Source of the DNA: Promethearchaeota archaeon
GTDB taxonomy: Archaea; Asgardarchaeota; Lokiarchaeia; Sigyniarchaeales; SOKP01
DNA length: 64,000 nucleotides
Assembly (NCBI GenBank): GCA_048938005.1
Contig: JBHLMQ010000003.1
Span: forward strand, 32,001-96,000
Reading direction: 5' to 3'
This document shows, piece after piece, positions 1-64,000 of the stretch. Numbering within the stretch: position 1 is the first letter of the stretch; each line of letters starts with the position of its first letter. The translations under genes and the position numbers were made by a program. The notes below the pieces were generated by a model. It had not been told where the DNA came from. It searched no databases and was given only the letters and a program-made list of their open reading frames with translations.

Positions 1-1
1 A

Positions 2-343
2 AAAGACCGTTTAGACAAATTTTCAATGGATTCATTTGTACGAGTTATTGATGACGCTTTAAAACAATCTGGCTACACACGTGAAGATATTAATTATTTG
101 GCATTACTACATATGAAGAGAAGTGCATTTGAATATGTTGCCAAAGCAGTTGGAGTTGATCCATATTCACAATCAACCTATCTCGAAAATATTGGTCATA
201 ATGGGCAGAATGATGGTATAATTTCAATTGAATATGGAGTTCGCGATGGAAAAATTAAAAATGGTGATATTGTTGTTATTGCCTCTGCAGGAATTGGGTG
301 GGCGTGGAATGCTGGAGTAATAAAATGGGGTACTCCTGATTAA
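2..343 (+). CDS. 3-oxoacyl-ACP synthase III (FabH-like) family, C-terminal part; 5'-truncated by window edge
   Basis: Frame open from base 2; LLHMKR and ENIGHNGQND motifs, ending in DIVVIASAGIGWAW as in the KAS III C-terminal domain. Confidence 0.85.
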   Translation, partial: KDRLDKFSMDSFVRVIDDALKQSGYTREDINYLALLHMKRSAFEYVAKAVGVDPYSQSTYLENIGHNGQNDGIISIEYGVRDGKIKNGDIVVIASAGIGWAWNAGVIKWGTPD

Positions 344-453
344 ATTTAAGATTTTATAATAAAATAGATTGGTTTTACACAATATGTTATCTAATTAATA
401 TACCAATTACATTTTAAAACCTAATAGTTTAATAATAAGAATGATGGGAAATT

Positions 454-1692
454 ATGGAAGAAAGAACTAAATGGTTTAATGAAAAATGGTGGATATCACC
501 ATTAAATTACATCGATGAAGTAAGAGAATCTTTTCATCTTCCCAATAGAGTTTATGTGAGGGATTCAACTATTCGAGAGGGGGAAGAAACTCCCGGGGTC
601 TATTATACCTTAGATCAAAAGATTAAAATTGTTGAAAAGTTAGAAGAATTAGGTGTTGAGCATATAGATTGTGGTTATATTGGTCAGGTTCAAGACCAAT
701 GGGATTTAGCTAATCAAATTAAGGAATTAGGAATGAAATTAAAAACTTATTCCCATTTAAGCTCAAATCCTTCACGCTGGACAAATGAAATTAAAAAATC
801 ATTAGAAGCCAAACTTGATTATATAGGGTTTGGTATAGTCTTAACAAAATGGCAACTCCGATTATTCACTGGTGATGAAAATATAACGCCCGATGTTATG
901 ATTAGCTTAATTCCTGCTGTTTTAAAAAGAATTAGAAGGCTGGGTGGTGTAGCAATCTTAGATTGCGTAGATGCTACTCGTTCAGAATTTCATATTTTGA
1001 AAAAGGCAATTGAAATAGGTATAAAACATGGTGTAAAAATGATAATGCTTTACGATACAGTAGGAGCGTGTAATATATCAGCTATCTCTTATTTAATAAG
1101 GCAATTAAGACCGATTGTTAAAAATATCCCAATTGGAATCCACATTCATGACGATTTTGGTCTAGGCACAGCTTCAACAATCGCCGCTGTTGAGCAAGGT
1201 GCAACGTTTATGGATCTCGTTATTAATAAATTAGGTGATCGTGCAGGTAATACATCTTTCGAAGAAGTTATTGTAGCTTTAGAAATGCTATATGGTGTAG
1301 ATACAGGAATTGATCTTACCAAGCTATATAAGATGAGTAAGTTTGTTGAAAAAGTATCAGGCGTACCATTACCATATAATAAGCCTGTTGTAGGCAGAAA
1401 TACATTCTTACATGAGAGTGAACTCCATGTTATGAGTGCCTTAGAAAAAGAGAAATTTTGGATGTGTTTTACACCATATAGACCAGAAGTAGTAGGCCAA
1501 GAAGAACAGGTTATTTTTGGTCCCACAACCCTGCATGGGGACGCTATAAAAATGAAATGCGAGCAAATGGGAATTAAAAATTATATTGATCATATAGATG
1601 AGATTATAACAAAAGTTCATTCTATTATTACTGAGAAGAAATTCATTACAGAGACAGAATTAGAAAAAACAATTAAAAAAATAGTTTACTAG
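454..1692 (+). CDS. Homocitrate/isopropylmalate synthase family (DRE-TIM metallolyase) without regulatory domain
   Basis: RDSTIREGEETPG, LYDTVG, HIHDDFGLG, GDRAGN, NKPVVG..FLHESELH. Confidence 0.88.
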   Translation: MEERTKWFNEKWWISPLNYIDEVRESFHLPNRVYVRDSTIREGEETPGVYYTLDQKIKIVEKLEELGVEHIDCGYIGQVQDQWDLANQIKELGMKLKTYSHLSSNPSRWTNEIKKSLEAKLDYIGFGIVLTKWQLRLFTGDENITPDVMISLIPAVLKRIRRLGGVAILDCVDATRSEFHILKKAIEIGIKHGVKMIMLYDTVGACNISAISYLIRQLRPIVKNIPIGIHIHDDFGLGTASTIAAVEQGATFMDLVINKLGDRAGNTSFEEVIVALEMLYGVDTGIDLTKLYKMSKFVEKVSGVPLPYNKPVVGRNTFLHESELHVMSALEKEKFWMCFTPYRPEVVGQEEQVIFGPTTLHGDAIKMKCEQMGIKNYIDHIDEIITKVHSIITEKKFITETELEKTIKKIVY

Positions 1693-1832
1693 TTATTCTC
1701 TTTTTCAGAATTAAGTATACTCTCAATTTAAATTATACTTTCTGTGGGATTAGAAAGACTAATTTTAAAAGTAAATTCTTTCATTTGTTACGTAAATATT
1801 TTTTTTAAAATTCAAATATAAAATAAAGGAGT

Positions 1833-4800
1833 ATGCTTTATATGAAAATCTTTAAAAGTAGATCCATCATCACAATTTTCATTATATTTTGCTTTAGTCT
1901 ACCTGTTTACAACAACTTTTATAATATTTCTGATAATGCTAATCCAACACAAGAATCATATACTATTATTCCTCAAGCTATTAACCGAACAGGAAAAAAC
2001 TTTTTGAATATAACAATAAATAATAAAGATTGCTATGTCAATCGTGAATTCCCTGGTTTAAACAATCAACCTAAATTAAACATCCTAGGCTATAATATCT
2101 CATATGCTAGAATGAATTTTGAGAATATTACAGCGATAAATTATACTAGAAATATTGAAGAGGATTTCTCAGAATTTATTTTAAGTTCTGTTAATGGTCC
2201 TACATATGTTTATCAAAAATTTGCTATAGAAATAAACCAATATGTTAATAATGTGAGTATTCTTATCCAAGATATTAATGATCCTACGAATTTTACAGAT
2301 GAAAATTCATGGGAAGTTGCCATTGTCAATTGTTTGAATGATACATATGGAACACCTAATCCCAATGAAAATGAAATATTAGGTTCGTTACAAAAACCTC
2401 ATCCTACAGTTTTTGCAGCTCATTGGGAAATTTTCGATTTTAAAAATTCTGAAACAGGATCATTATATTTAGACATAACAAAAACAAATATGACATATGA
2501 AAATGGGATGGAAAAATATTGGTTTGCAATTAGAATAAAAATTCCTAAAGATGATACTAGATTTGGTGGTGGGCCAAAATTCCTCTACTTTAACCCTGAT
2601 GGCGGATCCCCTGAATATATTGGAGAAGGAGAGACATTTGCTAAATCACCAGACTTTATTGTTAATAATTCCACACTTAATAACGTAAAAGATTCTATAG
2701 TTCAAAATGGAACATTATTAAGTGGCAATCTTAATTCATTTAAAGATATTGATGAAGATAGATATCTTGTAACTGATACTGAGAATGTAACCTTAGACAT
2801 TAAGTTTGAGTTAGAAGAATTAAAACATTCTCGTTTTACTTTTTGGCAATTATATCTGTGGGCTCTTAAAAATCCACTTGATTGGTTTCTTAATCACTAT
2901 AAATATCTTTTTAGCATTGATATCTCTCTCGTAGCAAATGTGTCTGACATCCTGCTTTTAAAATCTGCAAATTTATCTATCCGTAACTATAAAACAGGTG
3001 ATCCATGGTATAATACAGGTCTCGATTTAAGACAAACGAATGAGTCTTTAATATATTATTCTGTGAGAGACCCTGAGACTAAATTCGGGCTCCTTCATCT
3101 AATGGGTAATGCTCCTATGCCTTTAACTAATAATACTCTTGAGTTTAAATTTGAATATCTTGGTACTGGTGGAGGCGATTTTAATATATCTATTAATCAG
3201 TTTAAAGTTGAGATCGGTGAATTAGAAAATCTTAAAACAATTCAACAGTATGATCCTTTAATACAAGATTTATATACTCCAAATGATTTAAGCATTCTTA
3301 ATGGAACTACTTTGCCATTTGGTAATCAGTCAATTGAATCATTAGAACAAACTGATTATGAAACTTTTAAAGCTCAAGCATTAACCAGTAATATTTCATT
3401 AGAATTTCATTTAAATGTACTTAATGATATTGATAGTTCTTTATGGAATATTGATTATTATGATTGGATTGCTTCTTATCCAAATCCAATAATTCCCATC
3501 TCAGAAATAAGAATCACTTCAAATGTTAGTAGACCTGAAAACCTTACTCAAGCAGTCTTAGAACTTTATAAGGGAAATAAAACATTTGATCTTCTTGATA
3601 AGGAGCAAAATAAAGCAACTTGGCTTCAGATAAGTGATATTAGACAATTTGCTAATAAGAGCGAAGTTACAACAGTACTCCCTTACGAAGCAGGATTTAC
3701 TTGGATTTTTTTGCAATTATTAAACGAATCTGAAAATAACCTAGTAAAATTACGATTAAGATATAATTCTAGTAGTATCTTTGATTATGGATTTAATGTC
3801 TCCATCAATGAATTCAGCGCAAATTTCTATATACAAAATGCAATTTCTTCAGATATATCATCAAAAATAGGATTAGGTATAAATAGTAATATGTTAACTC
3901 CTTCTGATATAAAAATGCAAAATTTTGGAGTTGATATAATTGATACTGGAATTGGTGAGGGTAATTGGACTGCAGAAATAGATGATGCCTTTATTTCTGA
4001 AGGGATTTTTGAATTCAATATATCTTCACAATGGCATTCAATTAGATTCGACGTGAATGGAACTTATGAAATATTTAAAATTATTCCAGAATTAGAATTC
4101 ATTGAAATTCCAGCTCACCAATATATGATTGGAACGAATTCTTTTTCTGTAAGAATAACTAAAGCAGGAGGAATGCCAATAGTAAATGTTAAAATTATCT
4201 TTGAGGTAATAAATCCTAATAATATCAGTATTTATGATACTACTGCCATATCTAATGAAGAAGGAATCGCAACTACTACATTGAATTTTGAAAGCACTGG
4301 TAGAGGATATAACGTAAGAATTAGATTTATTGAAGCGGGGATGTACACTAGCGCTGAATTGATATCACAAGATATCAGAGTGGTAGATGAATTTATTCTG
4401 TTCATGGATAATTTCTTTCGGTTCTTACCATATATTATTATCGGTATTGTTGCTATTGCAGCTTTCGTCACAATACGACAGGTTAGACATACTAGGTTAA
4501 AAAGATTTTGGGCTGGAGAAGCTAAGATTTTGGATGACTTAGTAAAAATCTCATATATCATGATAATACATAAAGATGTGGGAGTTTCAATATATAGTAA
4601 ACAAATATCTTTAGAAGGTATTGATTCAGATCTTATCTCTGGTTTTCTGCAAGCAATATCGCAATTTAGAAGTGAAATTAAAAAAGGATCGATTGATGAA
4701 AAGGGGAAAGGATTTGAAATGGATTATGGCGATTTTAAAATTGTAATTACAGATGGAAATTACGTTAGAGTTGCTTTAATACTAGATGATATTCCCTCCG

Positions 4801-5168
4801 AAAAACTAAAAGAAAACCAATGGTTATTCACAGAAGATTTTGAGAGGAGATATGGTTCGTTATTAACAGATTTTACTGGCGATATCACTCCTTTTAGAGA
4901 AGCAGATAGTCTGGTTGAAAGACATTTCAATGTCTCACTAATCTATCCATTACAATTAGGAAAACATTATGGAGTCATTAAATTAAAGGGCCTTGAAAAG
5001 ACTCTTATAGAAGTTGCTGAGCAAATTCAGAAAGAGCGGAAGTTATTCTTCATATCGAGTCTTCTAAATTTCGCATTAGCAGGCACGAAAGCATCTAGAG
5101 ATGAAATAATAAGTACAATTATTGATTTAAAGACAAAGGGGCTTATAATTCCAGCAGAAATTGAATAA
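1833..5168 (+). CDS. Large single-pass surface protein with cytoplasmic longin-like domain and C-terminal wHTH-like region
   Basis: N-terminal hydrophobic signal, ~850-aa Asn/Ser-rich ectodomain, TM PYIIIGIVAIAAFVTI, then YIMIIHKDVGVSIY..DLISGFLQAISQF..YVRVALIL longin pattern. Confidence 0.75.
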   Translation: MLYMKIFKSRSIITIFIIFCFSLPVYNNFYNISDNANPTQESYTIIPQAINRTGKNFLNITINNKDCYVNREFPGLNNQPKLNILGYNISYARMNFENITAINYTRNIEEDFSEFILSSVNGPTYVYQKFAIEINQYVNNVSILIQDINDPTNFTDENSWEVAIVNCLNDTYGTPNPNENEILGSLQKPHPTVFAAHWEIFDFKNSETGSLYLDITKTNMTYENGMEKYWFAIRIKIPKDDTRFGGGPKFLYFNPDGGSPEYIGEGETFAKSPDFIVNNSTLNNVKDSIVQNGTLLSGNLNSFKDIDEDRYLVTDTENVTLDIKFELEELKHSRFTFWQLYLWALKNPLDWFLNHYKYLFSIDISLVANVSDILLLKSANLSIRNYKTGDPWYNTGLDLRQTNESLIYYSVRDPETKFGLLHLMGNAPMPLTNNTLEFKFEYLGTGGGDFNISINQFKVEIGELENLKTIQQYDPLIQDLYTPNDLSILNGTTLPFGNQSIESLEQTDYETFKAQALTSNISLEFHLNVLNDIDSSLWNIDYYDWIASYPNPIIPISEIRITSNVSRPENLTQAVLELYKGNKTFDLLDKEQNKATWLQISDIRQFANKSEVTTVLPYEAGFTWIFLQLLNESENNLVKLRLRYNSSSIFDYGFNVSINEFSANFYIQNAISSDISSKIGLGINSNMLTPSDIKMQNFGVDIIDTGIGEGNWTAEIDDAFISEGIFEFNISSQWHSIRFDVNGTYEIFKIIPELEFIEIPAHQYMIGTNSFSVRITKAGGMPIVNVKIIFEVINPNNISIYDTTAISNEEGIATTTLNFESTGRGYNVRIRFIEAGMYTSAELISQDIRVVDEFILFMDNFFRFLPYIIIGIVAIAAFVTIRQVRHTRLKRFWAGEAKILDDLVKISYIMIIHKDVGVSIYSKQISLEGIDSDLISGFLQAISQFRSEIKKGSIDEKGKGFEMDYGDFKIVITDGNYVRVALILDDIPSEKLKENQWLFTEDFERRYGSLLTDFTGDITPFREADSLVERHFNVSLIYPLQLGKHYGVIKLKGLEKTLIEVAEQIQKERKLFFISSLLNFALAGTKASRDEIISTIIDLKTKGLIIPAEIE

Positions 5169-5377
5169 TAATTAAATAAAATCTTTTTTTTCTCTTTTAA
5201 AATAAAATATTTTATTACAGCTTATTCAATATATCAAATTTTAGATTTAATAACATATTTAGAACATCTAGATTGATAACAACGTCTTAATTGGAACAGA
5301 AAGGTATTCCTTTCCATTCATCGTACTCAATGATTTTTCATAGGAAAATTCAAAAAAAAGGGATAATTACACTCATT

Positions 5378-6190
5378 ATGGCACAAAGAAAATTTTGGAC
5401 AGTAGGTCAGGTTGATGCCACTGGTGTGCGAGGCCCTCATGAGAAAGAGCTTGAAGATATTAGTAAAGCCAAATATCCTCTTTTTATAAACTTGAATATG
5501 GATGCATTGAAAGATATAGTTAACAATGAATTAGGTGGCAAAATCGAAAATATTGGTTTCAGTGAAGATTGGACAATTTCAATCGAAATGTTCCCTGAAG
5601 TAAATATTCATATGGCATATTCCTATTTTGGAGATGAATTTGGCGATGGGATTGAAGCCGAGTTTAAGTTTTACTTTTCAGGTAAACGAGTCTTTTGGGT
5701 TCCAGGAGAAGATATTGCAACATTTATTGATATTATTATGGATTTCATTGAAAGGAAAATAAAAAAACAAGAACCCTTTGAGCAAAATTACAATAGAAAA
5801 ACCGAATTAATGAAGAATGTATTAAAACAAAGAAGCGAACCATTTTTTCTTCTCAAAGAACAAGAAAAAGAGAATTTAGCTGATTTTCTTGGTGCTAAAG
5901 TTTGGAAAGCAACTAATGGATGGCGTTTAAAAAAAGAATTTTTCCCAAAAATTTTCATTGAAATTATTTGGAATGAAAAAGATGGTTTGGATATAAAATT
6001 CTCAGGGGATAATCTATCTAAAAATATCGATAATTATCATATAGAATTTGTTGGGATCTTCTTAATCAACCATATTCTACGATTTATTACAGTAAATAAT
6101 ATAGATAAAAATTTGCCTGATATCTGTTATATAATGTTCTCGCGGTATTATACAAAAAATATTGGACACTGGGATCATAGAGTAAGATAA
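5378..6190 (+). CDS. Hypothetical protein with two tandem DUF3786-like repeats
   Basis: Repeats WTISIEMFPEVNIHM..FKFYFSG / WRLKKEFFPKIFIEI..IKFSG; ATG at 5378 preferred over TTG at 5291. Confidence 0.55.
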   Translation: MAQRKFWTVGQVDATGVRGPHEKELEDISKAKYPLFINLNMDALKDIVNNELGGKIENIGFSEDWTISIEMFPEVNIHMAYSYFGDEFGDGIEAEFKFYFSGKRVFWVPGEDIATFIDIIMDFIERKIKKQEPFEQNYNRKTELMKNVLKQRSEPFFLLKEQEKENLADFLGAKVWKATNGWRLKKEFFPKIFIEIIWNEKDGLDIKFSGDNLSKNIDNYHIEFVGIFLINHILRFITVNNIDKNLPDICYIMFSRYYTKNIGHWDHRVR

Positions 6191-6223
6191 AGCTAAAAAG
6201 GATTAAAAATAATAAAATTTGGT

Positions 6224-6784
6224 TTAAATCGCTGTCCAAAGTATAGATCTTCCTTTTTTTTCAGCACGCTTAATTTTCTTTGAAGTTTCTAAATCTGACA
6301 TAATTTTCCAGATCTGGGAATTACTTAATTTAAAGTATCTTCGCAATTCGGGAGTTGTCATCTTAGTACCACTCAATAAATTCGGGATTAACCTTTTTAT
6401 TTCGTCTACAGTATTCTCGTCAGACTCTTGAGTGCCTTTATCATCCACTTCTCCTTTTTCCATTTCTGTAATTATTCTGGAAGCAACTTTATTTAATGCT
6501 TTAATATTGTTATCTACTACATTTTTAGGCTTCATAAAAAGGCAACAAAGTTCTAAATCTCTTGGAAACGCGACAATATAGAATTTGTCGTATAATATTG
6601 CTCTAGGCTTTTTAACGGATTCATTTCCACCGCGAAAAGCTAAGTAAAAATTCATAGCAAAATCATCTAGACTTATACCTTTCTTTATATTCGAATATTC
6701 CTTTTTCCACTTAAGAAATGGGCCATCAATCATATCAAATCCAATTAAAGCTGCTCCAAACATTTCATTTTCAGTAAAATTCAT
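6224..6784 (-). CDS. uDENN/longin-like N-terminal domain fused to C-terminal winged HTH
   Basis: AALIGFDMIDGPFLKW (F-D-x-x-x-G-P uDENN-like start); MTTPELRRYFKLSNSQIWKIMSDLETSKKI HTH; 4-nt overlap with the GTPase gene. Confidence 0.6.
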   Translation of the reverse strand: MNFTENEMFGAALIGFDMIDGPFLKWKKEYSNIKKGISLDDFAMNFYLAFRGGNESVKKPRAILYDKFYIVAFPRDLELCCLFMKPKNVVDNNIKALNKVASRIITEMEKGEVDDKGTQESDENTVDEIKRLIPNLLSGTKMTTPELRRYFKLSNSQIWKIMSDLETSKKIKRAEKKGRSILWTAI

Positions 6785-7308
6785 TCTTTTCTTCTCCTCC
6801 TAACTGATATTTTATCTAATTCTTTCTTAATAATATTTATAACTCTTAAACGTTCTGAAGGATTTATAGCTGTTAATCCATATGTTTTGACATGAAGTAT
6901 ATCCTCAACCCTTTTATAATCCATTCGACCATCTTTTTTTATTAAATCTTGCTTATTCGCAATAGCTATAATTGGACACTCTTTCCCTACAAAATGACAA
7001 ACATAATTAATTAATTCTCTTGAATTTAGTACATTTTTAGGTGTTGAGTCGGTAATAATGAATACAATATCAGAACCTAAAAGATAATCACTTGAATAAG
7101 TCTTTAGGTATGATTTTTGCCCCCCAAGATCCCATATTCTTAAAAAGTAATCGTCAAACTTAACTGTTTTTAAATCTAAACCATGAGTAGGAAAGTATAA
7201 TCGTTCTATTTCATTTTGAGCTAAGAGTTTTGCTAATGTAGTTTTTCCCGTGGCAGGATATCCAATTAATGTCAACTTTGCCAATTTGTCTATTTCAGAA
7301 CTTAACAT
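6781..7308 (-). CDS. Small Arf/Rab-like GTPase
   Basis: G1 GYPATGKTT, G2 PTHG, G3 WDLGGQ, G4 NKQD, G5 TAI. Confidence 0.92.
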   Translation of the reverse strand: MLSSEIDKLAKLTLIGYPATGKTTLAKLLAQNEIERLYFPTHGLDLKTVKFDDYFLRIWDLGGQKSYLKTYSSDYLLGSDIVFIITDSTPKNVLNSRELINYVCHFVGKECPIIAIANKQDLIKKDGRMDYKRVEDILHVKTYGLTAINPSERLRVINIIKKELDKISVRRRRKE

Positions 7309-7419
7309 TTCATTTCACTAAATTAAGTGATTTCATAAGAAAGTATGAAATGAAATTGAATATCAATTTGGATAATATCTAAGTAATACGAAATAAATGT
7401 GAGATTTAGAGAAATTAAA

Positions 7420-8145
7420 TTATTTACTCTTCAAAAGGAGTTTTTTCATCCATTTAGGTAGTAAGAATCCTCCATACCACAAAATAGCACTAATTATCAA
7501 AATTAATCTAGTAATAACTATTGTAATTTCATTTAAAGGTATAGATGAGTCTAAGACAGCACCTACAGCAAAGAATATATATGCCATAATAAGCAATTTT
7601 CCTTTTAATTTTACTTCAAGATCATCAGATTTAAGAGAAAGGCGAGCAAAAAGAATGCCGCTAAAAATGACTATTATTAAAAAAGAGATGAGATATACTA
7701 AGATAAAAGATTCATATCTTACATCCACTGGAGGCGTTAACATTCCTATTTGAGACGGATCTATAAAGAGCAAAATAAAGAAGACAATTTCAAAAATTAG
7801 TCCATATATACTAAATATCAATAGAATTAATTTTCTTTTCTCTGTGTATAGAAATTCTGTAAAAGCTATTAACCAAAGAATAATGGCAAAAGGAGTAAAA
7901 ACGTTCCCAATTAAGAAATAAAGCCACTCAGGGATTCCGGATCCATTTATCAACGCTACTATAAATGATACACTCGAGCTCCACCAACTACTAGAAATAA
8001 ACAACCATGTTGTTCCAACATAGAAATACACTTTTTCTCTGTATCTAAAATATCTTGATAAGATTATAAGACCAACCATTATGGAAATAGCAACAAAAAC
8101 AAGACTAAACGTTCCATTTACAATATCTAAAGGGTATAATGTCAT
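7420..8145 (-). CDS. Stand-alone 7-TM membrane protein
   Basis: About seven hydrophobic segments; ends GFLLPKWMKKLL. Confidence 0.75.
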   Translation of the reverse strand: MTLYPLDIVNGTFSLVFVAISIMVGLIILSRYFRYREKVYFYVGTTWLFISSSWWSSSVSFIVALINGSGIPEWLYFLIGNVFTPFAIILWLIAFTEFLYTEKRKLILLIFSIYGLIFEIVFFILLFIDPSQIGMLTPPVDVRYESFILVYLISFLIIVIFSGILFARLSLKSDDLEVKLKGKLLIMAYIFFAVGAVLDSSIPLNEITIVITRLILIISAILWYGGFLLPKWMKKLLLKSK

Positions 8146-8244
8146 TTCTGATATTCATTTTATTTTTATTGGTATAAATAAAGATTAAGAGATTGGATTA
8201 TATAAATATTGAAACTTTTTTCAGATAAATTATTATTTAAGAAT

Positions 8245-10134
8245 TTAAATATTATATAGGAATATTAGCAATATTAATGAAAAAAATGTTGGAGCAATTA
8301 AACTTATTGTTAACAAACTTTGAGAAACTCTAATGCATTCCTTAAGTGTATCGATTATAACATTAAAATATTGCGGATCTCCCCAAACTTTAACGTTTTC
8401 ATAAGAATCCTTATAATAAAATTCAACTGGCTCTAAATCTTCTTCTGCTTTTTCGATTAATGTTTCTAACTTTTCAAGAATAAGATCTGTTTTTATTTTA
8501 TCACCAATTGGTGAATATCCTCTATTTGAAAATTGGCGAGCAACTGTATGTGAATCTGATGTGGTAATTTCTCCTTTTTCTATACCCCGATTTTGTAAAA
8601 AATTTAGGATATTAGACCGAACTTCTACATAGGCATTATTTCCATCAAAGTGAATTAAGACACTTTTCTGATCTGTGTGTTTATTCTTAAACAAATGAAC
8701 AACCATTCCCCCAGCTCCAATCCCTTCATTTTCGGAATATTCTTCTATTTGATCTTTCGCAACTCCATATAACATAGGAACTTTTTGAAGTTTTTTAACA
8801 CTTTCACTCTCCATATATTTTTTAGTAACATCAATTATATCTTTTGCTTCTATTGTATCTTTTTTAATTAAAACCTCATCCCCAATTATAGCATTATGAG
8901 AATCTATGATGATTATTTCTTTATAACCATTAGAAATAGCAATGTTTCTTATATCTTCTCCGACTTCTGATTCAATATCGTCAGAAGGAAGTGGATGTCT
9001 TGTTACAAACACAATTGGGACTTTATCTATTTCTGTACCAATGAGCTTAGCTGAATTAGAAATTTTTCTAGTAAAATCCTTAATTTCTCCTATCCATTTA
9101 ACTTCATTACTATTAATTATTTCAGTGATATCTTGTTTAATTCTCTCAATAATTACCTCAACATAACCTTGGGTCGTTAAATTTTGAGTATGATCATTTG
9201 TTGTATGATAAACTGTAATTCCTGGAATATCACAAAATTCTTTATATATATGTTCTGGTAAATCAGACGACCCACAAGTCTTAAAAGGTCCAAAATGAAC
9301 ATTTGGTATTACTAGTAATCCTTTTATCTTTTTTGTTTTTATACTTCGGATTAGTAAATATTGAATTTTCACATTTGATTCTAGACCAACTGCATCAAAA
9401 TAACTTTCAATGAGATCGTCATTACCATCAGTCATCATTGAAAGAACAAAAGCTCTAATAAACGAATATCCTCGCATTCCAGTTGCTTCTTGATAGATAT
9501 TACTTACTCGAAATAATCCTCTTCTATATGGAATCGCGAACAATAAGGCACATCCAACGAAAAAAACCATAGCTTTAATAAAAAAGAAAATATCAAATTG
9601 TTGACCAGTATATACACTATAAAGAACTATTGCTGTAATGGGTTGAATTAATGATAAAATTAAATTACCACGACGACCTGCAGTTGTAAATGAAAAATAA
9701 ATAACAAAAGCAATGATGTATGAAATTATAACTCCTAAAATAAGAAATATTTCTTGTTGTCTGATATCATTCAAAAGGATAGCCACAATCTGGCCAAAAA
9801 TGATTGTGACTTCAATAATAGCGCTAAAAAATGCATTTATTTGAACTGACCATCCAATTGGAGGTGCTTTTAAGATTGGGGCCTTCTTTGAATAAAATAA
9901 AATTGAAAATAATGTACCACATCCTGAAGTAATTAGGAAAAAAAATGAGAAACGCAAAAAGTGAAATAGATCAAAATATATCCCTGTTAAGAAATAATTT
10001 AATAGTGATGATAGTAAACCAAAAATAATTGGAATCCCAAAAAATATAAAATAGGCTAACTTTTTGGATGAAAATAATTCCATATACGAAATAATACCTG
10101 GTATTTGACGGGTAGGTTTTTTTTTTATAATCAT
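8245..10134 (-). CDS. DUF2070 family membrane protein
   Basis: N-terminal TMs; PNVHFGPF, HTTNDH, IDSHNA, FDGNN, TTSDSH motifs. Confidence 0.85.
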   Translation of the reverse strand: MIIKKKPTRQIPGIISYMELFSSKKLAYFIFFGIPIIFGLLSSLLNYFLTGIYFDLFHFLRFSFFFLITSGCGTLFSILFYSKKAPILKAPPIGWSVQINAFFSAIIEVTIIFGQIVAILLNDIRQQEIFLILGVIISYIIAFVIYFSFTTAGRRGNLILSLIQPITAIVLYSVYTGQQFDIFFFIKAMVFFVGCALLFAIPYRRGLFRVSNIYQEATGMRGYSFIRAFVLSMMTDGNDDLIESYFDAVGLESNVKIQYLLIRSIKTKKIKGLLVIPNVHFGPFKTCGSSDLPEHIYKEFCDIPGITVYHTTNDHTQNLTTQGYVEVIIERIKQDITEIINSNEVKWIGEIKDFTRKISNSAKLIGTEIDKVPIVFVTRHPLPSDDIESEVGEDIRNIAISNGYKEIIIIDSHNAIIGDEVLIKKDTIEAKDIIDVTKKYMESESVKKLQKVPMLYGVAKDQIEEYSENEGIGAGGMVVHLFKNKHTDQKSVLIHFDGNNAYVEVRSNILNFLQNRGIEKGEITTSDSHTVARQFSNRGYSPIGDKIKTDLILEKLETLIEKAEEDLEPVEFYYKDSYENVKVWGDPQYFNVIIDTLKECIRVSQSLLTISLIAPTFFSLILLIFLYNI

Positions 10135-10276
10135 AAACGTTTAAATTGAATGAATTGTAATTAGTAATACTTAATTGAAAAAAAACCTTCTTTTGTATTG
10201 AATAATTCATAAAATTTTATCTTTAATATAAATAATTATAGATAGTATAAAATCAAAAAATTATTTTTAAAAGAAT

Positions 10277-11374
10277 ATGGAGCCTAATTTACCAAGATTG
10301 CGAAGTTTAGCGAATAAGACATTTACTGAAATTCTTACAGATGGATTTAAATTGTTTATTCAAAGTTATAAAACAATAATTTTACCATTAGCTCTTTTCC
10401 AAGTAATATTAATTATACTAGATATATTTTTATTGACCGATATTAGGTGGCAAATTGATTCTTTTGGTATAAATTTTGCTTCCTTAATGGAAAGATTTGT
10501 TGAAGGAACATCACTTACCGAAAATGAATGGAACACTTTAACCTACTTTCTTTTACTGAATATAACTTTATTATACCTTCAAAATTTAATAGGCGCAATA
10601 CTAATTACAATTGCTATGTGTTCAGTTAGCAATTATGTTTTTAAAAAATATATGAATGAGGATGTCAGGTTTATAGAATCATTTAAATCAGCATTTAATA
10701 AAAAAATGTTCTTAGTTATTCTATTAATTGGAATATGTTTACCATTCAGTTCTCTATTATTATTCTTTCCTGTTATTATTATATTTGGTTTTTACATCTT
10801 TTTAGTATTCACTTATAATATAAATGATAATAATGCTAATCCCATTACAGAAGCTCGTGCTATTGCTAAGGGTGGTTTCTGGAAAATAATAGGAGTTTTT
10901 GTTATCAATGTAATTTTTATTTTTGTAATAAGTTTCATGTTTAATTCCCTATTAGATTTCATTTTAAACACAACTTCAACATCATTTAATGCTAGTGTAG
11001 CTAGTTGGTATAATCCAACAACAAGAAATTATGGAATGTTAATTCTATATCAAATACTCTTCAGCATTGTTGAGATCATTTTTGCACCATTATTTATTTG
11101 TTTATTGACCGTTTTATTTTCATCTTTAAAAGCTAGAAAAGATTTAAAATATCAATTTCAACAAGGATATTCTCCTGTAAGGGATTATTATCAAGAATCA
11201 TATCAATACCCTAAAGAAGAATCCTATGAAGTTATTGAAACAGAGAAAAGTACATCCCTACCAGAGATAAAGATTGATGGTAGATTCTATTGCCCATTTT
11301 GTGGAACATTTATTCAAATACCAAAGAAATTTTGCCCGAAATGTGGTGAGCATTTAAATTTTATAAATAAATAA
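10277..11374 (+). CDS. Multi-pass membrane protein with C-terminal double zinc ribbon
   Basis: Several TMs, Y/E/Q-rich linker, YCPFCG..KKFCPKCG. Confidence 0.8.
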   Translation: MEPNLPRLRSLANKTFTEILTDGFKLFIQSYKTIILPLALFQVILIILDIFLLTDIRWQIDSFGINFASLMERFVEGTSLTENEWNTLTYFLLLNITLLYLQNLIGAILITIAMCSVSNYVFKKYMNEDVRFIESFKSAFNKKMFLVILLIGICLPFSSLLLFFPVIIIFGFYIFLVFTYNINDNNANPITEARAIAKGGFWKIIGVFVINVIFIFVISFMFNSLLDFILNTTSTSFNASVASWYNPTTRNYGMLILYQILFSIVEIIFAPLFICLLTVLFSSLKARKDLKYQFQQGYSPVRDYYQESYQYPKEESYEVIETEKSTSLPEIKIDGRFYCPFCGTFIQIPKKFCPKCGEHLNFINK

Positions 11375-11385
11375 TTAAAAATTAA

Positions 11386-12186
11386 TTGAGAATAATGTAT
11401 ATAAATATTGAAAGAAAATTTGATTTAGAAAAAAAGAATCTTAAGAATCCGGTTGTGTTAATTGGATGGCCGGGTATTGCATTAGTAGCAAAATTAGCAA
11501 TTACATCTATAAAAGAATCTATAAATGCAGAAGAATTTATGAGCATTCAATGCTTTGATTTCCCTCCCAAATCAATCGTAGAAAAAGGCTCCTTAGAAAT
11601 ACCAACAGCAAAGTTATATTATAAACCAACAGATAAAGAAGATGGAAATGATTTTTTCATTTTGACGGCAAGTTATCAACCACAGAATCCTGAGGGTGTA
11701 TTTGAATTTTCTAAAATTTTTTGTGAAGAAATGAATAAGATAACTGGGGGGAATATAAAAATGTATGTGAGCACGGGTGCTATGATTTCTGATATTTTAC
11801 ATGATACACCTGTAGTGTATGTCTGTGGAACCGATCAAAATTTAGTTAAAACCTTCTTAGATTTTGAGCATACTAAATTATATGAAGGAGGATATATCTC
11901 TGGAGCAAATGGTATTTTACCAGCATGGGCAGGAGCAAATGGCTATGCTCCAGGAATATGTTTACTCGCAGAAACTCTTCCTTTACCTATGATGACTTTA
12001 GATCCTCGCAGTTCTAAGGCTCTTGTCACTTTATTGAAAGAATATTTCTCAATAGATATGGATTTTAGTAAACTTAATGAAAAAATTAAAGAAATGGAAA
12101 ACATTTTTGAATCATTTAAGAAACAAGCTGATCAATTCATGAAGCCACCACGTGAAGATAAAGGGGTAGATTCGTATTTTCGTTAA
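11386..12186 (+). CDS. PAC2-family proteasome assembly chaperone
   Basis: LIGWPGIALVAKLA, ISGANGIL, CLLAET..DPRSSKAL, C-terminal SYFR; true start may be ATG 11395. Confidence 0.88.
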   Translation: MRIMYINIERKFDLEKKNLKNPVVLIGWPGIALVAKLAITSIKESINAEEFMSIQCFDFPPKSIVEKGSLEIPTAKLYYKPTDKEDGNDFFILTASYQPQNPEGVFEFSKIFCEEMNKITGGNIKMYVSTGAMISDILHDTPVVYVCGTDQNLVKTFLDFEHTKLYEGGYISGANGILPAWAGANGYAPGICLLAETLPLPMMTLDPRSSKALVTLLKEYFSIDMDFSKLNEKIKEMENIFESFKKQADQFMKPPREDKGVDSYFR

Positions 12187-12335
12187 AGATATTTTATTTT
12201 TTTAATAAAACAAATTTTTAATAGAATAGACTTTTAATAATATTATTTAACATAAAAATCAAATTTACTCTTTTAATTAATTTTTATAAAAAAAAGATCT
12301 TTGAATAATTAATACCAAATTTGCTTTATTGAGTT

Positions 12336-13334
12336 ATGGTGCTAAAAACAAGTATCATTGAGAGCAATAGGAAAATCAAGGAGAGGATTTCAACCAAACT
12401 AAGTGGAATAAATGAAAAATCCAGTAACTATATTAAAGATATTATTACTTTGATTAATAAAGAAATAGGAGTTAATAAAGTCTTATCAATTTTGTTATTT
12501 GGGAGCCAGAGAGCAAAAAATAAGGAAGAAGCCTCTAAAATTTCTGATTGTGATTTACTGATTATCTTTAAGGATAGAGTCTCAAATCATCATATTAAAG
12601 AAATTGAAAAATATTTTATCGCATTAGAAATCAAACATAATTTTAGAGAATTTAATAAACACATTTCTAAAAGGATTTTAGGTGTAATCAATCAAACAAC
12701 AGGCATATTTGTAAGTCACTTCTTAACTAAAAAGAAATATTGGGAAGAAGTTGTCTTTCATAAAATATTTCGAGTAAATAAAGTTTTTTCATCTGTTTTT
12801 GCACCTCGAAATATTGTATTAGGTAATGTATTATTAAATAGTTCAGTTTTATACGGGGATGATTTAAGAGAAAGAATTCGACCAAAAATTCAAATTACTA
12901 CAGGAGAAATGTTTAGAAGTACTGTTATGAATCTCATGATTTCCCTTTTCTCTCTAGCGATATCATTTCTAAAAAATTTAAAGCCAACAAAATATCAGTT
13001 AGAAGCGATAAAATGGGCTTTAAAATCATCGAATTATTACTGTTTTCGAGATTCGGAAGGTCTTACTAGAGTTTCTGAACGATTTATCTCTTTTGAAAGA
13101 AAAAAAGCACAGAAAAAGGCGAGAAGATTTTTTTCTGAATTCCTCCAATTAAGAAAATTACCTCGTAATAATATGAATTTTATGATACGATGTCCTTTAC
13201 GAATAATTAAAATTCATATAAGAGCCCTTTTATACAAGAAATTGATAAAAAGAAAAGAAAATTTAAGAATTTCTTCTGAGCGAATTAAATCTAGGCCAAT
13301 TATCCCGAATCATACGTTTCCCTTAAAAATTTAA
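12336..13334 (+). CDS. Pol-beta-like nucleotidyltransferase with helical C-terminal domain
   Basis: ILLFGS..SDCDLLII (GS + DxD motif). Confidence 0.75.
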   Translation: MVLKTSIIESNRKIKERISTKLSGINEKSSNYIKDIITLINKEIGVNKVLSILLFGSQRAKNKEEASKISDCDLLIIFKDRVSNHHIKEIEKYFIALEIKHNFREFNKHISKRILGVINQTTGIFVSHFLTKKKYWEEVVFHKIFRVNKVFSSVFAPRNIVLGNVLLNSSVLYGDDLRERIRPKIQITTGEMFRSTVMNLMISLFSLAISFLKNLKPTKYQLEAIKWALKSSNYYCFRDSEGLTRVSERFISFERKKAQKKARRFFSEFLQLRKLPRNNMNFMIRCPLRIIKIHIRALLYKKLIKRKENLRISSERIKSRPIIPNHTFPLKI

Positions 13335-13491
13335 GCTTCTAATATCAAATTTGGAAAATCGAAATGCATTTCTTGAAATTCTAAATATAAAAATATAAAT
13401 ACTTTTTAATTTATTTAAAATTGTATTATAATCAGATTTTTTTTATAACAATCCTATAAATTAGTAAGAATATAAAAAATAGGTCTAAAAT

Positions 13492-14040
13492 ATGGTAGAA
13501 GAAATCGATATTCGGGAACTATTTTTCGACATATTAGATATTGTCAAATTTGAACTTAAATTTTATAGGTATAAAGAGTCTCCTATGTTTGAACGCATTG
13601 TAAAGACTCGTGTTTTCCAACAAAAATTACAAAAATTAAAGGATTTTATCAATACATATTTTGATATTATGTATAAAGATGAGGAGAGCCCAATTAATCA
13701 AGCTGCCCTTCAGACACAACTCGACAATATCGCCCGATTAACAAATTATTATGATGATTTATCAGATTTCTATACAGATCACACAAAATTAATGATCACT
13801 AAGGAAAAGCTACAAGCCTTAATTGATTATTCGCACGTCGAGGTCCTGTTCCTAGTGTTTACAAATATATTAGATTGGGAGCATTACAAGGCAAGCTTAC
13901 TATTCCCCACTGATAAGGCTAAAGAAAAATTACTAAAGGAGTTCCTCGCCAAACTTGCAAGCTCCGAAATTAAAGGTGTAGAAGACATTGTTGATTTAGA
14001 ACAATCTATAGAAAGTTTCGTTCAGAGCATTGAAATTTAA
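13492..14040 (+). CDS. Hypothetical helical protein
   Basis: 182-aa ORF with ATG and plausible RBS; no motif recognised. Confidence 0.7.
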   Translation: MVEEIDIRELFFDILDIVKFELKFYRYKESPMFERIVKTRVFQQKLQKLKDFINTYFDIMYKDEESPINQAALQTQLDNIARLTNYYDDLSDFYTDHTKLMITKEKLQALIDYSHVEVLFLVFTNILDWEHYKASLLFPTDKAKEKLLKEFLAKLASSEIKGVEDIVDLEQSIESFVQSIEI

Positions 14041-14178
14041 TTTTCAATTTAAGCTTTATTGTTATTCATTAATACGTATTTTTAATCTATAAAAAGAAAA
14101 TTTATATTAAGGCTAGATTGTTCTTTTCATAGAAATTATATATCGCTAAAATTGACTCAAGATTCTTGGTAATAATAT

Positions 14179-14673
14179 ATGGTAATAAATATTAAATTAT
14201 ATGGAGATTTAAGAGAAAAATCACCACGATTAAATAGTGATAATGGAGCTCCAAGTACATTACATATTAAAACAGATGGGATTAAAACAGTATATGATAT
14301 ATTAAATAAATTTGGAATAAGACTAGACGAAATCAGTCACATCTTTATAAATAGTAAATATTCCGGACCGGGAAAAGAAGTTAAAAACGGTGATCGAATT
14401 GGAATATTTCCTAAGAGAATGGGATTAATGTTTGTTGAAATACCTTACTCTAATTCTATAATAATCACAATAAAGTTATTTGCTAATTTAAGAAAATATG
14501 GTCCATCTGAAGCTAACTTAGCAATGTCTGAAGGTAGCACGATCAATTCGATAATAAAGCGTTATAAATTTCCCAAAAACTTAGAAAAATTAAAATTTTT
14601 AATCAATGGGAAACAAACTCATAACAAGAATTATGTATTAAAAAATAGAGATACGATTTCTATTCTTCCATAG
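14179..14673 (+). CDS. Tandem MoaD/ThiS (ubiquitin-like beta-grasp) protein lacking C-terminal Gly-Gly
   Basis: INIKLYGDLR..VKNGDRIGIFP and ITIKLFANLR..LKNRDTISILP. Confidence 0.8.
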   Translation: MVINIKLYGDLREKSPRLNSDNGAPSTLHIKTDGIKTVYDILNKFGIRLDEISHIFINSKYSGPGKEVKNGDRIGIFPKRMGLMFVEIPYSNSIIITIKLFANLRKYGPSEANLAMSEGSTINSIIKRYKFPKNLEKLKFLINGKQTHNKNYVLKNRDTISILP

Positions 14674-14838
14674 AATGATTGATGAGAGAATTTTCATATA
14701 TTAAAATAAGGAAAAGACCTTTTTTCATATGAGAAAAGAGACAATAGAATAATATAAATATACGATTTATTATGTATTTGCTTAAGCAATGTAGAGATCG
14801 TAAATAATTTAATATAATTTCGAAATTATTTTTTTAAA

Positions 14839-15105
14839 ATGGCCGATTGTTTCGACAAAATACTGGATATTTATACCAATAGTGAGGTAAAGAGATATAA
14901 AGCTCTAATTAAATTAATGAAGGATCTCGAAAAAGATATATCAAACGCAATACGAGTCAGAAATTGTTTAATTTTATTACTTAATTTATGCTTTAATCCA
15001 AACGCTCCTGATTATGCTTTTAATAAAGGTAAATCGCCACAAGAGCTTTCTGAACAAGAAAAGATCGAAATGCAAGATCTATTACGATGTGAATTTAATA
15101 ACTAA
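14839..15105 (+). CDS. Hypothetical protein
   Basis: 88-aa ORF filling a gap, convergent with the MFS gene. Confidence 0.6.
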   Translation: MADCFDKILDIYTNSEVKRYKALIKLMKDLEKDISNAIRVRNCLILLLNLCFNPNAPDYAFNKGKSPQELSEQEKIEMQDLLRCEFNN

Positions 15106-15112
15106 TTTTATT

Positions 15113-17395
15113 TTAAAAAACTTTAAGATCAATTTCTTTCCATTCATCATATTGATTAAAAATGTCATCAATTTTTCCTAAAGTTTCAATGAGAGCATTT
15201 CTTGTTTTTTTATCTTGTCTAAATGTATCCACAATTACAGCGTATAGATCCACATCATATTCTTGAGAAAGATCAGAAATTTTCTGTAAATCCTCTCTTT
15301 GAATTCCTTTTTCTTTTAATTGGTTGAAAAGAAGAAATTCAATTTCTTCTTTTAATTTGATGGTTGCACCTAGTGATTTAGTGCATTTATCATATAAATC
15401 TTGTTCCTTGTCTCTTACAATCGATTCCTCCTCTGTTAAATCAGATTTTTCTTCTACAATTTCAAGTCGTTCGCTTAATAAGTACTTTACACGTTCATAA
15501 GTTTTAATTGCTTCAGATATACTTCTTAAACCATTAAACAAATGCTGTTTTCGATTTAATCTGGCTTCAATGATTTTTAAATATGCATCTTCATAATAAG
15601 TTTGAATTTTTTGGAAGGTACTTTTCTCCCATTCACTTATTTGAACATAAATATATCGTAAATCTTTTATTAATTGTTTTTTATCTTCTCCTGTTAGATC
15701 TGGCTGATTAAGTTTAATATATATATTATTTGTCTCATGTTTAATTAAAAGAACTCTTAAATACATAATATGTGCTTTTTTTTCAATATTTGTGATACTT
15801 CTTGATACGCCTTCACGTTCACAGAATTTATAGATTGTTAATGCATCATCGAGTAATTTATTATATTTATTTTGGTCATCTAAAATATAGTATTTTGAAT
15901 CTTGAACTTTTTGAATTGCTCTGTCCATTTGGATTTCTATTTCAAATATATAATCAATTAAGCTCAATTGTTTTCTTTCTGATAAAATTCTTGATTTAGT
16001 ATTCATGTCTTTTTCTACGTTCTTACTAGCTAATAACCAGAAAAAAGCTGCTGGAAACCAGAAAAATATGCTAAAAAACATCATATTAAAGATCCCACCA
16101 AATATAGATATTAGCGTATATGAAATTAATAATGTTATTCCTTTACTTATTTGTTCTGAGAGTTTAAAAAATGAAGCCGCAGTCCCCTTGTGTTCAGGCA
16201 TATTAACATCTATCATAACTGCACTTCTGTTAGCAACAGGACCTGCTCCTAACATTGAAGCTATTAAAGCAAAAATAAAGAATATAATATAAGTTGGATA
16301 TGCAACAAAAATCGCACCAATTGTCCGAAAGATGTAGGAAAATAGCTCTTCAGTTGGAATTGTAGGAGGATATTCAATCATAATCTTTAAATCATCAGGA
16401 TCAATTGGACGTAAAGAGAGAAGTAAAACAAGAGCAAAAGGGATTGAAAGAATCAAACATATGGTAGCTAACCTTGCTCTATTTTTTTTATTGCGACGAA
16501 ATAATACATCACCTAAACGAGCAAAAAGACTATTGCCAAGAATATATCCAATTCCAATCATACCGGCAAAAATTGTCGCTGTTTGAAGCTGGATCTCAGG
16601 AGGAATTTGATCAAAATAATGAAGTACCAACATTGAAGTTGTGAAATATACTAATACAGTGCCAGGAATAATTGAGAAAAAACCCTGAATTATTAAATAA
16701 CGATTAGACTTTTTTTTTACGATGGTTTTTAAATCCTCTTTTGAAATTCGATAACTATATTCTAAGTCCAATTCAACTAACTCTAATAATTCATCTTCGC
16801 TTGCTCCACGCTGAGGAATTTTAACAAAAAAAAGGATAAATATGACTATCACACTTATTCCAGAAAGCAAAATGAATGGAAATCTCCATGTAAGAATTGG
16901 TCCCAAAAAAGAAGATAATCCTTGTCCTGCTCCATTTGAGATGGAACTTAAGATTGCTAAGGTTCCAAACCAACCTGATCTTTCCTCTGGTGGAATTGCA
17001 TCTGAAATTATTGAATACCCCACTGGTAGTACACATCCCAATCCCGCTCCACTTGCCATTCTTGAAATCACTAATGTAAGATAAGAATTGGCAGAAGCAG
17101 TTACAATCATTCCAATAGTCCAAGAAAAGGCCCCCGCCATAATCACTTTCTTTCTGTTAATTTTATCAGTATAATAACCCCAAAGTAAAGCAAAAAAAGC
17201 GCTGATTAACACAAAAAAAGCATCAGGAATTGCAATTAATGCCCTATCAATATCAAACTCATCTTGTATCTTCGTATAACTCGGAATAAGCATATTAGCA
17301 CATGCTGTTGAAATAAAAAGTAACAGCATTACTAATATAATTGGGGCGAAATCTTTGAATTTCACTTTCGTTAATTTAAAGCGTCCAATAAGCAA
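15113..17395 (-). CDS. MFS transporter with ~300-aa soluble helical C-terminal extension
   Basis: WGYYTDKINRKK (motif A), ISDAIPPEERS, LGDVLFRRNKK, DVNMPEHKGTA; charged tail. Confidence 0.85.
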   Translation of the reverse strand: MLIGRFKLTKVKFKDFAPIILVMLLLFISTACANMLIPSYTKIQDEFDIDRALIAIPDAFFVLISAFFALLWGYYTDKINRKKVIMAGAFSWTIGMIVTASANSYLTLVISRMASGAGLGCVLPVGYSIISDAIPPEERSGWFGTLAILSSISNGAGQGLSSFLGPILTWRFPFILLSGISVIVIFILFFVKIPQRGASEDELLELVELDLEYSYRISKEDLKTIVKKKSNRYLIIQGFFSIIPGTVLVYFTTSMLVLHYFDQIPPEIQLQTATIFAGMIGIGYILGNSLFARLGDVLFRRNKKNRARLATICLILSIPFALVLLLSLRPIDPDDLKIMIEYPPTIPTEELFSYIFRTIGAIFVAYPTYIIFFIFALIASMLGAGPVANRSAVMIDVNMPEHKGTAASFFKLSEQISKGITLLISYTLISIFGGIFNMMFFSIFFWFPAAFFWLLASKNVEKDMNTKSRILSERKQLSLIDYIFEIEIQMDRAIQKVQDSKYYILDDQNKYNKLLDDALTIYKFCEREGVSRSITNIEKKAHIMYLRVLLIKHETNNIYIKLNQPDLTGEDKKQLIKDLRYIYVQISEWEKSTFQKIQTYYEDAYLKIIEARLNRKQHLFNGLRSISEAIKTYERVKYLLSERLEIVEEKSDLTEEESIVRDKEQDLYDKCTKSLGATIKLKEEIEFLLFNQLKEKGIQREDLQKISDLSQEYDVDLYAVIVDTFRQDKKTRNALIETLGKIDDIFNQYDEWKEIDLKVF

Positions 17396-17446
17396 TTACC
17401 ACTCGACTATAATTATGATAAATAGCATTTGAGCCTTAAAAAAACT

Positions 17447-18160
17447 TTATAACGCCAAAAAATAATCAAGAGTTGCTTTTACATGAACTTCTAATGTATC
17501 AAGCAGAGTTTTGTTTATATCCTTTTGAGTTAATATTAACGGTAATTCGGTGCATCCTAAAATTACACCATCTACATTAGCGTAATTATTAATTATCTGG
17601 AGCAAGACCTTTTTACTTTCTTGTTTGAAGAAGCCAATTACTAATTCATCAAAAATTATTTTATCTATAACATCTTGCTCTTCATTGGAAGGTGTAATTA
17701 CTTCAATGCCTAATTTTCTACAATAATCTTGATAAAAAGTTGATTGCATTGTAAATTTTATACCAAGTAATAATAGTTTCTTCATGTTTTCTTGTCTTGC
17801 TTTTTCAGCAGTGGCTTTTACAATGCTCAAAATTGGAACTTTTGATAATTTTGCCAAATCTTCATATACTGCATGGGGAGAATTTGCCGCCATTACAATG
17901 AAACTAACTCCACCTTTTTCTAATGCGTTAATCCCTTCCATTAAATATTCTATATAATATGATTTATCATCTTCATGTTCTAAATTAATTACTTTCTGAA
18001 AATTTAGGCTAAAAATTAATACTTCAGGATAATTATAATCATTATACTTCTCATAATACTTTTCAAGAAGTAAATCATAATATTTAATCGTAGATTCATA
18101 AGACATACCACCCAAAATACCAATTCTATTCACTTTTTTTAAACCTCCTTTCCCATTCAC
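17447..18160 (-). CDS. Aspartate/glutamate racemase family (RacX-like)
   Basis: IGILGGMSYEST, AANSPH, ILGCTELP. Confidence 0.9.
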   Translation of the reverse strand: MNGKGGLKKVNRIGILGGMSYESTIKYYDLLLEKYYEKYNDYNYPEVLIFSLNFQKVINLEHEDDKSYYIEYLMEGINALEKGGVSFIVMAANSPHAVYEDLAKLSKVPILSIVKATAEKARQENMKKLLLLGIKFTMQSTFYQDYCRKLGIEVITPSNEEQDVIDKIIFDELVIGFFKQESKKVLLQIINNYANVDGVILGCTELPLILTQKDINKTLLDTLEVHVKATLDYFLAL

Positions 18161-18641
18161 TTCTCATTATTATTTTTTTTACATCTTTTAAATGATCTGT
18201 TGCTAAAATACCATTAAGATGGTCAATTTCATGCTGAACTAATTCTGAAAGATCATCAGAAAAATCCTCAAAAACTAAATTTCCATTCTCATCTTGATAT
18301 TCACATTTTATAGTTTTGTATCTTTGAATCTCTACAAAGAAAGCGATATCAAAACTATAACAACTATCCCAAATATTGATGGTTTCTTCGCTTTTCCAAG
18401 TAATTTTTGGATTCACCATATAGAAAGATTTATCTGGTAATTGGTAAAATATCAACCTTTTCATAATACCTATTTGCGGTGCTGCGATTGCTCTGCCAAG
18501 TTTTTTAGTTTCCTGGAGATTAGTTAGTGTATCCTTAAGATCTTGAAGGTGTTGTACAAAATCTAAATTAAAATCTTCAATAAGATATGATCTTTCTCTT
18601 AATTTTGGATTACCCAGCATTACAACTTCTTTAATTGCCAT
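18126..18641 (-). CDS. def: Peptide deformylase family
   Basis: AIAAPQIG, DSCYS (EGCLS position), QHEIDHLNGIL. Confidence 0.88.
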   Translation of the reverse strand: MAIKEVVMLGNPKLRERSYLIEDFNLDFVQHLQDLKDTLTNLQETKKLGRAIAAPQIGIMKRLIFYQLPDKSFYMVNPKITWKSEETINIWDSCYSFDIAFFVEIQRYKTIKCEYQDENGNLVFEDFSDDLSELVQHEIDHLNGILATDHLKDVKKIIMRSEWERRFKKSE

Positions 18642-18704
18642 AAAGGTTCACAATGAAAATTATTTTAATTATATCTTTTAATTATAAAGGAGTTAATTAT
18701 CTGA

Positions 18705-19262
18705 TTAATAATGAATTCTATCGGTAATAACTTTTCCCTTATCTGTAAACTCTATTCCTTCTAACTCTAACAACGCACGTTTCATATTGATACCACCTTG
18801 GTATCCTCCGAGTTCACCATTTGATTTAATCGCTCGATGACAAGGAATAATGATAGGAAATGGATTGTGGGCTAGTGCGTTTCCAACGACTCTGGCTCCC
18901 TTAGGAATGCCAATATGATTCGCAATTCGCTTATAAGTACTAATCCACCCTCTTGGAATCCCATAATCTGCTATAAGTACTCTCTTTTGAACTTCCGAAC
19001 ATTTTGTAAAATCAAGCAGCGCTAAGTCAAATTCTACATCTTTACCTCTAAGAAACCGTTGTACTTTCTCACCAAGTGACGCAATTAATGAAGATGATTG
19101 TGGTTTAACTTGGTTGAAAGATTCCTGAGCTTTCACTTCGGATTTGAGTTGAGGATCACTAAGAAATATACGTTGGATTAGTAAATTAGAGCCAGTTTCT
19201 TTCCATACAATAGTAAAAGTATCAAATGGAGAAGAAAATATAGTATAAAAACGATACTCCAT
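18705..19262 (-). CDS. ogt: Methylated-DNA-protein-cysteine methyltransferase
   Basis: ARVVGNALAHNPFPIIIPCHR active-site motif. Confidence 0.93.
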   Translation of the reverse strand: MEYRFYTIFSSPFDTFTIVWKETGSNLLIQRIFLSDPQLKSEVKAQESFNQVKPQSSSLIASLGEKVQRFLRGKDVEFDLALLDFTKCSEVQKRVLIADYGIPRGWISTYKRIANHIGIPKGARVVGNALAHNPFPIIIPCHRAIKSNGELGGYQGGINMKRALLELEGIEFTDKGKVITDRIHY

Positions 19263-19303
19263 ATTTTGTCAATATAATCATTAAAATATAAAGTTTTTTT
19301 ATG

Positions 19304-19340
19304 AATTTTATTCGTGAAATCATCGTTTCACGATAAATTT
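19304..19340. terminator. Inverted repeat just downstream of the opine dehydrogenase gene
   Basis: TCGTGAAA-n6-TTTCACGA with imperfect AT-rich extension. Confidence 0.4.
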
Positions 19341-19347
19341 TCAAAAT

Positions 19348-20619
19348 TTAGGTTCTCATCAATACACTTGGATCCTTCTTCTTTTTTATCGTGGTATCTC
19401 CAAATATTATTTCTCTAAAATCATTGAGATGACAAACCCAGCAAAAATTGTTATTTAGTGAATTTATATTACCACAATTAGAACAAACCTTAAAATCTTT
19501 TGGATGTGAGAAAATATGTTTTGCTTTGTAATATCCTTTTGTTTCCCACTCCAAATTTCTTAACTCTTTTAAATAATTTACAAAGAAATCAAATAATTTA
19601 AGTTTTTGTAAAGTCCTTCCAGTTTTCTTAAAATTTTCACCACATAAAATACTCGATAAATGAATTATCGCGTTGATTGAAGGTGTGGACACATTTAAAA
19701 ACTTGGCTAATGAAGCAACTGGTACAAGCCCCGTTGGTACATCTTCTGTAAAGTATCTTGTTATCAATTTATCAGGAGCATTTATATTTTTGTATGCTTT
19801 GACATTTTGAATAGATTCATAAATATTATCTGTATTAATACCATATGACTTTTTTACCCATTTATGAAATTTTAATTGTTTTAATCCTAACTTTAAAAAA
19901 ATTTCATTTAGCTCAAGTTCTATATTCTCAAGAACTTCACATATTCGTGGAGTAGCTCCTTCTTTATAAAACTTGAATTTTTTGCCAAAATCCATCATAC
20001 CCGCATTTAATAAAGATATTGTAGGATGCAATAACATTCCTATATTATTTAAAGTCACTTCAAGGTAATTTTCAACAGGATTAAATTGAGGAAATATTTC
20101 TTTTATCACATCATATACTAAAAATGTAAATTCACCAGGAAAAGTTGAAAAATTAACTGTATCTTTAATTGTAATTATATTAACTTCATTTCCAGCTAAT
20201 TCTCTTGAAGTAAAAAGGAGCGTTTGAGTCTCACCAACTTTAATGAAATTCTTCCTTTTTATCCCATCAATAATTCCTTTAACTTCTACAGAACCAAAGG
20301 TTCTTCCTGGATTTAATATTATGATTTGATTAGTAGATAATAGAGGAGCCAATTTTTTTGCTATGCTATTATGGGCTGAAGCAGGAATGACAACCATTAT
20401 TACATCTGCGTCTCTTATAGCCAATTTTAAGTTTTGTGTAATTAATTCAAGAGGAAAAAATCCTTCTAGTGCACCTTTTGCTTTAATTCCTCCTTTTTGT
20501 TTAATAGCACTTATTCTTGAATAAGAGCGATTATAAAGTGAGACGGGGAATCCTTTTGAAGAAATATAGGCAGCAAACGCTCTACCACCTGAACCCGCAC
20601 CAATCACGCAAAATTTCAC
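19348..20619 (-). CDS. NAD/NADP octopine/nopaline (opine) dehydrogenase family with C-terminal zinc ribbon
   Basis: VIGAGSGG Rossmann motif, LNPGRTFG, NNIGMLLHP, RYFTEDVPTGL; tail CSNC..CWVC. Confidence 0.88.
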   Translation of the reverse strand: MKFCVIGAGSGGRAFAAYISSKGFPVSLYNRSYSRISAIKQKGGIKAKGALEGFFPLELITQNLKLAIRDADVIMVVIPASAHNSIAKKLAPLLSTNQIIILNPGRTFGSVEVKGIIDGIKRKNFIKVGETQTLLFTSRELAGNEVNIITIKDTVNFSTFPGEFTFLVYDVIKEIFPQFNPVENYLEVTLNNIGMLLHPTISLLNAGMMDFGKKFKFYKEGATPRICEVLENIELELNEIFLKLGLKQLKFHKWVKKSYGINTDNIYESIQNVKAYKNINAPDKLITRYFTEDVPTGLVPVASLAKFLNVSTPSINAIIHLSSILCGENFKKTGRTLQKLKLFDFFVNYLKELRNLEWETKGYYKAKHIFSHPKDFKVCSNCGNINSLNNNFCWVCHLNDFREIIFGDTTIKKKKDPSVLMRT

Positions 20620-22361
20620 TCATTCATCACCTTACCATAAAAAAATTCTTTTTGGAATTTATCTTCTGACCTTAATAGATTAGGATACTTTTCGATAATT
20701 TTTTTAATCCTATCTCTTTCATCAATTATCTTTTGGTGTTTAATGTCCCAAGAATAACATGCGCCATTAATAATTTTCGTTTTAATTTGTCCTAATGCAA
20801 ATTGATTATTTTGTAACTGAGGTGCATCGAAAATTCCATATTCTATGAGCCGATTTAGAACTTTATGGTTTATCCACGGATTTTTTTGTTCTTCAGATGT
20901 TTTCGCTAACCGAGGAATCAAATTGATAATCCATTGGGCTTCTCTTATTAATTCTTCTTTCCTTTTCCTAATTTTCTTATCAATAAAATTTAATTTACTA
21001 GCAAATGAATTATTAATTACCTGATCCACAATTTTACAACTTTCAATAATATCATCTGGTTGAGCAGCATGACTCGCTTCAGAATAACTAACAACATGAA
21101 CAATATCAGGTTTTATTGCTAATTGTATTAATGTAGCTGCGGCTAACTGCCCTTTAGCCTTATCTAAATCTATTGGAAAACTTGCCAATCCTGTTCTAAC
21201 TTGTTTAATTAATGAAAATGAATTGTCTACTAAGGTTAGAAGAAGTTCATCTTTAGCTAAAATTTTAGCGAGATCCATGTCAAGCGAACTTGAAGGAGGA
21301 GTATTAAACATATATTGTGCTATAAAATATTTAACACCTAGTTTCTTTGCTATAATTCCTGATAAATACATATCCGCAACAGCGATTGCATCTGGTGCAT
21401 CTCTTAGACTCCAATGGTGAGGATCGTTTATCTCTACAGGCACATCATTTTCAGCATACCATTTAATTGTATTTAAGTGTTTTTTTATAGATTTTTTTAA
21501 ATTAAGAGGTCCTCTCCCATCCATCTGATTAAACCAGAAAATAGGAATAGCTGCCCAAGCATTTTTTATTGTTCGGTGGAATAATTCAGCAAGCTTTATG
21601 AAATCTCTTGTTCCGGCATAAATTCTTAGCAAAGGATGATTTCCCGTTAATCTTGCTTTATGTAGTTTAAGAAAATCCTCTTCGGTTCTTAATGGAACAC
21701 CTCCAGCCCCAGATAACTCTTGAATTTGCCCTTCGGGATGAAAATAATTAGCCTGCGTGTTTTGATCAGGGGCAATGGAAATCACATCCAAAACCTCTGC
21801 TTTAGCTATTATTTGTATTCCTCTTACCGTTTCTTCAAAATCAGATAAACCAAAATGGGCTCTAATTATCGGATATGGTTTTTTCCATTCTATTCTTGAT
21901 ATTAAATCCATTGGAATTTCTAATCTACTTTTAAGATTTTGTTTTTCATCTTTTAAAATTGAGATTATTCTATGTTTTGATTCGCCCCCTATGAAGTATT
22001 CATCAAACTCATTAAACTCTTTTACAACATTAATAACTTCTGAAGTTCCTGCGAAGTATAGCTTACTTGGCTTGTTTTCTATTTTTTTAAAATTTTTTAA
22101 AAAATTCTTAAGTAATGGTTTTACGGTTGATGGGGTAAGACGATAACTTAATCCAACAATTTTAGGGTTATAGTTTTGAATTTGATTCATCAATTTCCAA
22201 ATTGGGGTTGCTGGACCTAAAAATTTACATTCATAACCAAGCTGGGTTGCAATGCTCATAAAATTATAAGCCCCCGCAACATGTACACATTGACCTATGC
22301 AGGCAATCAATATCCTTTTATTTTTATTACTTTTTGAATTTTTTAGTGTAATTTTTTGCAA
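20616..22361 (-). CDS. Cobalamin-binding domain + TIM-barrel protein (B12-dependent mutase/methyltransferase-like)
   Basis: GQCVHVAG (DxHxxG variant), VGLSYRL, FAG; long catalytic-type C-terminal domain; TTG start after GGGGTGA; 4-nt overlap with the next gene. Confidence 0.82.
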   Translation of the reverse strand: MQKITLKNSKSNKNKRILIACIGQCVHVAGAYNFMSIATQLGYECKFLGPATPIWKLMNQIQNYNPKIVGLSYRLTPSTVKPLLKNFLKNFKKIENKPSKLYFAGTSEVINVVKEFNEFDEYFIGGESKHRIISILKDEKQNLKSRLEIPMDLISRIEWKKPYPIIRAHFGLSDFEETVRGIQIIAKAEVLDVISIAPDQNTQANYFHPEGQIQELSGAGGVPLRTEEDFLKLHKARLTGNHPLLRIYAGTRDFIKLAELFHRTIKNAWAAIPIFWFNQMDGRGPLNLKKSIKKHLNTIKWYAENDVPVEINDPHHWSLRDAPDAIAVADMYLSGIIAKKLGVKYFIAQYMFNTPPSSSLDMDLAKILAKDELLLTLVDNSFSLIKQVRTGLASFPIDLDKAKGQLAAATLIQLAIKPDIVHVVSYSEASHAAQPDDIIESCKIVDQVINNSFASKLNFIDKKIRKRKEELIREAQWIINLIPRLAKTSEEQKNPWINHKVLNRLIEYGIFDAPQLQNNQFALGQIKTKIINGACYSWDIKHQKIIDERDRIKKIIEKYPNLLRSEDKFQKEFFYGKVMNE

Positions 22362-22557
22362 AATATCACCCCTATTTTTTTAGGAGAAATAAAAGAGAAG
22401 AATTTCATACATTATTCATAAAATCGATTTGTGCTAATTACACAATTCGATCTTTTTACATTAAGAATAAACAATTTTCTCACTTTAAGCTGATTTTTAA
22501 CAAGTTTCAAGATTCAGCCTATATATCTAGGAAAAAGTTTGATATTTAAGTATTTCG
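22362..22557 (-). promoter_or_regulatory. Putative BRE/TATA promoter and structured 5' leader
   Basis: Minus-strand CGAAATACTTAAATA near 22543-22557; hairpins at 22487-22520, 22395-22481 and 22369-22386. Confidence 0.45.
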
Positions 22558-22757
22558 ATTATTTATATATGAAAAAATGTAAAAAAATTCCAATTTAACT
22601 AAATTTTGAGTCATATATTTGATATGAATATTTAAGAATGTTCATCGTTTCACGATCAAATTTTCTAATCTTCAATAAACACCATAAATCAATGTTTATA
22701 ATCTTAAAATGAAAAAAGTTAAAATAAAATAGTAAAAAAAATTTGAAGATTAACTTT

Positions 22758-23777
22758 TTAAATGCTAGTTCCATTAACTTCAATACTTCCAGTGCCAGTA
22801 TCTAAATCTAAATCATAATTATATGTTGTTAGGTAATCAATAGAATCGAATGGATTAGAAGATATCGATATGAATCCTCCAGAATTTATACGTGTGAAAC
22901 TGCCTGTTCCTATTGAACCGAAGAAACTAGCACCCACATTAGGGCTTGTGTCTTTATACATAACATCAATACTTCCCGTACCCGATGATACTAAACCTGA
23001 AACATTGGCGCCCATACCCGAATGTTGATTAATAACGATGTCTATACTGCCAGTTCCTGTATTTATAGTCCATACACTATCTTGAGTATATTCCATATTA
23101 AAGCTATTAAAATCTATACTTCCAGTTCCGGTATCTAGATCAACGTTTCCTCCCATAACATTATTTGTAAAATTAGCTAAAATACTTCCGGTACCTGCGT
23201 GTATTGTTAATCCACGGGTAAGATTAGCATTTTTACTATATAAAGCAACAGAACCTGTTCCAGAGTCTAATGTAAGATTATTTAGGATTGCATTATCTGG
23301 AATATTCATGTTTATAGAACCTGTACCAGTATGGGCATCAACATCATACACTACATCAGTCCTTAGCGTGATTGTCACTAAAACATCATAAGATTTAAAC
23401 CAATGCACTGGATTAAACCATACACCTGGTCTAATTTTTAGATCAAATATGGTAGGTATGCTTGAATTTTGCCACCATTCTGTGTAAGGTGTATAAAATT
23501 CTGTGTATTGTGCACCAGCCATAAATAGCCCAGATATTGCCATTGATACCTCAACTTTCGCTATATAAGGTGTTGATGTAGTATTATATTTGATATCTAA
23601 CCTTCCTATATCTGCATTTAAACTTAATTCCTCTATTGGTAAAGGTGATCCTTGATAATAAAAGGTAAACGACTCTTGGATCTTACCAGCTGTCGCAAAA
23701 CCAATAATAAAAAAAATCGAACCTCCACCAACAACTATAGCAGCAATAATAATTGAAATTATATTCCGTCTTCTCAA
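22758..23777 (-). CDS. DUF4097/adhesin-like beta-solenoid protein with N-terminal anchor
   Basis: N-terminal TM; recurring (T/S/A)GTGS(I/V) repeats. Confidence 0.8.
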   Translation of the reverse strand: MRRRNIISIIIAAIVVGGGSIFFIIGFATAGKIQESFTFYYQGSPLPIEELSLNADIGRLDIKYNTTSTPYIAKVEVSMAISGLFMAGAQYTEFYTPYTEWWQNSSIPTIFDLKIRPGVWFNPVHWFKSYDVLVTITLRTDVVYDVDAHTGTGSINMNIPDNAILNNLTLDSGTGSVALYSKNANLTRGLTIHAGTGSILANFTNNVMGGNVDLDTGTGSIDFNSFNMEYTQDSVWTINTGTGSIDIVINQHSGMGANVSGLVSSGTGSIDVMYKDTSPNVGASFFGSIGTGSFTRINSGGFISISSNPFDSIDYLTTYNYDLDLDTGTGSIEVNGTSI

Positions 23778-24004
23778 ATTTCTTCACATTATTTTATTTT
23801 AATTTAGATTAAAGTAAATTATTGAAAAATGATATATAAATGAATTTGAGGCTAATTTTTTCCAAAAAAAAAAATCTTATAATTATTATTAAAAATAATA
23901 ATTTCTTATTCAAATCTAGAAATCTTTTAAATATCAAAAAATCAAAATAAGGAAATTCAAAAATAGAATTAAAATTATTATTCAAAAAATTATGGTTTTT
24001 AAAT

Positions 24005-24421
24005 ATGGCATTAAAAGATAAAGCATGGCAAGTAGCATTAGTTGGTGGAATTCTTACATTAATTGGCTGGATCACACCATTCCGTTGGGCATCTATAGGT
24101 GTATATACTAGTATGACCTGGTCATGGGGATTAGCATATGATACATACATTGGAATAATTTTTGCAGCGCAAATATCAGTTGCGGGAATCCTTATTATTA
24201 TAAGTGCAATTATAACATTAATTACAAGTTATTTATCAAAAAAACGCGAAAATTTAAAATTAATGGCTATTTTATGGCTTGTAAGTGGGATTTTAGCAAT
24301 TATAGGGATATTTGTCCTAATAGGAATGGGCGCAATGACATACCTAAGTTTTGGTTTTTATTTACCATTATTTGGTGGAATTATTGTTACTGTTGCAGGA
24401 GCAATGGGTCTTTCTAGATAG
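24005..24421 (+). CDS. Small 4-TM membrane protein
   Basis: Four hydrophobic segments in 138 aa. Confidence 0.75.
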   Translation: MALKDKAWQVALVGGILTLIGWITPFRWASIGVYTSMTWSWGLAYDTYIGIIFAAQISVAGILIIISAIITLITSYLSKKRENLKLMAILWLVSGILAIIGIFVLIGMGAMTYLSFGFYLPLFGGIIVTVAGAMGLSR

Positions 24422-24574
24422 TAAATTTTACTGGATATTACTATAGAAAATTATTGTAAATTTTTGAGTGCAAAATTTTTCTAATATCTTAAATATCTTA
24501 AGAGAAACACTTATCTATAATCTCAAAATAATAAAACTTAATTATTTGAGAGCCTTTTTTTAATATGTAATATT

Positions 24575-24646
24575 GGGCCTATGGATTAGTGGAAGATCGT
24601 TCGCTTGGCATGCGAAAGGCCGCGGGTTCAATTCCCGCTAGGTCCA
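24575..24646 (+). tRNA. tRNA-Ala(GGC)
   Basis: Acceptor GGGCCTA/TAGGTCC with G3:U70, anticodon arm TTCGC-TTGGCAT-GCGAA, T arm GCGGG-TTCAATT-CCCGC, discriminator A, no encoded CCA. Confidence 0.97.
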
Positions 24647-24774
24647 TTATTGATTCTTATTATGGGAAAAATCCTTATAAACAAATTAATGAATCTTGTA
24701 TTTTAATTAAAATTTAATGAAAATAGCTACAATTTAATAAGTTAGCTTATATTAGGGTAAAAAGAAAAAAAGAG

Positions 24775-24842
24775 ACTTACTTTGTTTTTCTACTTACTTA
24801 GTTTTTCTACTTACTTAGTTTTTCTACTTACTTAGTTTTTCT
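24775..24842. repeat. Tandem repeat, 4 x 17 bp (ACTTACTTAGTTTTTCT)
   Basis: Three identical copies and a first copy with one mismatch; no spacers. Confidence 0.95.
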
Positions 24843-24991
24843 TCTATTCAAAGGGATATTAAGTATTGCTGGACCCATGACCTTGATTAAAATTGGGAGA
24901 GCTTTTATATACTAATTTGACAATAATATGATTATAATATTTTTTTTTCTTCAGTTGGGATATAAGATTTGAGTAGATAATATGGGCTTTA

Positions 24992-26227
24992 ATGAGTGTG
25001 TTATTTATGCAAACAAGATCTAAGATTGGTTTAGTTGTTTTAATTAATTTTCTTCTTCCTTTACATGTTTTGTTATATTTTGGAGCCTTCAATATGTATT
25101 TCGATTACGCTATGAATTTATGCTACTTATCTTTTTTGGTCTTGGGAAGTAAAGATTTAGAGACAGATAAAAGGGAATTCAAACTATTAGCACTTCTGAA
25201 GATTTTCCCTGTTATTCTCTATTTTTATTATATTATAACTCAAGTAGGATATACTTTTATTAATATGATATTAGGGGGTAGTCTAGATTTTTTCTTTTTC
25301 AATTTCATACTAGCTAACGCCCCAAACTTATATTGGGTAATACGAGCCATCTCCTATAGTGTCACATTTCTTTTAATTTTTGGTTTAACATTGTTTGGAT
25401 TCAATAACAGAAAATACTATGGAAATTACGTGATCGCGTTCGCAGTTTTGTATTTAGTAGATAGATTATTTAGTTTAATTAACGCCATTACTTTATCATA
25501 TAACGCTACATTTTATCTCCTCTTTCTTTATGCCACTTTTGTTTTGGTGTCAATTTCTGCTAGTTATTTGATATTTTTTGGACAAAGAATAAGAATTATA
25601 TATTTTACTTTAAGCGGAATTACGTTTTTTGGATCTGTTTTTATTAGATGGATATTCACTTTCATTTTTTTTATCTTGGCCCAAATAGAGATTTATTCTG
25701 TAATAGCACTTATAACTTCTTTAATTGGAGTAGTGGTTGCAAGCCGATTTATAGAATTAGGGACAACGTTCAAGCGAGGGATTCGCGTCTTTATTACTCA
25801 TGCAGTTGATGACTATCGTAGATACAGAATTAATGAAATTGCCCAATTTTTAGAAAACCAAAAAGGAATACGCTATGTATATTATTGTGAAGCTGATTTA
25901 ACAGGAAATATTGATGCTTGGATGCAAAAAACGGTGCCACGCTGTCAATTACTACTTTTCGTTTCGACTGAAAAATCATTGAATTCGGTTGATTGCGCTA
26001 CTGAATTAAGTATTGCTCGAGATAATAGGTTGACAATCATTCCCATATTGGGAGTTGGGCTAAATTGGGATGATTTGAAAAAGCTAGATGTTCATAGAGA
26101 AGTTGGTGCTAGTTTTGATCCCATGGAATTTGAAGATTTTTGTAATAAATTGTACCAACAATTCCAAATATATAAAAAATCACTCAATCAAATATCTGAC
26201 GATAACCAATCCCAGAAAAAGAAGTAG
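24992..26227 (+). CDS. Multi-pass membrane protein with C-terminal TIR domain
   Basis: About 8 TMs, then RVFITHAVDD..YYCEADL..LLFVSTEKSLNSVDCATELSIA..IIPIL. Confidence 0.85.
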   Translation: MSVLFMQTRSKIGLVVLINFLLPLHVLLYFGAFNMYFDYAMNLCYLSFLVLGSKDLETDKREFKLLALLKIFPVILYFYYIITQVGYTFINMILGGSLDFFFFNFILANAPNLYWVIRAISYSVTFLLIFGLTLFGFNNRKYYGNYVIAFAVLYLVDRLFSLINAITLSYNATFYLLFLYATFVLVSISASYLIFFGQRIRIIYFTLSGITFFGSVFIRWIFTFIFFILAQIEIYSVIALITSLIGVVVASRFIELGTTFKRGIRVFITHAVDDYRRYRINEIAQFLENQKGIRYVYYCEADLTGNIDAWMQKTVPRCQLLLFVSTEKSLNSVDCATELSIARDNRLTIIPILGVGLNWDDLKKLDVHREVGASFDPMEFEDFCNKLYQQFQIYKKSLNQISDDNQSQKKK

Positions 26228-26518
26228 TAAATGTACGTTATTAAAATACCAAAGATTTCACACTCTATCAATATATTCTTGATGAATTTTTTAGTGGGTT
26301 TTTCATTGAAATCAGACTCTGAATTTACCATTTCATTCCAGTTTCAAAGGAAATTGAGAGTGTATCAGATATCATTGAAACAATTATAAATAATGAGGAA
26401 AAAGCATTAAAAAAAGCAATCACACTTGTGTAATAGGTCTATATTCTCTTTCTATTATTTATTTTTAGGTTAAAATCTTTAGGTTTAAATAAGTTTTCTT
26501 ATTTGATATAATCAATCT

Positions 26519-29500
26519 ATGACAAAATTAAAAAAAAAATCAAATTTATTAATTCTTACAATCCTTTTTGTCGCTTATTTTTTTATTCCAATGGTTGGAG
26601 TACAGTTAATAAATTATAGTTATTATGATAAAAATCTTAAAAGTACAATTGATTTAGATTCTTTACCTTCTTCATTATCATCACAAACTGATTCAAATAA
26701 TTTTAATTCTGAAGTTTATAATGGAATTGAAGGTTCAAAATATGATGATTTACTTAAGGAATTTTTATTAAATCAAACTTTGGATCAAAATAATAATCTA
26801 GTAGATACAAAAATTATTGTTCTTTTCGAAGACTACATTAGTAAGGATAATAGAATTACCATTATAGATTCAATTTTTGAAGATTATAAAATATTAAGCA
26901 ATTACGATATAATTCCTGGAGTTTACTTAAAAATAGATTACAACCAACTAATTAAAAATGAAGATGAAATTCAAGGGATTACAGCTATAAAAAAAATTTA
27001 TAAATCAAAAATATATCAATTGCCTTATAATACCGATGATAATCTTCAATTGAGCGCTTTAAATAAAGATGATTATTCTAACTGGTGGCTTACGGCTATT
27101 GGAGCAGAAAATCTAACATATGATGGAACCGGTGTGCGTGTAGCCATCATTGATACGGGGATTTATAATCATCCTGATTTGACTATTATAAATAGTAGTA
27201 ATTTTGTTTCTGATGAATTTACTGAAGATGATGTAATGGGCCATGGCACACATGTTGCTGGAATTGTTGGAAGTGATGGGGGCGGATCTTTAGGAGAATA
27301 TCGAGGTGTAGCTCCAGGAGTACAATTAATTAATGCGAGAGCATTAAACTCTAGTGGAGCAGCCGAAGAAGGTGATATTGTAAGTGCTATCCAATGGAGT
27401 TCTAAGCCAACTAGATTGGAAGGAGCTGGTGCTGATATAGTTTCTATGAGTTTTGGTTTTGTTGGTGGTTATCCATATATTTCTGATTCTATAACACAAG
27501 CGATTACAAATGCGAAAAATAACTTTGGTGTTATCTTTGTATCCTCTTCAGGTAATTCGGGACCTGAATATTTCACTGGCTCTACACCTGCTTCTGGTAT
27601 TGATGTAATTTCTGTAGGAGCAACTAATGAAAGTGATAATCTAGCTTCTTTTAGTAGTTGGGGTCCTACATTCAGATATCTAGGGTATCCTGATGTTGTA
27701 GCTCCTGGGGTAAATATTATTTCCACAGAAGCATTAGATTCCATTATTTCAAAAGAAGAACATTACAGAGGAGATTTCTTTGATTTTTCTGGTGATGCAG
27801 ATTACTTTCCTGCAAGTGGAACAAGTATGTCCTGTCCTATGGTTGCGGGAGCATTAGCAATTTTATTGGACGCTTATCCCTATCTTACACCAGAAACCGC
27901 TAGGATTGCTTTATTAGAAGGAGCAAGAAAACTCCCAAATGAAAACGATGATGATTTACTTAAATCTGGAGCAGGGATAATAAATGTTACTGCTTCTTTA
28001 AATTATTTAAATAGTTTAGGTTCGGATTATAATGATACGGCAAAACTCTATCCAGACGAACTTCCCGTTAAACCCTATGATTTATTACATTTTCCAGGAG
28101 ATCATCAAAAGTTTAATTTAACAGTACTCTCTGGTAAAAATAATACATATAATTTTAAGATTTCAGGCGATATGCAAGGAATTACGATTTCACTTAATAA
28201 GGTAAATTTAAATTTTTCAGATTCTGGAATAGGTTTTCTTGAAATGGAGTTAGAAATTGATAAAGATGCAACTCCTGGAATAAGAAATTTTCAGCTTAAT
28301 CTAACAAATGGAGGACAAGTTTATGATGCAGTAAATATCACTTTAGACATCCGTTTACCAGAGTATCGTATACTGATGGAATCGTATCATGGATTAAACG
28401 ATTGGTTTCCTGAAATTTCATTTTATCAGATGGGTTTTTATGATGCCATGGTAGATCTTGCTGATTTTAATATTTCAATTGACTATGATATGGAATACTG
28501 GACTCCTGATTATAATAAAGATTTGAATAATTCAATATTAACTGAAGAAAGACTAGCTCAATATGATATAGTTTTTCTACAAAACCCAATATTACCATAT
28601 AGTCCAATGGAAATAGATAATCTAAAAAAATATTTTGAAAGTGGAGGTAATTTATTATTTTTAGGAACTCGATACCAAGATATGGTTGTAGACAATATCA
28701 ATTATTTATTCTCAAGCTTAAATGTAAGTATTCAAGTAAATGAGGAAAATGTTATGAATGATAATTGGCTAGGAATAGGGGCAACCGTAAGTTCTCAAAG
28801 TGTAAATAATTTTAGCAATTCAAAAATTTTTAAAGATGTATCTCAATTCATATGGTATTATGGTAATAGTTTTACTGTTTCTAATGATGCTGAGTCTATT
28901 GCAACAATAAATAGTAAAACTGTAACAGCTCTTTATGATGGATCATCTCAAGATAAAGGACGATTTTTAGCTTTTGGTGATTTACATTGGATTTTTAACC
29001 AATATAAATCAAATACTTATACTCAAGACCATTTTAACCTCTTAAAAAATATAATGGAATTTTTCCTACCTCCAGAGGAAGTCTCCATTAATATTGGTTT
29101 AGGAAAGGATCGCATTTCAAATTCTAATATTGATATAACTGTCTATTTAAAAAATCAAACATCAGAATCTCCAATAACATCGATGGATTCTTTGAATATG
29201 ATCATTAAAAATGAAACTGAATCTTATTCAACTTTAATCACGTTAAACACCACACTTTCAGATAAAGGAATCTATTTTAATGACTCATTTAATATACCTC
29301 ATCCAAGTTATTCGCCATATTCTATTGAACTTAATTTAACAATTGGATCAAATACTTATAGTAAAAATACAAAAATCCTTTATTTTGACCAGATGGAAGT
29401 TCCGAAAATTATTGATTTATCTACTGATGATGATACACCTATAACAAGAGCTCCATCAGGTATCGGAAATTCAATTAATTTAATTGCTGAACTCGATAAT

Positions 29501-30532
29501 CCTTCATACGGGGATATAACTGGATATCTATCAATTTATTCTTATTCCTTCTACAATTCTAAAAAATCGGTTAATAAGACTTTAACATTCAATCCTAGTG
29601 TATTCAATACATACATCGAAAATTTTGATCCTGATATCACTGATCCCTCTGGATACGCTATTTTTTATATTATTCCTTTAAATTCTAACTATTTTAATCC
29701 AAATTCACCTAGATATCCATTTCAGATTATAAATAATCCCCCTGAAATATTGAAGCCAACCTCTGTTTTTAATTTTGATGGTAATTCTAATATTACTTTT
29801 GAGGATACACAAACTGACGGATATTCTTACTTTTATCGAGTTTCTCAAGGTAGTCGCTTTAATTTTTATGTAGACGTACAAGATTCTGTTAATTATGAAG
29901 ATGATAAATCTGATATGAGGGTATTCATAAATTTATTCATATTTTTCATAACAGATCTTGGATTCGGCATTTTTATTTTTCCAAGCTCTATTGAGGTTGA
30001 TGAATTATTTTATCAATTTTCTACAGATAAATATGAAGGTGTATTTGTTATTCCAGATTCAATGGAGTATAATACTATTACGGGGACTAAATCTATATCA
30101 ACAGTGTCTAAATATGATTCACTTACGGGCACGGGATTCATAGGAATCCTTTACATCACTGTATACGATAGTGAAGGAGAATCTGAATATTTTATTATTG
30201 GATTATTGATTTCTGAGCGCCCTATAAATTTATCTATGATTATTATTATTGTAATAGCCTTAATTGCTCTCATTGGAATTATAAGTATGTCAATTTATTA
30301 TACTAGAAGGAAAAAATATCCGAGAGTTTCACCATTTCAACAAGAATATCAGGAATATTACTACCCTCCATCTTATGAAGAACCAGAGGAAGAATCTTAT
30401 ATAACACCAGAACCTTTAGCCCCGCCAGGCGTTTCATTTTATTGCCCCTTCTGTGGAGAATTTATTAGAACTCCAAAGAAATTCTGTCCTCATTGTGGGG
30501 AATCTCTCCCTTTTAATCAACAAAATGAATAG
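26519..30532 (+). CDS. Membrane-anchored S8 subtilase (site-1 protease-like architecture) with cytoplasmic zinc ribbon
   Basis: IIDTG, HGTHVAG, SSGNSG, GTSMSCP; GATase-like/GIFT domain; TM; FYCPFCG..FCPHCG. Confidence 0.9.
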   Translation: MTKLKKKSNLLILTILFVAYFFIPMVGVQLINYSYYDKNLKSTIDLDSLPSSLSSQTDSNNFNSEVYNGIEGSKYDDLLKEFLLNQTLDQNNNLVDTKIIVLFEDYISKDNRITIIDSIFEDYKILSNYDIIPGVYLKIDYNQLIKNEDEIQGITAIKKIYKSKIYQLPYNTDDNLQLSALNKDDYSNWWLTAIGAENLTYDGTGVRVAIIDTGIYNHPDLTIINSSNFVSDEFTEDDVMGHGTHVAGIVGSDGGGSLGEYRGVAPGVQLINARALNSSGAAEEGDIVSAIQWSSKPTRLEGAGADIVSMSFGFVGGYPYISDSITQAITNAKNNFGVIFVSSSGNSGPEYFTGSTPASGIDVISVGATNESDNLASFSSWGPTFRYLGYPDVVAPGVNIISTEALDSIISKEEHYRGDFFDFSGDADYFPASGTSMSCPMVAGALAILLDAYPYLTPETARIALLEGARKLPNENDDDLLKSGAGIINVTASLNYLNSLGSDYNDTAKLYPDELPVKPYDLLHFPGDHQKFNLTVLSGKNNTYNFKISGDMQGITISLNKVNLNFSDSGIGFLEMELEIDKDATPGIRNFQLNLTNGGQVYDAVNITLDIRLPEYRILMESYHGLNDWFPEISFYQMGFYDAMVDLADFNISIDYDMEYWTPDYNKDLNNSILTEERLAQYDIVFLQNPILPYSPMEIDNLKKYFESGGNLLFLGTRYQDMVVDNINYLFSSLNVSIQVNEENVMNDNWLGIGATVSSQSVNNFSNSKIFKDVSQFIWYYGNSFTVSNDAESIATINSKTVTALYDGSSQDKGRFLAFGDLHWIFNQYKSNTYTQDHFNLLKNIMEFFLPPEEVSINIGLGKDRISNSNIDITVYLKNQTSESPITSMDSLNMIIKNETESYSTLITLNTTLSDKGIYFNDSFNIPHPSYSPYSIELNLTIGSNTYSKNTKILYFDQMEVPKIIDLSTDDDTPITRAPSGIGNSINLIAELDNPSYGDITGYLSIYSYSFYNSKKSVNKTLTFNPSVFNTYIENFDPDITDPSGYAIFYIIPLNSNYFNPNSPRYPFQIINNPPEILKPTSVFNFDGNSNITFEDTQTDGYSYFYRVSQGSRFNFYVDVQDSVNYEDDKSDMRVFINLFIFFITDLGFGIFIFPSSIEVDELFYQFSTDKYEGVFVIPDSMEYNTITGTKSISTVSKYDSLTGTGFIGILYITVYDSEGESEYFIIGLLISERPINLSMIIIIVIALIALIGIISMSIYYTRRKKYPRVSPFQQEYQEYYYPPSYEEPEEESYITPEPLAPPGVSFYCPFCGEFIRTPKKFCPHCGESLPFNQQNE

Positions 30533-30560
30533 GTGATTTTTTCCCCTAATACTGAGATAT

Positions 30561-31289
30561 TTATTTCTTTTTAAAGATAGTTAGCACGTTTCCATCTTCT
30601 AATCCAATATAAGCTTTAGAAGCCATTCCAATAAATAAGCCTGTATCAACAATCCCAGGAATAGGCAATATCTTTTTGTTTAGTTTGTTAGGATTATCTA
30701 TTTCACCAAAATCTACATCTATAATGAAGTTCCCGTTATCTGTAATTAAAGGACCACTCTTTGACTGAGCCATCCGAAGAACTGGATTTCCCCCTAAATT
30801 TTTAAATTTTTTAATTATTGGAAAATAAGCCATGGGAATTACTTCGATAGGAATTCCATTTTTCCAATTCATACCCAATTTTTCCGAATTTTTTCTGAAA
30901 TCTACAATAATAATAATTTCTTTTGAGTTAGAAGCAAGAATTTTCTCTTGAACTAAGCAACCACCCCCACCTTTAATTAAATTAAGTTCTTTGTCTATCT
31001 CATCGGCACCATCAAAATCTAAATCAATTTCTGGGTGTTGCTCTAAAGATACTAACTCTAATCCATTCTCAATAATTAGTTGAGATGCTTGAAATGAGCT
31101 TGGAATGCATTTTAAATTTAAAGATTTTTCTTTATTTAATTCTCCTAATCTTTTTACAGCATATACTACAGTTGATCCACTGCCAATTCCAATGATCATA
31201 TTCTTTTTAACATTTTCTTCCACGGCTTTTTTAGCAGCATTCTTTTTTCCTAATTCAATTAAATTTTCAGTCAATTTTTTTCCCTCCAA
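30561..31289 (-). CDS. rpiA: Ribose-5-phosphate isomerase A
   Basis: GIGSGST, DGADE, KGGGG..QEK, TDNGN. Confidence 0.96.
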   Translation of the reverse strand: MEGKKLTENLIELGKKNAAKKAVEENVKKNMIIGIGSGSTVVYAVKRLGELNKEKSLNLKCIPSSFQASQLIIENGLELVSLEQHPEIDLDFDGADEIDKELNLIKGGGGCLVQEKILASNSKEIIIIVDFRKNSEKLGMNWKNGIPIEVIPMAYFPIIKKFKNLGGNPVLRMAQSKSGPLITDNGNFIIDVDFGEIDNPNKLNKKILPIPGIVDTGLFIGMASKAYIGLEDGNVLTIFKKK

Positions 31290-31290
31290 T

Positions 31291-31698
31291 TTATTTATTT
31301 AATAAATTAAGGATTCGGATTGCTAAATAGGCAGCATTTTCTCCACGATCTACACCAACACATGCAACAGGTACGCCAGGTGGCATTTGTACAATCGATA
31401 ACAAAGCATCTATTCCACCTAGTTTTGCACTAACCGGAACGCCAATTACGGGTTTATCTGTTTTTGATGCAATAACACCAGGTAAAGCAGCAGATAATCC
31501 TGCAACAGCTATATAAACTAATGAATGACAATTCTTAATATAATTATCTAATTCTTCTGGATCTCTGTGCGCTGAGATAATTTTTAACTCATATGAAATT
31601 TTATTTTCTTTTAGAACTCTCTCTGTTTTCTCATATACTTCTTTATCAGAAGTACTACCCGCGACAATTGAAACTAAAGTTTTATTAGGACTAGACAT
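31291..31698 (-). CDS. purE: N5-CAIR mutase / AIR carboxylase family
   Basis: [27 protein letters not shown]. Confidence 0.95.
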
Positions 31699-31862
31699 AA
31701 TTAATCTAACTTATTGAAAAATAAAAAGTATTTTAATAGGTTCTTAATATCAATAATAAATTTTCTGAAAAGGAATGTTTAATTATCAAAAATTTTAATA
31801 AATTTTTTTAATTCCATAAGTTAATATTTAAAAATTGAATATTATTTTAAAAAAAGTTAAGA

Positions 31863-33158
31863 GTGATATCTAAAATGGAATTGAAAGAAGTTTGGTTGAT
31901 AGATTATGCTAGGACTGCTTTCTCTCGATCGAGACCACGTCAACCCGAAAGAGATGTATTTAGTGAAATTAGAGGAGATGAGCTTCTTGCTACGCTATTA
32001 ATGAAATTCTTTGATGAAAAGCTTGCAGATAAAGCAATTGAAAAGAAGGAAATAGATGAATTTACTGTTGGAACTGCAATGGGTGTCTATGAAGCTTGGA
32101 CTTATGGAGGAAGAATCCCATTATTTTTAGCAGAATTTCCTCCCACGGTACCTGCCATGTTTGTGGATAGACAATGTGGTTCTGCTGGCTCTGGAATGCA
32201 TGTTGGGATTATGGAAATTATGACGGGTAATAGTAAAATCTGTTTAGCTGGTGGCGTTGAACATATGACTCGAATACCAATGCAGAATGATTGGATTCGT
32301 CCAAACTTAAAAATGATCAATAAGAAAAGCGAATGGTATCGACCACAATATGATTTCGTAACAACAATTAATATGATTCAAACCGCTCAAAAACTTTATG
32401 AAGAGGAAGTTCCTGTTTTTACAAAGGAAGATATAGATAAATTTGGAGTTAGAAGTCATAATTTAACAGTGAAATATACTGAAGAAGGGTGGTTTAAGGG
32501 TGAAATCGTTCCTATTGAGGGTCATGTTGAAGGTAATGTAGAAGAACCAATGATGATTGATAGAGACATGGCAGCACGAAAGTCCACTTTGGAAGGTGTA
32601 GCTGGACTACGTCGACTTTCGAACCCATTTTACCTGAAGAAAAATGGAGGTAGAGCGGGATATGAAGAAAGAGAAGGGACTAGTGAAGGAGTAATAACTG
32701 CTGGGAATTCTTCCCCACTGAATGCAGGTGCTACCACTTGTTTATTAATGGAAGCAAAAGAAGCAGAAAAAAGAGGACTTGAGCCATTAGCGAGGATTGT
32801 ATCAATTGGTTGGGCAGCCGTAGATCCAAGTGTTATGGGTCGAGGTCCAGTTCCAGCCTCTCAAAAAGCATTAGATTATGCTGGTTTAACTGTTGACGAT
32901 ATTGATTATTGGGAAATAAATGAAGCATTCACTATTGTTACGCTTAACTGCATGAAGGCTCTCAACATCCCTGAAGAAAAAGTTAATATCATGGGAGGAG
33001 CTACAGCAATAGGGCATCCCTTAGGTGCAACAATGATAAGATTACCAGGCACCCTTGCTCGTATTTTAAAAGATAAAAAAGCTAAGTATGGAGTTGCAAA
33101 CGCCTGTGTCGGTGGTGGGCAAGGTGTTGCAACAATATTAGAGAATATGGATGCCTAA
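31863..33158 (+). CDS. Acetyl-CoA C-acyltransferase (thiolase)
   Basis: DRQCGS, EINEAF, GHPLGAT, CVGGGQG. Confidence 0.96.
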   Translation: MISKMELKEVWLIDYARTAFSRSRPRQPERDVFSEIRGDELLATLLMKFFDEKLADKAIEKKEIDEFTVGTAMGVYEAWTYGGRIPLFLAEFPPTVPAMFVDRQCGSAGSGMHVGIMEIMTGNSKICLAGGVEHMTRIPMQNDWIRPNLKMINKKSEWYRPQYDFVTTINMIQTAQKLYEEEVPVFTKEDIDKFGVRSHNLTVKYTEEGWFKGEIVPIEGHVEGNVEEPMMIDRDMAARKSTLEGVAGLRRLSNPFYLKKNGGRAGYEEREGTSEGVITAGNSSPLNAGATTCLLMEAKEAEKRGLEPLARIVSIGWAAVDPSVMGRGPVPASQKALDYAGLTVDDIDYWEINEAFTIVTLNCMKALNIPEEKVNIMGGATAIGHPLGATMIRLPGTLARILKDKKAKYGVANACVGGGQGVATILENMDA

Positions 33159-33194
33159 AACTTATTAAAATAAATTTTATATTACATTCTTTAC

Positions 33195-33230
33195 ATTTTT
33201 TTTGTTTTTTTTTATATTATTTTTTTTTCT
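33195..33230 (+). terminator. Oligo-T tract after thiolase (archaeal-type terminator)
   Basis: Several consecutive T runs about 40 nt past the stop codon. Confidence 0.45.
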
Positions 33231-33349
33231 AGTGTCATCCAACCTGGAAAAATAAAATCCTTTAGATAAATCTGCCTTCTGCGAAATATTTAAATATTAA
33301 CGAATAACAAATTAACTTACAAAAAAATTAAATTTGAAGTGAAATCAAA

Positions 33350-33556
33350 ATGCCAGTTTATAAAAGTATTCAGTTAGTTGGAACCTCTGATAAAAATTGG
33401 GCTGATGCGGTTAAAAATTGTTATGATGAAGCAAAAAAGAGTCTCCGTGGTATTCGAAACATCCAAATTATTGAATCTGACGTAAAAGTTAAAGAAGACA
33501 TTGATAAATTAATTTATAGGGTAAGAGTTCAAGTTAACTTTCAATTAGAAAGGTAA
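33350..33556 (+). CDS. Dodecin
   Basis: VYKSIQLVGTSDKNWADAV..YRVRVQVNF, 68 aa. Confidence 0.92.
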   Translation: MPVYKSIQLVGTSDKNWADAVKNCYDEAKKSLRGIRNIQIIESDVKVKEDIDKLIYRVRVQVNFQLER

Positions 33557-33616
33557 ATTATTAATCAATTCTTTATTTTTTTTCCTTTTCCTAAATTTTA
33601 GCTATATGCCATAATT

Positions 33617-34141
33617 TCATTTAATTCTCATTCTTTTTAATTCATTTAATTTCTGTCTTATTTGAGATTGTGCTACTAATGCATAAGTAAAATTAGGATC
33701 AATTTCTAATGCATGTTCATAGTTTTTTAAAGCTTCCTCGTAATTTTCTATTGCTTCATAAATTAATCCTAAATTGTAAAAACAATATTTATAATCAGGT
33801 TTAATTTTTAGTGCTGTTTCCAAAGAATTCTTAGCATTTTCCATTTCGCCTAAATTGTAATAAGCAATACCTAGATTATAATGAGCTCTATAATTATTAG
33901 AACTTAGATCAGTAATTCTTTTAAATATTTTTAGGGCTTTTTGGTATTTTTGAGTATAATAATCATTAAGGTACCCCCCATAATCAAATAAAGTCTCAAT
34001 TAAAATATTTTTTATCTCTTCAGAATTAGGAAACTTTTCATATAATTGATCTAAAATTTCTAAAGCTTCTTCGAAATTTTCTTGTTTCTTTAAAGTTTTT
34101 GCCTTTTTAATAAGATCTGTGGCATTATTTGAACTTTTCAT
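33617..34141 (-). CDS. TPR-repeat protein
   Basis: AHYNLGIAYYNLG..ALKIKP; FYNLGLIY..ALEIDP. Confidence 0.9.
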   Translation of the reverse strand: MKSSNNATDLIKKAKTLKKQENFEEALEILDQLYEKFPNSEEIKNILIETLFDYGGYLNDYYTQKYQKALKIFKRITDLSSNNYRAHYNLGIAYYNLGEMENAKNSLETALKIKPDYKYCFYNLGLIYEAIENYEEALKNYEHALEIDPNFTYALVAQSQIRQKLNELKRMRIK

Positions 34142-34191
34142 GACATATATTCACATTCTTAGTAAATACAGAGAAAAGATATAAATAGGAA

Positions 34192-34680
34192 TTAAATTTC
34201 ATTTTCATACCAAATGTTTTGAGATTTTTTAACCCCAAGCTTTAGGAAAAGACTTCTTAAAGCTCCGTCTGAATCTGGACATATAAAATATACTTTATCT
34301 ATTTTTAACGTTCTCTTAACATATAATTGTAGCTCTCGAATAATTTTTTCTTCAATTCCTTTTTTAAAAGAATCTTCTTTTTTAGTCATAACTTGATGAA
34401 TTAATACTCTATCATTTCCTAAATAGTCCCTAAATAAGGTATAAGTTCCAAAACCTAAGATTTTCCCATCTTCCTTGGCTACAACCATAGAGTTTCGATA
34501 TTGAAGGTCAAGAGCCCTCCGATTTAATTCTTCCTCAAACTTTTCCCAATGAGAGAAGAAATAAGACTTGATCGAGATAAAATCTTTAAACAATTCCTTC
34601 AATGCTTCTTTGTCAACCCTGGGGTCATACCTGTCGATTATAATCAAACTTTTCACCGTAGAAATATTGATATTTAACAA
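34192..34680 (-). CDS. GNAT-fold protein
   Basis: MVVAKEDGKILGF..KKGI..LFLKLG pattern. Confidence 0.65.
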   Translation of the reverse strand: MLNINISTVKSLIIIDRYDPRVDKEALKELFKDFISIKSYFFSHWEKFEEELNRRALDLQYRNSMVVAKEDGKILGFGTYTLFRDYLGNDRVLIHQVMTKKEDSFKKGIEEKIIRELQLYVKRTLKIDKVYFICPDSDGALRSLFLKLGVKKSQNIWYENEI

Positions 34681-34741
34681 AATATCTATTCTTTAATAAA
34701 AATTATTTTTTAAAACTAAGAATAATTTAAAATGATAAATT

Positions 34742-35257
34742 ATGAGCCGTAAGATTAATAAGAAACCTTTCTCAATTCCTTTAAAGAAATTAAGAGAAGA
34801 TACTTTAATCCCAAAACCATCAAAACCAGGAGATGCTGGTGCTGATGCTCGAATTATGGGCTTTAAGAAGATAATTCATGAAAATGATAAAAAAGAATTA
34901 ATCGAAATTGATAAGGATGTTTATACATTAAAACCACTTGAGAGAATTGGATGTTCATTAGGTTTTTCAACTGCTATACCAGATGGTTATTATTTTAAAG
35001 TTGTACCCAGAAGTGGATTAGCTTTATGGGATGGTCTTTCTATTATGAATTCTCCCGGCACCATCGATTCAGGATACAGAAATGAGTGGATGGCAATAAT
35101 AGTCAACTTATCCAATAAAGAGGTTAAATTGAAAAAAGGAGAAAGAATTTGCCAAATCATCTTATCTAAAATGTATAGTTATGAATTTAATGAAACAGAT
35201 AATCTAAATGAATCAGAACGTGGACAAGGAGGATTCGGGAGCACAGGGAAAGAGTAG
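34742..35257 (+). CDS. dut: Trimeric dUTPase
   Basis: GDAGAD, PRSG, GTIDSGYR, ERICQ, RGQGGFGSTG. Confidence 0.95.
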   Translation: MSRKINKKPFSIPLKKLREDTLIPKPSKPGDAGADARIMGFKKIIHENDKKELIEIDKDVYTLKPLERIGCSLGFSTAIPDGYYFKVVPRSGLALWDGLSIMNSPGTIDSGYRNEWMAIIVNLSNKEVKLKKGERICQIILSKMYSYEFNETDNLNESERGQGGFGSTGKE

Positions 35258-35297
35258 ATATGAAATTATTTATATCATTAAAAGGAAAAATCATATT

Positions 35298-35406
35298 ATG
35301 TCTGAGTTACCTCGTCAAGAATTATTCATGATTGAGGAATTAAAAGAAAATAGATGTGAAATGAGTTAAAAGGAATTGTAAGCGCTTTGTAAGGAAAAAT
35401 TTGAAG
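35298..35406 (+). pseudogene. Decayed remnant of a small (possibly wHTH-like) gene
   Basis: MSELPRQELFMIEELKENRCEMS*KEL*ALCKEKFE: protein-like frame with two TAA stops. Confidence 0.45.
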
Positions 35407-35489
35407 TTAAGATTTCATAAATTTCTCAATCGTAAACCTTATGTTATTTTTTTAATTTTCTTTGATAATATTCGGGTTTAAAATATATT

Positions 35490-37013
35490 ATGAGTGAAAA
35501 TAATACAGGATCCGCCAAAGATAATTTTATTGAACAAATTCTAAATCCCCAGAGTATCTGTGTTTTTGGTGCTAATAATAATCTTATGACTACAATGGGC
35601 TCAATGCAACTCAGAAATATTATAGCTGGCGGTGGATTTAATGGAAATTTATACCCCGTGCATCCAAGATTGGAAAAAGTTCAAGGAATTCAAGCTTATA
35701 AATCTATATTCAATATTCCAATAATACCAGATTTAGCATTTATTATATTGCCAACTAGAATTGTACCACAAATTATGGAAGAATGTGGTCAAAAGGGTGT
35801 AAAGCATTTAATTATTACATCGGGTGGCTTTCGAGAAAGTGGATCCGAAGGAATAGAATTATCTAAACAAATTGACGAAATAGCTAAAAAATATAATATG
35901 AGATTCATTGGCCCTAACTGTCTAGGTGTATATAATGGATGGTATGGTTATCCTGATAAAAAAGACGCATATTTTAACACTTTTTGGATTTATCTCCCTC
36001 ATAAACGAGGAAATATTTCTATTATTAGTCAATCTGGTACTGTTGCTGCTCAAACTGCTTTTTATACGAATGATCTCGGAATAAAAATAGGAAAATCTAT
36101 CTCTGTAGGCAATGAAAGAAATATAGATTTAGTAGATGTATTGCAATATTTTAAAAATGATCCTCTTACTGAAGTAATTGGACTCTATATCGAAGAAATT
36201 AAACAAGGAAGGAATTTCATTGAATTAGTAAAAGAAATAACTCCTAAAAAACCTGTAGTTGCAATTTATGCTGGAGGTACAAAAGCAGCAGCAAGATCTA
36301 TAATGAGCCATACAGGTTCAATTAGTGCTGACAATAAAATTTATAAAGCTATATTTAAAGAAACAGGTATAATTTCTACTAATTCTATTATGGATTTCTT
36401 GTATTATCTTAGAACTTTATCACAAGCACAATCTTATAAAATCTTTCCAAAAGGCAATAGAGTAGGAATTATAACTGATTCTGGAGGTCCCGGTGCTATG
36501 ATGACTAAAACTGCCGAATTATATGGATTAGAGGTACCAGAATTTTCACAAGAATTACAATCGGAAATTAAAAGAGAAATTCCTAAAACAGCAAGCTCAG
36601 TGAATCCTATCGACATTACTTTTCATGAAAACTTCATGAATATGTTTACAAAATTTCCAAAATTATTAATAAAATCTCACGAAGTCGATGCAATTATAGT
36701 ATTTGGAGTTTATGATTTTGATGATATAATGAATGTTATTGAGAAATCAGGGATGAAATTTGATGAAAATATGATTAATATGAGAGATATTTTTGAAAAT
36801 CTTGTTCTAAAATCTATAAAAAGATTAATGCAAAAATTTTCAATACCAATATTTTTTGCTGGGCCATACCCTTATAGATATCCTTGGATGCAGAAATTCA
36901 TAGAACATGATATTCCTATTTTTAGTATGTGGGATGATATAACTAAATGCCTTAATATTTTATGTCAATATACTGAATATCGGAACAAAATGAATCTAAA
37001 ATTTAAAGAATGA
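35490..37013 (+). CDS. NDP-forming acyl-CoA synthetase, alpha subunit-like (CoA-binding)
   Basis: LNPQSICVFGA, IGPNCLG, ISQSG, SHTGS phospho-His, NPIDI. Confidence 0.92.
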   Translation: MSENNTGSAKDNFIEQILNPQSICVFGANNNLMTTMGSMQLRNIIAGGGFNGNLYPVHPRLEKVQGIQAYKSIFNIPIIPDLAFIILPTRIVPQIMEECGQKGVKHLIITSGGFRESGSEGIELSKQIDEIAKKYNMRFIGPNCLGVYNGWYGYPDKKDAYFNTFWIYLPHKRGNISIISQSGTVAAQTAFYTNDLGIKIGKSISVGNERNIDLVDVLQYFKNDPLTEVIGLYIEEIKQGRNFIELVKEITPKKPVVAIYAGGTKAAARSIMSHTGSISADNKIYKAIFKETGIISTNSIMDFLYYLRTLSQAQSYKIFPKGNRVGIITDSGGPGAMMTKTAELYGLEVPEFSQELQSEIKREIPKTASSVNPIDITFHENFMNMFTKFPKLLIKSHEVDAIIVFGVYDFDDIMNVIEKSGMKFDENMINMRDIFENLVLKSIKRLMQKFSIPIFFAGPYPYRYPWMQKFIEHDIPIFSMWDDITKCLNILCQYTEYRNKMNLKFKE

Positions 37014-37141
37014 AGATTTAAGTTGTAATAATTCTATTGATTTCACTAATTATATATATAAATTTTATCTATAATTATTAGAATACTTTAAAAAGAAATT
37101 TTAGATAATTGAGAATGTAATAACATAAATGTGAGTTTTTT

Positions 37142-38140
37142 TTGTCTCTAGAATTTATTAATCCTCCATCAGCGATATTAGCTTCCGGATCTAAATTAGG
37201 TGTTGAACTTGGAGGAAGTAAAAGCATCATAAGTATTGACGCATTCCATAATTTATATTCTGAAGGGTTAATCTTTAGCGAACTCAGTTGGGGCGCTTTC
37301 TATCAAGAAGAAGGTTTAGAAGATCAAATTGACACATTTGAAACAAAGGAATTTGATTCTATTAGGGAGGATCCTGAAGCTTTAATTAAAACAATTGTAG
37401 AAACCATATACAATATTATAAATAATGAAAAACTCTTTTATGGTATTGCTGATTTTGAAGTAGACGCCTTTCTTAATCAAAATACTGTTATTCCTGGTCT
37501 TAAATTAGATTATGATATTATAAATAAATTATTAGAAGCTCATAAAAAGACAAGGAATAAAGATTTATTTCCAAAACTCGTGTCCAATGCAAAAGGAGCA
37601 CATAGAATAAAAGTAGAATTTCAAGGAAAGAAAAAAAAGAATCTTCATCTTAAAGGAAATAAGTTAGAAGATTTAGCAAATATTTTAAGATTTGCTAATG
37701 GATTTGCTACAGGTATTGTCTGTACTTCTCGAGGTGCCGCAAACCTCTATGTCTTAAGTGATAATATTGTTTTTGAAGAAGATATAATACCGGATCTTCA
37801 TATTGATGAAGATAATTTAGCAATAATTGAGCTCGGTATTCAAAGAGAGTTGCTGTTTCCAATTAGTTGGTTTAGAATCGATTTAGGGATTAAATCATTA
37901 GAAACATTAGAACTCTGGGATAAAATTAAAGATAATGCTAAATTAAGTAAAGCATTAGAACGGTATGAGAAATATGTCACAAGTTTAGTCTATAAAAAGT
38001 TTAAATTTATGGCTTCAACAGAGCAGATAGGTACCGATTTTGAAGAGGATTTTTATGAAATGAGTCCAGCTGAAAGAAGAAAAGCTCTTAGAGATATGGC
38101 CGAAGCAATAAGAAAATTAACCGATGAATATAAAAAATAG
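37142..38140 (+). CDS. Hypothetical protein
   Basis: 332-aa ORF with TTG start; no motif recognised. Confidence 0.75.
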   Translation: MSLEFINPPSAILASGSKLGVELGGSKSIISIDAFHNLYSEGLIFSELSWGAFYQEEGLEDQIDTFETKEFDSIREDPEALIKTIVETIYNIINNEKLFYGIADFEVDAFLNQNTVIPGLKLDYDIINKLLEAHKKTRNKDLFPKLVSNAKGAHRIKVEFQGKKKKNLHLKGNKLEDLANILRFANGFATGIVCTSRGAANLYVLSDNIVFEEDIIPDLHIDEDNLAIIELGIQRELLFPISWFRIDLGIKSLETLELWDKIKDNAKLSKALERYEKYVTSLVYKKFKFMASTEQIGTDFEEDFYEMSPAERRKALRDMAEAIRKLTDEYKK

Positions 38141-38144
38141 AGTT

Positions 38145-38453
38145 CTACTTCTCTTTTAGAATTCTTGGAGCCTTGAAATAACCATTTTTTGTATGTTTAG
38201 CATTCTTTAAAGCTTCTTCATTAGATAGGGATTCCCAAGGCTCATCTTCTCTAAAAACGTTCTTTAAACCTTCTATTGGATGGGTCATTGGCTTAACATT
38301 ACCGGTATCAATATCTTCTAACTTCTTGAAATAATTAAGAATATCACCTAATTCTTTAGATAATTTATCTTTTTCTTCATCAGATAAATCTAATAAAGCT
38401 AATTTTGATATGTGATCAATAGTATCTTTTGATAATTCTCCGTTCTTAGTCAT
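38145..38453 (-). CDS. gatC: Asp-tRNA(Asn)/Glu-tRNA(Gln) amidotransferase subunit C
   Basis: HISKLALLDL, NVFRED, NA..GYFKAPRI. Confidence 0.95.
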   Translation of the reverse strand: MTKNGELSKDTIDHISKLALLDLSDEEKDKLSKELGDILNYFKKLEDIDTGNVKPMTHPIEGLKNVFREDEPWESLSNEEALKNAKHTKNGYFKAPRILKEK

Positions 38454-38569
38454 AACTTAACTCATTAAATTATAGTCTTATAAAATAATTAAGCTTGATT
38501 ATATTAGATTTACAAAAATTAGGAATAAAAGTTAAATAAATAAATTTAAATATTTTATAGACACTATAT

Positions 38570-38593
38570 CAGTAACTGGTAGTCCAGTTACTG
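38570..38593. promoter_or_regulatory. Perfect palindrome, probable PadR operator
   Basis: CAGTAACTGG-TAGT-CCAGTTACTG about 40 nt upstream of the PadR ATG. Confidence 0.7.
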
Positions 38594-38634
38594 GTACTTT
38601 TTGATTTTATGTAAAATTCAGAGATTTATCTTCC

Positions 38635-39258
38635 ATGGTTGAAAATTATCACAAAAATTTTGAAAAAGTATTGAAAAAAAACTTTACCAATATTTTTGTC
38701 CTTACTATTATTGAAAAAGAACCTTCTCATGGTTATAAGATAGGTAATGAAATAGAAAAGCGGACTTTAGGAATGTGGAAACCATCTGCATCGACACTTT
38801 ATTGGATATTAAATAACCTAAGGGAAAAAGGATTCATAAGACTCATTAAAGAAGATAAAAACAAAAAAATCTATCAAATTACAGATACAGGTAGAGAAAC
38901 CTTGAAATTAATGAAATTAACTCAGCGTAAGGTAAGAAAATCATATCGTCGTTTTCTATCAACATCTATAGTAGATAATGGTTCAGTTAATGAAGAGGAG
39001 CTCGAGCACTTTGATGATGTTCCAAGTATTCAGATGTTACCAACTGCTCTGAGACCAGATAGATTTAATGGGGATTTAACACTATCAGAGAAACTGTACC
39101 TTTTAGAAACTCAAAGAGCATCAATAATAGAAAATCGCGATAGAATGAATGACTACATCAAAGATTTCGATGAAACAATTTTAAAAATTAAAATTGAACT
39201 GGATAATGAGGAGAAGAAATCTCAACCAGGAAAATTTAGAAAAAATGAAAGACAATGA
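38635..39258 (+). CDS. PadR-family transcriptional regulator
   Basis: PSHGYKI..WKPSASTLY..KKIYQITDTG. Confidence 0.92.
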   Translation: MVENYHKNFEKVLKKNFTNIFVLTIIEKEPSHGYKIGNEIEKRTLGMWKPSASTLYWILNNLREKGFIRLIKEDKNKKIYQITDTGRETLKLMKLTQRKVRKSYRRFLSTSIVDNGSVNEEELEHFDDVPSIQMLPTALRPDRFNGDLTLSEKLYLLETQRASIIENRDRMNDYIKDFDETILKIKIELDNEEKKSQPGKFRKNERQ

Positions 39259-39280
39259 TTAAAAACGAGTTGATATAAAA

Positions 39281-40252
39281 ATGAATATTGAACAAAATAA
39301 AAAGAGAATAAATTTTCTTACTTTTCTAATCTCTTATAAATGTACTAATGAATGTAAGCATTGTGCGATTCCAGGTTCTCCAAATCAAGACAATATTTCA
39401 ATGAAACTGGAGGATGTAAGAAGATACTTAGAAGATGTTACCTCTAATTATATTGTTGATGAAGTTGGTTTTTTTGGAGGAGAGCCTTTACTTCACCTTA
39501 ATTTACTAGTTAGACTCATTGAAGAAGTGAAAAAATTTGATATTCCAAAGATCGGATTACCCACAAATGGATATTGGGGAAAAAATGATTCGATTGCTAA
39601 CAAATATGCCTTAAAGTTAAAAGAAGCAGGTTTGAATACAATTGGTTTTAGTGTTGACACGTTTCATCAAGATTTTATTCCACTCGATGTAGTTAAACGA
39701 GCAATGAAAGCTGCTTATGAAGTTGGAATTGAACAGATATATTCAATAACTCAAAATCTGGGGCCTGAAAATATAAAAAATTCTTTTAATGAACAGAATA
39801 AAAAAATTACTGAAGAAATTTCTAAAGAGTTTGAGTTTTGCCAGGTAATAAATAGTGAATTACAAGTGAGAGGTCGAGCTGCGACACAACTCTCTGAATA
39901 TTTCTCAATGACTACGATACCCTCAGATAAATGTCTTATTTTTAAGCTTCCAATGTTTATGATAGATCCTAATGGATGGGTTTTTCATCAATTATGTCAT
40001 GGCATTTGTATTGGGAATGCCAAGGAAAATTCATTATCGGAGATAATAGGTGAGTTTAACTATCGAAAACATCCAATAATAAGTAAGGTGGTATCTAAGG
40101 GAGGCCCTCAAAATCTTCTTGAAATTGCGATTGAAAAAGGTTATCAACCTCAAAATGGGTATGCGGATAAATGCCACCTTTGTTATTCCGTTAGGAATTT
40201 TCTCCGTCCTTTTTATCCAAATATCCTTCAACCCTCAAATGTATATTTTTAA
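39281..40252 (+). CDS. Radical SAM protein with C-terminal Cys cluster
   Basis: CTNECKHC, GGEP, TNGYW, SVDTFH; C-terminal CHLC. Confidence 0.92.
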   Translation: MNIEQNKKRINFLTFLISYKCTNECKHCAIPGSPNQDNISMKLEDVRRYLEDVTSNYIVDEVGFFGGEPLLHLNLLVRLIEEVKKFDIPKIGLPTNGYWGKNDSIANKYALKLKEAGLNTIGFSVDTFHQDFIPLDVVKRAMKAAYEVGIEQIYSITQNLGPENIKNSFNEQNKKITEEISKEFEFCQVINSELQVRGRAATQLSEYFSMTTIPSDKCLIFKLPMFMIDPNGWVFHQLCHGICIGNAKENSLSEIIGEFNYRKHPIISKVVSKGGPQNLLEIAIEKGYQPQNGYADKCHLCYSVRNFLRPFYPNILQPSNVYF

Positions 40253-40352
40253 ATAATACGATGAAGATATAGGATATCCATCAAAGGAATTTAGTAAGAA
40301 TCTTTAAAAAATAATAGTAAGAATTAAGTTTTATCTATATTTTATTTTAAAT

Positions 40353-40706
40353 ATGGTAGATAAAGAAGATTTAAGACTGGAAATCCCAAGTTATGCATAT
40401 ATCGCTCTAGCAAGACGTGGAATGGAAAAGATTTCTTTAGATCAATGCTTTCTTAAAGACTGTGATAATCAAGACCCAAACTTATTAGAACCTTTAAAAA
40501 AGGAAGAAAGTGAAGAAGAACTTAAATCAATAAAGAAAATTTATATAAAATGCAAGAAATGTAATAGAATTTTTATTCTTAAATTTGAAACACTAAAATA
40601 TGTTGCCAAGTCAACTAAAGATAAAGAAAATGAGCCTCTTTCAATGGGCTTAGTTCATGCTTTAGATGAAAACGGTAAAAATTTAGGGCATATAGGATAT
40701 TTTTAA
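40353..40706 (+). CDS. Small Cys-containing hypothetical protein
   Basis: CFLKDC and CKKC motifs. Confidence 0.7.
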   Translation: MVDKEDLRLEIPSYAYIALARRGMEKISLDQCFLKDCDNQDPNLLEPLKKEESEEELKSIKKIYIKCKKCNRIFILKFETLKYVAKSTKDKENEPLSMGLVHALDENGKNLGHIGYF

Positions 40707-40735
40707 AAATTTAAGTTAATTTTCTTATTTACCTA

Positions 40736-41431
40736 ATGAAATATAATTTTTATTTATTTGATTTGGATGGAACTTTGCTCCATCTTGGCAATATCGGAGC
40801 TTATGTTGATCAGATATTAATTGAAACCTTCATTAGATTAGAAGCTAGTAATCCTCCAAAAAACAATGAAAAGTATAGACTTTGGTCTCCTGAAGAAGAT
40901 TTTTTTGATGTTTTAGAAGAATGGGGTGTTAAAAATCCTCATAATTTTTGGAAGGTTTATGATGAGATAGATTTTAACTGGAGAAAGAAACTAATAGAAA
41001 AAAAACAGGTTTTCTTATATAAGGATGTTTATAATATATTAGAAAAGCTTTATCATCACAAAAATAATAAAAAACTCGCAATAGTTTCAAACACAGCATA
41101 TTACATTGTTGAATTTATCTTGGAGAAATTTAATATCACTAAATTTTTCCATGAGATTTTTAGTTTAGGTTATTATAATAACGATCAAGAATTAGCGAAA
41201 CCGTCTCCTAAAGGTGTTCTCACCATATTGGATAAATTTGAATATAATCCAAAAGAATCAAAAGCTATCTTAGTTGGAGATTCTAAATTTGATATTATTG
41301 CTGCTAAAAAAGCTAACATTTATGCTTGTTTAATAAGAAGGGAAATAAATCCACATAATAAACAATATAAAAAATGGAATATTCAACCAGATTTCGTCAT
41401 AGAAGGATTAAATGAACTACTTTATTTATAA
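40736..41431 (+). CDS. HAD-superfamily phosphatase
   Basis: FDLDGTL, VSN, KPSP, VGDSKFD. Confidence 0.93.
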   Translation: MKYNFYLFDLDGTLLHLGNIGAYVDQILIETFIRLEASNPPKNNEKYRLWSPEEDFFDVLEEWGVKNPHNFWKVYDEIDFNWRKKLIEKKQVFLYKDVYNILEKLYHHKNNKKLAIVSNTAYYIVEFILEKFNITKFFHEIFSLGYYNNDQELAKPSPKGVLTILDKFEYNPKESKAILVGDSKFDIIAAKKANIYACLIRREINPHNKQYKKWNIQPDFVIEGLNELLYL

Positions 41432-41558
41432 TATTAAGAAATTTAAAAATGTTTGACTTCCAACTCAAAATTAATGAAATAATACAAATTGAATGAATAA
41501 AATTAAATAATCAAACTGATTTTTATTTAATATTGAAAATCTTAAGAGAATAGTCCAA

Positions 41559-43286
41559 ATGTCGACAAAATTAGGAGAGGACGATGAATTAAGAAAAAAA
41601 GTGTGGAAAATCATCAATTTAATACAAGCTAATCAATTATTTGTACATTATAAAGATATGAGCATTAAGTACCTAGATGAAAAAAATAGAAAAATAAGTA
41701 CAAAATTATTGCCAGAAATATTATCACTATGCATTCTCAATGCCATAGTTCCCAACTCCGCTATGTTGTTAATTGGAGGTCATGGAGGGGGTAAAACCAC
41801 GCTTGTAAAGCTTTTAGGAAGGATGTTTACATCTAATTCACTTAATGATATTGAAAACTCTATCATAAGAGGCCATCCTCAATTAACTGAAGAGAAACTT
41901 ATTGGAACCTTAAAGCTAGGTAAATTGATGAAAGAAGGTGAGGAAGAAGTAGTATGGAGACAATTTGTTACAAATTTTTGGAAAATTATTGATGAAGTAA
42001 ATCGGTTAACTCCATATGCCCAAGATATTCTATTATCGTTATTAGCAGAGGGAACAGTAAAATATTATGATTCAATAACAACAATTAATAAATATTGCTT
42101 ATTTGCTACTATAAATCCACATGATATAGGGACTTTTGAATTATCTCAACCATTCTTAGATAGATTTGGAATCTCTGTTCCTATTTCAATGCCTGGAAGC
42201 CATGATTTGCAGTTAATCTTAACAGGAAAAGATGAAAAATATAGTGGGTATGATGAATTAATCCAAGTGCCTCAAGTTTTGAGTATAGATGAATTAATGG
42301 AAATACATTTTTATGTTAATAGAATTCCTTTCTCATCTGAAGTTAATAACTATATACATGCTATAATTAGAGAATTTACATTATGCTCGAGGGTTGATAA
42401 AGGAAATACTGAGGATTTAAAACCTAGTACCGGATTATGTTCAGGATGTCATTTTAACACAGCACAAAATATTTGTAATAAGATTGATTCAATTCTAAGT
42501 GTAAGGGTTGCTAAGGATCTATTAAGGTATTCAAAAGCTCTAGTATGGTTATTAGGAATTGATAAGATTGATGTTAATATTGTAAATACCATTGCTCCTT
42601 ATGTAATTTCACATAGAACTGTATATGTTAAAAGGGAATTAGATAAATCACCATATTTTGGAAACAAATATGAATTTACTAGAAATATCTTGAAAAGTGT
42701 CCAACAAAGATTTAAAAATCGTGAAACTTGTTATCAAATTGCTGATAGATTTCGTGAAGGAAGATCCAAAGATAATGATTTAACCGAATTAAAAAAATTC
42801 GAAAAGAATGATTTAATTGTAAAACATGATTTAATTCCATTTGTTAATTCAATTAACAATAAGGAATATCCTCCAATTGCACAACAAATACAAGAAGCAT
42901 CTAAGAAGGGAGATATTTCAAGACTCGCAGAAATTCGGAATGAACTCTTAGAAGAAATCGATTTCCCTAATAGAGGAGATCTAATTGAATGGTGTAATCG
43001 AGAACTATTTAAACAAACAGTTACCGATTATGTTATTAAATACTCTTATTGGAAAGAAGTTTGGGCCGACGTTGCGACTGAATTCTCTAATTTGGATCAA
43101 CCAATAAAAGAAGCATTTAGCCAAAGACAAACTAAACAAATTCGCACAGAAGATATGTTGATTGAAATTAATGTTACGGGAACTAAAGATGATTCATTAG
43201 TAAATATTCAGATTTCAGGAGGATCTGAAGCTTTAAAATTAAGAAATATTCTAGATAATTTAGAATACATACAAAAGGAAGAATAA
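41559..43286 (+). CDS. MoxR-like AAA+ ATPase
   Basis: GGHGGGKTT, IIDEVNR, ATINP, FLDRF. Confidence 0.9.
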   Translation: MSTKLGEDDELRKKVWKIINLIQANQLFVHYKDMSIKYLDEKNRKISTKLLPEILSLCILNAIVPNSAMLLIGGHGGGKTTLVKLLGRMFTSNSLNDIENSIIRGHPQLTEEKLIGTLKLGKLMKEGEEEVVWRQFVTNFWKIIDEVNRLTPYAQDILLSLLAEGTVKYYDSITTINKYCLFATINPHDIGTFELSQPFLDRFGISVPISMPGSHDLQLILTGKDEKYSGYDELIQVPQVLSIDELMEIHFYVNRIPFSSEVNNYIHAIIREFTLCSRVDKGNTEDLKPSTGLCSGCHFNTAQNICNKIDSILSVRVAKDLLRYSKALVWLLGIDKIDVNIVNTIAPYVISHRTVYVKRELDKSPYFGNKYEFTRNILKSVQQRFKNRETCYQIADRFREGRSKDNDLTELKKFEKNDLIVKHDLIPFVNSINNKEYPPIAQQIQEASKKGDISRLAEIRNELLEEIDFPNRGDLIEWCNRELFKQTVTDYVIKYSYWKEVWADVATEFSNLDQPIKEAFSQRQTKQIRTEDMLIEINVTGTKDDSLVNIQISGGSEALKLRNILDNLEYIQKEE

Positions 43287-43303
43287 AAGAATCTAATTGT
43301 AAA

Positions 43304-45025
43304 ATGATTCAAATAAGAAAAAAGAGAAGACGGAAGGGTATTAAACAAGACATAACAGAAAAGGAAAGAAAATTAATAGAATTAGCTAAGATTGCATGGG
43401 GTAAAACATTAAAGGAATTCTATTATCCCCCTTTAAACGACCCTAATTATGTGTTTGATTATACGCATTTAGAGGGTTTTTATATTGATCCTGATCATCG
43501 ATGGCAAATAACAATGAACTTAGCTAATACCCCAATATTTAAAGACAAGAATGAATATATTGACTATTTTCATATTATATCACTTCATGAAGTCTCTCAT
43601 TATCAAATAATTCCTTATGATGGTCTGATCAATGCAAAGTTACTTAGAGCTGCGATTATGAATGTTAATGAGAATTATGCCCCTATTATTGTAAACATTT
43701 TCGCTGATCTCATTATAGACACAAAATTATTTCAAAAATATCCAAATCTTATTATGTGGGAAATGAGGGTAACCTATCAACATATTAAAAATAAAGGGCC
43801 AATTAGCAACTTAACAAGGTTTTTATTTCGAGCTTATGAAAAAATCTGGAATAAAGATGTCTTAAATGATGAGACATTAAAGGAAATGGATTCCTTAGCA
43901 GAAAGAGTTACCAAAATAATTTTAAAAGATTTTGAGGACGAGTCGACTTGGGAAAAAAAAGTAGCTCTAGTTGCAAAATATTTAAATAATTTAATACAAG
44001 ATACCTTTACGTTATTAGGAACTAGAAGTCTTTTGGATAAAAATAAAGAAAAGAGAAAAAGCCCTGGAGGCGCTTTTATAGAAGTTCCCAAAGATGTTTT
44101 AGAAGTAATGGATAATCCTTTAGAGAATAAAAACTCAGATAAATTAAAAGAAGGTAATGAAGAGGAATTAAGACAAAAATCAGAAGAATTTGCAAAAGAT
44201 ATTCCATACTCTGAATTTGGAGGACCAGCACGCCAAGCCGGAATATTAGTTGATGCTAGTGCATTGGCTACATGGTATAGAGGATTGGCAAAAAATTTAA
44301 TTGAAATAAAAATATTTGCAGAAAAACCTGGAGGGCAATTACCAGTTTATCCGGAGATGTGGCGTATTGGAGATCGAATAGAAGAGTTAGATATTGTTCA
44401 GAGTTTATTAAATAGCCCGGTAATTATACCCAATATTACTACAAGAAAATGGGCATTTAAAGAAGGTCGAGGGCATCTAGTTGAAAAACAGATACCAGAT
44501 CTATTAATTGTTTTAGATTCTTCGGGATCTATGAATTGGAATTATACATCGAGATCTGCCAGGGGAAAAGGTCCGTATCACACAGCTTTAGTAGCTGCAT
44601 TTGCATCTTTACATTATGCTGCTAGAAAAGGTGCTAAATTCAGTGTAATCAATTTTTCCAATAGAGCAGACATATGTCAATGGACCTCTGATTATATTAA
44701 AGCTGAAAAAGTCTTATTGAGATATCAAGGAGGAGGAACATTTTTGCCAATAAAAGAAATTGCAAATCAATGTGAAAAAGCAGAGAGAAATACTCTGGTA
44801 TTTATTATCACTGATTTTGGTATATATAATTGGAGTAAAGCTAAAAAATTGATGATAAATCTTGCTCAAAGCGGTCATAAAATCATAGGTTTTTTTATAG
44901 GATCACCAAGAATACCAAAAGAAAAATTTAAGAACTTACTTAATAAAGTTAAATTTTACGGGATTAGGAATCCTAAAGATCTAATTAATCTAGTAATAAA
45001 AGAAGTTCATAATTATTATACATAA
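43304..45025 (+). CDS. HExxH metallopeptidase-like domain + VWA domain protein
   Basis: LHEVSH..NIFADLIID; LDSSGSM MIDAS, GGT, IITD. Confidence 0.88.
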   Translation: MIQIRKKRRRKGIKQDITEKERKLIELAKIAWGKTLKEFYYPPLNDPNYVFDYTHLEGFYIDPDHRWQITMNLANTPIFKDKNEYIDYFHIISLHEVSHYQIIPYDGLINAKLLRAAIMNVNENYAPIIVNIFADLIIDTKLFQKYPNLIMWEMRVTYQHIKNKGPISNLTRFLFRAYEKIWNKDVLNDETLKEMDSLAERVTKIILKDFEDESTWEKKVALVAKYLNNLIQDTFTLLGTRSLLDKNKEKRKSPGGAFIEVPKDVLEVMDNPLENKNSDKLKEGNEEELRQKSEEFAKDIPYSEFGGPARQAGILVDASALATWYRGLAKNLIEIKIFAEKPGGQLPVYPEMWRIGDRIEELDIVQSLLNSPVIIPNITTRKWAFKEGRGHLVEKQIPDLLIVLDSSGSMNWNYTSRSARGKGPYHTALVAAFASLHYAARKGAKFSVINFSNRADICQWTSDYIKAEKVLLRYQGGGTFLPIKEIANQCEKAERNTLVFIITDFGIYNWSKAKKLMINLAQSGHKIIGFFIGSPRIPKEKFKNLLNKVKFYGIRNPKDLINLVIKEVHNYYT

Positions 45026-45080
45026 AAAATATATCGATACTTCAAAAATATAGTATTTAAATTTAAAAGATAAAAATATC

Positions 45081-46073
45081 TTGTCTTTATTAGATTATAA
45101 ATCGCTAATAAAGAATAATATTATTATGGCTAATTTTTGTATAAACTGTGGGAAACCTATAAACCCTAAATGGAAGTTTTGTCCATTTTGCTCTCATCAT
45201 GTTTATCAAGCACCAGAAGATATTTCTCAAATACCATTCGAAAAGCCAAGATTTGAGGCTTATCAGGCTGTAGATACCTACTCATCAGAACCAAGCACAT
45301 TTGAAAAAGAAAGGAAAAAAAAAAAGAGATTAACAAAACTTCAAAAAAGAGCTATAATTATAGGGGTACCTATAATAGTTGCTGCGATTATTATACCTAT
45401 TGCTAGTATCGCAATATATCAATATCTTTTTCCACAAAAAACAATTCATTTTTTCGTAGATAATGGAAATTATTCTACATCTTACACGGTTACAACTACT
45501 CGAGCTACTTTAGAATATTTTGATGATAAAACGCATCCTTCTCATACTTACTATGATCCAGATGATGTAGTATCGGTTATTGAATCCTATTGCACCCCCA
45601 ATGACTCAAGAATTATTCAAATTGCAAATGGAATTCGTTCAAAATGTATTGATCCATATGATTTCGAAGAAATTGTAAACGGTTTGTTAAGTTTTACCCA
45701 AGCTATTGGATATAAAGAAGAGATTTATGATTTAGCTCAATATCCAATGGAAACTATTTTCAACCAGGGAGATTGCGAAGATCTTTCTATTTTATTTGGC
45801 TCATTAGTAGTTTCCTTAGGATTTGAAGCAATTATCTGCGTTATAAATTACTTTGATGAAAGTGAAGGTGAATGGTTTGGTCATGCAAGTGTTGGTGTAT
45901 ATTTAAATTTTACTCCCACACAGCATACGAGTTATCCTCCTAGTCATTCTTTTTTAGTAAATAGTAAGGATTATTGGATTTGTGAAACTACATACCAAGG
46001 TTGGATGATAGGACAATTACCTACATCTAATCCGAGTTATTATGAAATGCTAGCTTATGAATTCATCAACTAA
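45081..46073 (+). CDS. Zinc ribbon - TM - transglutaminase-like protein
   Basis: FCINCG..FCPFC; TM; GDCEDLS, GHASVGV, CETT; true start may be the ATG near 45126. Confidence 0.82.
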   Translation: MSLLDYKSLIKNNIIMANFCINCGKPINPKWKFCPFCSHHVYQAPEDISQIPFEKPRFEAYQAVDTYSSEPSTFEKERKKKKRLTKLQKRAIIIGVPIIVAAIIIPIASIAIYQYLFPQKTIHFFVDNGNYSTSYTVTTTRATLEYFDDKTHPSHTYYDPDDVVSVIESYCTPNDSRIIQIANGIRSKCIDPYDFEEIVNGLLSFTQAIGYKEEIYDLAQYPMETIFNQGDCEDLSILFGSLVVSLGFEAIICVINYFDESEGEWFGHASVGVYLNFTPTQHTSYPPSHSFLVNSKDYWICETTYQGWMIGQLPTSNPSYYEMLAYEFIN

Positions 46074-46078
46074 TACTT

Positions 46079-46579
46079 TCATTCCTTATTAATTTCTCGT
46101 AAATAAAGCTTCATAAAATAGCGTTGACTTTGGCAATAAAGAAGCTTATCCTTATATGTTAAATGCCTACATTTTTGTAATACATTCGAAATATCTGTTA
46201 GAAGTTTAAAATTATCATATTTTGTCTTTTGTGGTATTATTTCTACTTGTTTGTCAATGCTATTATTAATAGCTTTCTTTTCATAGAATAAATCTTTAAG
46301 ATTTAGAACTGGTTCCGATTCTTTTACTTCTGAATCCTTCATTATTTTTACTCTTTCCTCAGGAATCCTTAATTTATTATTGGTAGAAATTTTATAGGTG
46401 TGTTTAGAATTCTCATTTATTTCATTCTTAATTTCTTCATAAAAAAATTCAGTGCAAATCCCTTTATGCCGATATCTACAATTTATGCAAGCACGCGAAC
46501 CTCGATCAGACTGGATTTTACAAACATTATAAGGTTTTTTAAGAATATCCTCCGATTCATTTAAATTTGAACTCATCAT
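46079..46579 (-). CDS. Hypothetical protein with N-terminal Cys cluster
   Basis: C..ACINC..C; 166-aa ORF. Confidence 0.55.
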   Translation of the reverse strand: MMSSNLNESEDILKKPYNVCKIQSDRGSRACINCRYRHKGICTEFFYEEIKNEINENSKHTYKISTNNKLRIPEERVKIMKDSEVKESEPVLNLKDLFYEKKAINNSIDKQVEIIPQKTKYDNFKLLTDISNVLQKCRHLTYKDKLLYCQSQRYFMKLYLREINKE

Positions 46580-46818
46580 TTTCTTGGTTATTACGTATTA
46601 TTCAATAATTTTTTCTTGTAATTCTCTTAGACTTCTCCGATAATAGCAGAGAAATATCCACATATATATTAAAAGAATTTAATTTAATCTTTTGAACATA
46701 AATGATATCTAGGTAATATCCTCAATTATTTGAAATTATTTTGAAATTTGAAAAAAAATAATAAAATTTTCTTTTAATTATAAAATTATTAAATTAAGGA
46801 AAAATATGGAGATATTAA

Positions 46819-47928
46819 ATGAAAGCAGAGGAAATAAGAATATATAGAAAATTGCAAGAACATCTTGATAAATTTCCGATTGGTTTTCCTGCTACAAAAT
46901 CTGGAGTAGAATTAAAATTATTGCAATACCTTTTTACTCCCGAAGAGGCAAAGGTTGCTACTAAACTTAATTTCGCTTTTGAACCCCTAAATATGATATA
47001 TGAACGGGTAAACGATCCTAATTTGTCAATTGAAGAATTAGAAAAATTATTAGAAAATAGCGTAAAGAAGGGGGCTATTCATTATAAAAAAAAAGGAGAT
47101 AAGAAACTTTACGCAAATGCAATGCTGATTATTGGTATTTTTGAGTATCAAGTAAACAGACTTACAATGGAGTTTATGGATCTTATGAAGCAATATGGAC
47201 AAGAAGTGTTTGATGTTGAGCTATTTCGAACCAAAATATCTCAGACTCGCGTAGTACCGGTGGAGAAAAGCATAACCCACGAGAATTTTGTAGCCACTTA
47301 TAATGATGTAAGGAGCCTAATTGAAAATGCAGAAAAACCTATTGCTGTGGCCAAATGTGTGTGTCGCCAAAAACAAGATGTTCGAAGAGAAAGAGATCCA
47401 TGTAAACTTACCGATAGATATGAGACATGTATAGGATTTGGACATATGGCACAGATGTACATCGACCAAGGTTGGGCTCGTGAAATAACTAAGGAGGACG
47501 CTCTAAAAATTTTAGATAAAAATGAAGAAACAGGATTAGTGCTACAGTCTGGTAATGCTCAACGTCCAAACTTTATATGTAGTTGTTGTGGATGTTGCTG
47601 CGGATTATTAAGAGATTTAAAAAAGATGAACAATCCAGCAAGACTTATGAAAACTAATTATTACATTGAGATTGATTCTGATTTATGTGTTGGGTGTGGA
47701 ATATGTATAGAACGATGTCAAATGGATGCTTTAACTCTTGTTGACGACATCTCAACTGTGAATCGAAAAAAATGTTTGGGTTGCGGCCTTTGCGTTGTAA
47801 CTTGTTCTTCAGGAGCAATCAAGTTAAAGAACAATGAGAACGTAACATCTCCACCTGAGACAACTGATGATTTGAACACAGTGATCCTAAATAAAAAAAA
47901 TGAATTAATAGAGAAATATACTAAATAA
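46819..47928 (+). CDS. Fe-S protein with C-terminal 2[4Fe-4S] ferredoxin domain
   Basis: CVCR, ICSCCGCCCG, CVGCGICIERC, CLGCGLCVVTC. Confidence 0.9.
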   Translation: MKAEEIRIYRKLQEHLDKFPIGFPATKSGVELKLLQYLFTPEEAKVATKLNFAFEPLNMIYERVNDPNLSIEELEKLLENSVKKGAIHYKKKGDKKLYANAMLIIGIFEYQVNRLTMEFMDLMKQYGQEVFDVELFRTKISQTRVVPVEKSITHENFVATYNDVRSLIENAEKPIAVAKCVCRQKQDVRRERDPCKLTDRYETCIGFGHMAQMYIDQGWAREITKEDALKILDKNEETGLVLQSGNAQRPNFICSCCGCCCGLLRDLKKMNNPARLMKTNYYIEIDSDLCVGCGICIERCQMDALTLVDDISTVNRKKCLGCGLCVVTCSSGAIKLKNNENVTSPPETTDDLNTVILNKKNELIEKYTK

Positions 47929-48002
47929 AAAAGTTAATTAATTTTACCCCAAATAATTTTTGGGTGCATCATTTTAGTCTAATTTTTATTATTCTTAAGG
48001 AA

Positions 48003-48533
48003 TTAGAGTACAGCAAGTAAACTATCAATATCAAGCCAACCTTTTAATGCATGAATTATATTTCCTCGCTCATTTACAACGAATTGCCCGGGTCCTTGTT
48101 TTTCCCACCCTTCATATTTCCCATGCTCAATACCTAATTTGCTGGCCTCTTTCAATTTCGACCGAACTTGAGCAACTGCTTCAGAAGTCATTATTCCAAG
48201 CCCATATTCCTGATATAATTCATCCTTTGAACTTGGAATAACCGGAAAATCAATATTTTCCTTTTCTATATATTCTTTTGCTACTTCTTCGCCTGATTGA
48301 GTGATATATAAAATTTTAGCTCCTTTTTCCTCAATTTCATTTTTGCGTGCCAAAATGTTTTTTAGATCTAATTGGCATATATTGCATCCAAAATATCTTG
48401 AAAAAATTAAGACAATTTTCTGAGCTACAATTAATTCTACTAAGTCAATCGTGCCTGCGTTATAGGATTCTAATTTAAATAATGGGGCTTTATCTCCTTC
48501 TTTTAAATCTTTATTTCCCATAATATCCCACAT
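48003..48533 (-). CDS. Peroxiredoxin-like AhpC/TSA family protein
   Basis: GDKAPLF, FSRYFGCNIC, QGPGQFVV. Confidence 0.88.
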   Translation of the reverse strand: MWDIMGNKDLKEGDKAPLFKLESYNAGTIDLVELIVAQKIVLIFSRYFGCNICQLDLKNILARKNEIEEKGAKILYITQSGEEVAKEYIEKENIDFPVIPSSKDELYQEYGLGIMTSEAVAQVRSKLKEASKLGIEHGKYEGWEKQGPGQFVVNERGNIIHALKGWLDIDSLLAVL

Positions 48534-48706
48534 TTCTTTAATATATATTTTTCAAATTCTTGCTTTCATAAAAGATTTACTGAAGTTTCCTGTCAGTTAC
48601 TTATTCTTTAAGATGAATTTTTAAAATTAAAATAAATAAAAATGAAAACTTAAAAATTCCAAAATAGATGTTACTACATTATTAAGCTAAAAAGAGGGAC
48701 ACATAT

Positions 48707-50542
48707 TTGAAAGGATTTGCAGGAAAACTTTTGGCAATATATCTAAATAATAATGACATTAAAGAGGAACCTTTGGATGAGGAAATTGCACAAAATTTCT
48801 TAGGTGGTTCAGGTTATTGCTGTAAATATTTATATAATAAGATAGATAAAGACACTAACCCTTTATCTCCAGAAAATATTCTTATGTTCATGACAGGTCC
48901 ATTATGTGGATCCAGCGCTCCCTCGAGTGGTAGGTTTGTCGTGTGTGCTAAGTCTCCTTTAACAGGAATCTGGGGAGAATCAAACTGTGGAGGTTTTTTC
49001 GGTCCTGAATTGAAAAAGGTAGGATATGATGGAATTATAATAAAGGGGGCTTCAAATACTCCGGTATATATAGAAATCACTGAAAGTGGTGTTAAAATCA
49101 AGGATGGTACAATATTATGGGGAAAAGGAATCTTTGAGACTTCAAAGATATTAAAAGAAAATTTAGGGCTAAAGTTTGCTAGAGTTGCCTGTATTGGGCC
49201 AGCAGGAGAAAATCTTGTAAAATACGCTACAATAGCATCAGAAGAAAGAGCAGCAGGTAGGACCGGTATGGGTGCAGTGATGGGTTCAAAAAAACTAAAA
49301 GCTATTGTTGTGAGAGGTGATAAAATGATATATACTCCAGCTAATCCAGAAAAATATAAAGAATCTATAAAAAAAGCCAGAAAGCATATAAAGAACTCAT
49401 TTTTCACTCAGCTATTTGGTATGTTTGGTACTTCTGGATTTGTAGATTCTTGCAATGTTTATGGAGATTTGCCTACAAAGTATTGGACTTTAGGTAAATA
49501 TGACAAGGCAGATAAAATCTCAGGAACAGTAACATATGAAAAGTTTTACACGAGAAAAAATCCTTGCTTTTCATGTCCTATTGGTTGTGCCCGTAAAATC
49601 ATGATAAAGGAAGGAAATTACAAAACAGATCATGAAATTGAAGCAGCAGAATTTGAAACTGTTGTTGGTTTCGGTTCCTTGATTTTAAATCACAACTTAG
49701 AATCGATTCAAAAAGCAAATTATATGTGTAATGATCTGGGGATTGATACGATTAGTGGAAGTAGTACTATTGCTTTTATCTATTATCTTTTTGATAATCA
49801 GAAAATTAAATCGGAGGATATTGATGGTTTGGTACCAGAGTGGGGCCGTATAGATCCAGCTCTTGACATGATTAAAAAAATTGCTTATAGAGATGGAATT
49901 GGAAACTTACTAGCAGAAGGTTCCGATGCGGTTGGCAAAAAGTTTAATATCCCACAGGATGAAATTGCAACTGTGTATGGAATGGAAGTTCCATATCATG
50001 ATTTACGACATATATATGGCATGGCTGTAGCATACGCTTTAGGTACTCCAAGAGGCCCATGTCACGAATCATGCGATTTGTTCGTTGTATTGATGGGCTC
50101 TCAACTTGAAAGTTTTGGAATCAAATTGATAGATTGGCATCAAGACGATAAAGAAATGGCAATAGTTAGTGCCTTGGTACAAGATTATAGAGCAATTTTT
50201 AATTCTATGATAATGTGTAGTATTGCTGATCCTTTATCTGAACAAATAATAGATATACTTAACGCAGCAATAGGATTAGACTTTAATATGGCTGAATTTA
50301 AAAAATTAGGAGAAAGAATTTATATGATTAAACGCATGTTCAATCTTAAAATGGGCATTACTCCTGAAGATGATAAATTACCACGAATATTATTAAATCC
50401 TGTTAATGAGGGTGGTTCAGCAGGTAATACCCCAAATTTTGAAAAATTAAAAAAGGCTTATTACAAATATAGAACCTTTGATCTCAAAAACGGTTATCCA
50501 AATCAAGAAAAATTAAAATTTCTGGGATTGGATAATCTTTAA
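48707..50542 (+). CDS. aor: Tungsten-type aldehyde:ferredoxin oxidoreductase family
   Basis: KSPLTG, GRTGMGAVMGSKKLKA, CFSCPIGC, DLGIDTIS, DDKLP. Confidence 0.93.
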   Translation: MKGFAGKLLAIYLNNNDIKEEPLDEEIAQNFLGGSGYCCKYLYNKIDKDTNPLSPENILMFMTGPLCGSSAPSSGRFVVCAKSPLTGIWGESNCGGFFGPELKKVGYDGIIIKGASNTPVYIEITESGVKIKDGTILWGKGIFETSKILKENLGLKFARVACIGPAGENLVKYATIASEERAAGRTGMGAVMGSKKLKAIVVRGDKMIYTPANPEKYKESIKKARKHIKNSFFTQLFGMFGTSGFVDSCNVYGDLPTKYWTLGKYDKADKISGTVTYEKFYTRKNPCFSCPIGCARKIMIKEGNYKTDHEIEAAEFETVVGFGSLILNHNLESIQKANYMCNDLGIDTISGSSTIAFIYYLFDNQKIKSEDIDGLVPEWGRIDPALDMIKKIAYRDGIGNLLAEGSDAVGKKFNIPQDEIATVYGMEVPYHDLRHIYGMAVAYALGTPRGPCHESCDLFVVLMGSQLESFGIKLIDWHQDDKEMAIVSALVQDYRAIFNSMIMCSIADPLSEQIIDILNAAIGLDFNMAEFKKLGERIYMIKRMFNLKMGITPEDDKLPRILLNPVNEGGSAGNTPNFEKLKKAYYKYRTFDLKNGYPNQEKLKFLGLDNL

Positions 50543-50570
50543 TAAATTTCTATACCAATATCTTTATTGA

Positions 50571-51215
50571 TTAGAAATTCTTTGCAACCCAATCTTCAAA
50601 TTTGATTTTTCTAAGCTGTTCTGCCCATAATGCTTTTAAATTAGGTTTTTTAGGGAGTAAATCCTCTTCCTTAAGATTGCTATATAATTTGTCAATCGCT
50701 TTTTCTATTAAGATCTCGTATAAGGGAGTTTTTCTATCAAGCTCTCTAAATTTCTCTTGAACTTCTTTTTTTAGTTGTTTAATAATAGTAATCCAATTTT
50801 CTGTATATTTCACTATATATTCTTCTAGTCTTTCGAATTCTTCAGTTGATAATATTGGTATTGTTAATTGATATTTCTGATTTATTAATTTAATTAAAGC
50901 ATACCATTCTAAAGTCATAAGATGGTTATTAACGGTTTCTTTAGTCCATTGGTAAGAAATTTGGCAATCATATTCTTCCTTTGTTATTAATAGTGGTTTT
51001 GGGGTAAAATTAACCTTTTCATAGATTTCTTGAAATGTTTTTGGACCTTTAGCAAGAACTGTTAATATTTCACGTCTTACTTTATTATCTAAAATCCATG
51101 GAATTTCGGGATCATCCCATGGTTTTGATGTGGCAAAATCAAACCAAGGTTGTATCTCATCTACATTTATTTTTCCTACAAAACGATAATTATGATATTT
51201 TGTATTTTCTTTCAA
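50571..51215 (-). CDS. ArsR-like winged-helix protein downstream of sufCB
   Basis: ILDNKVRREILTVLAKGPKTFQEI..TVNNHLMTLEWYALI. Confidence 0.65.
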   Translation of the reverse strand: MKENTKYHNYRFVGKINVDEIQPWFDFATSKPWDDPEIPWILDNKVRREILTVLAKGPKTFQEIYEKVNFTPKPLLITKEEYDCQISYQWTKETVNNHLMTLEWYALIKLINQKYQLTIPILSTEEFERLEEYIVKYTENWITIIKQLKKEVQEKFRELDRKTPLYEILIEKAIDKLYSNLKEEDLLPKKPNLKALWAEQLRKIKFEDWVAKNF

Positions 51216-51250
51216 TTAATTTCACCATTTCAATTTGAATTTTTTTTAAA

Positions 51251-52213
51251 TTATTCTTCTTGAAGCATAGCATCAATGAGAACTTGTGTTGCTTCCTCCT
51301 CATTTAATCCTTTAGCTTGTAGTTCATCAAGCCATTTTTGTGGGAATCTTCCTAAGGAAGCTTCATGTGAAACACTTGAAGTTGGATCTATTGCTCTTAT
51401 AAAAGGAGTTGCTCTACATATAGATCCTTTTCCAAGTACAATTTCATTGCATTCCACATGTCCATTACAATTTGGTGCATTTCCCTCAGTAATTCCATAC
51501 ATTAACACTTCTCCACCATCTCGGGCAGCAGCTTTCATTTTAATAATACTCCGAGCATTTTCTCCTTCAAGAAAAACTGAATCTCTAATTCTTACAGAAT
51601 CTTTTTTACTTTTTCCAAAAGCTCTAATATTTGATTTGATCACACTATTTTTCATAGCATAAATATCAATCATTATTTTTACTTTCCCAGGAGTTCCTCT
51701 TGTAAGATTAAAACTATTTTCAAAAATACTATTTTCGCCTACATACATATAACCAACTGGTGCAACTAAAGCTCCTGAATTTTCACCATGATAATGAGTT
51801 TCATTATAAGTAAAATTACAATTTTTACCAATATAGAAATGGCCAAACATTTTGTGAATTAATCCATTTGCTTTTGGAAAACTACAATGTGCTTGTACAG
51901 TCACTTCTGTATTATCTTCAGCAATAATTCGTGGAAAAATTTCTTGAACTCCCGTTTCTTTATTAACTCCAAAGCATAAATGAACAGGTTGTTCGATTTT
52001 CGTTCCTTGTTTAATTAAAATATCTGCTACAATTCCATTTTCAATCTCTCTACCTTTTAAAATGACACCTTCCACTTGTTCTAATCCACTAATTTTATTA
52101 AAATCTAATAAAAGTTTGGCACCTTTCCCATGTCCAGGTAAAAAATCCTTAATATCTATATTATAATCTTCAAGACTTTCCAATATTTCTTCTGGATATT
52201 CTGTTTTACTCAT
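51251..52213 (-). CDS. sufB: SufB/SufD-family Fe-S scaffold (SMS-type)
   Basis: PVHLCFG, AHCSFP, GHVECNEI, HEASLG. Confidence 0.9.
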   Translation of the reverse strand: MSKTEYPEEILESLEDYNIDIKDFLPGHGKGAKLLLDFNKISGLEQVEGVILKGREIENGIVADILIKQGTKIEQPVHLCFGVNKETGVQEIFPRIIAEDNTEVTVQAHCSFPKANGLIHKMFGHFYIGKNCNFTYNETHYHGENSGALVAPVGYMYVGENSIFENSFNLTRGTPGKVKIMIDIYAMKNSVIKSNIRAFGKSKKDSVRIRDSVFLEGENARSIIKMKAAARDGGEVLMYGITEGNAPNCNGHVECNEIVLGKGSICRATPFIRAIDPTSSVSHEASLGRFPQKWLDELQAKGLNEEEATQVLIDAMLQEE

Positions 52214-53007
52214 AGTCCTTGTTCCTCTCTAAAAATTTTATCTATATAATCCTCATCAAAACAGGCATGTTCTCCTGTGAATAATTTTCTTTTGCAAAAT
52301 TCTTTTAATCCTGCTTTAGCACAATATTTTAACATAACTTTTGGAAATTCATCTGTCAATATTGCATCACCCCTCCAAATCAGAGTTCCATAATCTGCCA
52401 CCATTCCGATATCTTCTCTATGTGTAATCAATAATATTGTCATATTTAACTCCTTAATTTTCTCGAAAATATTTAAGAAATCTTCAATTACAATGAAGTC
52501 TAAACCAGAATCGGGTTCATCTAACATAACCAATCTAGGTCTCATAGCAATAGTTGCTGCCAATTCTACTCTTTTTCTTTCACCACCACTTAAGGATTCA
52601 TCAATGGTTCTATTCATATATTTTTCAGGCTCTAAGTTTACAATTTTTAAAGCTTCTATAACTATTTCTTTAATCTTTACTTTATCCTTAATACCAAGAG
52701 AAATATACTTAAGAATTGATAAACCATCGATTCTAGCAGGTTCTTGCCATGCTAAAGTTATACCTAGCTTGGCACGTTCAGTTATATTCATATTAGTTAT
52801 ATCAATTCCATTAAAATATACCTTTCCTTCAGAAGGTTTATAATTATTTAACCCCATTATAGTGTATGCTAGTGTAGATTTACCACTTCCATTAGGGCCT
52901 ATAATTGCATGTATAGAGCCCTCCTTTACACCAAATGAGACCTTATTTATTATTACACACTTTTGATCTAATGTTGGAATAGTTAGATCTTTTACCTCCA
53001 AAATCAA
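52210..53007 (-). CDS. sufC: SufC-like ABC ATPase (SMS-type)
   Basis: GPNGSGKST, LAWQEP, LSGGERKR, LDEPDSGLD; C-terminal Cys residues. Confidence 0.92.
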   Translation of the reverse strand: MILEVKDLTIPTLDQKCVIINKVSFGVKEGSIHAIIGPNGSGKSTLAYTIMGLNNYKPSEGKVYFNGIDITNMNITERAKLGITLAWQEPARIDGLSILKYISLGIKDKVKIKEIVIEALKIVNLEPEKYMNRTIDESLSGGERKRVELAATIAMRPRLVMLDEPDSGLDFIVIEDFLNIFEKIKELNMTILLITHREDIGMVADYGTLIWRGDAILTDEFPKVMLKYCAKAGLKEFCKRKLFTGEHACFDEDYIDKIFREEQGL

Positions 53008-53258
53008 TTTGAATCACCAAATTTGTTCGACTAGAATTTTTTAAGAAATCTAAACTAAATTATTTAATTCTCTTTCTATTAAAAATTTAAATAATCTCTA
53101 ATTCTTTTTCATCAGGAAATATATAAAATTAAATCTATATATGAATTATATTAGTTAAACTAAAAAAGACCTTTAATATTATAATCATAGGTTTTATTAT
53201 ATATTTTAAAACAAAAAATCAAGAAGATGTGATTGTAAAAAAAAATAATTAAAATTGT

Positions 53259-54089
53259 GTGATTGCAATGGTAAAAAAAGAATATGTTTGCGAAAAATTA
53301 CTTGATCATTTCGATCAGGTATTTCAAGGTAAGAAAAGCAGTATAATTATAGAAGATTTTACTGATTTACGGGAAGGTGCTACATTAATTCTTGGTTTTG
53401 CAGGAATAGGTTTGATAGGACCAATTGTAGCTAATACTCTAATAGAACAATTACCTGATATAAAAGAGATAGGATTTGTAACAAGTGAATACCTCCCTCC
53501 TATAAGTGTTTTTTATGCTGGTGTGTTAAAACATCCTTTTAGAATTCTTTATTCACCCCAACATAACTTAATTATAGGAGTATGTGAAGTTCCTTTTCAA
53601 GTTTCTACAGCATATAATGATCTTGCTAAAACAATATGCAATTGGGCTTTATCTGAAGATATTAAGGCAAAAGAGATAGTAATCTTTCAAGGAATCCCCC
53701 AGAGAGGTATTATTGATGAATACCCTGTGTATTATGCGGCTGAGGAGAATATGATGAAATTTCTCGAGACATTTGAAATTAGTAAAGTTGAGAAAGGGAT
53801 AATAGTCGGTCCGGAAGCAACTGTTTTAAACGAAGCACTAACAAATAAATTAAATGCTTATGCATTATTTACCCCAGTATTAGAAATACCAACTCCTGAG
53901 GGTGCTGCTAGCATCTTAGAAATATTAAATAAAATTTATAAATTAAGTATTGATACAACTGCTCTTATTGAGCAAGGGAAAGAAATTAAAGCTAAAATGC
54001 TAGAGTTAGCTCAGAAAGCTTCGGAATATCAACAAAAACAAATTAGCGGACCTATTCCTGGAAAAGAATACACCGGCTATTTCCAGTAG
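53259..54089 (+). CDS. PAC2-family proteasome assembly chaperone (second paralogue)
   Basis: LGFAGIGLIGPIVA, HPFRILY, PEGAA, C-terminal GYFQ. Confidence 0.88.
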   Translation: MIAMVKKEYVCEKLLDHFDQVFQGKKSSIIIEDFTDLREGATLILGFAGIGLIGPIVANTLIEQLPDIKEIGFVTSEYLPPISVFYAGVLKHPFRILYSPQHNLIIGVCEVPFQVSTAYNDLAKTICNWALSEDIKAKEIVIFQGIPQRGIIDEYPVYYAAEENMMKFLETFEISKVEKGIIVGPEATVLNEALTNKLNAYALFTPVLEIPTPEGAASILEILNKIYKLSIDTTALIEQGKEIKAKMLELAQKASEYQQKQISGPIPGKEYTGYFQ

Positions 54090-54299
54090 TTTTACATTTC
54101 TACTTTTAAATTTTTTAAACAAAAATTTTATTAATTTTTTCTATTTTTAATTAAAATTATTAAAAATGAAGGATATTTGTAAATTTCTATACATTATTAT
54201 TGATAATTTATAAAAACCAATTTTAAAATTTTTCTTCATTTAAACAAATTAAATAAATAGAAGTAAAAATAATAGAATAAATATCTGAGGTAAATTCTT

Positions 54300-54740
54300 A
54301 TTAAAGAAAAATTCATTCCTGTTCAAATTGATCAAGAATTATGCGTAAGATGTGAACGTTGTTTACGAACCTGTAAAGACAAAGCCATTTATTTTGAGCA
54401 CGGAATTAGAAAAGTTGATTATGCTAAATGTAAAGCTTGTTTAAATTGTGTTCAAGTTTGTCCGAGAAATGCTATAGAAGTTACCTCTATAACAACACCA
54501 GAGCAAATTGTTAGTATAAAGATTGATCATGAGAAGTGTAGTTTGTGTGAAAAATGTCTTGATGAAAACGGAAAATTCTGCCCTAAAAATCTTTTTTATA
54601 AAGATATTGTGAAAAAAGTAGGAAGAGAAGAGGAAGGAATTAGATACAAATATAGAGAAATCGCAAAATGTCAGGGATGTTTAAAATGTGAATTATCTTG
54701 CCCAGAACGAGCTATTAAATCTGTGAAATTTGCAGTTTAA
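54300..54740 (+). CDS. Polyferredoxin with four Fe-S motifs; probable ATT start
   Basis: Frame open from the TAA at 54291: CVRCERCLRTC, CKACLNCVQVCP, CSLCEKC..CP, CQGCLKCELSCP; the ORF track gives only the 3' half. Confidence 0.88.
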   Translation: MKEKFIPVQIDQELCVRCERCLRTCKDKAIYFEHGIRKVDYAKCKACLNCVQVCPRNAIEVTSITTPEQIVSIKIDHEKCSLCEKCLDENGKFCPKNLFYKDIVKKVGREEEGIRYKYREIAKCQGCLKCELSCPERAIKSVKFAV

Positions 54741-54757
54741 ATTAATTCTATACATTC

Positions 54758-55309
54758 TTAGCTTTTCTCTTTAATTTTTTGAAGAATAAGAGTCTTAATC
54801 TGAGCAAAATCTGAAATTACAACTATCCCTTCCATTTGGTTTAATTTTTTAATATTTTCAATTTCAATATCTCTTATCTTTAGAACTAAGGGAGAACCAT
54901 CAGGTCGAGAAGTTACAATAGGTTTAGTATCTTGATCTGATGGAAAAATATAGACTATTTGTCCACCTTTAATAGCTTGGGCAACACAATTAGTTATTAG
55001 TGTATCCGCTATTCCTTGAACAATTTTGGCAACTGAATTAGCTGAAACTGGACAAACTAAAAAAAAATCGAATTTTCCTAATTGCAATGGTCCAGCATAA
55101 AAAGGAATATTAGGTGTTTTTTCTACTTTGACTTTTTCAACAGCTTCCGTAAGAGCTAGCCACTTTTTATACCATTTTACAACAGCAGCACCTTCCTTTG
55201 AAAGAATTACAGTTAAATCAATATTATATTTTTTCTGCAATTCTTTCATTAAATCAATTGATTCTTGAAGGACATAACCAGTTCCTGTTATACCCCAAAC
55301 AAGCTTCAT
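54758..55309 (-). CDS. Archaeal flavoprotein (AfpA family)
   Basis: VWGITGTG, PVSANSVAKIVQGIADTLITN, FPSD. Confidence 0.88.
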   Translation of the reverse strand: MKLVWGITGTGYVLQESIDLMKELQKKYNIDLTVILSKEGAAVVKWYKKWLALTEAVEKVKVEKTPNIPFYAGPLQLGKFDFFLVCPVSANSVAKIVQGIADTLITNCVAQAIKGGQIVYIFPSDQDTKPIVTSRPDGSPLVLKIRDIEIENIKKLNQMEGIVVISDFAQIKTLILQKIKEKS

Positions 55310-55319
55310 ATCCTTCTAA

Positions 55320-55832
55320 TCACCGTTCTTCTTCGTATAATCTTGGCAAAAATTCAGTAAAATGTCCTATTTCTTCGACATTATGCTTTCTCAAATGTTC
55401 AATGAATGAATTTGGGACTTGAGCACTTAAACGAAATGTTGATCGTAAGTGAGTTCCATTAGGAATTGAGCGATATTCATGTAATACCCAACTAATAGGC
55501 TTATCCTTATTATTTAAAACACTTGCTGCATTTTTATGGCTAAACTCCGCCTTTATAGGTATTGAGTCAGGATTTTCCCATCGAATTCTTAATGTTGTTG
55601 GTCTTCCTTCGATTGTTTCAACAATTCGATGTATTGCTCCTACATGACCCTTCACATTTGCAGGAGAGATTTCCCATTCAAATGATTTATGGTCTTTAGG
55701 ATGCCATAATCTATAGCGTTCTGAATTATCAATATGATCCCACCACCAATCAATCATTTCAGGAGAAACTCCAAATAATTCATGTTCCACGATTAGATCA
55801 ATCGCTTCATTATTTGATTTTTTGTTATTCAT
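55320..55832 (-). CDS. DAPG hydrolase (PhlG)-like protein
   Basis: VSPEMIDWWW..RYRLWHPKDH..HNVEEIGHF..FLPRLY. Confidence 0.8.
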   Translation of the reverse strand: MNNKKSNNEAIDLIVEHELFGVSPEMIDWWWDHIDNSERYRLWHPKDHKSFEWEISPANVKGHVGAIHRIVETIEGRPTTLRIRWENPDSIPIKAEFSHKNAASVLNNKDKPISWVLHEYRSIPNGTHLRSTFRLSAQVPNSFIEHLRKHNVEEIGHFTEFLPRLYEEER

Positions 55833-55984
55833 TTTTATATTTCAATTAGCGATTTTAGAAGTTTAAGTAGTTCTTAATTTATGAAAAATTAGCTTCATTT
55901 ATAAAATCTAATGAAAAGAATTAATAATTTAAGTATGATAAATATTTAATTAGGAAAATCTAAAATTCTTCATAATGATGAATT

Positions 55985-57217
55985 ATGAATGATTCAAAGT
56001 ATGTGTATCTAGATAATGCTGCTACAACTCCTATGGATCCTCGTGTAATCGAGGAAATTAACAAACATTTTAAAGAAAACTATGGAAATTCTATGAGTTT
56101 ACATTCTATTGGACAAAAGGCAGCTCAAGTATTAATGAAATCACGTGAAATGATAGCATCGTTAATCAATGCTGAAAGAGACGAAATTTTCTTTACTTCT
56201 TCTGGAACTGAGGCAGATAATATTGCTATACTTGGTGTTACTGCTAAAAATAAAAATCGTGGTAATCATATTATAACTTCTTCTATTGAACATCATGCTA
56301 TAGGTCATCCAAGTGAACAATTGGAAAAAAGAGGTTTTGAAGTTTCAGTTTTACCTGTTAATAAAGACGGATTAATTAATCTTGATGAGTTAGAAGAATC
56401 AATAACAAAGAAAACAATTCTCATTAGCATCATGTTTGCTAATAATGAAATTGGGACAATCCAACCTATCAAAGAAATCGGAGAAATCGCAAAAAAACAT
56501 GATATTATATTTCATACAGATGCAGTACAAGCTTTTGGTAAAATTCCAATAGATGTAAAAGAAATGAATATTGATCTTTTATCTGCATCAGCACACAAAT
56601 TATATGGACCTAAAGGAGTAGGCATGTTATATATAAGGAATAAAGGCGTAAGAGAAGGGTGGGGCAGATTTATTGAACCAATAATGTATGGTGGAGGTCA
56701 CGAAAGAGATATGAGACCTAGTACTGTGAATGTTCCTGGCATTGCTGGATTTGCTAAAGCTGTTGAGATAGCAAAAGAAGAAATGCAAAACGAGATGGAA
56801 AGGCATACTGAATTACGTGATAAAATTATAAAATGGGTAACAGAAAATATTGAGGACTCCTATCTTAATGGCCACCCAACCCAAAGGCTCCCTAATAATG
56901 TAAATTTAGGATTTAGATATATAGAAGGAGAATCTATTGTACTTGATTTGGATATGGAACGAATAGCAACTTCAACTGGATCTGCATGTTCATCAAAATC
57001 CCTGGATCCATCTCATGTGCTTTTAGCAATCGGACTAAAACCAGAAGAAGCACACGGGTCGCTGCGGGTTTCCTTAGGGCGATTTACCACAGAAGAAGAT
57101 GTAGATTATTTCTTACAGAAATTACCAGGTGTAATTGAGAGATTGAGAAAAATGTCCCCACTGAGCAAGGGAGTGAAATATATGTTTGATGAGAGTGCTA
57201 CAAATCATTATCATTAA
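55985..57217 (+). CDS. iscS: Cysteine desulfurase (IscS/NifS, group I)
   Basis: YLDNAATT, HTDAVQ, SAHKLYGPKG, STGSACSS. Confidence 0.96.
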   Translation: MNDSKYVYLDNAATTPMDPRVIEEINKHFKENYGNSMSLHSIGQKAAQVLMKSREMIASLINAERDEIFFTSSGTEADNIAILGVTAKNKNRGNHIITSSIEHHAIGHPSEQLEKRGFEVSVLPVNKDGLINLDELEESITKKTILISIMFANNEIGTIQPIKEIGEIAKKHDIIFHTDAVQAFGKIPIDVKEMNIDLLSASAHKLYGPKGVGMLYIRNKGVREGWGRFIEPIMYGGGHERDMRPSTVNVPGIAGFAKAVEIAKEEMQNEMERHTELRDKIIKWVTENIEDSYLNGHPTQRLPNNVNLGFRYIEGESIVLDLDMERIATSTGSACSSKSLDPSHVLLAIGLKPEEAHGSLRVSLGRFTTEEDVDYFLQKLPGVIERLRKMSPLSKGVKYMFDESATNHYH

Positions 57218-57751
57218 TATCTTTTGAAAAAAAATATTTTAAATAGAGATTTAATAATTATTACATCTGGGGGGTTCCATTTCTATTAAAGTATGAATAA
57301 AATTGAGATTAGTTTAACATTACTTCTTTTTTTATGATATATTTTTACAAACAAAACAATTTTCTGATAAAATTTTATCTTTTTTTTTAAATTAAAATGA
57401 AATGGATCCGTTAAACTAATAAAATTTATCTTAAAAAGAGAAATTTAAAATATACTCAAACTTATTAGAGATTCTTAAAAAATGTAGGATTTATATATTT
57501 AATAATTAATTTAACTCAGTTTTTTATTAAAATAAGTAACATCATTTTATATTTGGTTAAAAGCAAAAGGGATAAAGCTGTAAAAGTATTAATCATTGCT
57601 TTTAAATTTACTATAATACCAATTAACATTTTTTATTTTAATTATTGTTATTAAAATTAGAAATATTTAAATATTTGATAAGTTTTTTATCGTAATTGAA
57701 AATATATTATAATTTTAATCTAGTATAAATAAAAACAAATGGAGATACAAA

Positions 57752-57877
57752 ATGAAAGGTAAAAAGAAAGATGAAGAAGAAGATTGGGATGAAGATGAAG
57801 ATAGGGATGAAGATGAAGAGGAAGATTGGGATGAAGATGAAGAGGAAGATTGGGAAGATTATGATGAGAATTATTGA
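57752..57877 (+). CDS. 41-aa highly acidic Trp-repeat peptide (not in ORF track)
   Basis: MKGKKKDEEEDWDEDEDRDEDEEEDWDEDEEEDWEDYDENY*; GGAGA RBS upstream. Confidence 0.65.
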   Translation: MKGKKKDEEEDWDEDEDRDEDEEEDWDEDEEEDWEDYDENY

Positions 57878-58038
57878 ACCCGAATAAAAATATTGAGATT
57901 TTATACCTAATTTAGAAAATCTTTTTATTTTTTTATTAATCACTTCAAACCATAGAAAATTAAAAATAAATATTCAGACTTAATCATAGTAAAAAATCTT
58001 AAATAAACAAAAATAAACGAGAATTTTTAAACAAAAGA

Positions 58039-58698
58039 ATGAATGATCAAAAATATTTAGCGATTCTTATTTTAATCGGTGGAAAAAGTACTCGCTTTGG
58101 TATCGAGAAACCTATAATAGATTTTTATGGAAAACCGTTAATTTTACATCAATTAGATATCTTATCAAAAATTGATCATGACATCTATTTAGTTGCTCAT
58201 TCTGAAGAACAAATATTTGATTATCGAAAGCAGATAAACTTTCCAAAAGATATTAATTTTATTGTAGATGATAGAGATATTTTTGAACATCCCAAAATTC
58301 ATAAACCAATTTTAGGAATCTATTCTGGTTTTAAAGAACTGAATAAATTAGGTTTTGAAAAAGCATTTCTCTTATCCTGTGATATGCCACTTATTAATCC
58401 GGAAGTAATTAACTTAATGATCAATGAATCTCAAGGATTTGATTGCTGTATTCCAAGATGGAAGAATGATTTTTTAGAACTCTTTTTTGCAATTTATCCA
58501 GTTAAAAAAGGATTTCAAAAAGCTAAAGAGATATTAATTACTGAGAATTATGGATTAATTAATTTTATTGATAAGAATTGGAAAATAAATTATATCTCTG
58601 TAGAAAATTCTATTCAAAAATTAGATAAAAATTTAATAAGTTTAACTAATATTAATGGCCCAATAGACATTGCAAAATTATTAAAATTAAATCGTTAA
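58039..58698 (+). CDS. mobA: Molybdenum/tungsten cofactor guanylyltransferase
   Basis: LIGGKSTRFGIEK, LSCDMP, NINGPID. Confidence 0.88.
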   Translation: MNDQKYLAILILIGGKSTRFGIEKPIIDFYGKPLILHQLDILSKIDHDIYLVAHSEEQIFDYRKQINFPKDINFIVDDRDIFEHPKIHKPILGIYSGFKELNKLGFEKAFLLSCDMPLINPEVINLMINESQGFDCCIPRWKNDFLELFFAIYPVKKGFQKAKEILITENYGLINFIDKNWKINYISVENSIQKLDKNLISLTNINGPIDIAKLLKLNR

Positions 58699-58740
58699 AA
58701 ATTGAATTAGACACTCAAAAATCTTAACAATGGTAATAAA

Positions 58741-59151
58741 ATGAATTGGAATGAATTTAAATATTGTTTTTTAGAAAATAATATCTTTTATATAAAAAAC
58801 AATTTTAAAAAAAAGGGGAAAGAATATGGAATTGTAAAACTAAATGTAAAAAATATTAATGCCTTCGCAGAAAGTATAGATTTACAATCAGTAGCACCAT
58901 TAGTATCTCCAAAATTTAGTCAGAGAATAGAAACATTCTTATTACCTAGATTTGACGAAATAACTAGAATAATTTACGCAATAAAACCTCCTCCTGACGA
59001 ATTGGGAATTGAACTTTCAAAAGAAAACTTAAATGATATTCTTAAAGGTCTCACATTTCCTAGTGTTATTACTGGATTAAAAGAAAGAGGTTATTCTGTT
59101 GAAGAATTAAATACATCACTAAAAAAAGTCAAATTTCAAAAATTAAAATAA
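58741..59151 (+). CDS. Hypothetical protein
   Basis: 136-aa ORF following mobA. Confidence 0.6.
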   Translation: MNWNEFKYCFLENNIFYIKNNFKKKGKEYGIVKLNVKNINAFAESIDLQSVAPLVSPKFSQRIETFLLPRFDEITRIIYAIKPPPDELGIELSKENLNDILKGLTFPSVITGLKERGYSVEELNTSLKKVKFQKLK

Positions 59152-59219
59152 ATATTTTTTTTCAAAATACATTTTATTTTAAAATTTATAATCTTAGTTT
59201 AAAATTATTATAAAAAAAT

Positions 59220-59804
59220 ATCATATTCTTATTTTTTAAAGAAAATCCATTTTTCTCTTTAATCATAAGCCCTTCATTAATCTTTTTAGCACGCATTGCA
59301 GATGTAACATTAGCGACTTTAAGAATAGTATTCATTTCGCAGGGGAGACGTAGTTTAGTTCCTATAATAAGGTTTCTTGAAATCTTTATTTGGCTACTTG
59401 CAGTTGGACAAATTTTCAGAAATTAAACCAGTTTTCTATATTACGTCGCTTACGCAGGACGATTTGCTATGGGTACTTACATTGGATTAATAATTGAAAA
59501 TAAAATATCTTTAGGATTACTTAGTATTCATTTAATAATAAGAGATGACCTGGAAAAATTAATAAGAACATTAAAAGAAAATGGATATGGTCAAACTATA
59601 TTAACAGTAAAAGGAACAAAAGGCGATGTTAAATTAGTGGTTATGATTGTTAAACTAAATAATCAATTTAAAATACTTGAAATTATTAGAAAGATTAATC
59701 CTAATGCATTTATCTCAATTAAAAACGTTCAATCTGTAAAAAATGGTAATTTTTCTTTACCTCAAAAGACTCGATGGCATCTTTTAAGAAGAAGAAAGTC
59801 CTAG
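59220..59804 (+). pseudogene. DUF2179/DUF5698-type membrane protein with premature stop
   Basis: [54 protein letters not shown]: in-frame TAA at 59424-59426; no canonical start found upstream. Confidence 0.8.
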
Positions 59805-59893
59805 AATTAAAACTACGATATTTTAGAAATTATCTTCCGGACAAAATAAAAAAATCATAATTGTTATTTTACGTGACATATATCACAAATTAA

Positions 59894-62197
59894 ATGAATA
59901 TTGAGGAATTTAAATTTTTAGATAAGACAATCCTGATTGAAAACAAAGAGAAATTAAAATCTTCATTTAAGATTAAGTCTTATAAAATTAAACTGAAATT
60001 TATGGAAGATAACAAAATTCCTCGAAAAAGTATTAAAGAAGTTCTTAATCATCTATTTTTTAAGGATAAATTTATCTCTATTAAAACTAAAACCTCAATT
60101 TCGAAAATAATCTACTCTGAAATTGATAGGATTATCATTATAATCACACCAAGTGGAAAAGATATAATTCGAAATCGCGATAAATTAGTTAGAAATTATG
60201 GTTGGTTCTTCTTTATATCTGAGAGTGATACAACTCAAGAAATAGCTAAAAAGGATAAGATTAAAAAGAAAGAAAATAAAAAACAAGAAATAACACTTTC
60301 TAAAGAAGAATTCCAATATGAAGATTTGAGAATTATTTTAAAACAAAAAAAAAATATGCGTCCACTTTATCACACAAAAGAATATAGACATTATTTAAAA
60401 TTAATCAAATCAGAAAATATTCCGCATCTTCCTTTAAAAGATGTTCTTAATGATTTATTTTTTAGTGTTGAATCAATTCCAATAGAAGAGAAGAAAGCCA
60501 TTAGAAAAATCATTTATTACCAAGAAGAAAAAGTTATTGTCATTAAATCTCTTATTGGAGATGAAATGTATGAAAACTTAGAGAATCTCGTTAAGAAATA
60601 TGGGTGGTATCTCTATATTACAGGTGTGCCTGTAGGAAAAAGTGATATCTCAATTGCTATAGATAAAATTGAAAAAAAATTTAATTCGGATTCTTTTACC
60701 AATATTTCCTTAATCGATGAAGAGAGTAATTCAAGTAACATTCGGGTAACGATTTATCCTATAGTTTTAAAACCAAATCATAATGCACATATTCTCGGAT
60801 TAGGTAACTTTAATATATTACTCGATTGCGGACTTTCTGAAAAAGATGAAGAAAAAGAAATGGAAGGAGATTTCCAATATATTGAAGAATATCTTCAGAA
60901 TTTACCACAGTATATTATGGAAGAAGAGAAAAAGAAAAAAGGAAATACAGAAGATGAATCAAATGATATTAGCTTAGATGATTTACCAAGGAATCCTAAA
61001 ATTAATGCTATATTTATATCTCATAGCCATTATGATCATGTTTCTGGGCTTAAGGAATTAATAAGATTGCATCCTGATATTCCTATTTTATGTTCTCGAA
61101 TAACTCTTGATTTATACTTATTGAGAGATTCTAACTTCTTAAAACAAGAAAATCATAATGAAATTGAAGAAGAAGAGTACCTAAAAATAGTAAAAAATAT
61201 AATATATGTTGAAAACGGCACCAAAATCGAGTTTAAAGAAAAAGATTGTTTTATCTCATTTTTCCATGCAGGTCATATGCCAGGAGCATTGATGATCCTA
61301 GTAAAAGTTAATAATTTTAAATTTCTCTATACAGGAGACTATACTTATTATGATATAACACCATTTGCTGGTACTAGACGATTTCTAGAACAAATTTCTC
61401 ATCCTATTGATTATCTCTTAATTGATGGTACTAGTGCACAAGAAGATTTTGGAAATATCTCTGATCAATTTCATAGTTTAATCTTATTTTTAGAACAAAA
61501 AGCAGAATATGGAGACAACTCATTAATAGGTGCGGATCCTTCAAGTTTAGCTATTAGTTTCATGTTAATATTTTGGAGATATTTTAGGAAACTTCAATTA
61601 CGGCGTGGTTTCAAAAAGCGTCCAAATATTTATGTAGACATGATGGTGAGAAAAAATATTCAAGTAATAAATCACCGTTATGAATATATCTATGGCCCAA
61701 TTTCAAGATTAATTAGAGATAAAGCAAATCCATTCAATAGCATAAAATTTAGATGGTTCGATCAATCCAATTTAGATTTCTTACGTAAAAGAAATAATAT
61801 AATTATTTCACATCCACCAGACCTTTCTTATGGATTAATAAGAAATATTATTAATGTTGTAGGACGAAGTCCACACACCTTTGTTTTTCTTGCTGGTTCT
61901 ATTCATGAACAGCCTGGATTAGATCTAATAGAAGGTGCTGAAGAAATTGTTTTATCTGAAACGTGGAAGGTGCCATTTAGAGCTTTTCTGCTTAATAACT
62001 TTGCACCTCATATTAAAATTAAACTACATGCCGACAAAAATCAACTGAGAGAAATGATAAAAATTTTGGAACCAAAAGAAGTATGTTTTTTTCATCAATC
62101 CGCTAAAAAATTGACTAATGTAGTAGAATACGTAAAACAATTAGGGGTCGAAAAAGTCTCATTGCCTAAAAAAAGGAAACTCTTGATATTAAATTAA
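59894..62197 (+). CDS. MBL-fold beta-CASP nuclease with duplicated N-terminal domain
   Basis: LLDCG, SHSHYDH, AGHMPG, YTGD, LHAD, FHQ; two K(E/D)VLNxLFF..YGW repeats. Confidence 0.85.
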   Translation: MNIEEFKFLDKTILIENKEKLKSSFKIKSYKIKLKFMEDNKIPRKSIKEVLNHLFFKDKFISIKTKTSISKIIYSEIDRIIIIITPSGKDIIRNRDKLVRNYGWFFFISESDTTQEIAKKDKIKKKENKKQEITLSKEEFQYEDLRIILKQKKNMRPLYHTKEYRHYLKLIKSENIPHLPLKDVLNDLFFSVESIPIEEKKAIRKIIYYQEEKVIVIKSLIGDEMYENLENLVKKYGWYLYITGVPVGKSDISIAIDKIEKKFNSDSFTNISLIDEESNSSNIRVTIYPIVLKPNHNAHILGLGNFNILLDCGLSEKDEEKEMEGDFQYIEEYLQNLPQYIMEEEKKKKGNTEDESNDISLDDLPRNPKINAIFISHSHYDHVSGLKELIRLHPDIPILCSRITLDLYLLRDSNFLKQENHNEIEEEEYLKIVKNIIYVENGTKIEFKEKDCFISFFHAGHMPGALMILVKVNNFKFLYTGDYTYYDITPFAGTRRFLEQISHPIDYLLIDGTSAQEDFGNISDQFHSLILFLEQKAEYGDNSLIGADPSSLAISFMLIFWRYFRKLQLRRGFKKRPNIYVDMMVRKNIQVINHRYEYIYGPISRLIRDKANPFNSIKFRWFDQSNLDFLRKRNNIIISHPPDLSYGLIRNIINVVGRSPHTFVFLAGSIHEQPGLDLIEGAEEIVLSETWKVPFRAFLLNNFAPHIKIKLHADKNQLREMIKILEPKEVCFFHQSAKKLTNVVEYVKQLGVEKVSLPKKRKLLILN

Positions 62198-62278
62198 TAA
62201 ACATTATTTATAAGAAATAAACAATAAAGCTTTAAGTTAACATTTTATTATTTTACTTAGTAGTACATTATCGATGGG

Positions 62279-62668
62279 GTGAAAGAGATTTATTCTGAAA
62301 AAGTAATGGAACATTTTAGAAATCCCAGAAACATGGGAGAAATGAAAGATGCTGATTCAGTAGGAGAAGTTGGAAATCCTGTCTGTGGAGATTTAATGTA
62401 TATCTATATAAAAGTAAAAGAAAAAGATGGGCAAGATATTATTGATGATATTTCTTTTCAAACATTCGGGTGTGCTGCTGCTATAGCAACCTCATCAATG
62501 GTAACTGAATTAGCGAAGGGAAAAACACTAGATGAAGCTTTAGAGATTACTAGAGGAGATGTTGCTGATTCTTTAGATGGCCTCCCTCCCATAAAATTGC
62601 ACTGTTCTAATCTAGCAGCTGATGGATTACATGATGCTATTAAAAAGTATAGAGATAAAAAGAAATAA
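62279..62668 (+). CDS. iscU: IscU/NifU-N Fe-S scaffold
   Basis: YSEKVMEHFRNPRN, GNPVCGD, FGCAAAIA, LPPIKLHCS. Confidence 0.96.
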   Translation: MKEIYSEKVMEHFRNPRNMGEMKDADSVGEVGNPVCGDLMYIYIKVKEKDGQDIIDDISFQTFGCAAAIATSSMVTELAKGKTLDEALEITRGDVADSLDGLPPIKLHCSNLAADGLHDAIKKYRDKKK

Positions 62669-62691
62669 TAAGATATTCTGATTTTAATTTT

Positions 62692-63558
62692 ATGCATTTT
62701 TCTAAACCTATAATTGAGATTATTCAAGAGCGAACGTCCCGGAGAACTTATTCTGGGCAACCTCTTCAGGAAGATAAAAGAGATAATGTGATAAATTTAT
62801 TAGAAAACCATGATTTAAATAGTCCATTTAGGAAATATGCTGGAAAAGCGAGATTTAAGCTTGTTAGTGTTCCAGAGTTTGATCCTAATGAAAGGAAAAA
62901 ATTAGGAACTTATGGATTAATTAAGGGAGCTCAAGATTTTGTTGTGGGGGCCGTTGAAAAGTCTCAATTTAATCTAGAACATTATGGTTATCTTATGGAA
63001 ACTATTATCTTAGCTGCTACAGATATGGGTTTGGGTACTTGTTGGTTAGGAGGTTTTTTCAATAAAAGTCTTTTTGCATCTAAAATTGACGCTACTTTGA
63101 ATGAAATTGTACCTGCTATTAGTCCTATTGGTTATCCTGTAAAAAGAACGCTTAAAGAAAAGATGATTCGATCATTTGCTAAAGCAGATAAAAGAAGTCT
63201 GTGGAATCAGCTGTTTTTTGAAGGGAATTTTAATGATCCTCTTACAGAGAAAAAGGCAGGAGATTATTCAAAATTACTTGAAATGATAAGAATAGGACCA
63301 TCTGCTGGAAATCACCAACCTTGGCGGATTGTTAGAGAAATCAATAAAAATATTTTTCATTTTTACATCATCAATCCCAAGGATGGACGATTCTTGCGTT
63401 ATAGCAGATTTAGACCTTTAGATATTGGAATAGCAGTTAGTCATTTTGATCTTACCGCAAAGGAATTAGGTATTAAAGGGAACTGGGTATTTGAAAACCC
63501 TGAAATTCCCGGAGCCGAGGTTTTAATATATAAGATTACTTGGAATGGGGATAACTAA
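62692..63558 (+). CDS. Nitroreductase family (two-domain)
   Basis: RTSRRTY, GLGTCWLGG, PSAGNHQPW, DIGIAVSHF. Confidence 0.92.
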   Translation: MHFSKPIIEIIQERTSRRTYSGQPLQEDKRDNVINLLENHDLNSPFRKYAGKARFKLVSVPEFDPNERKKLGTYGLIKGAQDFVVGAVEKSQFNLEHYGYLMETIILAATDMGLGTCWLGGFFNKSLFASKIDATLNEIVPAISPIGYPVKRTLKEKMIRSFAKADKRSLWNQLFFEGNFNDPLTEKKAGDYSKLLEMIRIGPSAGNHQPWRIVREINKNIFHFYIINPKDGRFLRYSRFRPLDIGIAVSHFDLTAKELGIKGNWVFENPEIPGAEVLIYKITWNGDN

Positions 63559-63706
63559 AAATAAGTCTTTACACTAATTTATATTTTTTCTAAAATCAAC
63601 CCTCATAATAGGTTTTTAAATTATAATCGACACCTATAATTACAGAAAATAGTAATGAATCTTAAAGTAATATAAAATAAATTTTTTAAAGATTGGAGTT
63701 AAAGAA

Positions 63707-63940
63707 ATGATATTTAATATTTGGGATACATATTCCTTTGTTCCATTTCATTGGATTTTCATGTTAGCTGGTGGTATTATTTATTTTATAGTTAGCTTAT
63801 TTATTGCTAAATATATGCATAGAGATGCCTTAAAGCGAGGAATTAAAAATACTGAATTTTGGTTGGTAATCGGTTTTATCCTGAACGTAATCGGCTTATT
63901 GCTTTATATATTTGTTAGGAAAAATTACGAAGAAAGATAA
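63707..63940 (+). CDS. Small 2-TM membrane protein
   Basis: YMHRDALKRG..W..NVIGLLLYIFVR. Confidence 0.75.
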   Translation: MIFNIWDTYSFVPFHWIFMLAGGIIYFIVSLFIAKYMHRDALKRGIKNTEFWLVIGFILNVIGLLLYIFVRKNYEER

Positions 63941-64000
63941 TAAGACTCAATTCCTAAAGAAAAAAGCAAATAATAACTTCCTAACCCAAATTTTTTTCTT

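Follow-up and report, generated by a model that had tools for sequence, protein, structure and literature searches.

A Lokiarchaeia-type archaeon encodes, in two overlapping genes, a small GTPase related to Arf and a protein that joins a longin fold to a winged helix (the partner). Their adjacency is more than chance, since the partner has 493 relatives (E ≤ 0.001) and the gene order is kept at every informative locus examined. We hold it to be about evenly balanced whether the two form a cognate pair, made by coupled translation, in which the partner is a dedicated and GAP-like regulator that binds according to the nucleotide state of the GTPase. On that reading the partner would be a small archaeal version of the GAP longins of eukaryotes. 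The features discussed below, all from one stretch of 64,000 nucleotides (the window), are collected in Table 1.

Table 1. Features of the GTPase–partner locus, in window coordinates.
Feature	Position	Strand	Size and basis
Arf-family small GTPase gene	6781..7308	minus	175 aa; ORF list, Pfam
Longin + winged-helix partner gene	6224..6784	minus	186 aa; ORF list
ATGA, overlap of GTPase stop (TGA) and partner start (ATG)	6781..6784	minus	sequence
AGGAGG, candidate ribosome-binding site	6796..6801	minus	sequence; putative role
Longin/roadblock-superfamily domain, partner residues 1–114	6443..6784	minus	structure models
F16-D17-x3-G21-P22 motif, strand 1/strand 2 hairpin	6719..6739	minus	alignment, model
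Acidic linker EKGEVDDKGTQESDENTVDE, partner residues 115–122	6419..6442	minus	model; relatives' alignments
Winged helix, partner residues 123–186	6227..6418	minus	structure model
Conserved promoter-proximal block TTCGTATTACTTAGATATTATCCAAATTGATATT	7359..7392	minus	34 nt; upstream-region comparison

An Arf-related GTPase overlapping its partner gene

The junction between the two genes reads ...AAAGAATGAATTTT. An AGGAGG within the 3'-terminal part of the GTPase gene, 11 nt upstream of the partner ATG, could serve as the ribosome-binding site from which the partner is translated in a coupled manner. An initial annotation had described an intact Arf/Rab-like GTPase overlapping a 186-aa gene at ATGA, and the ORF coordinates, the junction and the Pfam Arf match all agree with it. 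The sequence with which it had the N-terminal half begin, GFDMIDGPFLKW, is present, but at partner residues 15–26 and not at the N-terminus. A PADLOC search returned no defence family with a meaningful score, its best match (E = 0.002) falling on P-loop stretches.

The nucleotide-binding motifs of the GTPase are intact (GxxxxGKT, PT.G, WDLGGQ, NKQD, TA(I)), with G16, P18, G21, K22, T23, P40, T41, G43, D60, G63 and N118–D121 invariant in its alignment and Q64 nearly so. The marks of the Arf family, namely G1–G5, WDxGGQ, NKQD and the Pfam Arf score (61.7 bits, cut-off 22.3), are all present; the Arf model is matched at 7.7e-17, against 1.2e-5 for Gtr1_RagA, and the closest solved relatives are Arl3, Arl2 and Arf1 (2.7e-14 to 1e-9). 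Canonical Arf proteins carry an N-terminal amphipathic helix, usually myristoylated at Gly2. Judged by its sequence, the GTPase is Arf-related rather than a canonical Arf, because it has no Gly2 and its strand 1 begins near residue 11, behind an N-terminus (MLSSEIDKLAK) that leaves out the long helix. The C-terminus is polybasic (RRRRKE). Among the 65 small-GTPase matches in this genome the window GTPase is a distinct orthologue (289.8 bits, next 140). The same genome also encodes a winged HTH + Roadblock fusion that adjoins a Roadblock and an Arf-like ORF.

A longin domain carrying the GP motif

In the models (pLDDT 79.1, pTM 0.67) the N-terminal domain of the partner consists of strands 8–17 and 21–29, a helix at 39–51, strands 62–64, 69–75 and 78–84, and a final helix at 88–111. 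This order (strand-strand-helix-strand-strand-strand-helix) is of longin type and places the domain in the longin/roadblock superfamily. The 50 fold matches listed are all roadblock or longin domains, bar a few profilins and proteins of unknown function, with Z scores in a middling range of 5.6–8.4. LAMTOR, dynein LC7, AP sigma/mu, COPI zeta, TRAPP, MglB and the GATOR1 chain 9o5a_C lie at Z 7.1–8.4, and the GEF longins Mon1–Ccz1, BLOC-3 and DENND1 are also found; the Z values do not tell GAP longins apart from either roadblocks or GEF longins. Searches by sequence gave little at this level. None of 30 family members matched the Pfam longin, NPR2 or folliculin models at E ≤ 10 (after HMMER's filters), the 186-aa protein produced chance-level rows only against Pfam/NCBIfam (URGCP 0.067, SdpR 0.046) and one chance row as a single query against the PDB, and the longin half of the family profile matched nothing in the PDB. 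A homologue search with the N-domain profile returned the same family. Of the original label for this half, 'uDENN/longin', the longin/roadblock fold holds, on the models and the GP motif, and the uDENN family is not supported, on the Pfam result and the Z scores.

In the model G21-P22 of this motif lie at the start of strand 2, and in the GAP longins the GP motif is found either there or in the preceding loop; D17, G21, P22 and P60 are invariant in 30/30 sequences. According to the available text of PMC12290439, a GP motif of this kind marks only the GAP longins C9orf72, SMCR8, FLCN and NPRL2, sits within their catalytic pocket, and is lacking in the DENND, TRAPP and adaptin longins which that text considers. 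Data S1 of that paper covers 15 Asgard longins, and the partner family may be among them.

The alignments of the partner were also searched for an invariant arginine as a finger candidate, and none was found. R51, R61 and R75 are replaced in relatives by K, Q, N, M, H, D, E, L or V. R75, which we take to be the likely counterpart of the NPRL2 arginine finger, alternates with K even between close Lokiarchaeia sequences and is not among the listed interface residues of the complex model described below; R51 lies inside the predicted GTPase interface.

The winged helix and the upstream promoter block

The linker is part of a stretch modelled at pLDDT <50 (residues 111–122), and its length differs between relatives. 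Behind it follow H1 (123–137), H2 (144–151), H3 (155–167) and a wing (171–185), so that an acidic linker leading into an HTH-like C-terminal half, as first read from the letters, is recovered in the model. Counted from sequence, the winged helix carries roughly +7 net charge, and its wing is basic (KKIKRAEKKGRS). Its fold is supported by the match to DNA-bound, ArsR-type NolR (Z 10.1, rmsd 1.6 Å, 60 residues aligned), which shares the top place with PH1932 (Z 10.1, rmsd 2.2 Å, 62 residues). Close behind, at Z 8.3–8.8, come the winged helices of NPRL2/3, ESCRT-II, cullins and Rpa2, which bind protein.

By sequence, the winged helices of relatives match Pfam HTH_11 (7.3e-8), HTH_5/ArsR (1.1e-7) and HTH_DeoR (1.3e-7), one relative (P0128) reaching 31.7 bits with HTH_DeoR (cut-off 21) and 27.4 with HTH_11 (cut-off 25), and the GntR model is matched in 7/30 family members. 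The window's own partner protein had no HTH match in Pfam. Against the PDB, the family profile finds only HTH regulators, of the archaeal Lrp/AsnC type, Lrs14 and AdcR, at E of about 0.001. When the whole protein is submitted to Foldseek, the list is led by regulators that combine a sensor with a winged HTH (CodY, E 6.3e-4, then CprK and CRP-type proteins); the CodY match (TM 0.26, rmsd 17 Å) reflects a shared domain plan and not a true superposition.

The promoter block begins 60 nt upstream of the GTPase ATG. Its counterparts in relatives contain TAATA-N6-TATTA, which is palindromic though imperfectly so, and behind it a TATA-like GATTCATAT. Of the 27 upstream regions of family f1, 19 anchor on the block, the remaining eight having variant forms (by eye). 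Its information content is 0.5–2.4 bits at offsets −22 to −1, with flanks mostly below 0.4; offsets 0–8 are the anchor itself and their content is hence circular. A matrix built without the window's copy ranks the block alone at the head of all sites in the genome (36.9 bits, the runner-up having 16.0), and a genome-wide regulon search with the block matrix found the operon's own site and no second one. The block may be an operator or a promoter. Co-variation between the recognition helix and the upstream motif was considered as evidence and rejected, as it follows phylogeny.

Together, the HTH matches of relatives, the basic wing and the palindrome-bearing promoter block make DNA binding by the winged helix plausible. 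They also bear on a second account of the pair, that of the initial annotation, which we regard as possible though somewhat improbable, namely that the partner is a GTPase-gated DNA-binding regulator. The longin domain would sense the GTP/GDP state and the winged helix would bind DNA, probably in a dimer formed through the longin domain and at a palindrome like the one in the operon's own promoter, so that transcription or another DNA transaction is switched. Such a role is compatible with that of a GAP-like partner, and both could hold. Besides the Pfam and PDB matches to DNA-binding regulators, it would fit NolR and PH1932 at the top of the fold list, the net charge of the domain, a palindrome block that sits just upstream of a TATA-like element (19 of the 27 promoters compared) and is unique in the genome, the sensor-plus-winged-HTH proteins heading the Foldseek list, the genome's winged HTH + Roadblock fusion near a Roadblock and an Arf-like ORF, and a recognition helix and wing that the complex model leaves mostly outside the GTPase interface. 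Other points count against it: the window protein is without a Pfam HTH match, protein-binding winged helices score nearly as high as the DNA-binding ones, the block may be a plain promoter with no tie to the partner and no regulon is visible, the co-variation is phylogenetic, and relatives in other Asgard families are without the winged helix or have another C-terminal domain. In addition, an identity of 75–92% (over the 120 listed of 493 relatives) is in our judgement unusually high for a specific transcription factor.

A predicted complex across the nucleotide face

The GTPase and the partner were modelled together with GTP and Mg. Three runs gave ipSAE values of 0.24, 0.77 and 0.83 (median 0.77), compared with 0.00 for the best control; the mark applied is reached by 116/157 solved complexes and 2/215 mismatched pairs, a calibration that is rough here on account of our own alignments and the riding GTP/Mg. 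Modelling of the pair had been named at the outset as a check on the proposed link, and the pair passes its controls. The pass may in part be due to likeness to known complexes, since solved longin–GTPase and roadblock–GTPase complexes exist. The runs share at least 92% of contacts, with a partner pLDDT of at least 75.

The predicted interface takes in GTPase residues 17–19, 23, 36–45, 60, 64–67, 70, 87–95 and 126 and partner residues 16–23, 44, 47–48, 51–56, 77, 124–140, 168 and 170. In the model, residues 19–21 of the partner (the GP loop) contact GTPase residues 64–66 in the switch II/catalytic Gln region, H1 of the winged helix (124–140) is placed on the P-loop and switch I, and the recognition helix and wing stay outside the interface, bar residues 168 and 170. 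Because H1 forms part of the modelled GTPase interface, the winged helix may serve, wholly or in part, to bind protein. K130 in H1 is the sole nearly invariant polar residue of the winged helix, which fits a functional H1 face.

Most longin platforms are GEFs (DENN, Mon1–Ccz1, TRAPP). The partner might then be an exchange factor, or an effector or adaptor of the GTP state (for example as SRX is on SR-beta), with no role in hydrolysis, a reading that we consider unlikely. It agrees with the fold matches to TRAPP, Mon1–Ccz1, BLOC-3 and DENND1, with the failure to find a conserved arginine finger in the alignment, and with a modelled interface that covers the P-loop and both switches, surfaces that GEFs also use; SRX, MglB and the Rags are named as longin/roadblock GTPase platforms in PMC3747258. 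It is opposed by the GP motif, which is specific to the GAP class and absent from DENND, TRAPP and adaptin longins as far as the available text of PMC12290439 goes, and by the model with GTP and Mg, in which the GP loop is put on the catalytic Gln region.

Conservation of the gene pair

The GTPase gene lies directly upstream of the partner gene, on the same strand, in all 38 loci with a two-domain partner (at one of them, L010, the contig ends within the partner, which was nevertheless matched). In a second, partly overlapping set of 80 loci, all from metagenome-assembled genomes and including one with a cut partner (L066), this holds for 78/79; the lone miss (L059) is a contig that starts 51 nt before the partner gene. 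The synteny across Asgard genomes that had been named as a check is thus found. Gaps between the two genes span −20 to +16 nt, with the 4-nt overlap in 47/78 paired loci, and the pair persists in several families even as its flanks differ. By comparison, stand-alone GP longins adjoin the GTPase gene in only 1/12 loci, so that tight GTPase coupling accompanies the extra C-terminal domain.

Relatives in other Asgard families are without the winged helix or carry a different C-terminal domain. The latter (P0143, P0145, L032–L035) had no Pfam match, no rows in a PDB phmmer search and a best Atlas value of 0.76, too low to count as a lead; by eye it looks helix-hairpin-helix-like. No fused form was found at E ≤ 0.001 among proteins of 327–2000 aa, a search that carries little weight. 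The public names listed for relatives are 'hypothetical protein' with two exceptions, an 'Uncharacterized protein' in UniRef and a 'biotin operon repressor'.

That the two genes are unrelated neighbours with an incidental overlap would accord with the observation, in PMC10933270, that small GTPase genes of the cultured Lokiarchaeon MK-D1 generally lie outside roadblock/longin operons, but it is contradicted by an order and strand kept in 38/38 and 78/79 loci, across several families and with changing flanks, and by the complex model (0.77 versus 0.00 for the best control), and is highly improbable.

A proposed GAP-like role for the partner

Under the reading that we favour, a cognate pair with a GAP-like partner, coupled translation would yield the GTPase and the longin–winged-helix protein in matched amounts, and the partner would span the nucleotide face of the GTPase. 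The hairpin bearing D-x3-GP and the end of longin helix 1 would rest on switch II, beside the catalytic Gln64, whereas H1 of the winged helix would cover the P-loop together with switch I and the beginning of GTPase helix 3. Binding would be expected to depend on GTP versus GDP, given that both switches are engaged. By analogy with C9orf72–SMCR8 (an Arf GAP), FLCN, GATOR1 and MglB, the partner would most likely control GTP hydrolysis in a GAP-like manner, probably aiding it by positioning the GTPase's own Gln and not by an invariant arginine finger. The recognition helix and wing, left free, could make a second contact directed at nucleic acid. The kept gene order, the complex model, the invariant motif, the longin fold, the nearly invariant K130 and the rarity of the GTPase beside stand-alone longins speak for this reading. 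The lack of an invariant arginine, the 0/30 Pfam result, the middling Z scores and the single run at 0.24 all count against it. A role purely as a GTPase clamp would leave unexplained why the winged helix is closest in sequence to DNA-binding regulators.

Comparison with known systems

The pair resembles C9orf72–SMCR8 in having a client GTPase of the Arf family, in a GP motif that the model places on the catalytic side of the GTPase, and in the aromatic-D-x3-G-P spacing of the partner, which equals that of W33-D34...G38-P39 in human C9orf72 as given in the available text of PMC12290439. It differs in that there is no DENN/d-DENN domain, for which 186 aa leave no room, no WDR41 and no adjacent second longin gene, and in that the partner has a winged helix, no invariant arginine finger in its alignments and no Pfam match; the fold match to 7o2w_A is at only Z 6.3 (rmsd 3.4 Å, 80 aligned).

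With NPRL2/NPRL3 the partner shares the general plan of an N-terminal longin followed by winged HTH, as these proteins are described in PMC3521125 and PMC3747258, and with NPRL2 the GP motif (PMC12290439, available text). The GATOR1 chain 9o5a_C is matched in fold at Z 7.5 (rmsd 3.1 Å, 75 aligned), and the Foldseek rows include 9v0j_A, 9o5a_C and 9o5d_C/D. Unlike NPRL2/3, for which the same two papers give two or three winged helices, the partner has one, of prokaryotic regulator type by sequence; its GTPase is Arf-like and not Rag, and there is no DEPDC5-like subunit. NPRL2-like longins in Asgard archaea are reported in the available text of bioRxiv 10.1101/2020.10.19.343400, and the partner family may be among its NPRL2-like asCOGs. 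The longin + winged-helix architecture thus already exists in NPRL2/NPRL3, and the initial annotation erred, as far as architecture goes, in treating such an output as unfamiliar from eukaryotic relatives, these proteins combining a longin with tandem winged HTHs. DNA binding is not known for the winged helices of NPRL2/NPRL3.

MglA–MglB, from bacteria and archaea, likewise couples two genes, one for a small GTPase and one for a protein of roadblock/longin fold, MglB matching the partner at Z 7.1–7.8 (16% identity). MglB is a Roadblock GAP that can do without supplying an arginine finger. The differences are a longin-type order with the long helix on the C-terminal side, the GP motif and the added winged helix in the partner, and a GTPase that is Arf-like, has its own Gln and is encoded first. 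With one-component regulators such as CodY and CRP/CprK the partner shares the plan in which a sensor at the N-terminus precedes a winged HTH at the C-terminus; its sensor would be a GTPase-binding longin instead of a small-molecule GAF/cNMP domain.

Significance

Whether GP-motif Asgard longins partner Arf-related or Rag GTPases is a question posed in the available text of PMC12290439, and the pairing of Asgard GTPases with GAPs and GEFs is described as hard, the genes generally not being in operons, in that of PMC10933270. In the pair described here, gene overlap, strictly kept synteny and a model of the complex that clears its controls link a single GP-motif longin to a single Arf-related GTPase. 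The pair of this Lokiarchaeia-type archaeon therefore offers a ready test case for the pre-eukaryotic control of such switches, and its small proteins (175 and 186 aa) put binding, GAP/GEF and DNA assays and a crystal structure within reach.

A further reading, possible though somewhat improbable, is that in Lokiarchaeia the Arf-related GTPase directly gates a DNA-binding winged helix through a longin sensor of C9orf72/NPRL2 type, in which case the module would be a living model of the NPRL2/NPRL3 ancestor and the palindrome of its own promoter the first target. We know of no described counterpart of a module that signals from a small GTPase to DNA. Should the partner prove to be a GAP, the way in which the longins of C9orf72–SMCR8, FLCN and GATOR1 catalyse hydrolysis would predate eukaryotes and would work without DENN domains. 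If DNA binding is also true, a eukaryote-type switch would be linked to the control of genes in those archaea that are most closely related to eukaryotes.

Conservation of the gene pair

The GTPase gene and the gene for its 186-aa partner are a real pair, not chance neighbours. As the initial annotation had noted, the stop of the first and the start of the second share an ATGA. An AGGAGG lies 11 nt ahead of the partner start codon. The GTPase lies immediately upstream and on the same strand in all 38 loci with a two-domain partner, and directly upstream in 78 of 79 loci with a complete partner ORF in a second set (n = 80, all metagenome-assembled Promethearchaeota by their public titles, partly overlapping the first), the sole exception being a locus cut by a contig end. 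Gaps in the second set range from -20 to +16 nt (a 4-nt overlap in 47 loci), and the genes flanking the pair differ from genus to genus. Stand-alone GP longins, i.e. those without an extra C-terminal domain, have an adjacent GTPase at just 1 of 12 loci.

In a profile search of whole genomes across the phylum, full-length partner relatives came from 38 of the 40 genomes in the window's family and from all 3 in a sister family; two more families gave a few, and five others gave N-domain-only relatives of ∼130 aa. The total at E<=0.001 is 76 matching genomes out of 201, often through a weak match to the winged helix only. The search for a longer fused form of the pair found none, which is weak evidence.

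In one subgroup (proteins P0143 and P0145; loci L032:1343-1933(-), L033:3126-3707(+), L034 and L035), another C-terminal domain, of ∼80 aa, replaces the winged helix, and the GTPase is still upstream at 4 of 4 loci; Pfam, PDB and Atlas searches returned nothing for this domain. The gene for the 241-aa membrane protein next upstream was seen adjoining the pair solely within the window's own genus. Two of the stand-alone longins (at locus L036 and protein P0146) finish with a stretch of 8-10 Arg/Lys. At loci of other Asgard families, stand-alone GP longins neighbour either a divergent PF0610-like winged HTH plus zinc-ribbon gene (L036-L038, ∼1e-12; L036 also has a Roadblock gene nearby) or a divergent Fuz_longin_1-like 143-aa gene (L040, L041, L043, L045). 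Source labels of pair-carrying records are probably unreliable: one contig with the archaeal pair (L104, record DATKTW010000082.1) is titled Nanopelagicaceae bacterium, and proteins 80-89% identical to the query are labelled as different Asgard phyla (Hod-, Thor-, Odin- and Hermodarchaeota).

Features of the pair, its proteins and other genes (nucleotide positions are in the window, or in locus L002, G000:C23:14217-17591 of the window's genome, where named)
Feature	Position	Strand	Basis
Partner ORF, 186 aa	6224-6784	-	ORF list
Arf-family small GTPase ORF, 175 aa	6781-7308	-	ORF list, Pfam
Upstream block, 34 nt, TAATA-N6-TATTA-like imperfect palindrome and adjacent TATA-like element	7359-7392	-	
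Multi-pass membrane protein without family, 241 aa	7420-8145	-	
DUF2070 membrane protein, upstream of pair	8245-10134	-	Pfam 1.2e-85
Partner N-domain elements	residues: strands 8-17, 21-29; helix 39-51; strands 62-64, 69-75, 78-84; long helix 88-111		AlphaFold2
Acidic linker, low confidence	partner residues 111-122		AlphaFold2
C-domain, three helices and two-stranded wing	partner residues 123-186		AlphaFold2
Predicted interface, GTPase	P-loop 17-19, 23; switch I 36-45; switch II 60, 64-67, 70; 87-95; 126		complex model
Predicted interface, partner	hairpin 16-23; 44, 47-48, 51-56; 77; winged-helix helix 1 (124-140)		complex model
Signal/anchor-like start, many N-x-S/T sites, late hydrophobic helix, 1111 aa	1833-5168	+	
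PAC2 proteasome-assembly-chaperone-like	11386-12186	+	2.6e-25
Two ubiquitin-like domains, 164 aa	14179-14673	+	Ub-Mut7C 6.9e-8, ThiS 1.3e-11
TIR-domain protein	24992-26227	+	1.1e-7
Subtilase with IFT52 GIFT-like stretch, 1337 aa	26519-30532	+	6e-8
N-terminal HTH-like stretch, coiled region, C-terminal Roadblock/LC7, 262 aa	L002 868-1656	-	FaeA-like 2.6e-4; 1.4e-17
Roadblock protein beside it, 138 aa	L002 2197-2613	+	2.1e-12
ORF with weak Arf match beside it, 247 aa	L002 5-748	+	6.6e-4

The GTPase is Arf-related

In a window of 30% G+C, the 175-aa protein matches Pfam Arf at 7.7e-17 and 61.7 bits, where the cut-off is 22.3, with Roc and Ras models below Arf and Gtr1_RagA at just 1.2e-5; its closest PDB relatives by sequence are Arl3, Arl2, Arf1 and Arl8 (2.7e-14 to ∼1e-9). 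An alignment of 23 orthologues conserves the P-loop (G16, P18, G21, K22, T23), switch I (P40, T41, G43), switch II (D60, G63, and Q64 in at least 90%), NKQD (118-121) and A147. With no Gly2 and only ∼10 residues ahead of strand 1, the protein counts as Arf-related and not as a canonical Arf. Its C-terminus is a polybasic RRRRKE, encoded in part by the AGGAGG element. Among the 65 small-GTPase matches in the window's genome it stands out as a distinct orthologue, at 289.8 bits with the next at 140.

Predicted folds of the partner

No Pfam or NCBIfam family covers the partner. AlphaFold2 models were built for the whole protein (23 relatives, pLDDT 72.7) and for residues 1-118 (30 relatives, pLDDT 79.1, pTM 0.67), and the modelled N-domain has its elements in longin order. 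Its matches among solved structures are essentially all roadblock/longin (Z 5.6-8.4): LAMTOR subunits, dynein LC7, AP sigma/mu, COPI zeta, TRAPP, Mon1-Ccz1, BLOC-3, MglB, C9orf72-SMCR8 and GATOR1, with 5x6v_D (Z 8.4, rmsd 3.1 Å, 74 aligned) and 9o5a_C (Z 7.5, rmsd 3.1 Å, 75 aligned) as examples. Such matches make superfamily membership clear, but at these Z values and a Foldseek E of 3e-3 at best, structure gives no subfamily; of the uDENN/longin assignment first made for this half, the superfamily stands. The C-half, proposed to be HTH-like after an acidic linker, is indeed modelled as a winged helix, scoring Z 8.1-10.1 against solved ones (NolR: Z 10.1, rmsd 1.6 Å, 60 aligned).

In an alignment of 30 sequences that takes in stand-alone longins of other Asgard families, D17, G21, P22 and P60 are the only positions without any change, and G21-P22 begins strand 2. 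A published account (PMC12290439) locates just such a GP motif in the catalytic pocket and gives it as a mark of catalytic longins only, those of C9orf72, SMCR8, FLCN and NPRL2; it lists FNIP2, NPRL3, adaptins, TRAPP and DENND proteins as without it, and 15 Asgard longins with published predicted structures as carrying it. The C9orf72 residues reported there, W33-D34 and G38-P39, have the spacing of F16-D17 and G21-P22 in the partner. C9orf72-SMCR8 acts as a GAP on Arf; the partner is encoded next to an Arf-like GTPase.

A predicted complex and its possible function

Joint models of the two proteins, built from alignments and with GTP and Mg included, scored 0.24, 0.77 and 0.83; the median is 0.77, and the best of three controls reached 0.00. 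Of 157 solved complexes, 116 pass the tool's score mark, and of 215 mismatched pairs, 2 do, counts that apply here only roughly. Runs share at least 92% of contacts, with partner pLDDT at least 75. As a prediction, the model supports binding of the two proteins; resemblance to known complexes may account for some of the score, because solved longin-GTPase and roadblock-GTPase complexes exist. Partner residues 19-21 are placed on GTPase Q64-S66. An unexpected contact is that of the winged helix, whose helix 1 packs on the P-loop, Y38 and 87-95. In helix 1, K130 is the one polar position of the domain that is nearly invariant, which is consistent with this face of the helix being functional.

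We propose that the pair would be a switch and its dedicated partner, produced together and in contact via the nucleotide face, so that binding would depend on nucleotide state. The partner would most likely control GTP hydrolysis in a GAP-like role, to judge by its class of GP motif, by an Arf-type client and by the predicted placement on the catalytic Gln. A classical arginine finger is disfavoured because R51, R61 and R75 all vary among relatives, and for want of a conserved arginine among these an MglB-type mechanism is possible. In that mechanism, the GTPase's own residues are positioned by the partner, as may happen here. The partner may instead be an effector or a GEF.

That the winged helix is a DNA-binding output gated by the GTPase, as the initial annotation suggested, is plausible and compatible with the complex model, though we give it a lower probability than the GAP-like role; the annotation's interpretation as a whole is partly supported. 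Relatives match HTH_11, ArsR, DeoR and GntR models, some above curated cut-offs, the family profile matches archaeal regulators in PDB, and the wing is basic. Helix 3 and the wing lie outside the confident interface except for residues 168 and 170. However, winged helices of NPRL2/3, ESCRT-II and cullins bind proteins, and other Asgard relatives have no winged helix. The palindromic upstream block, 60 nt ahead of the GTPase start codon, speaks for DNA binding: of 27 related promoters, 19 conserve it and the others have variants (one genus group has a variant or inverted form, ATCACCAAGGTATTAC). Against this, nothing links the block to the partner, and a matrix scan found this single site in the window's genome.

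Other genes

Locus L002 offers a second theme of HTH and roadblock with a GTPase. The 1111-aa protein has an Ig-like Big_1 domain (Pfam, 7.4e-5) and a C-terminal tail (4401-5165) without a Pfam match. A 36-residue stretch resembles a 143-aa Fuz_longin_1-like protein (BLASTP 4e-5) whose gene adjoins those of stand-alone GP longins from a different Asgard family. The PAC2, ubiquitin-like, TIR and subtilase genes have a eukaryote-like or defence-like flavour.

Relation to known systems

The initial annotation knew of no such output among eukaryotic DENN proteins; as an architecture, however, longin plus winged HTH is not new in kind, because NPRL2/NPRL3 are described with it (PMC3521125, PMC3747258). 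Asgard Arf-related GTPases and GP-motif Asgard longins (PMC12290439) are already published, as are Asgard NPRL2-like longins, some reported as fused to signalling domains (bioRxiv 10.1101/2020.10.19.343400). Tran et al. describe small GTPase/longin-type operons as generally absent in MK-D1 (PMC10933270). Our literature search found no conserved overlapping operon of a GP longin and an Arf-related GTPase, no single-winged-helix longin form and no predicted GTPase-holding role of a winged helix. The finding is of value mainly as a source of one cognate GTPase/longin pair that is small and tractable and comes from the archaea most closely related to eukaryotes.
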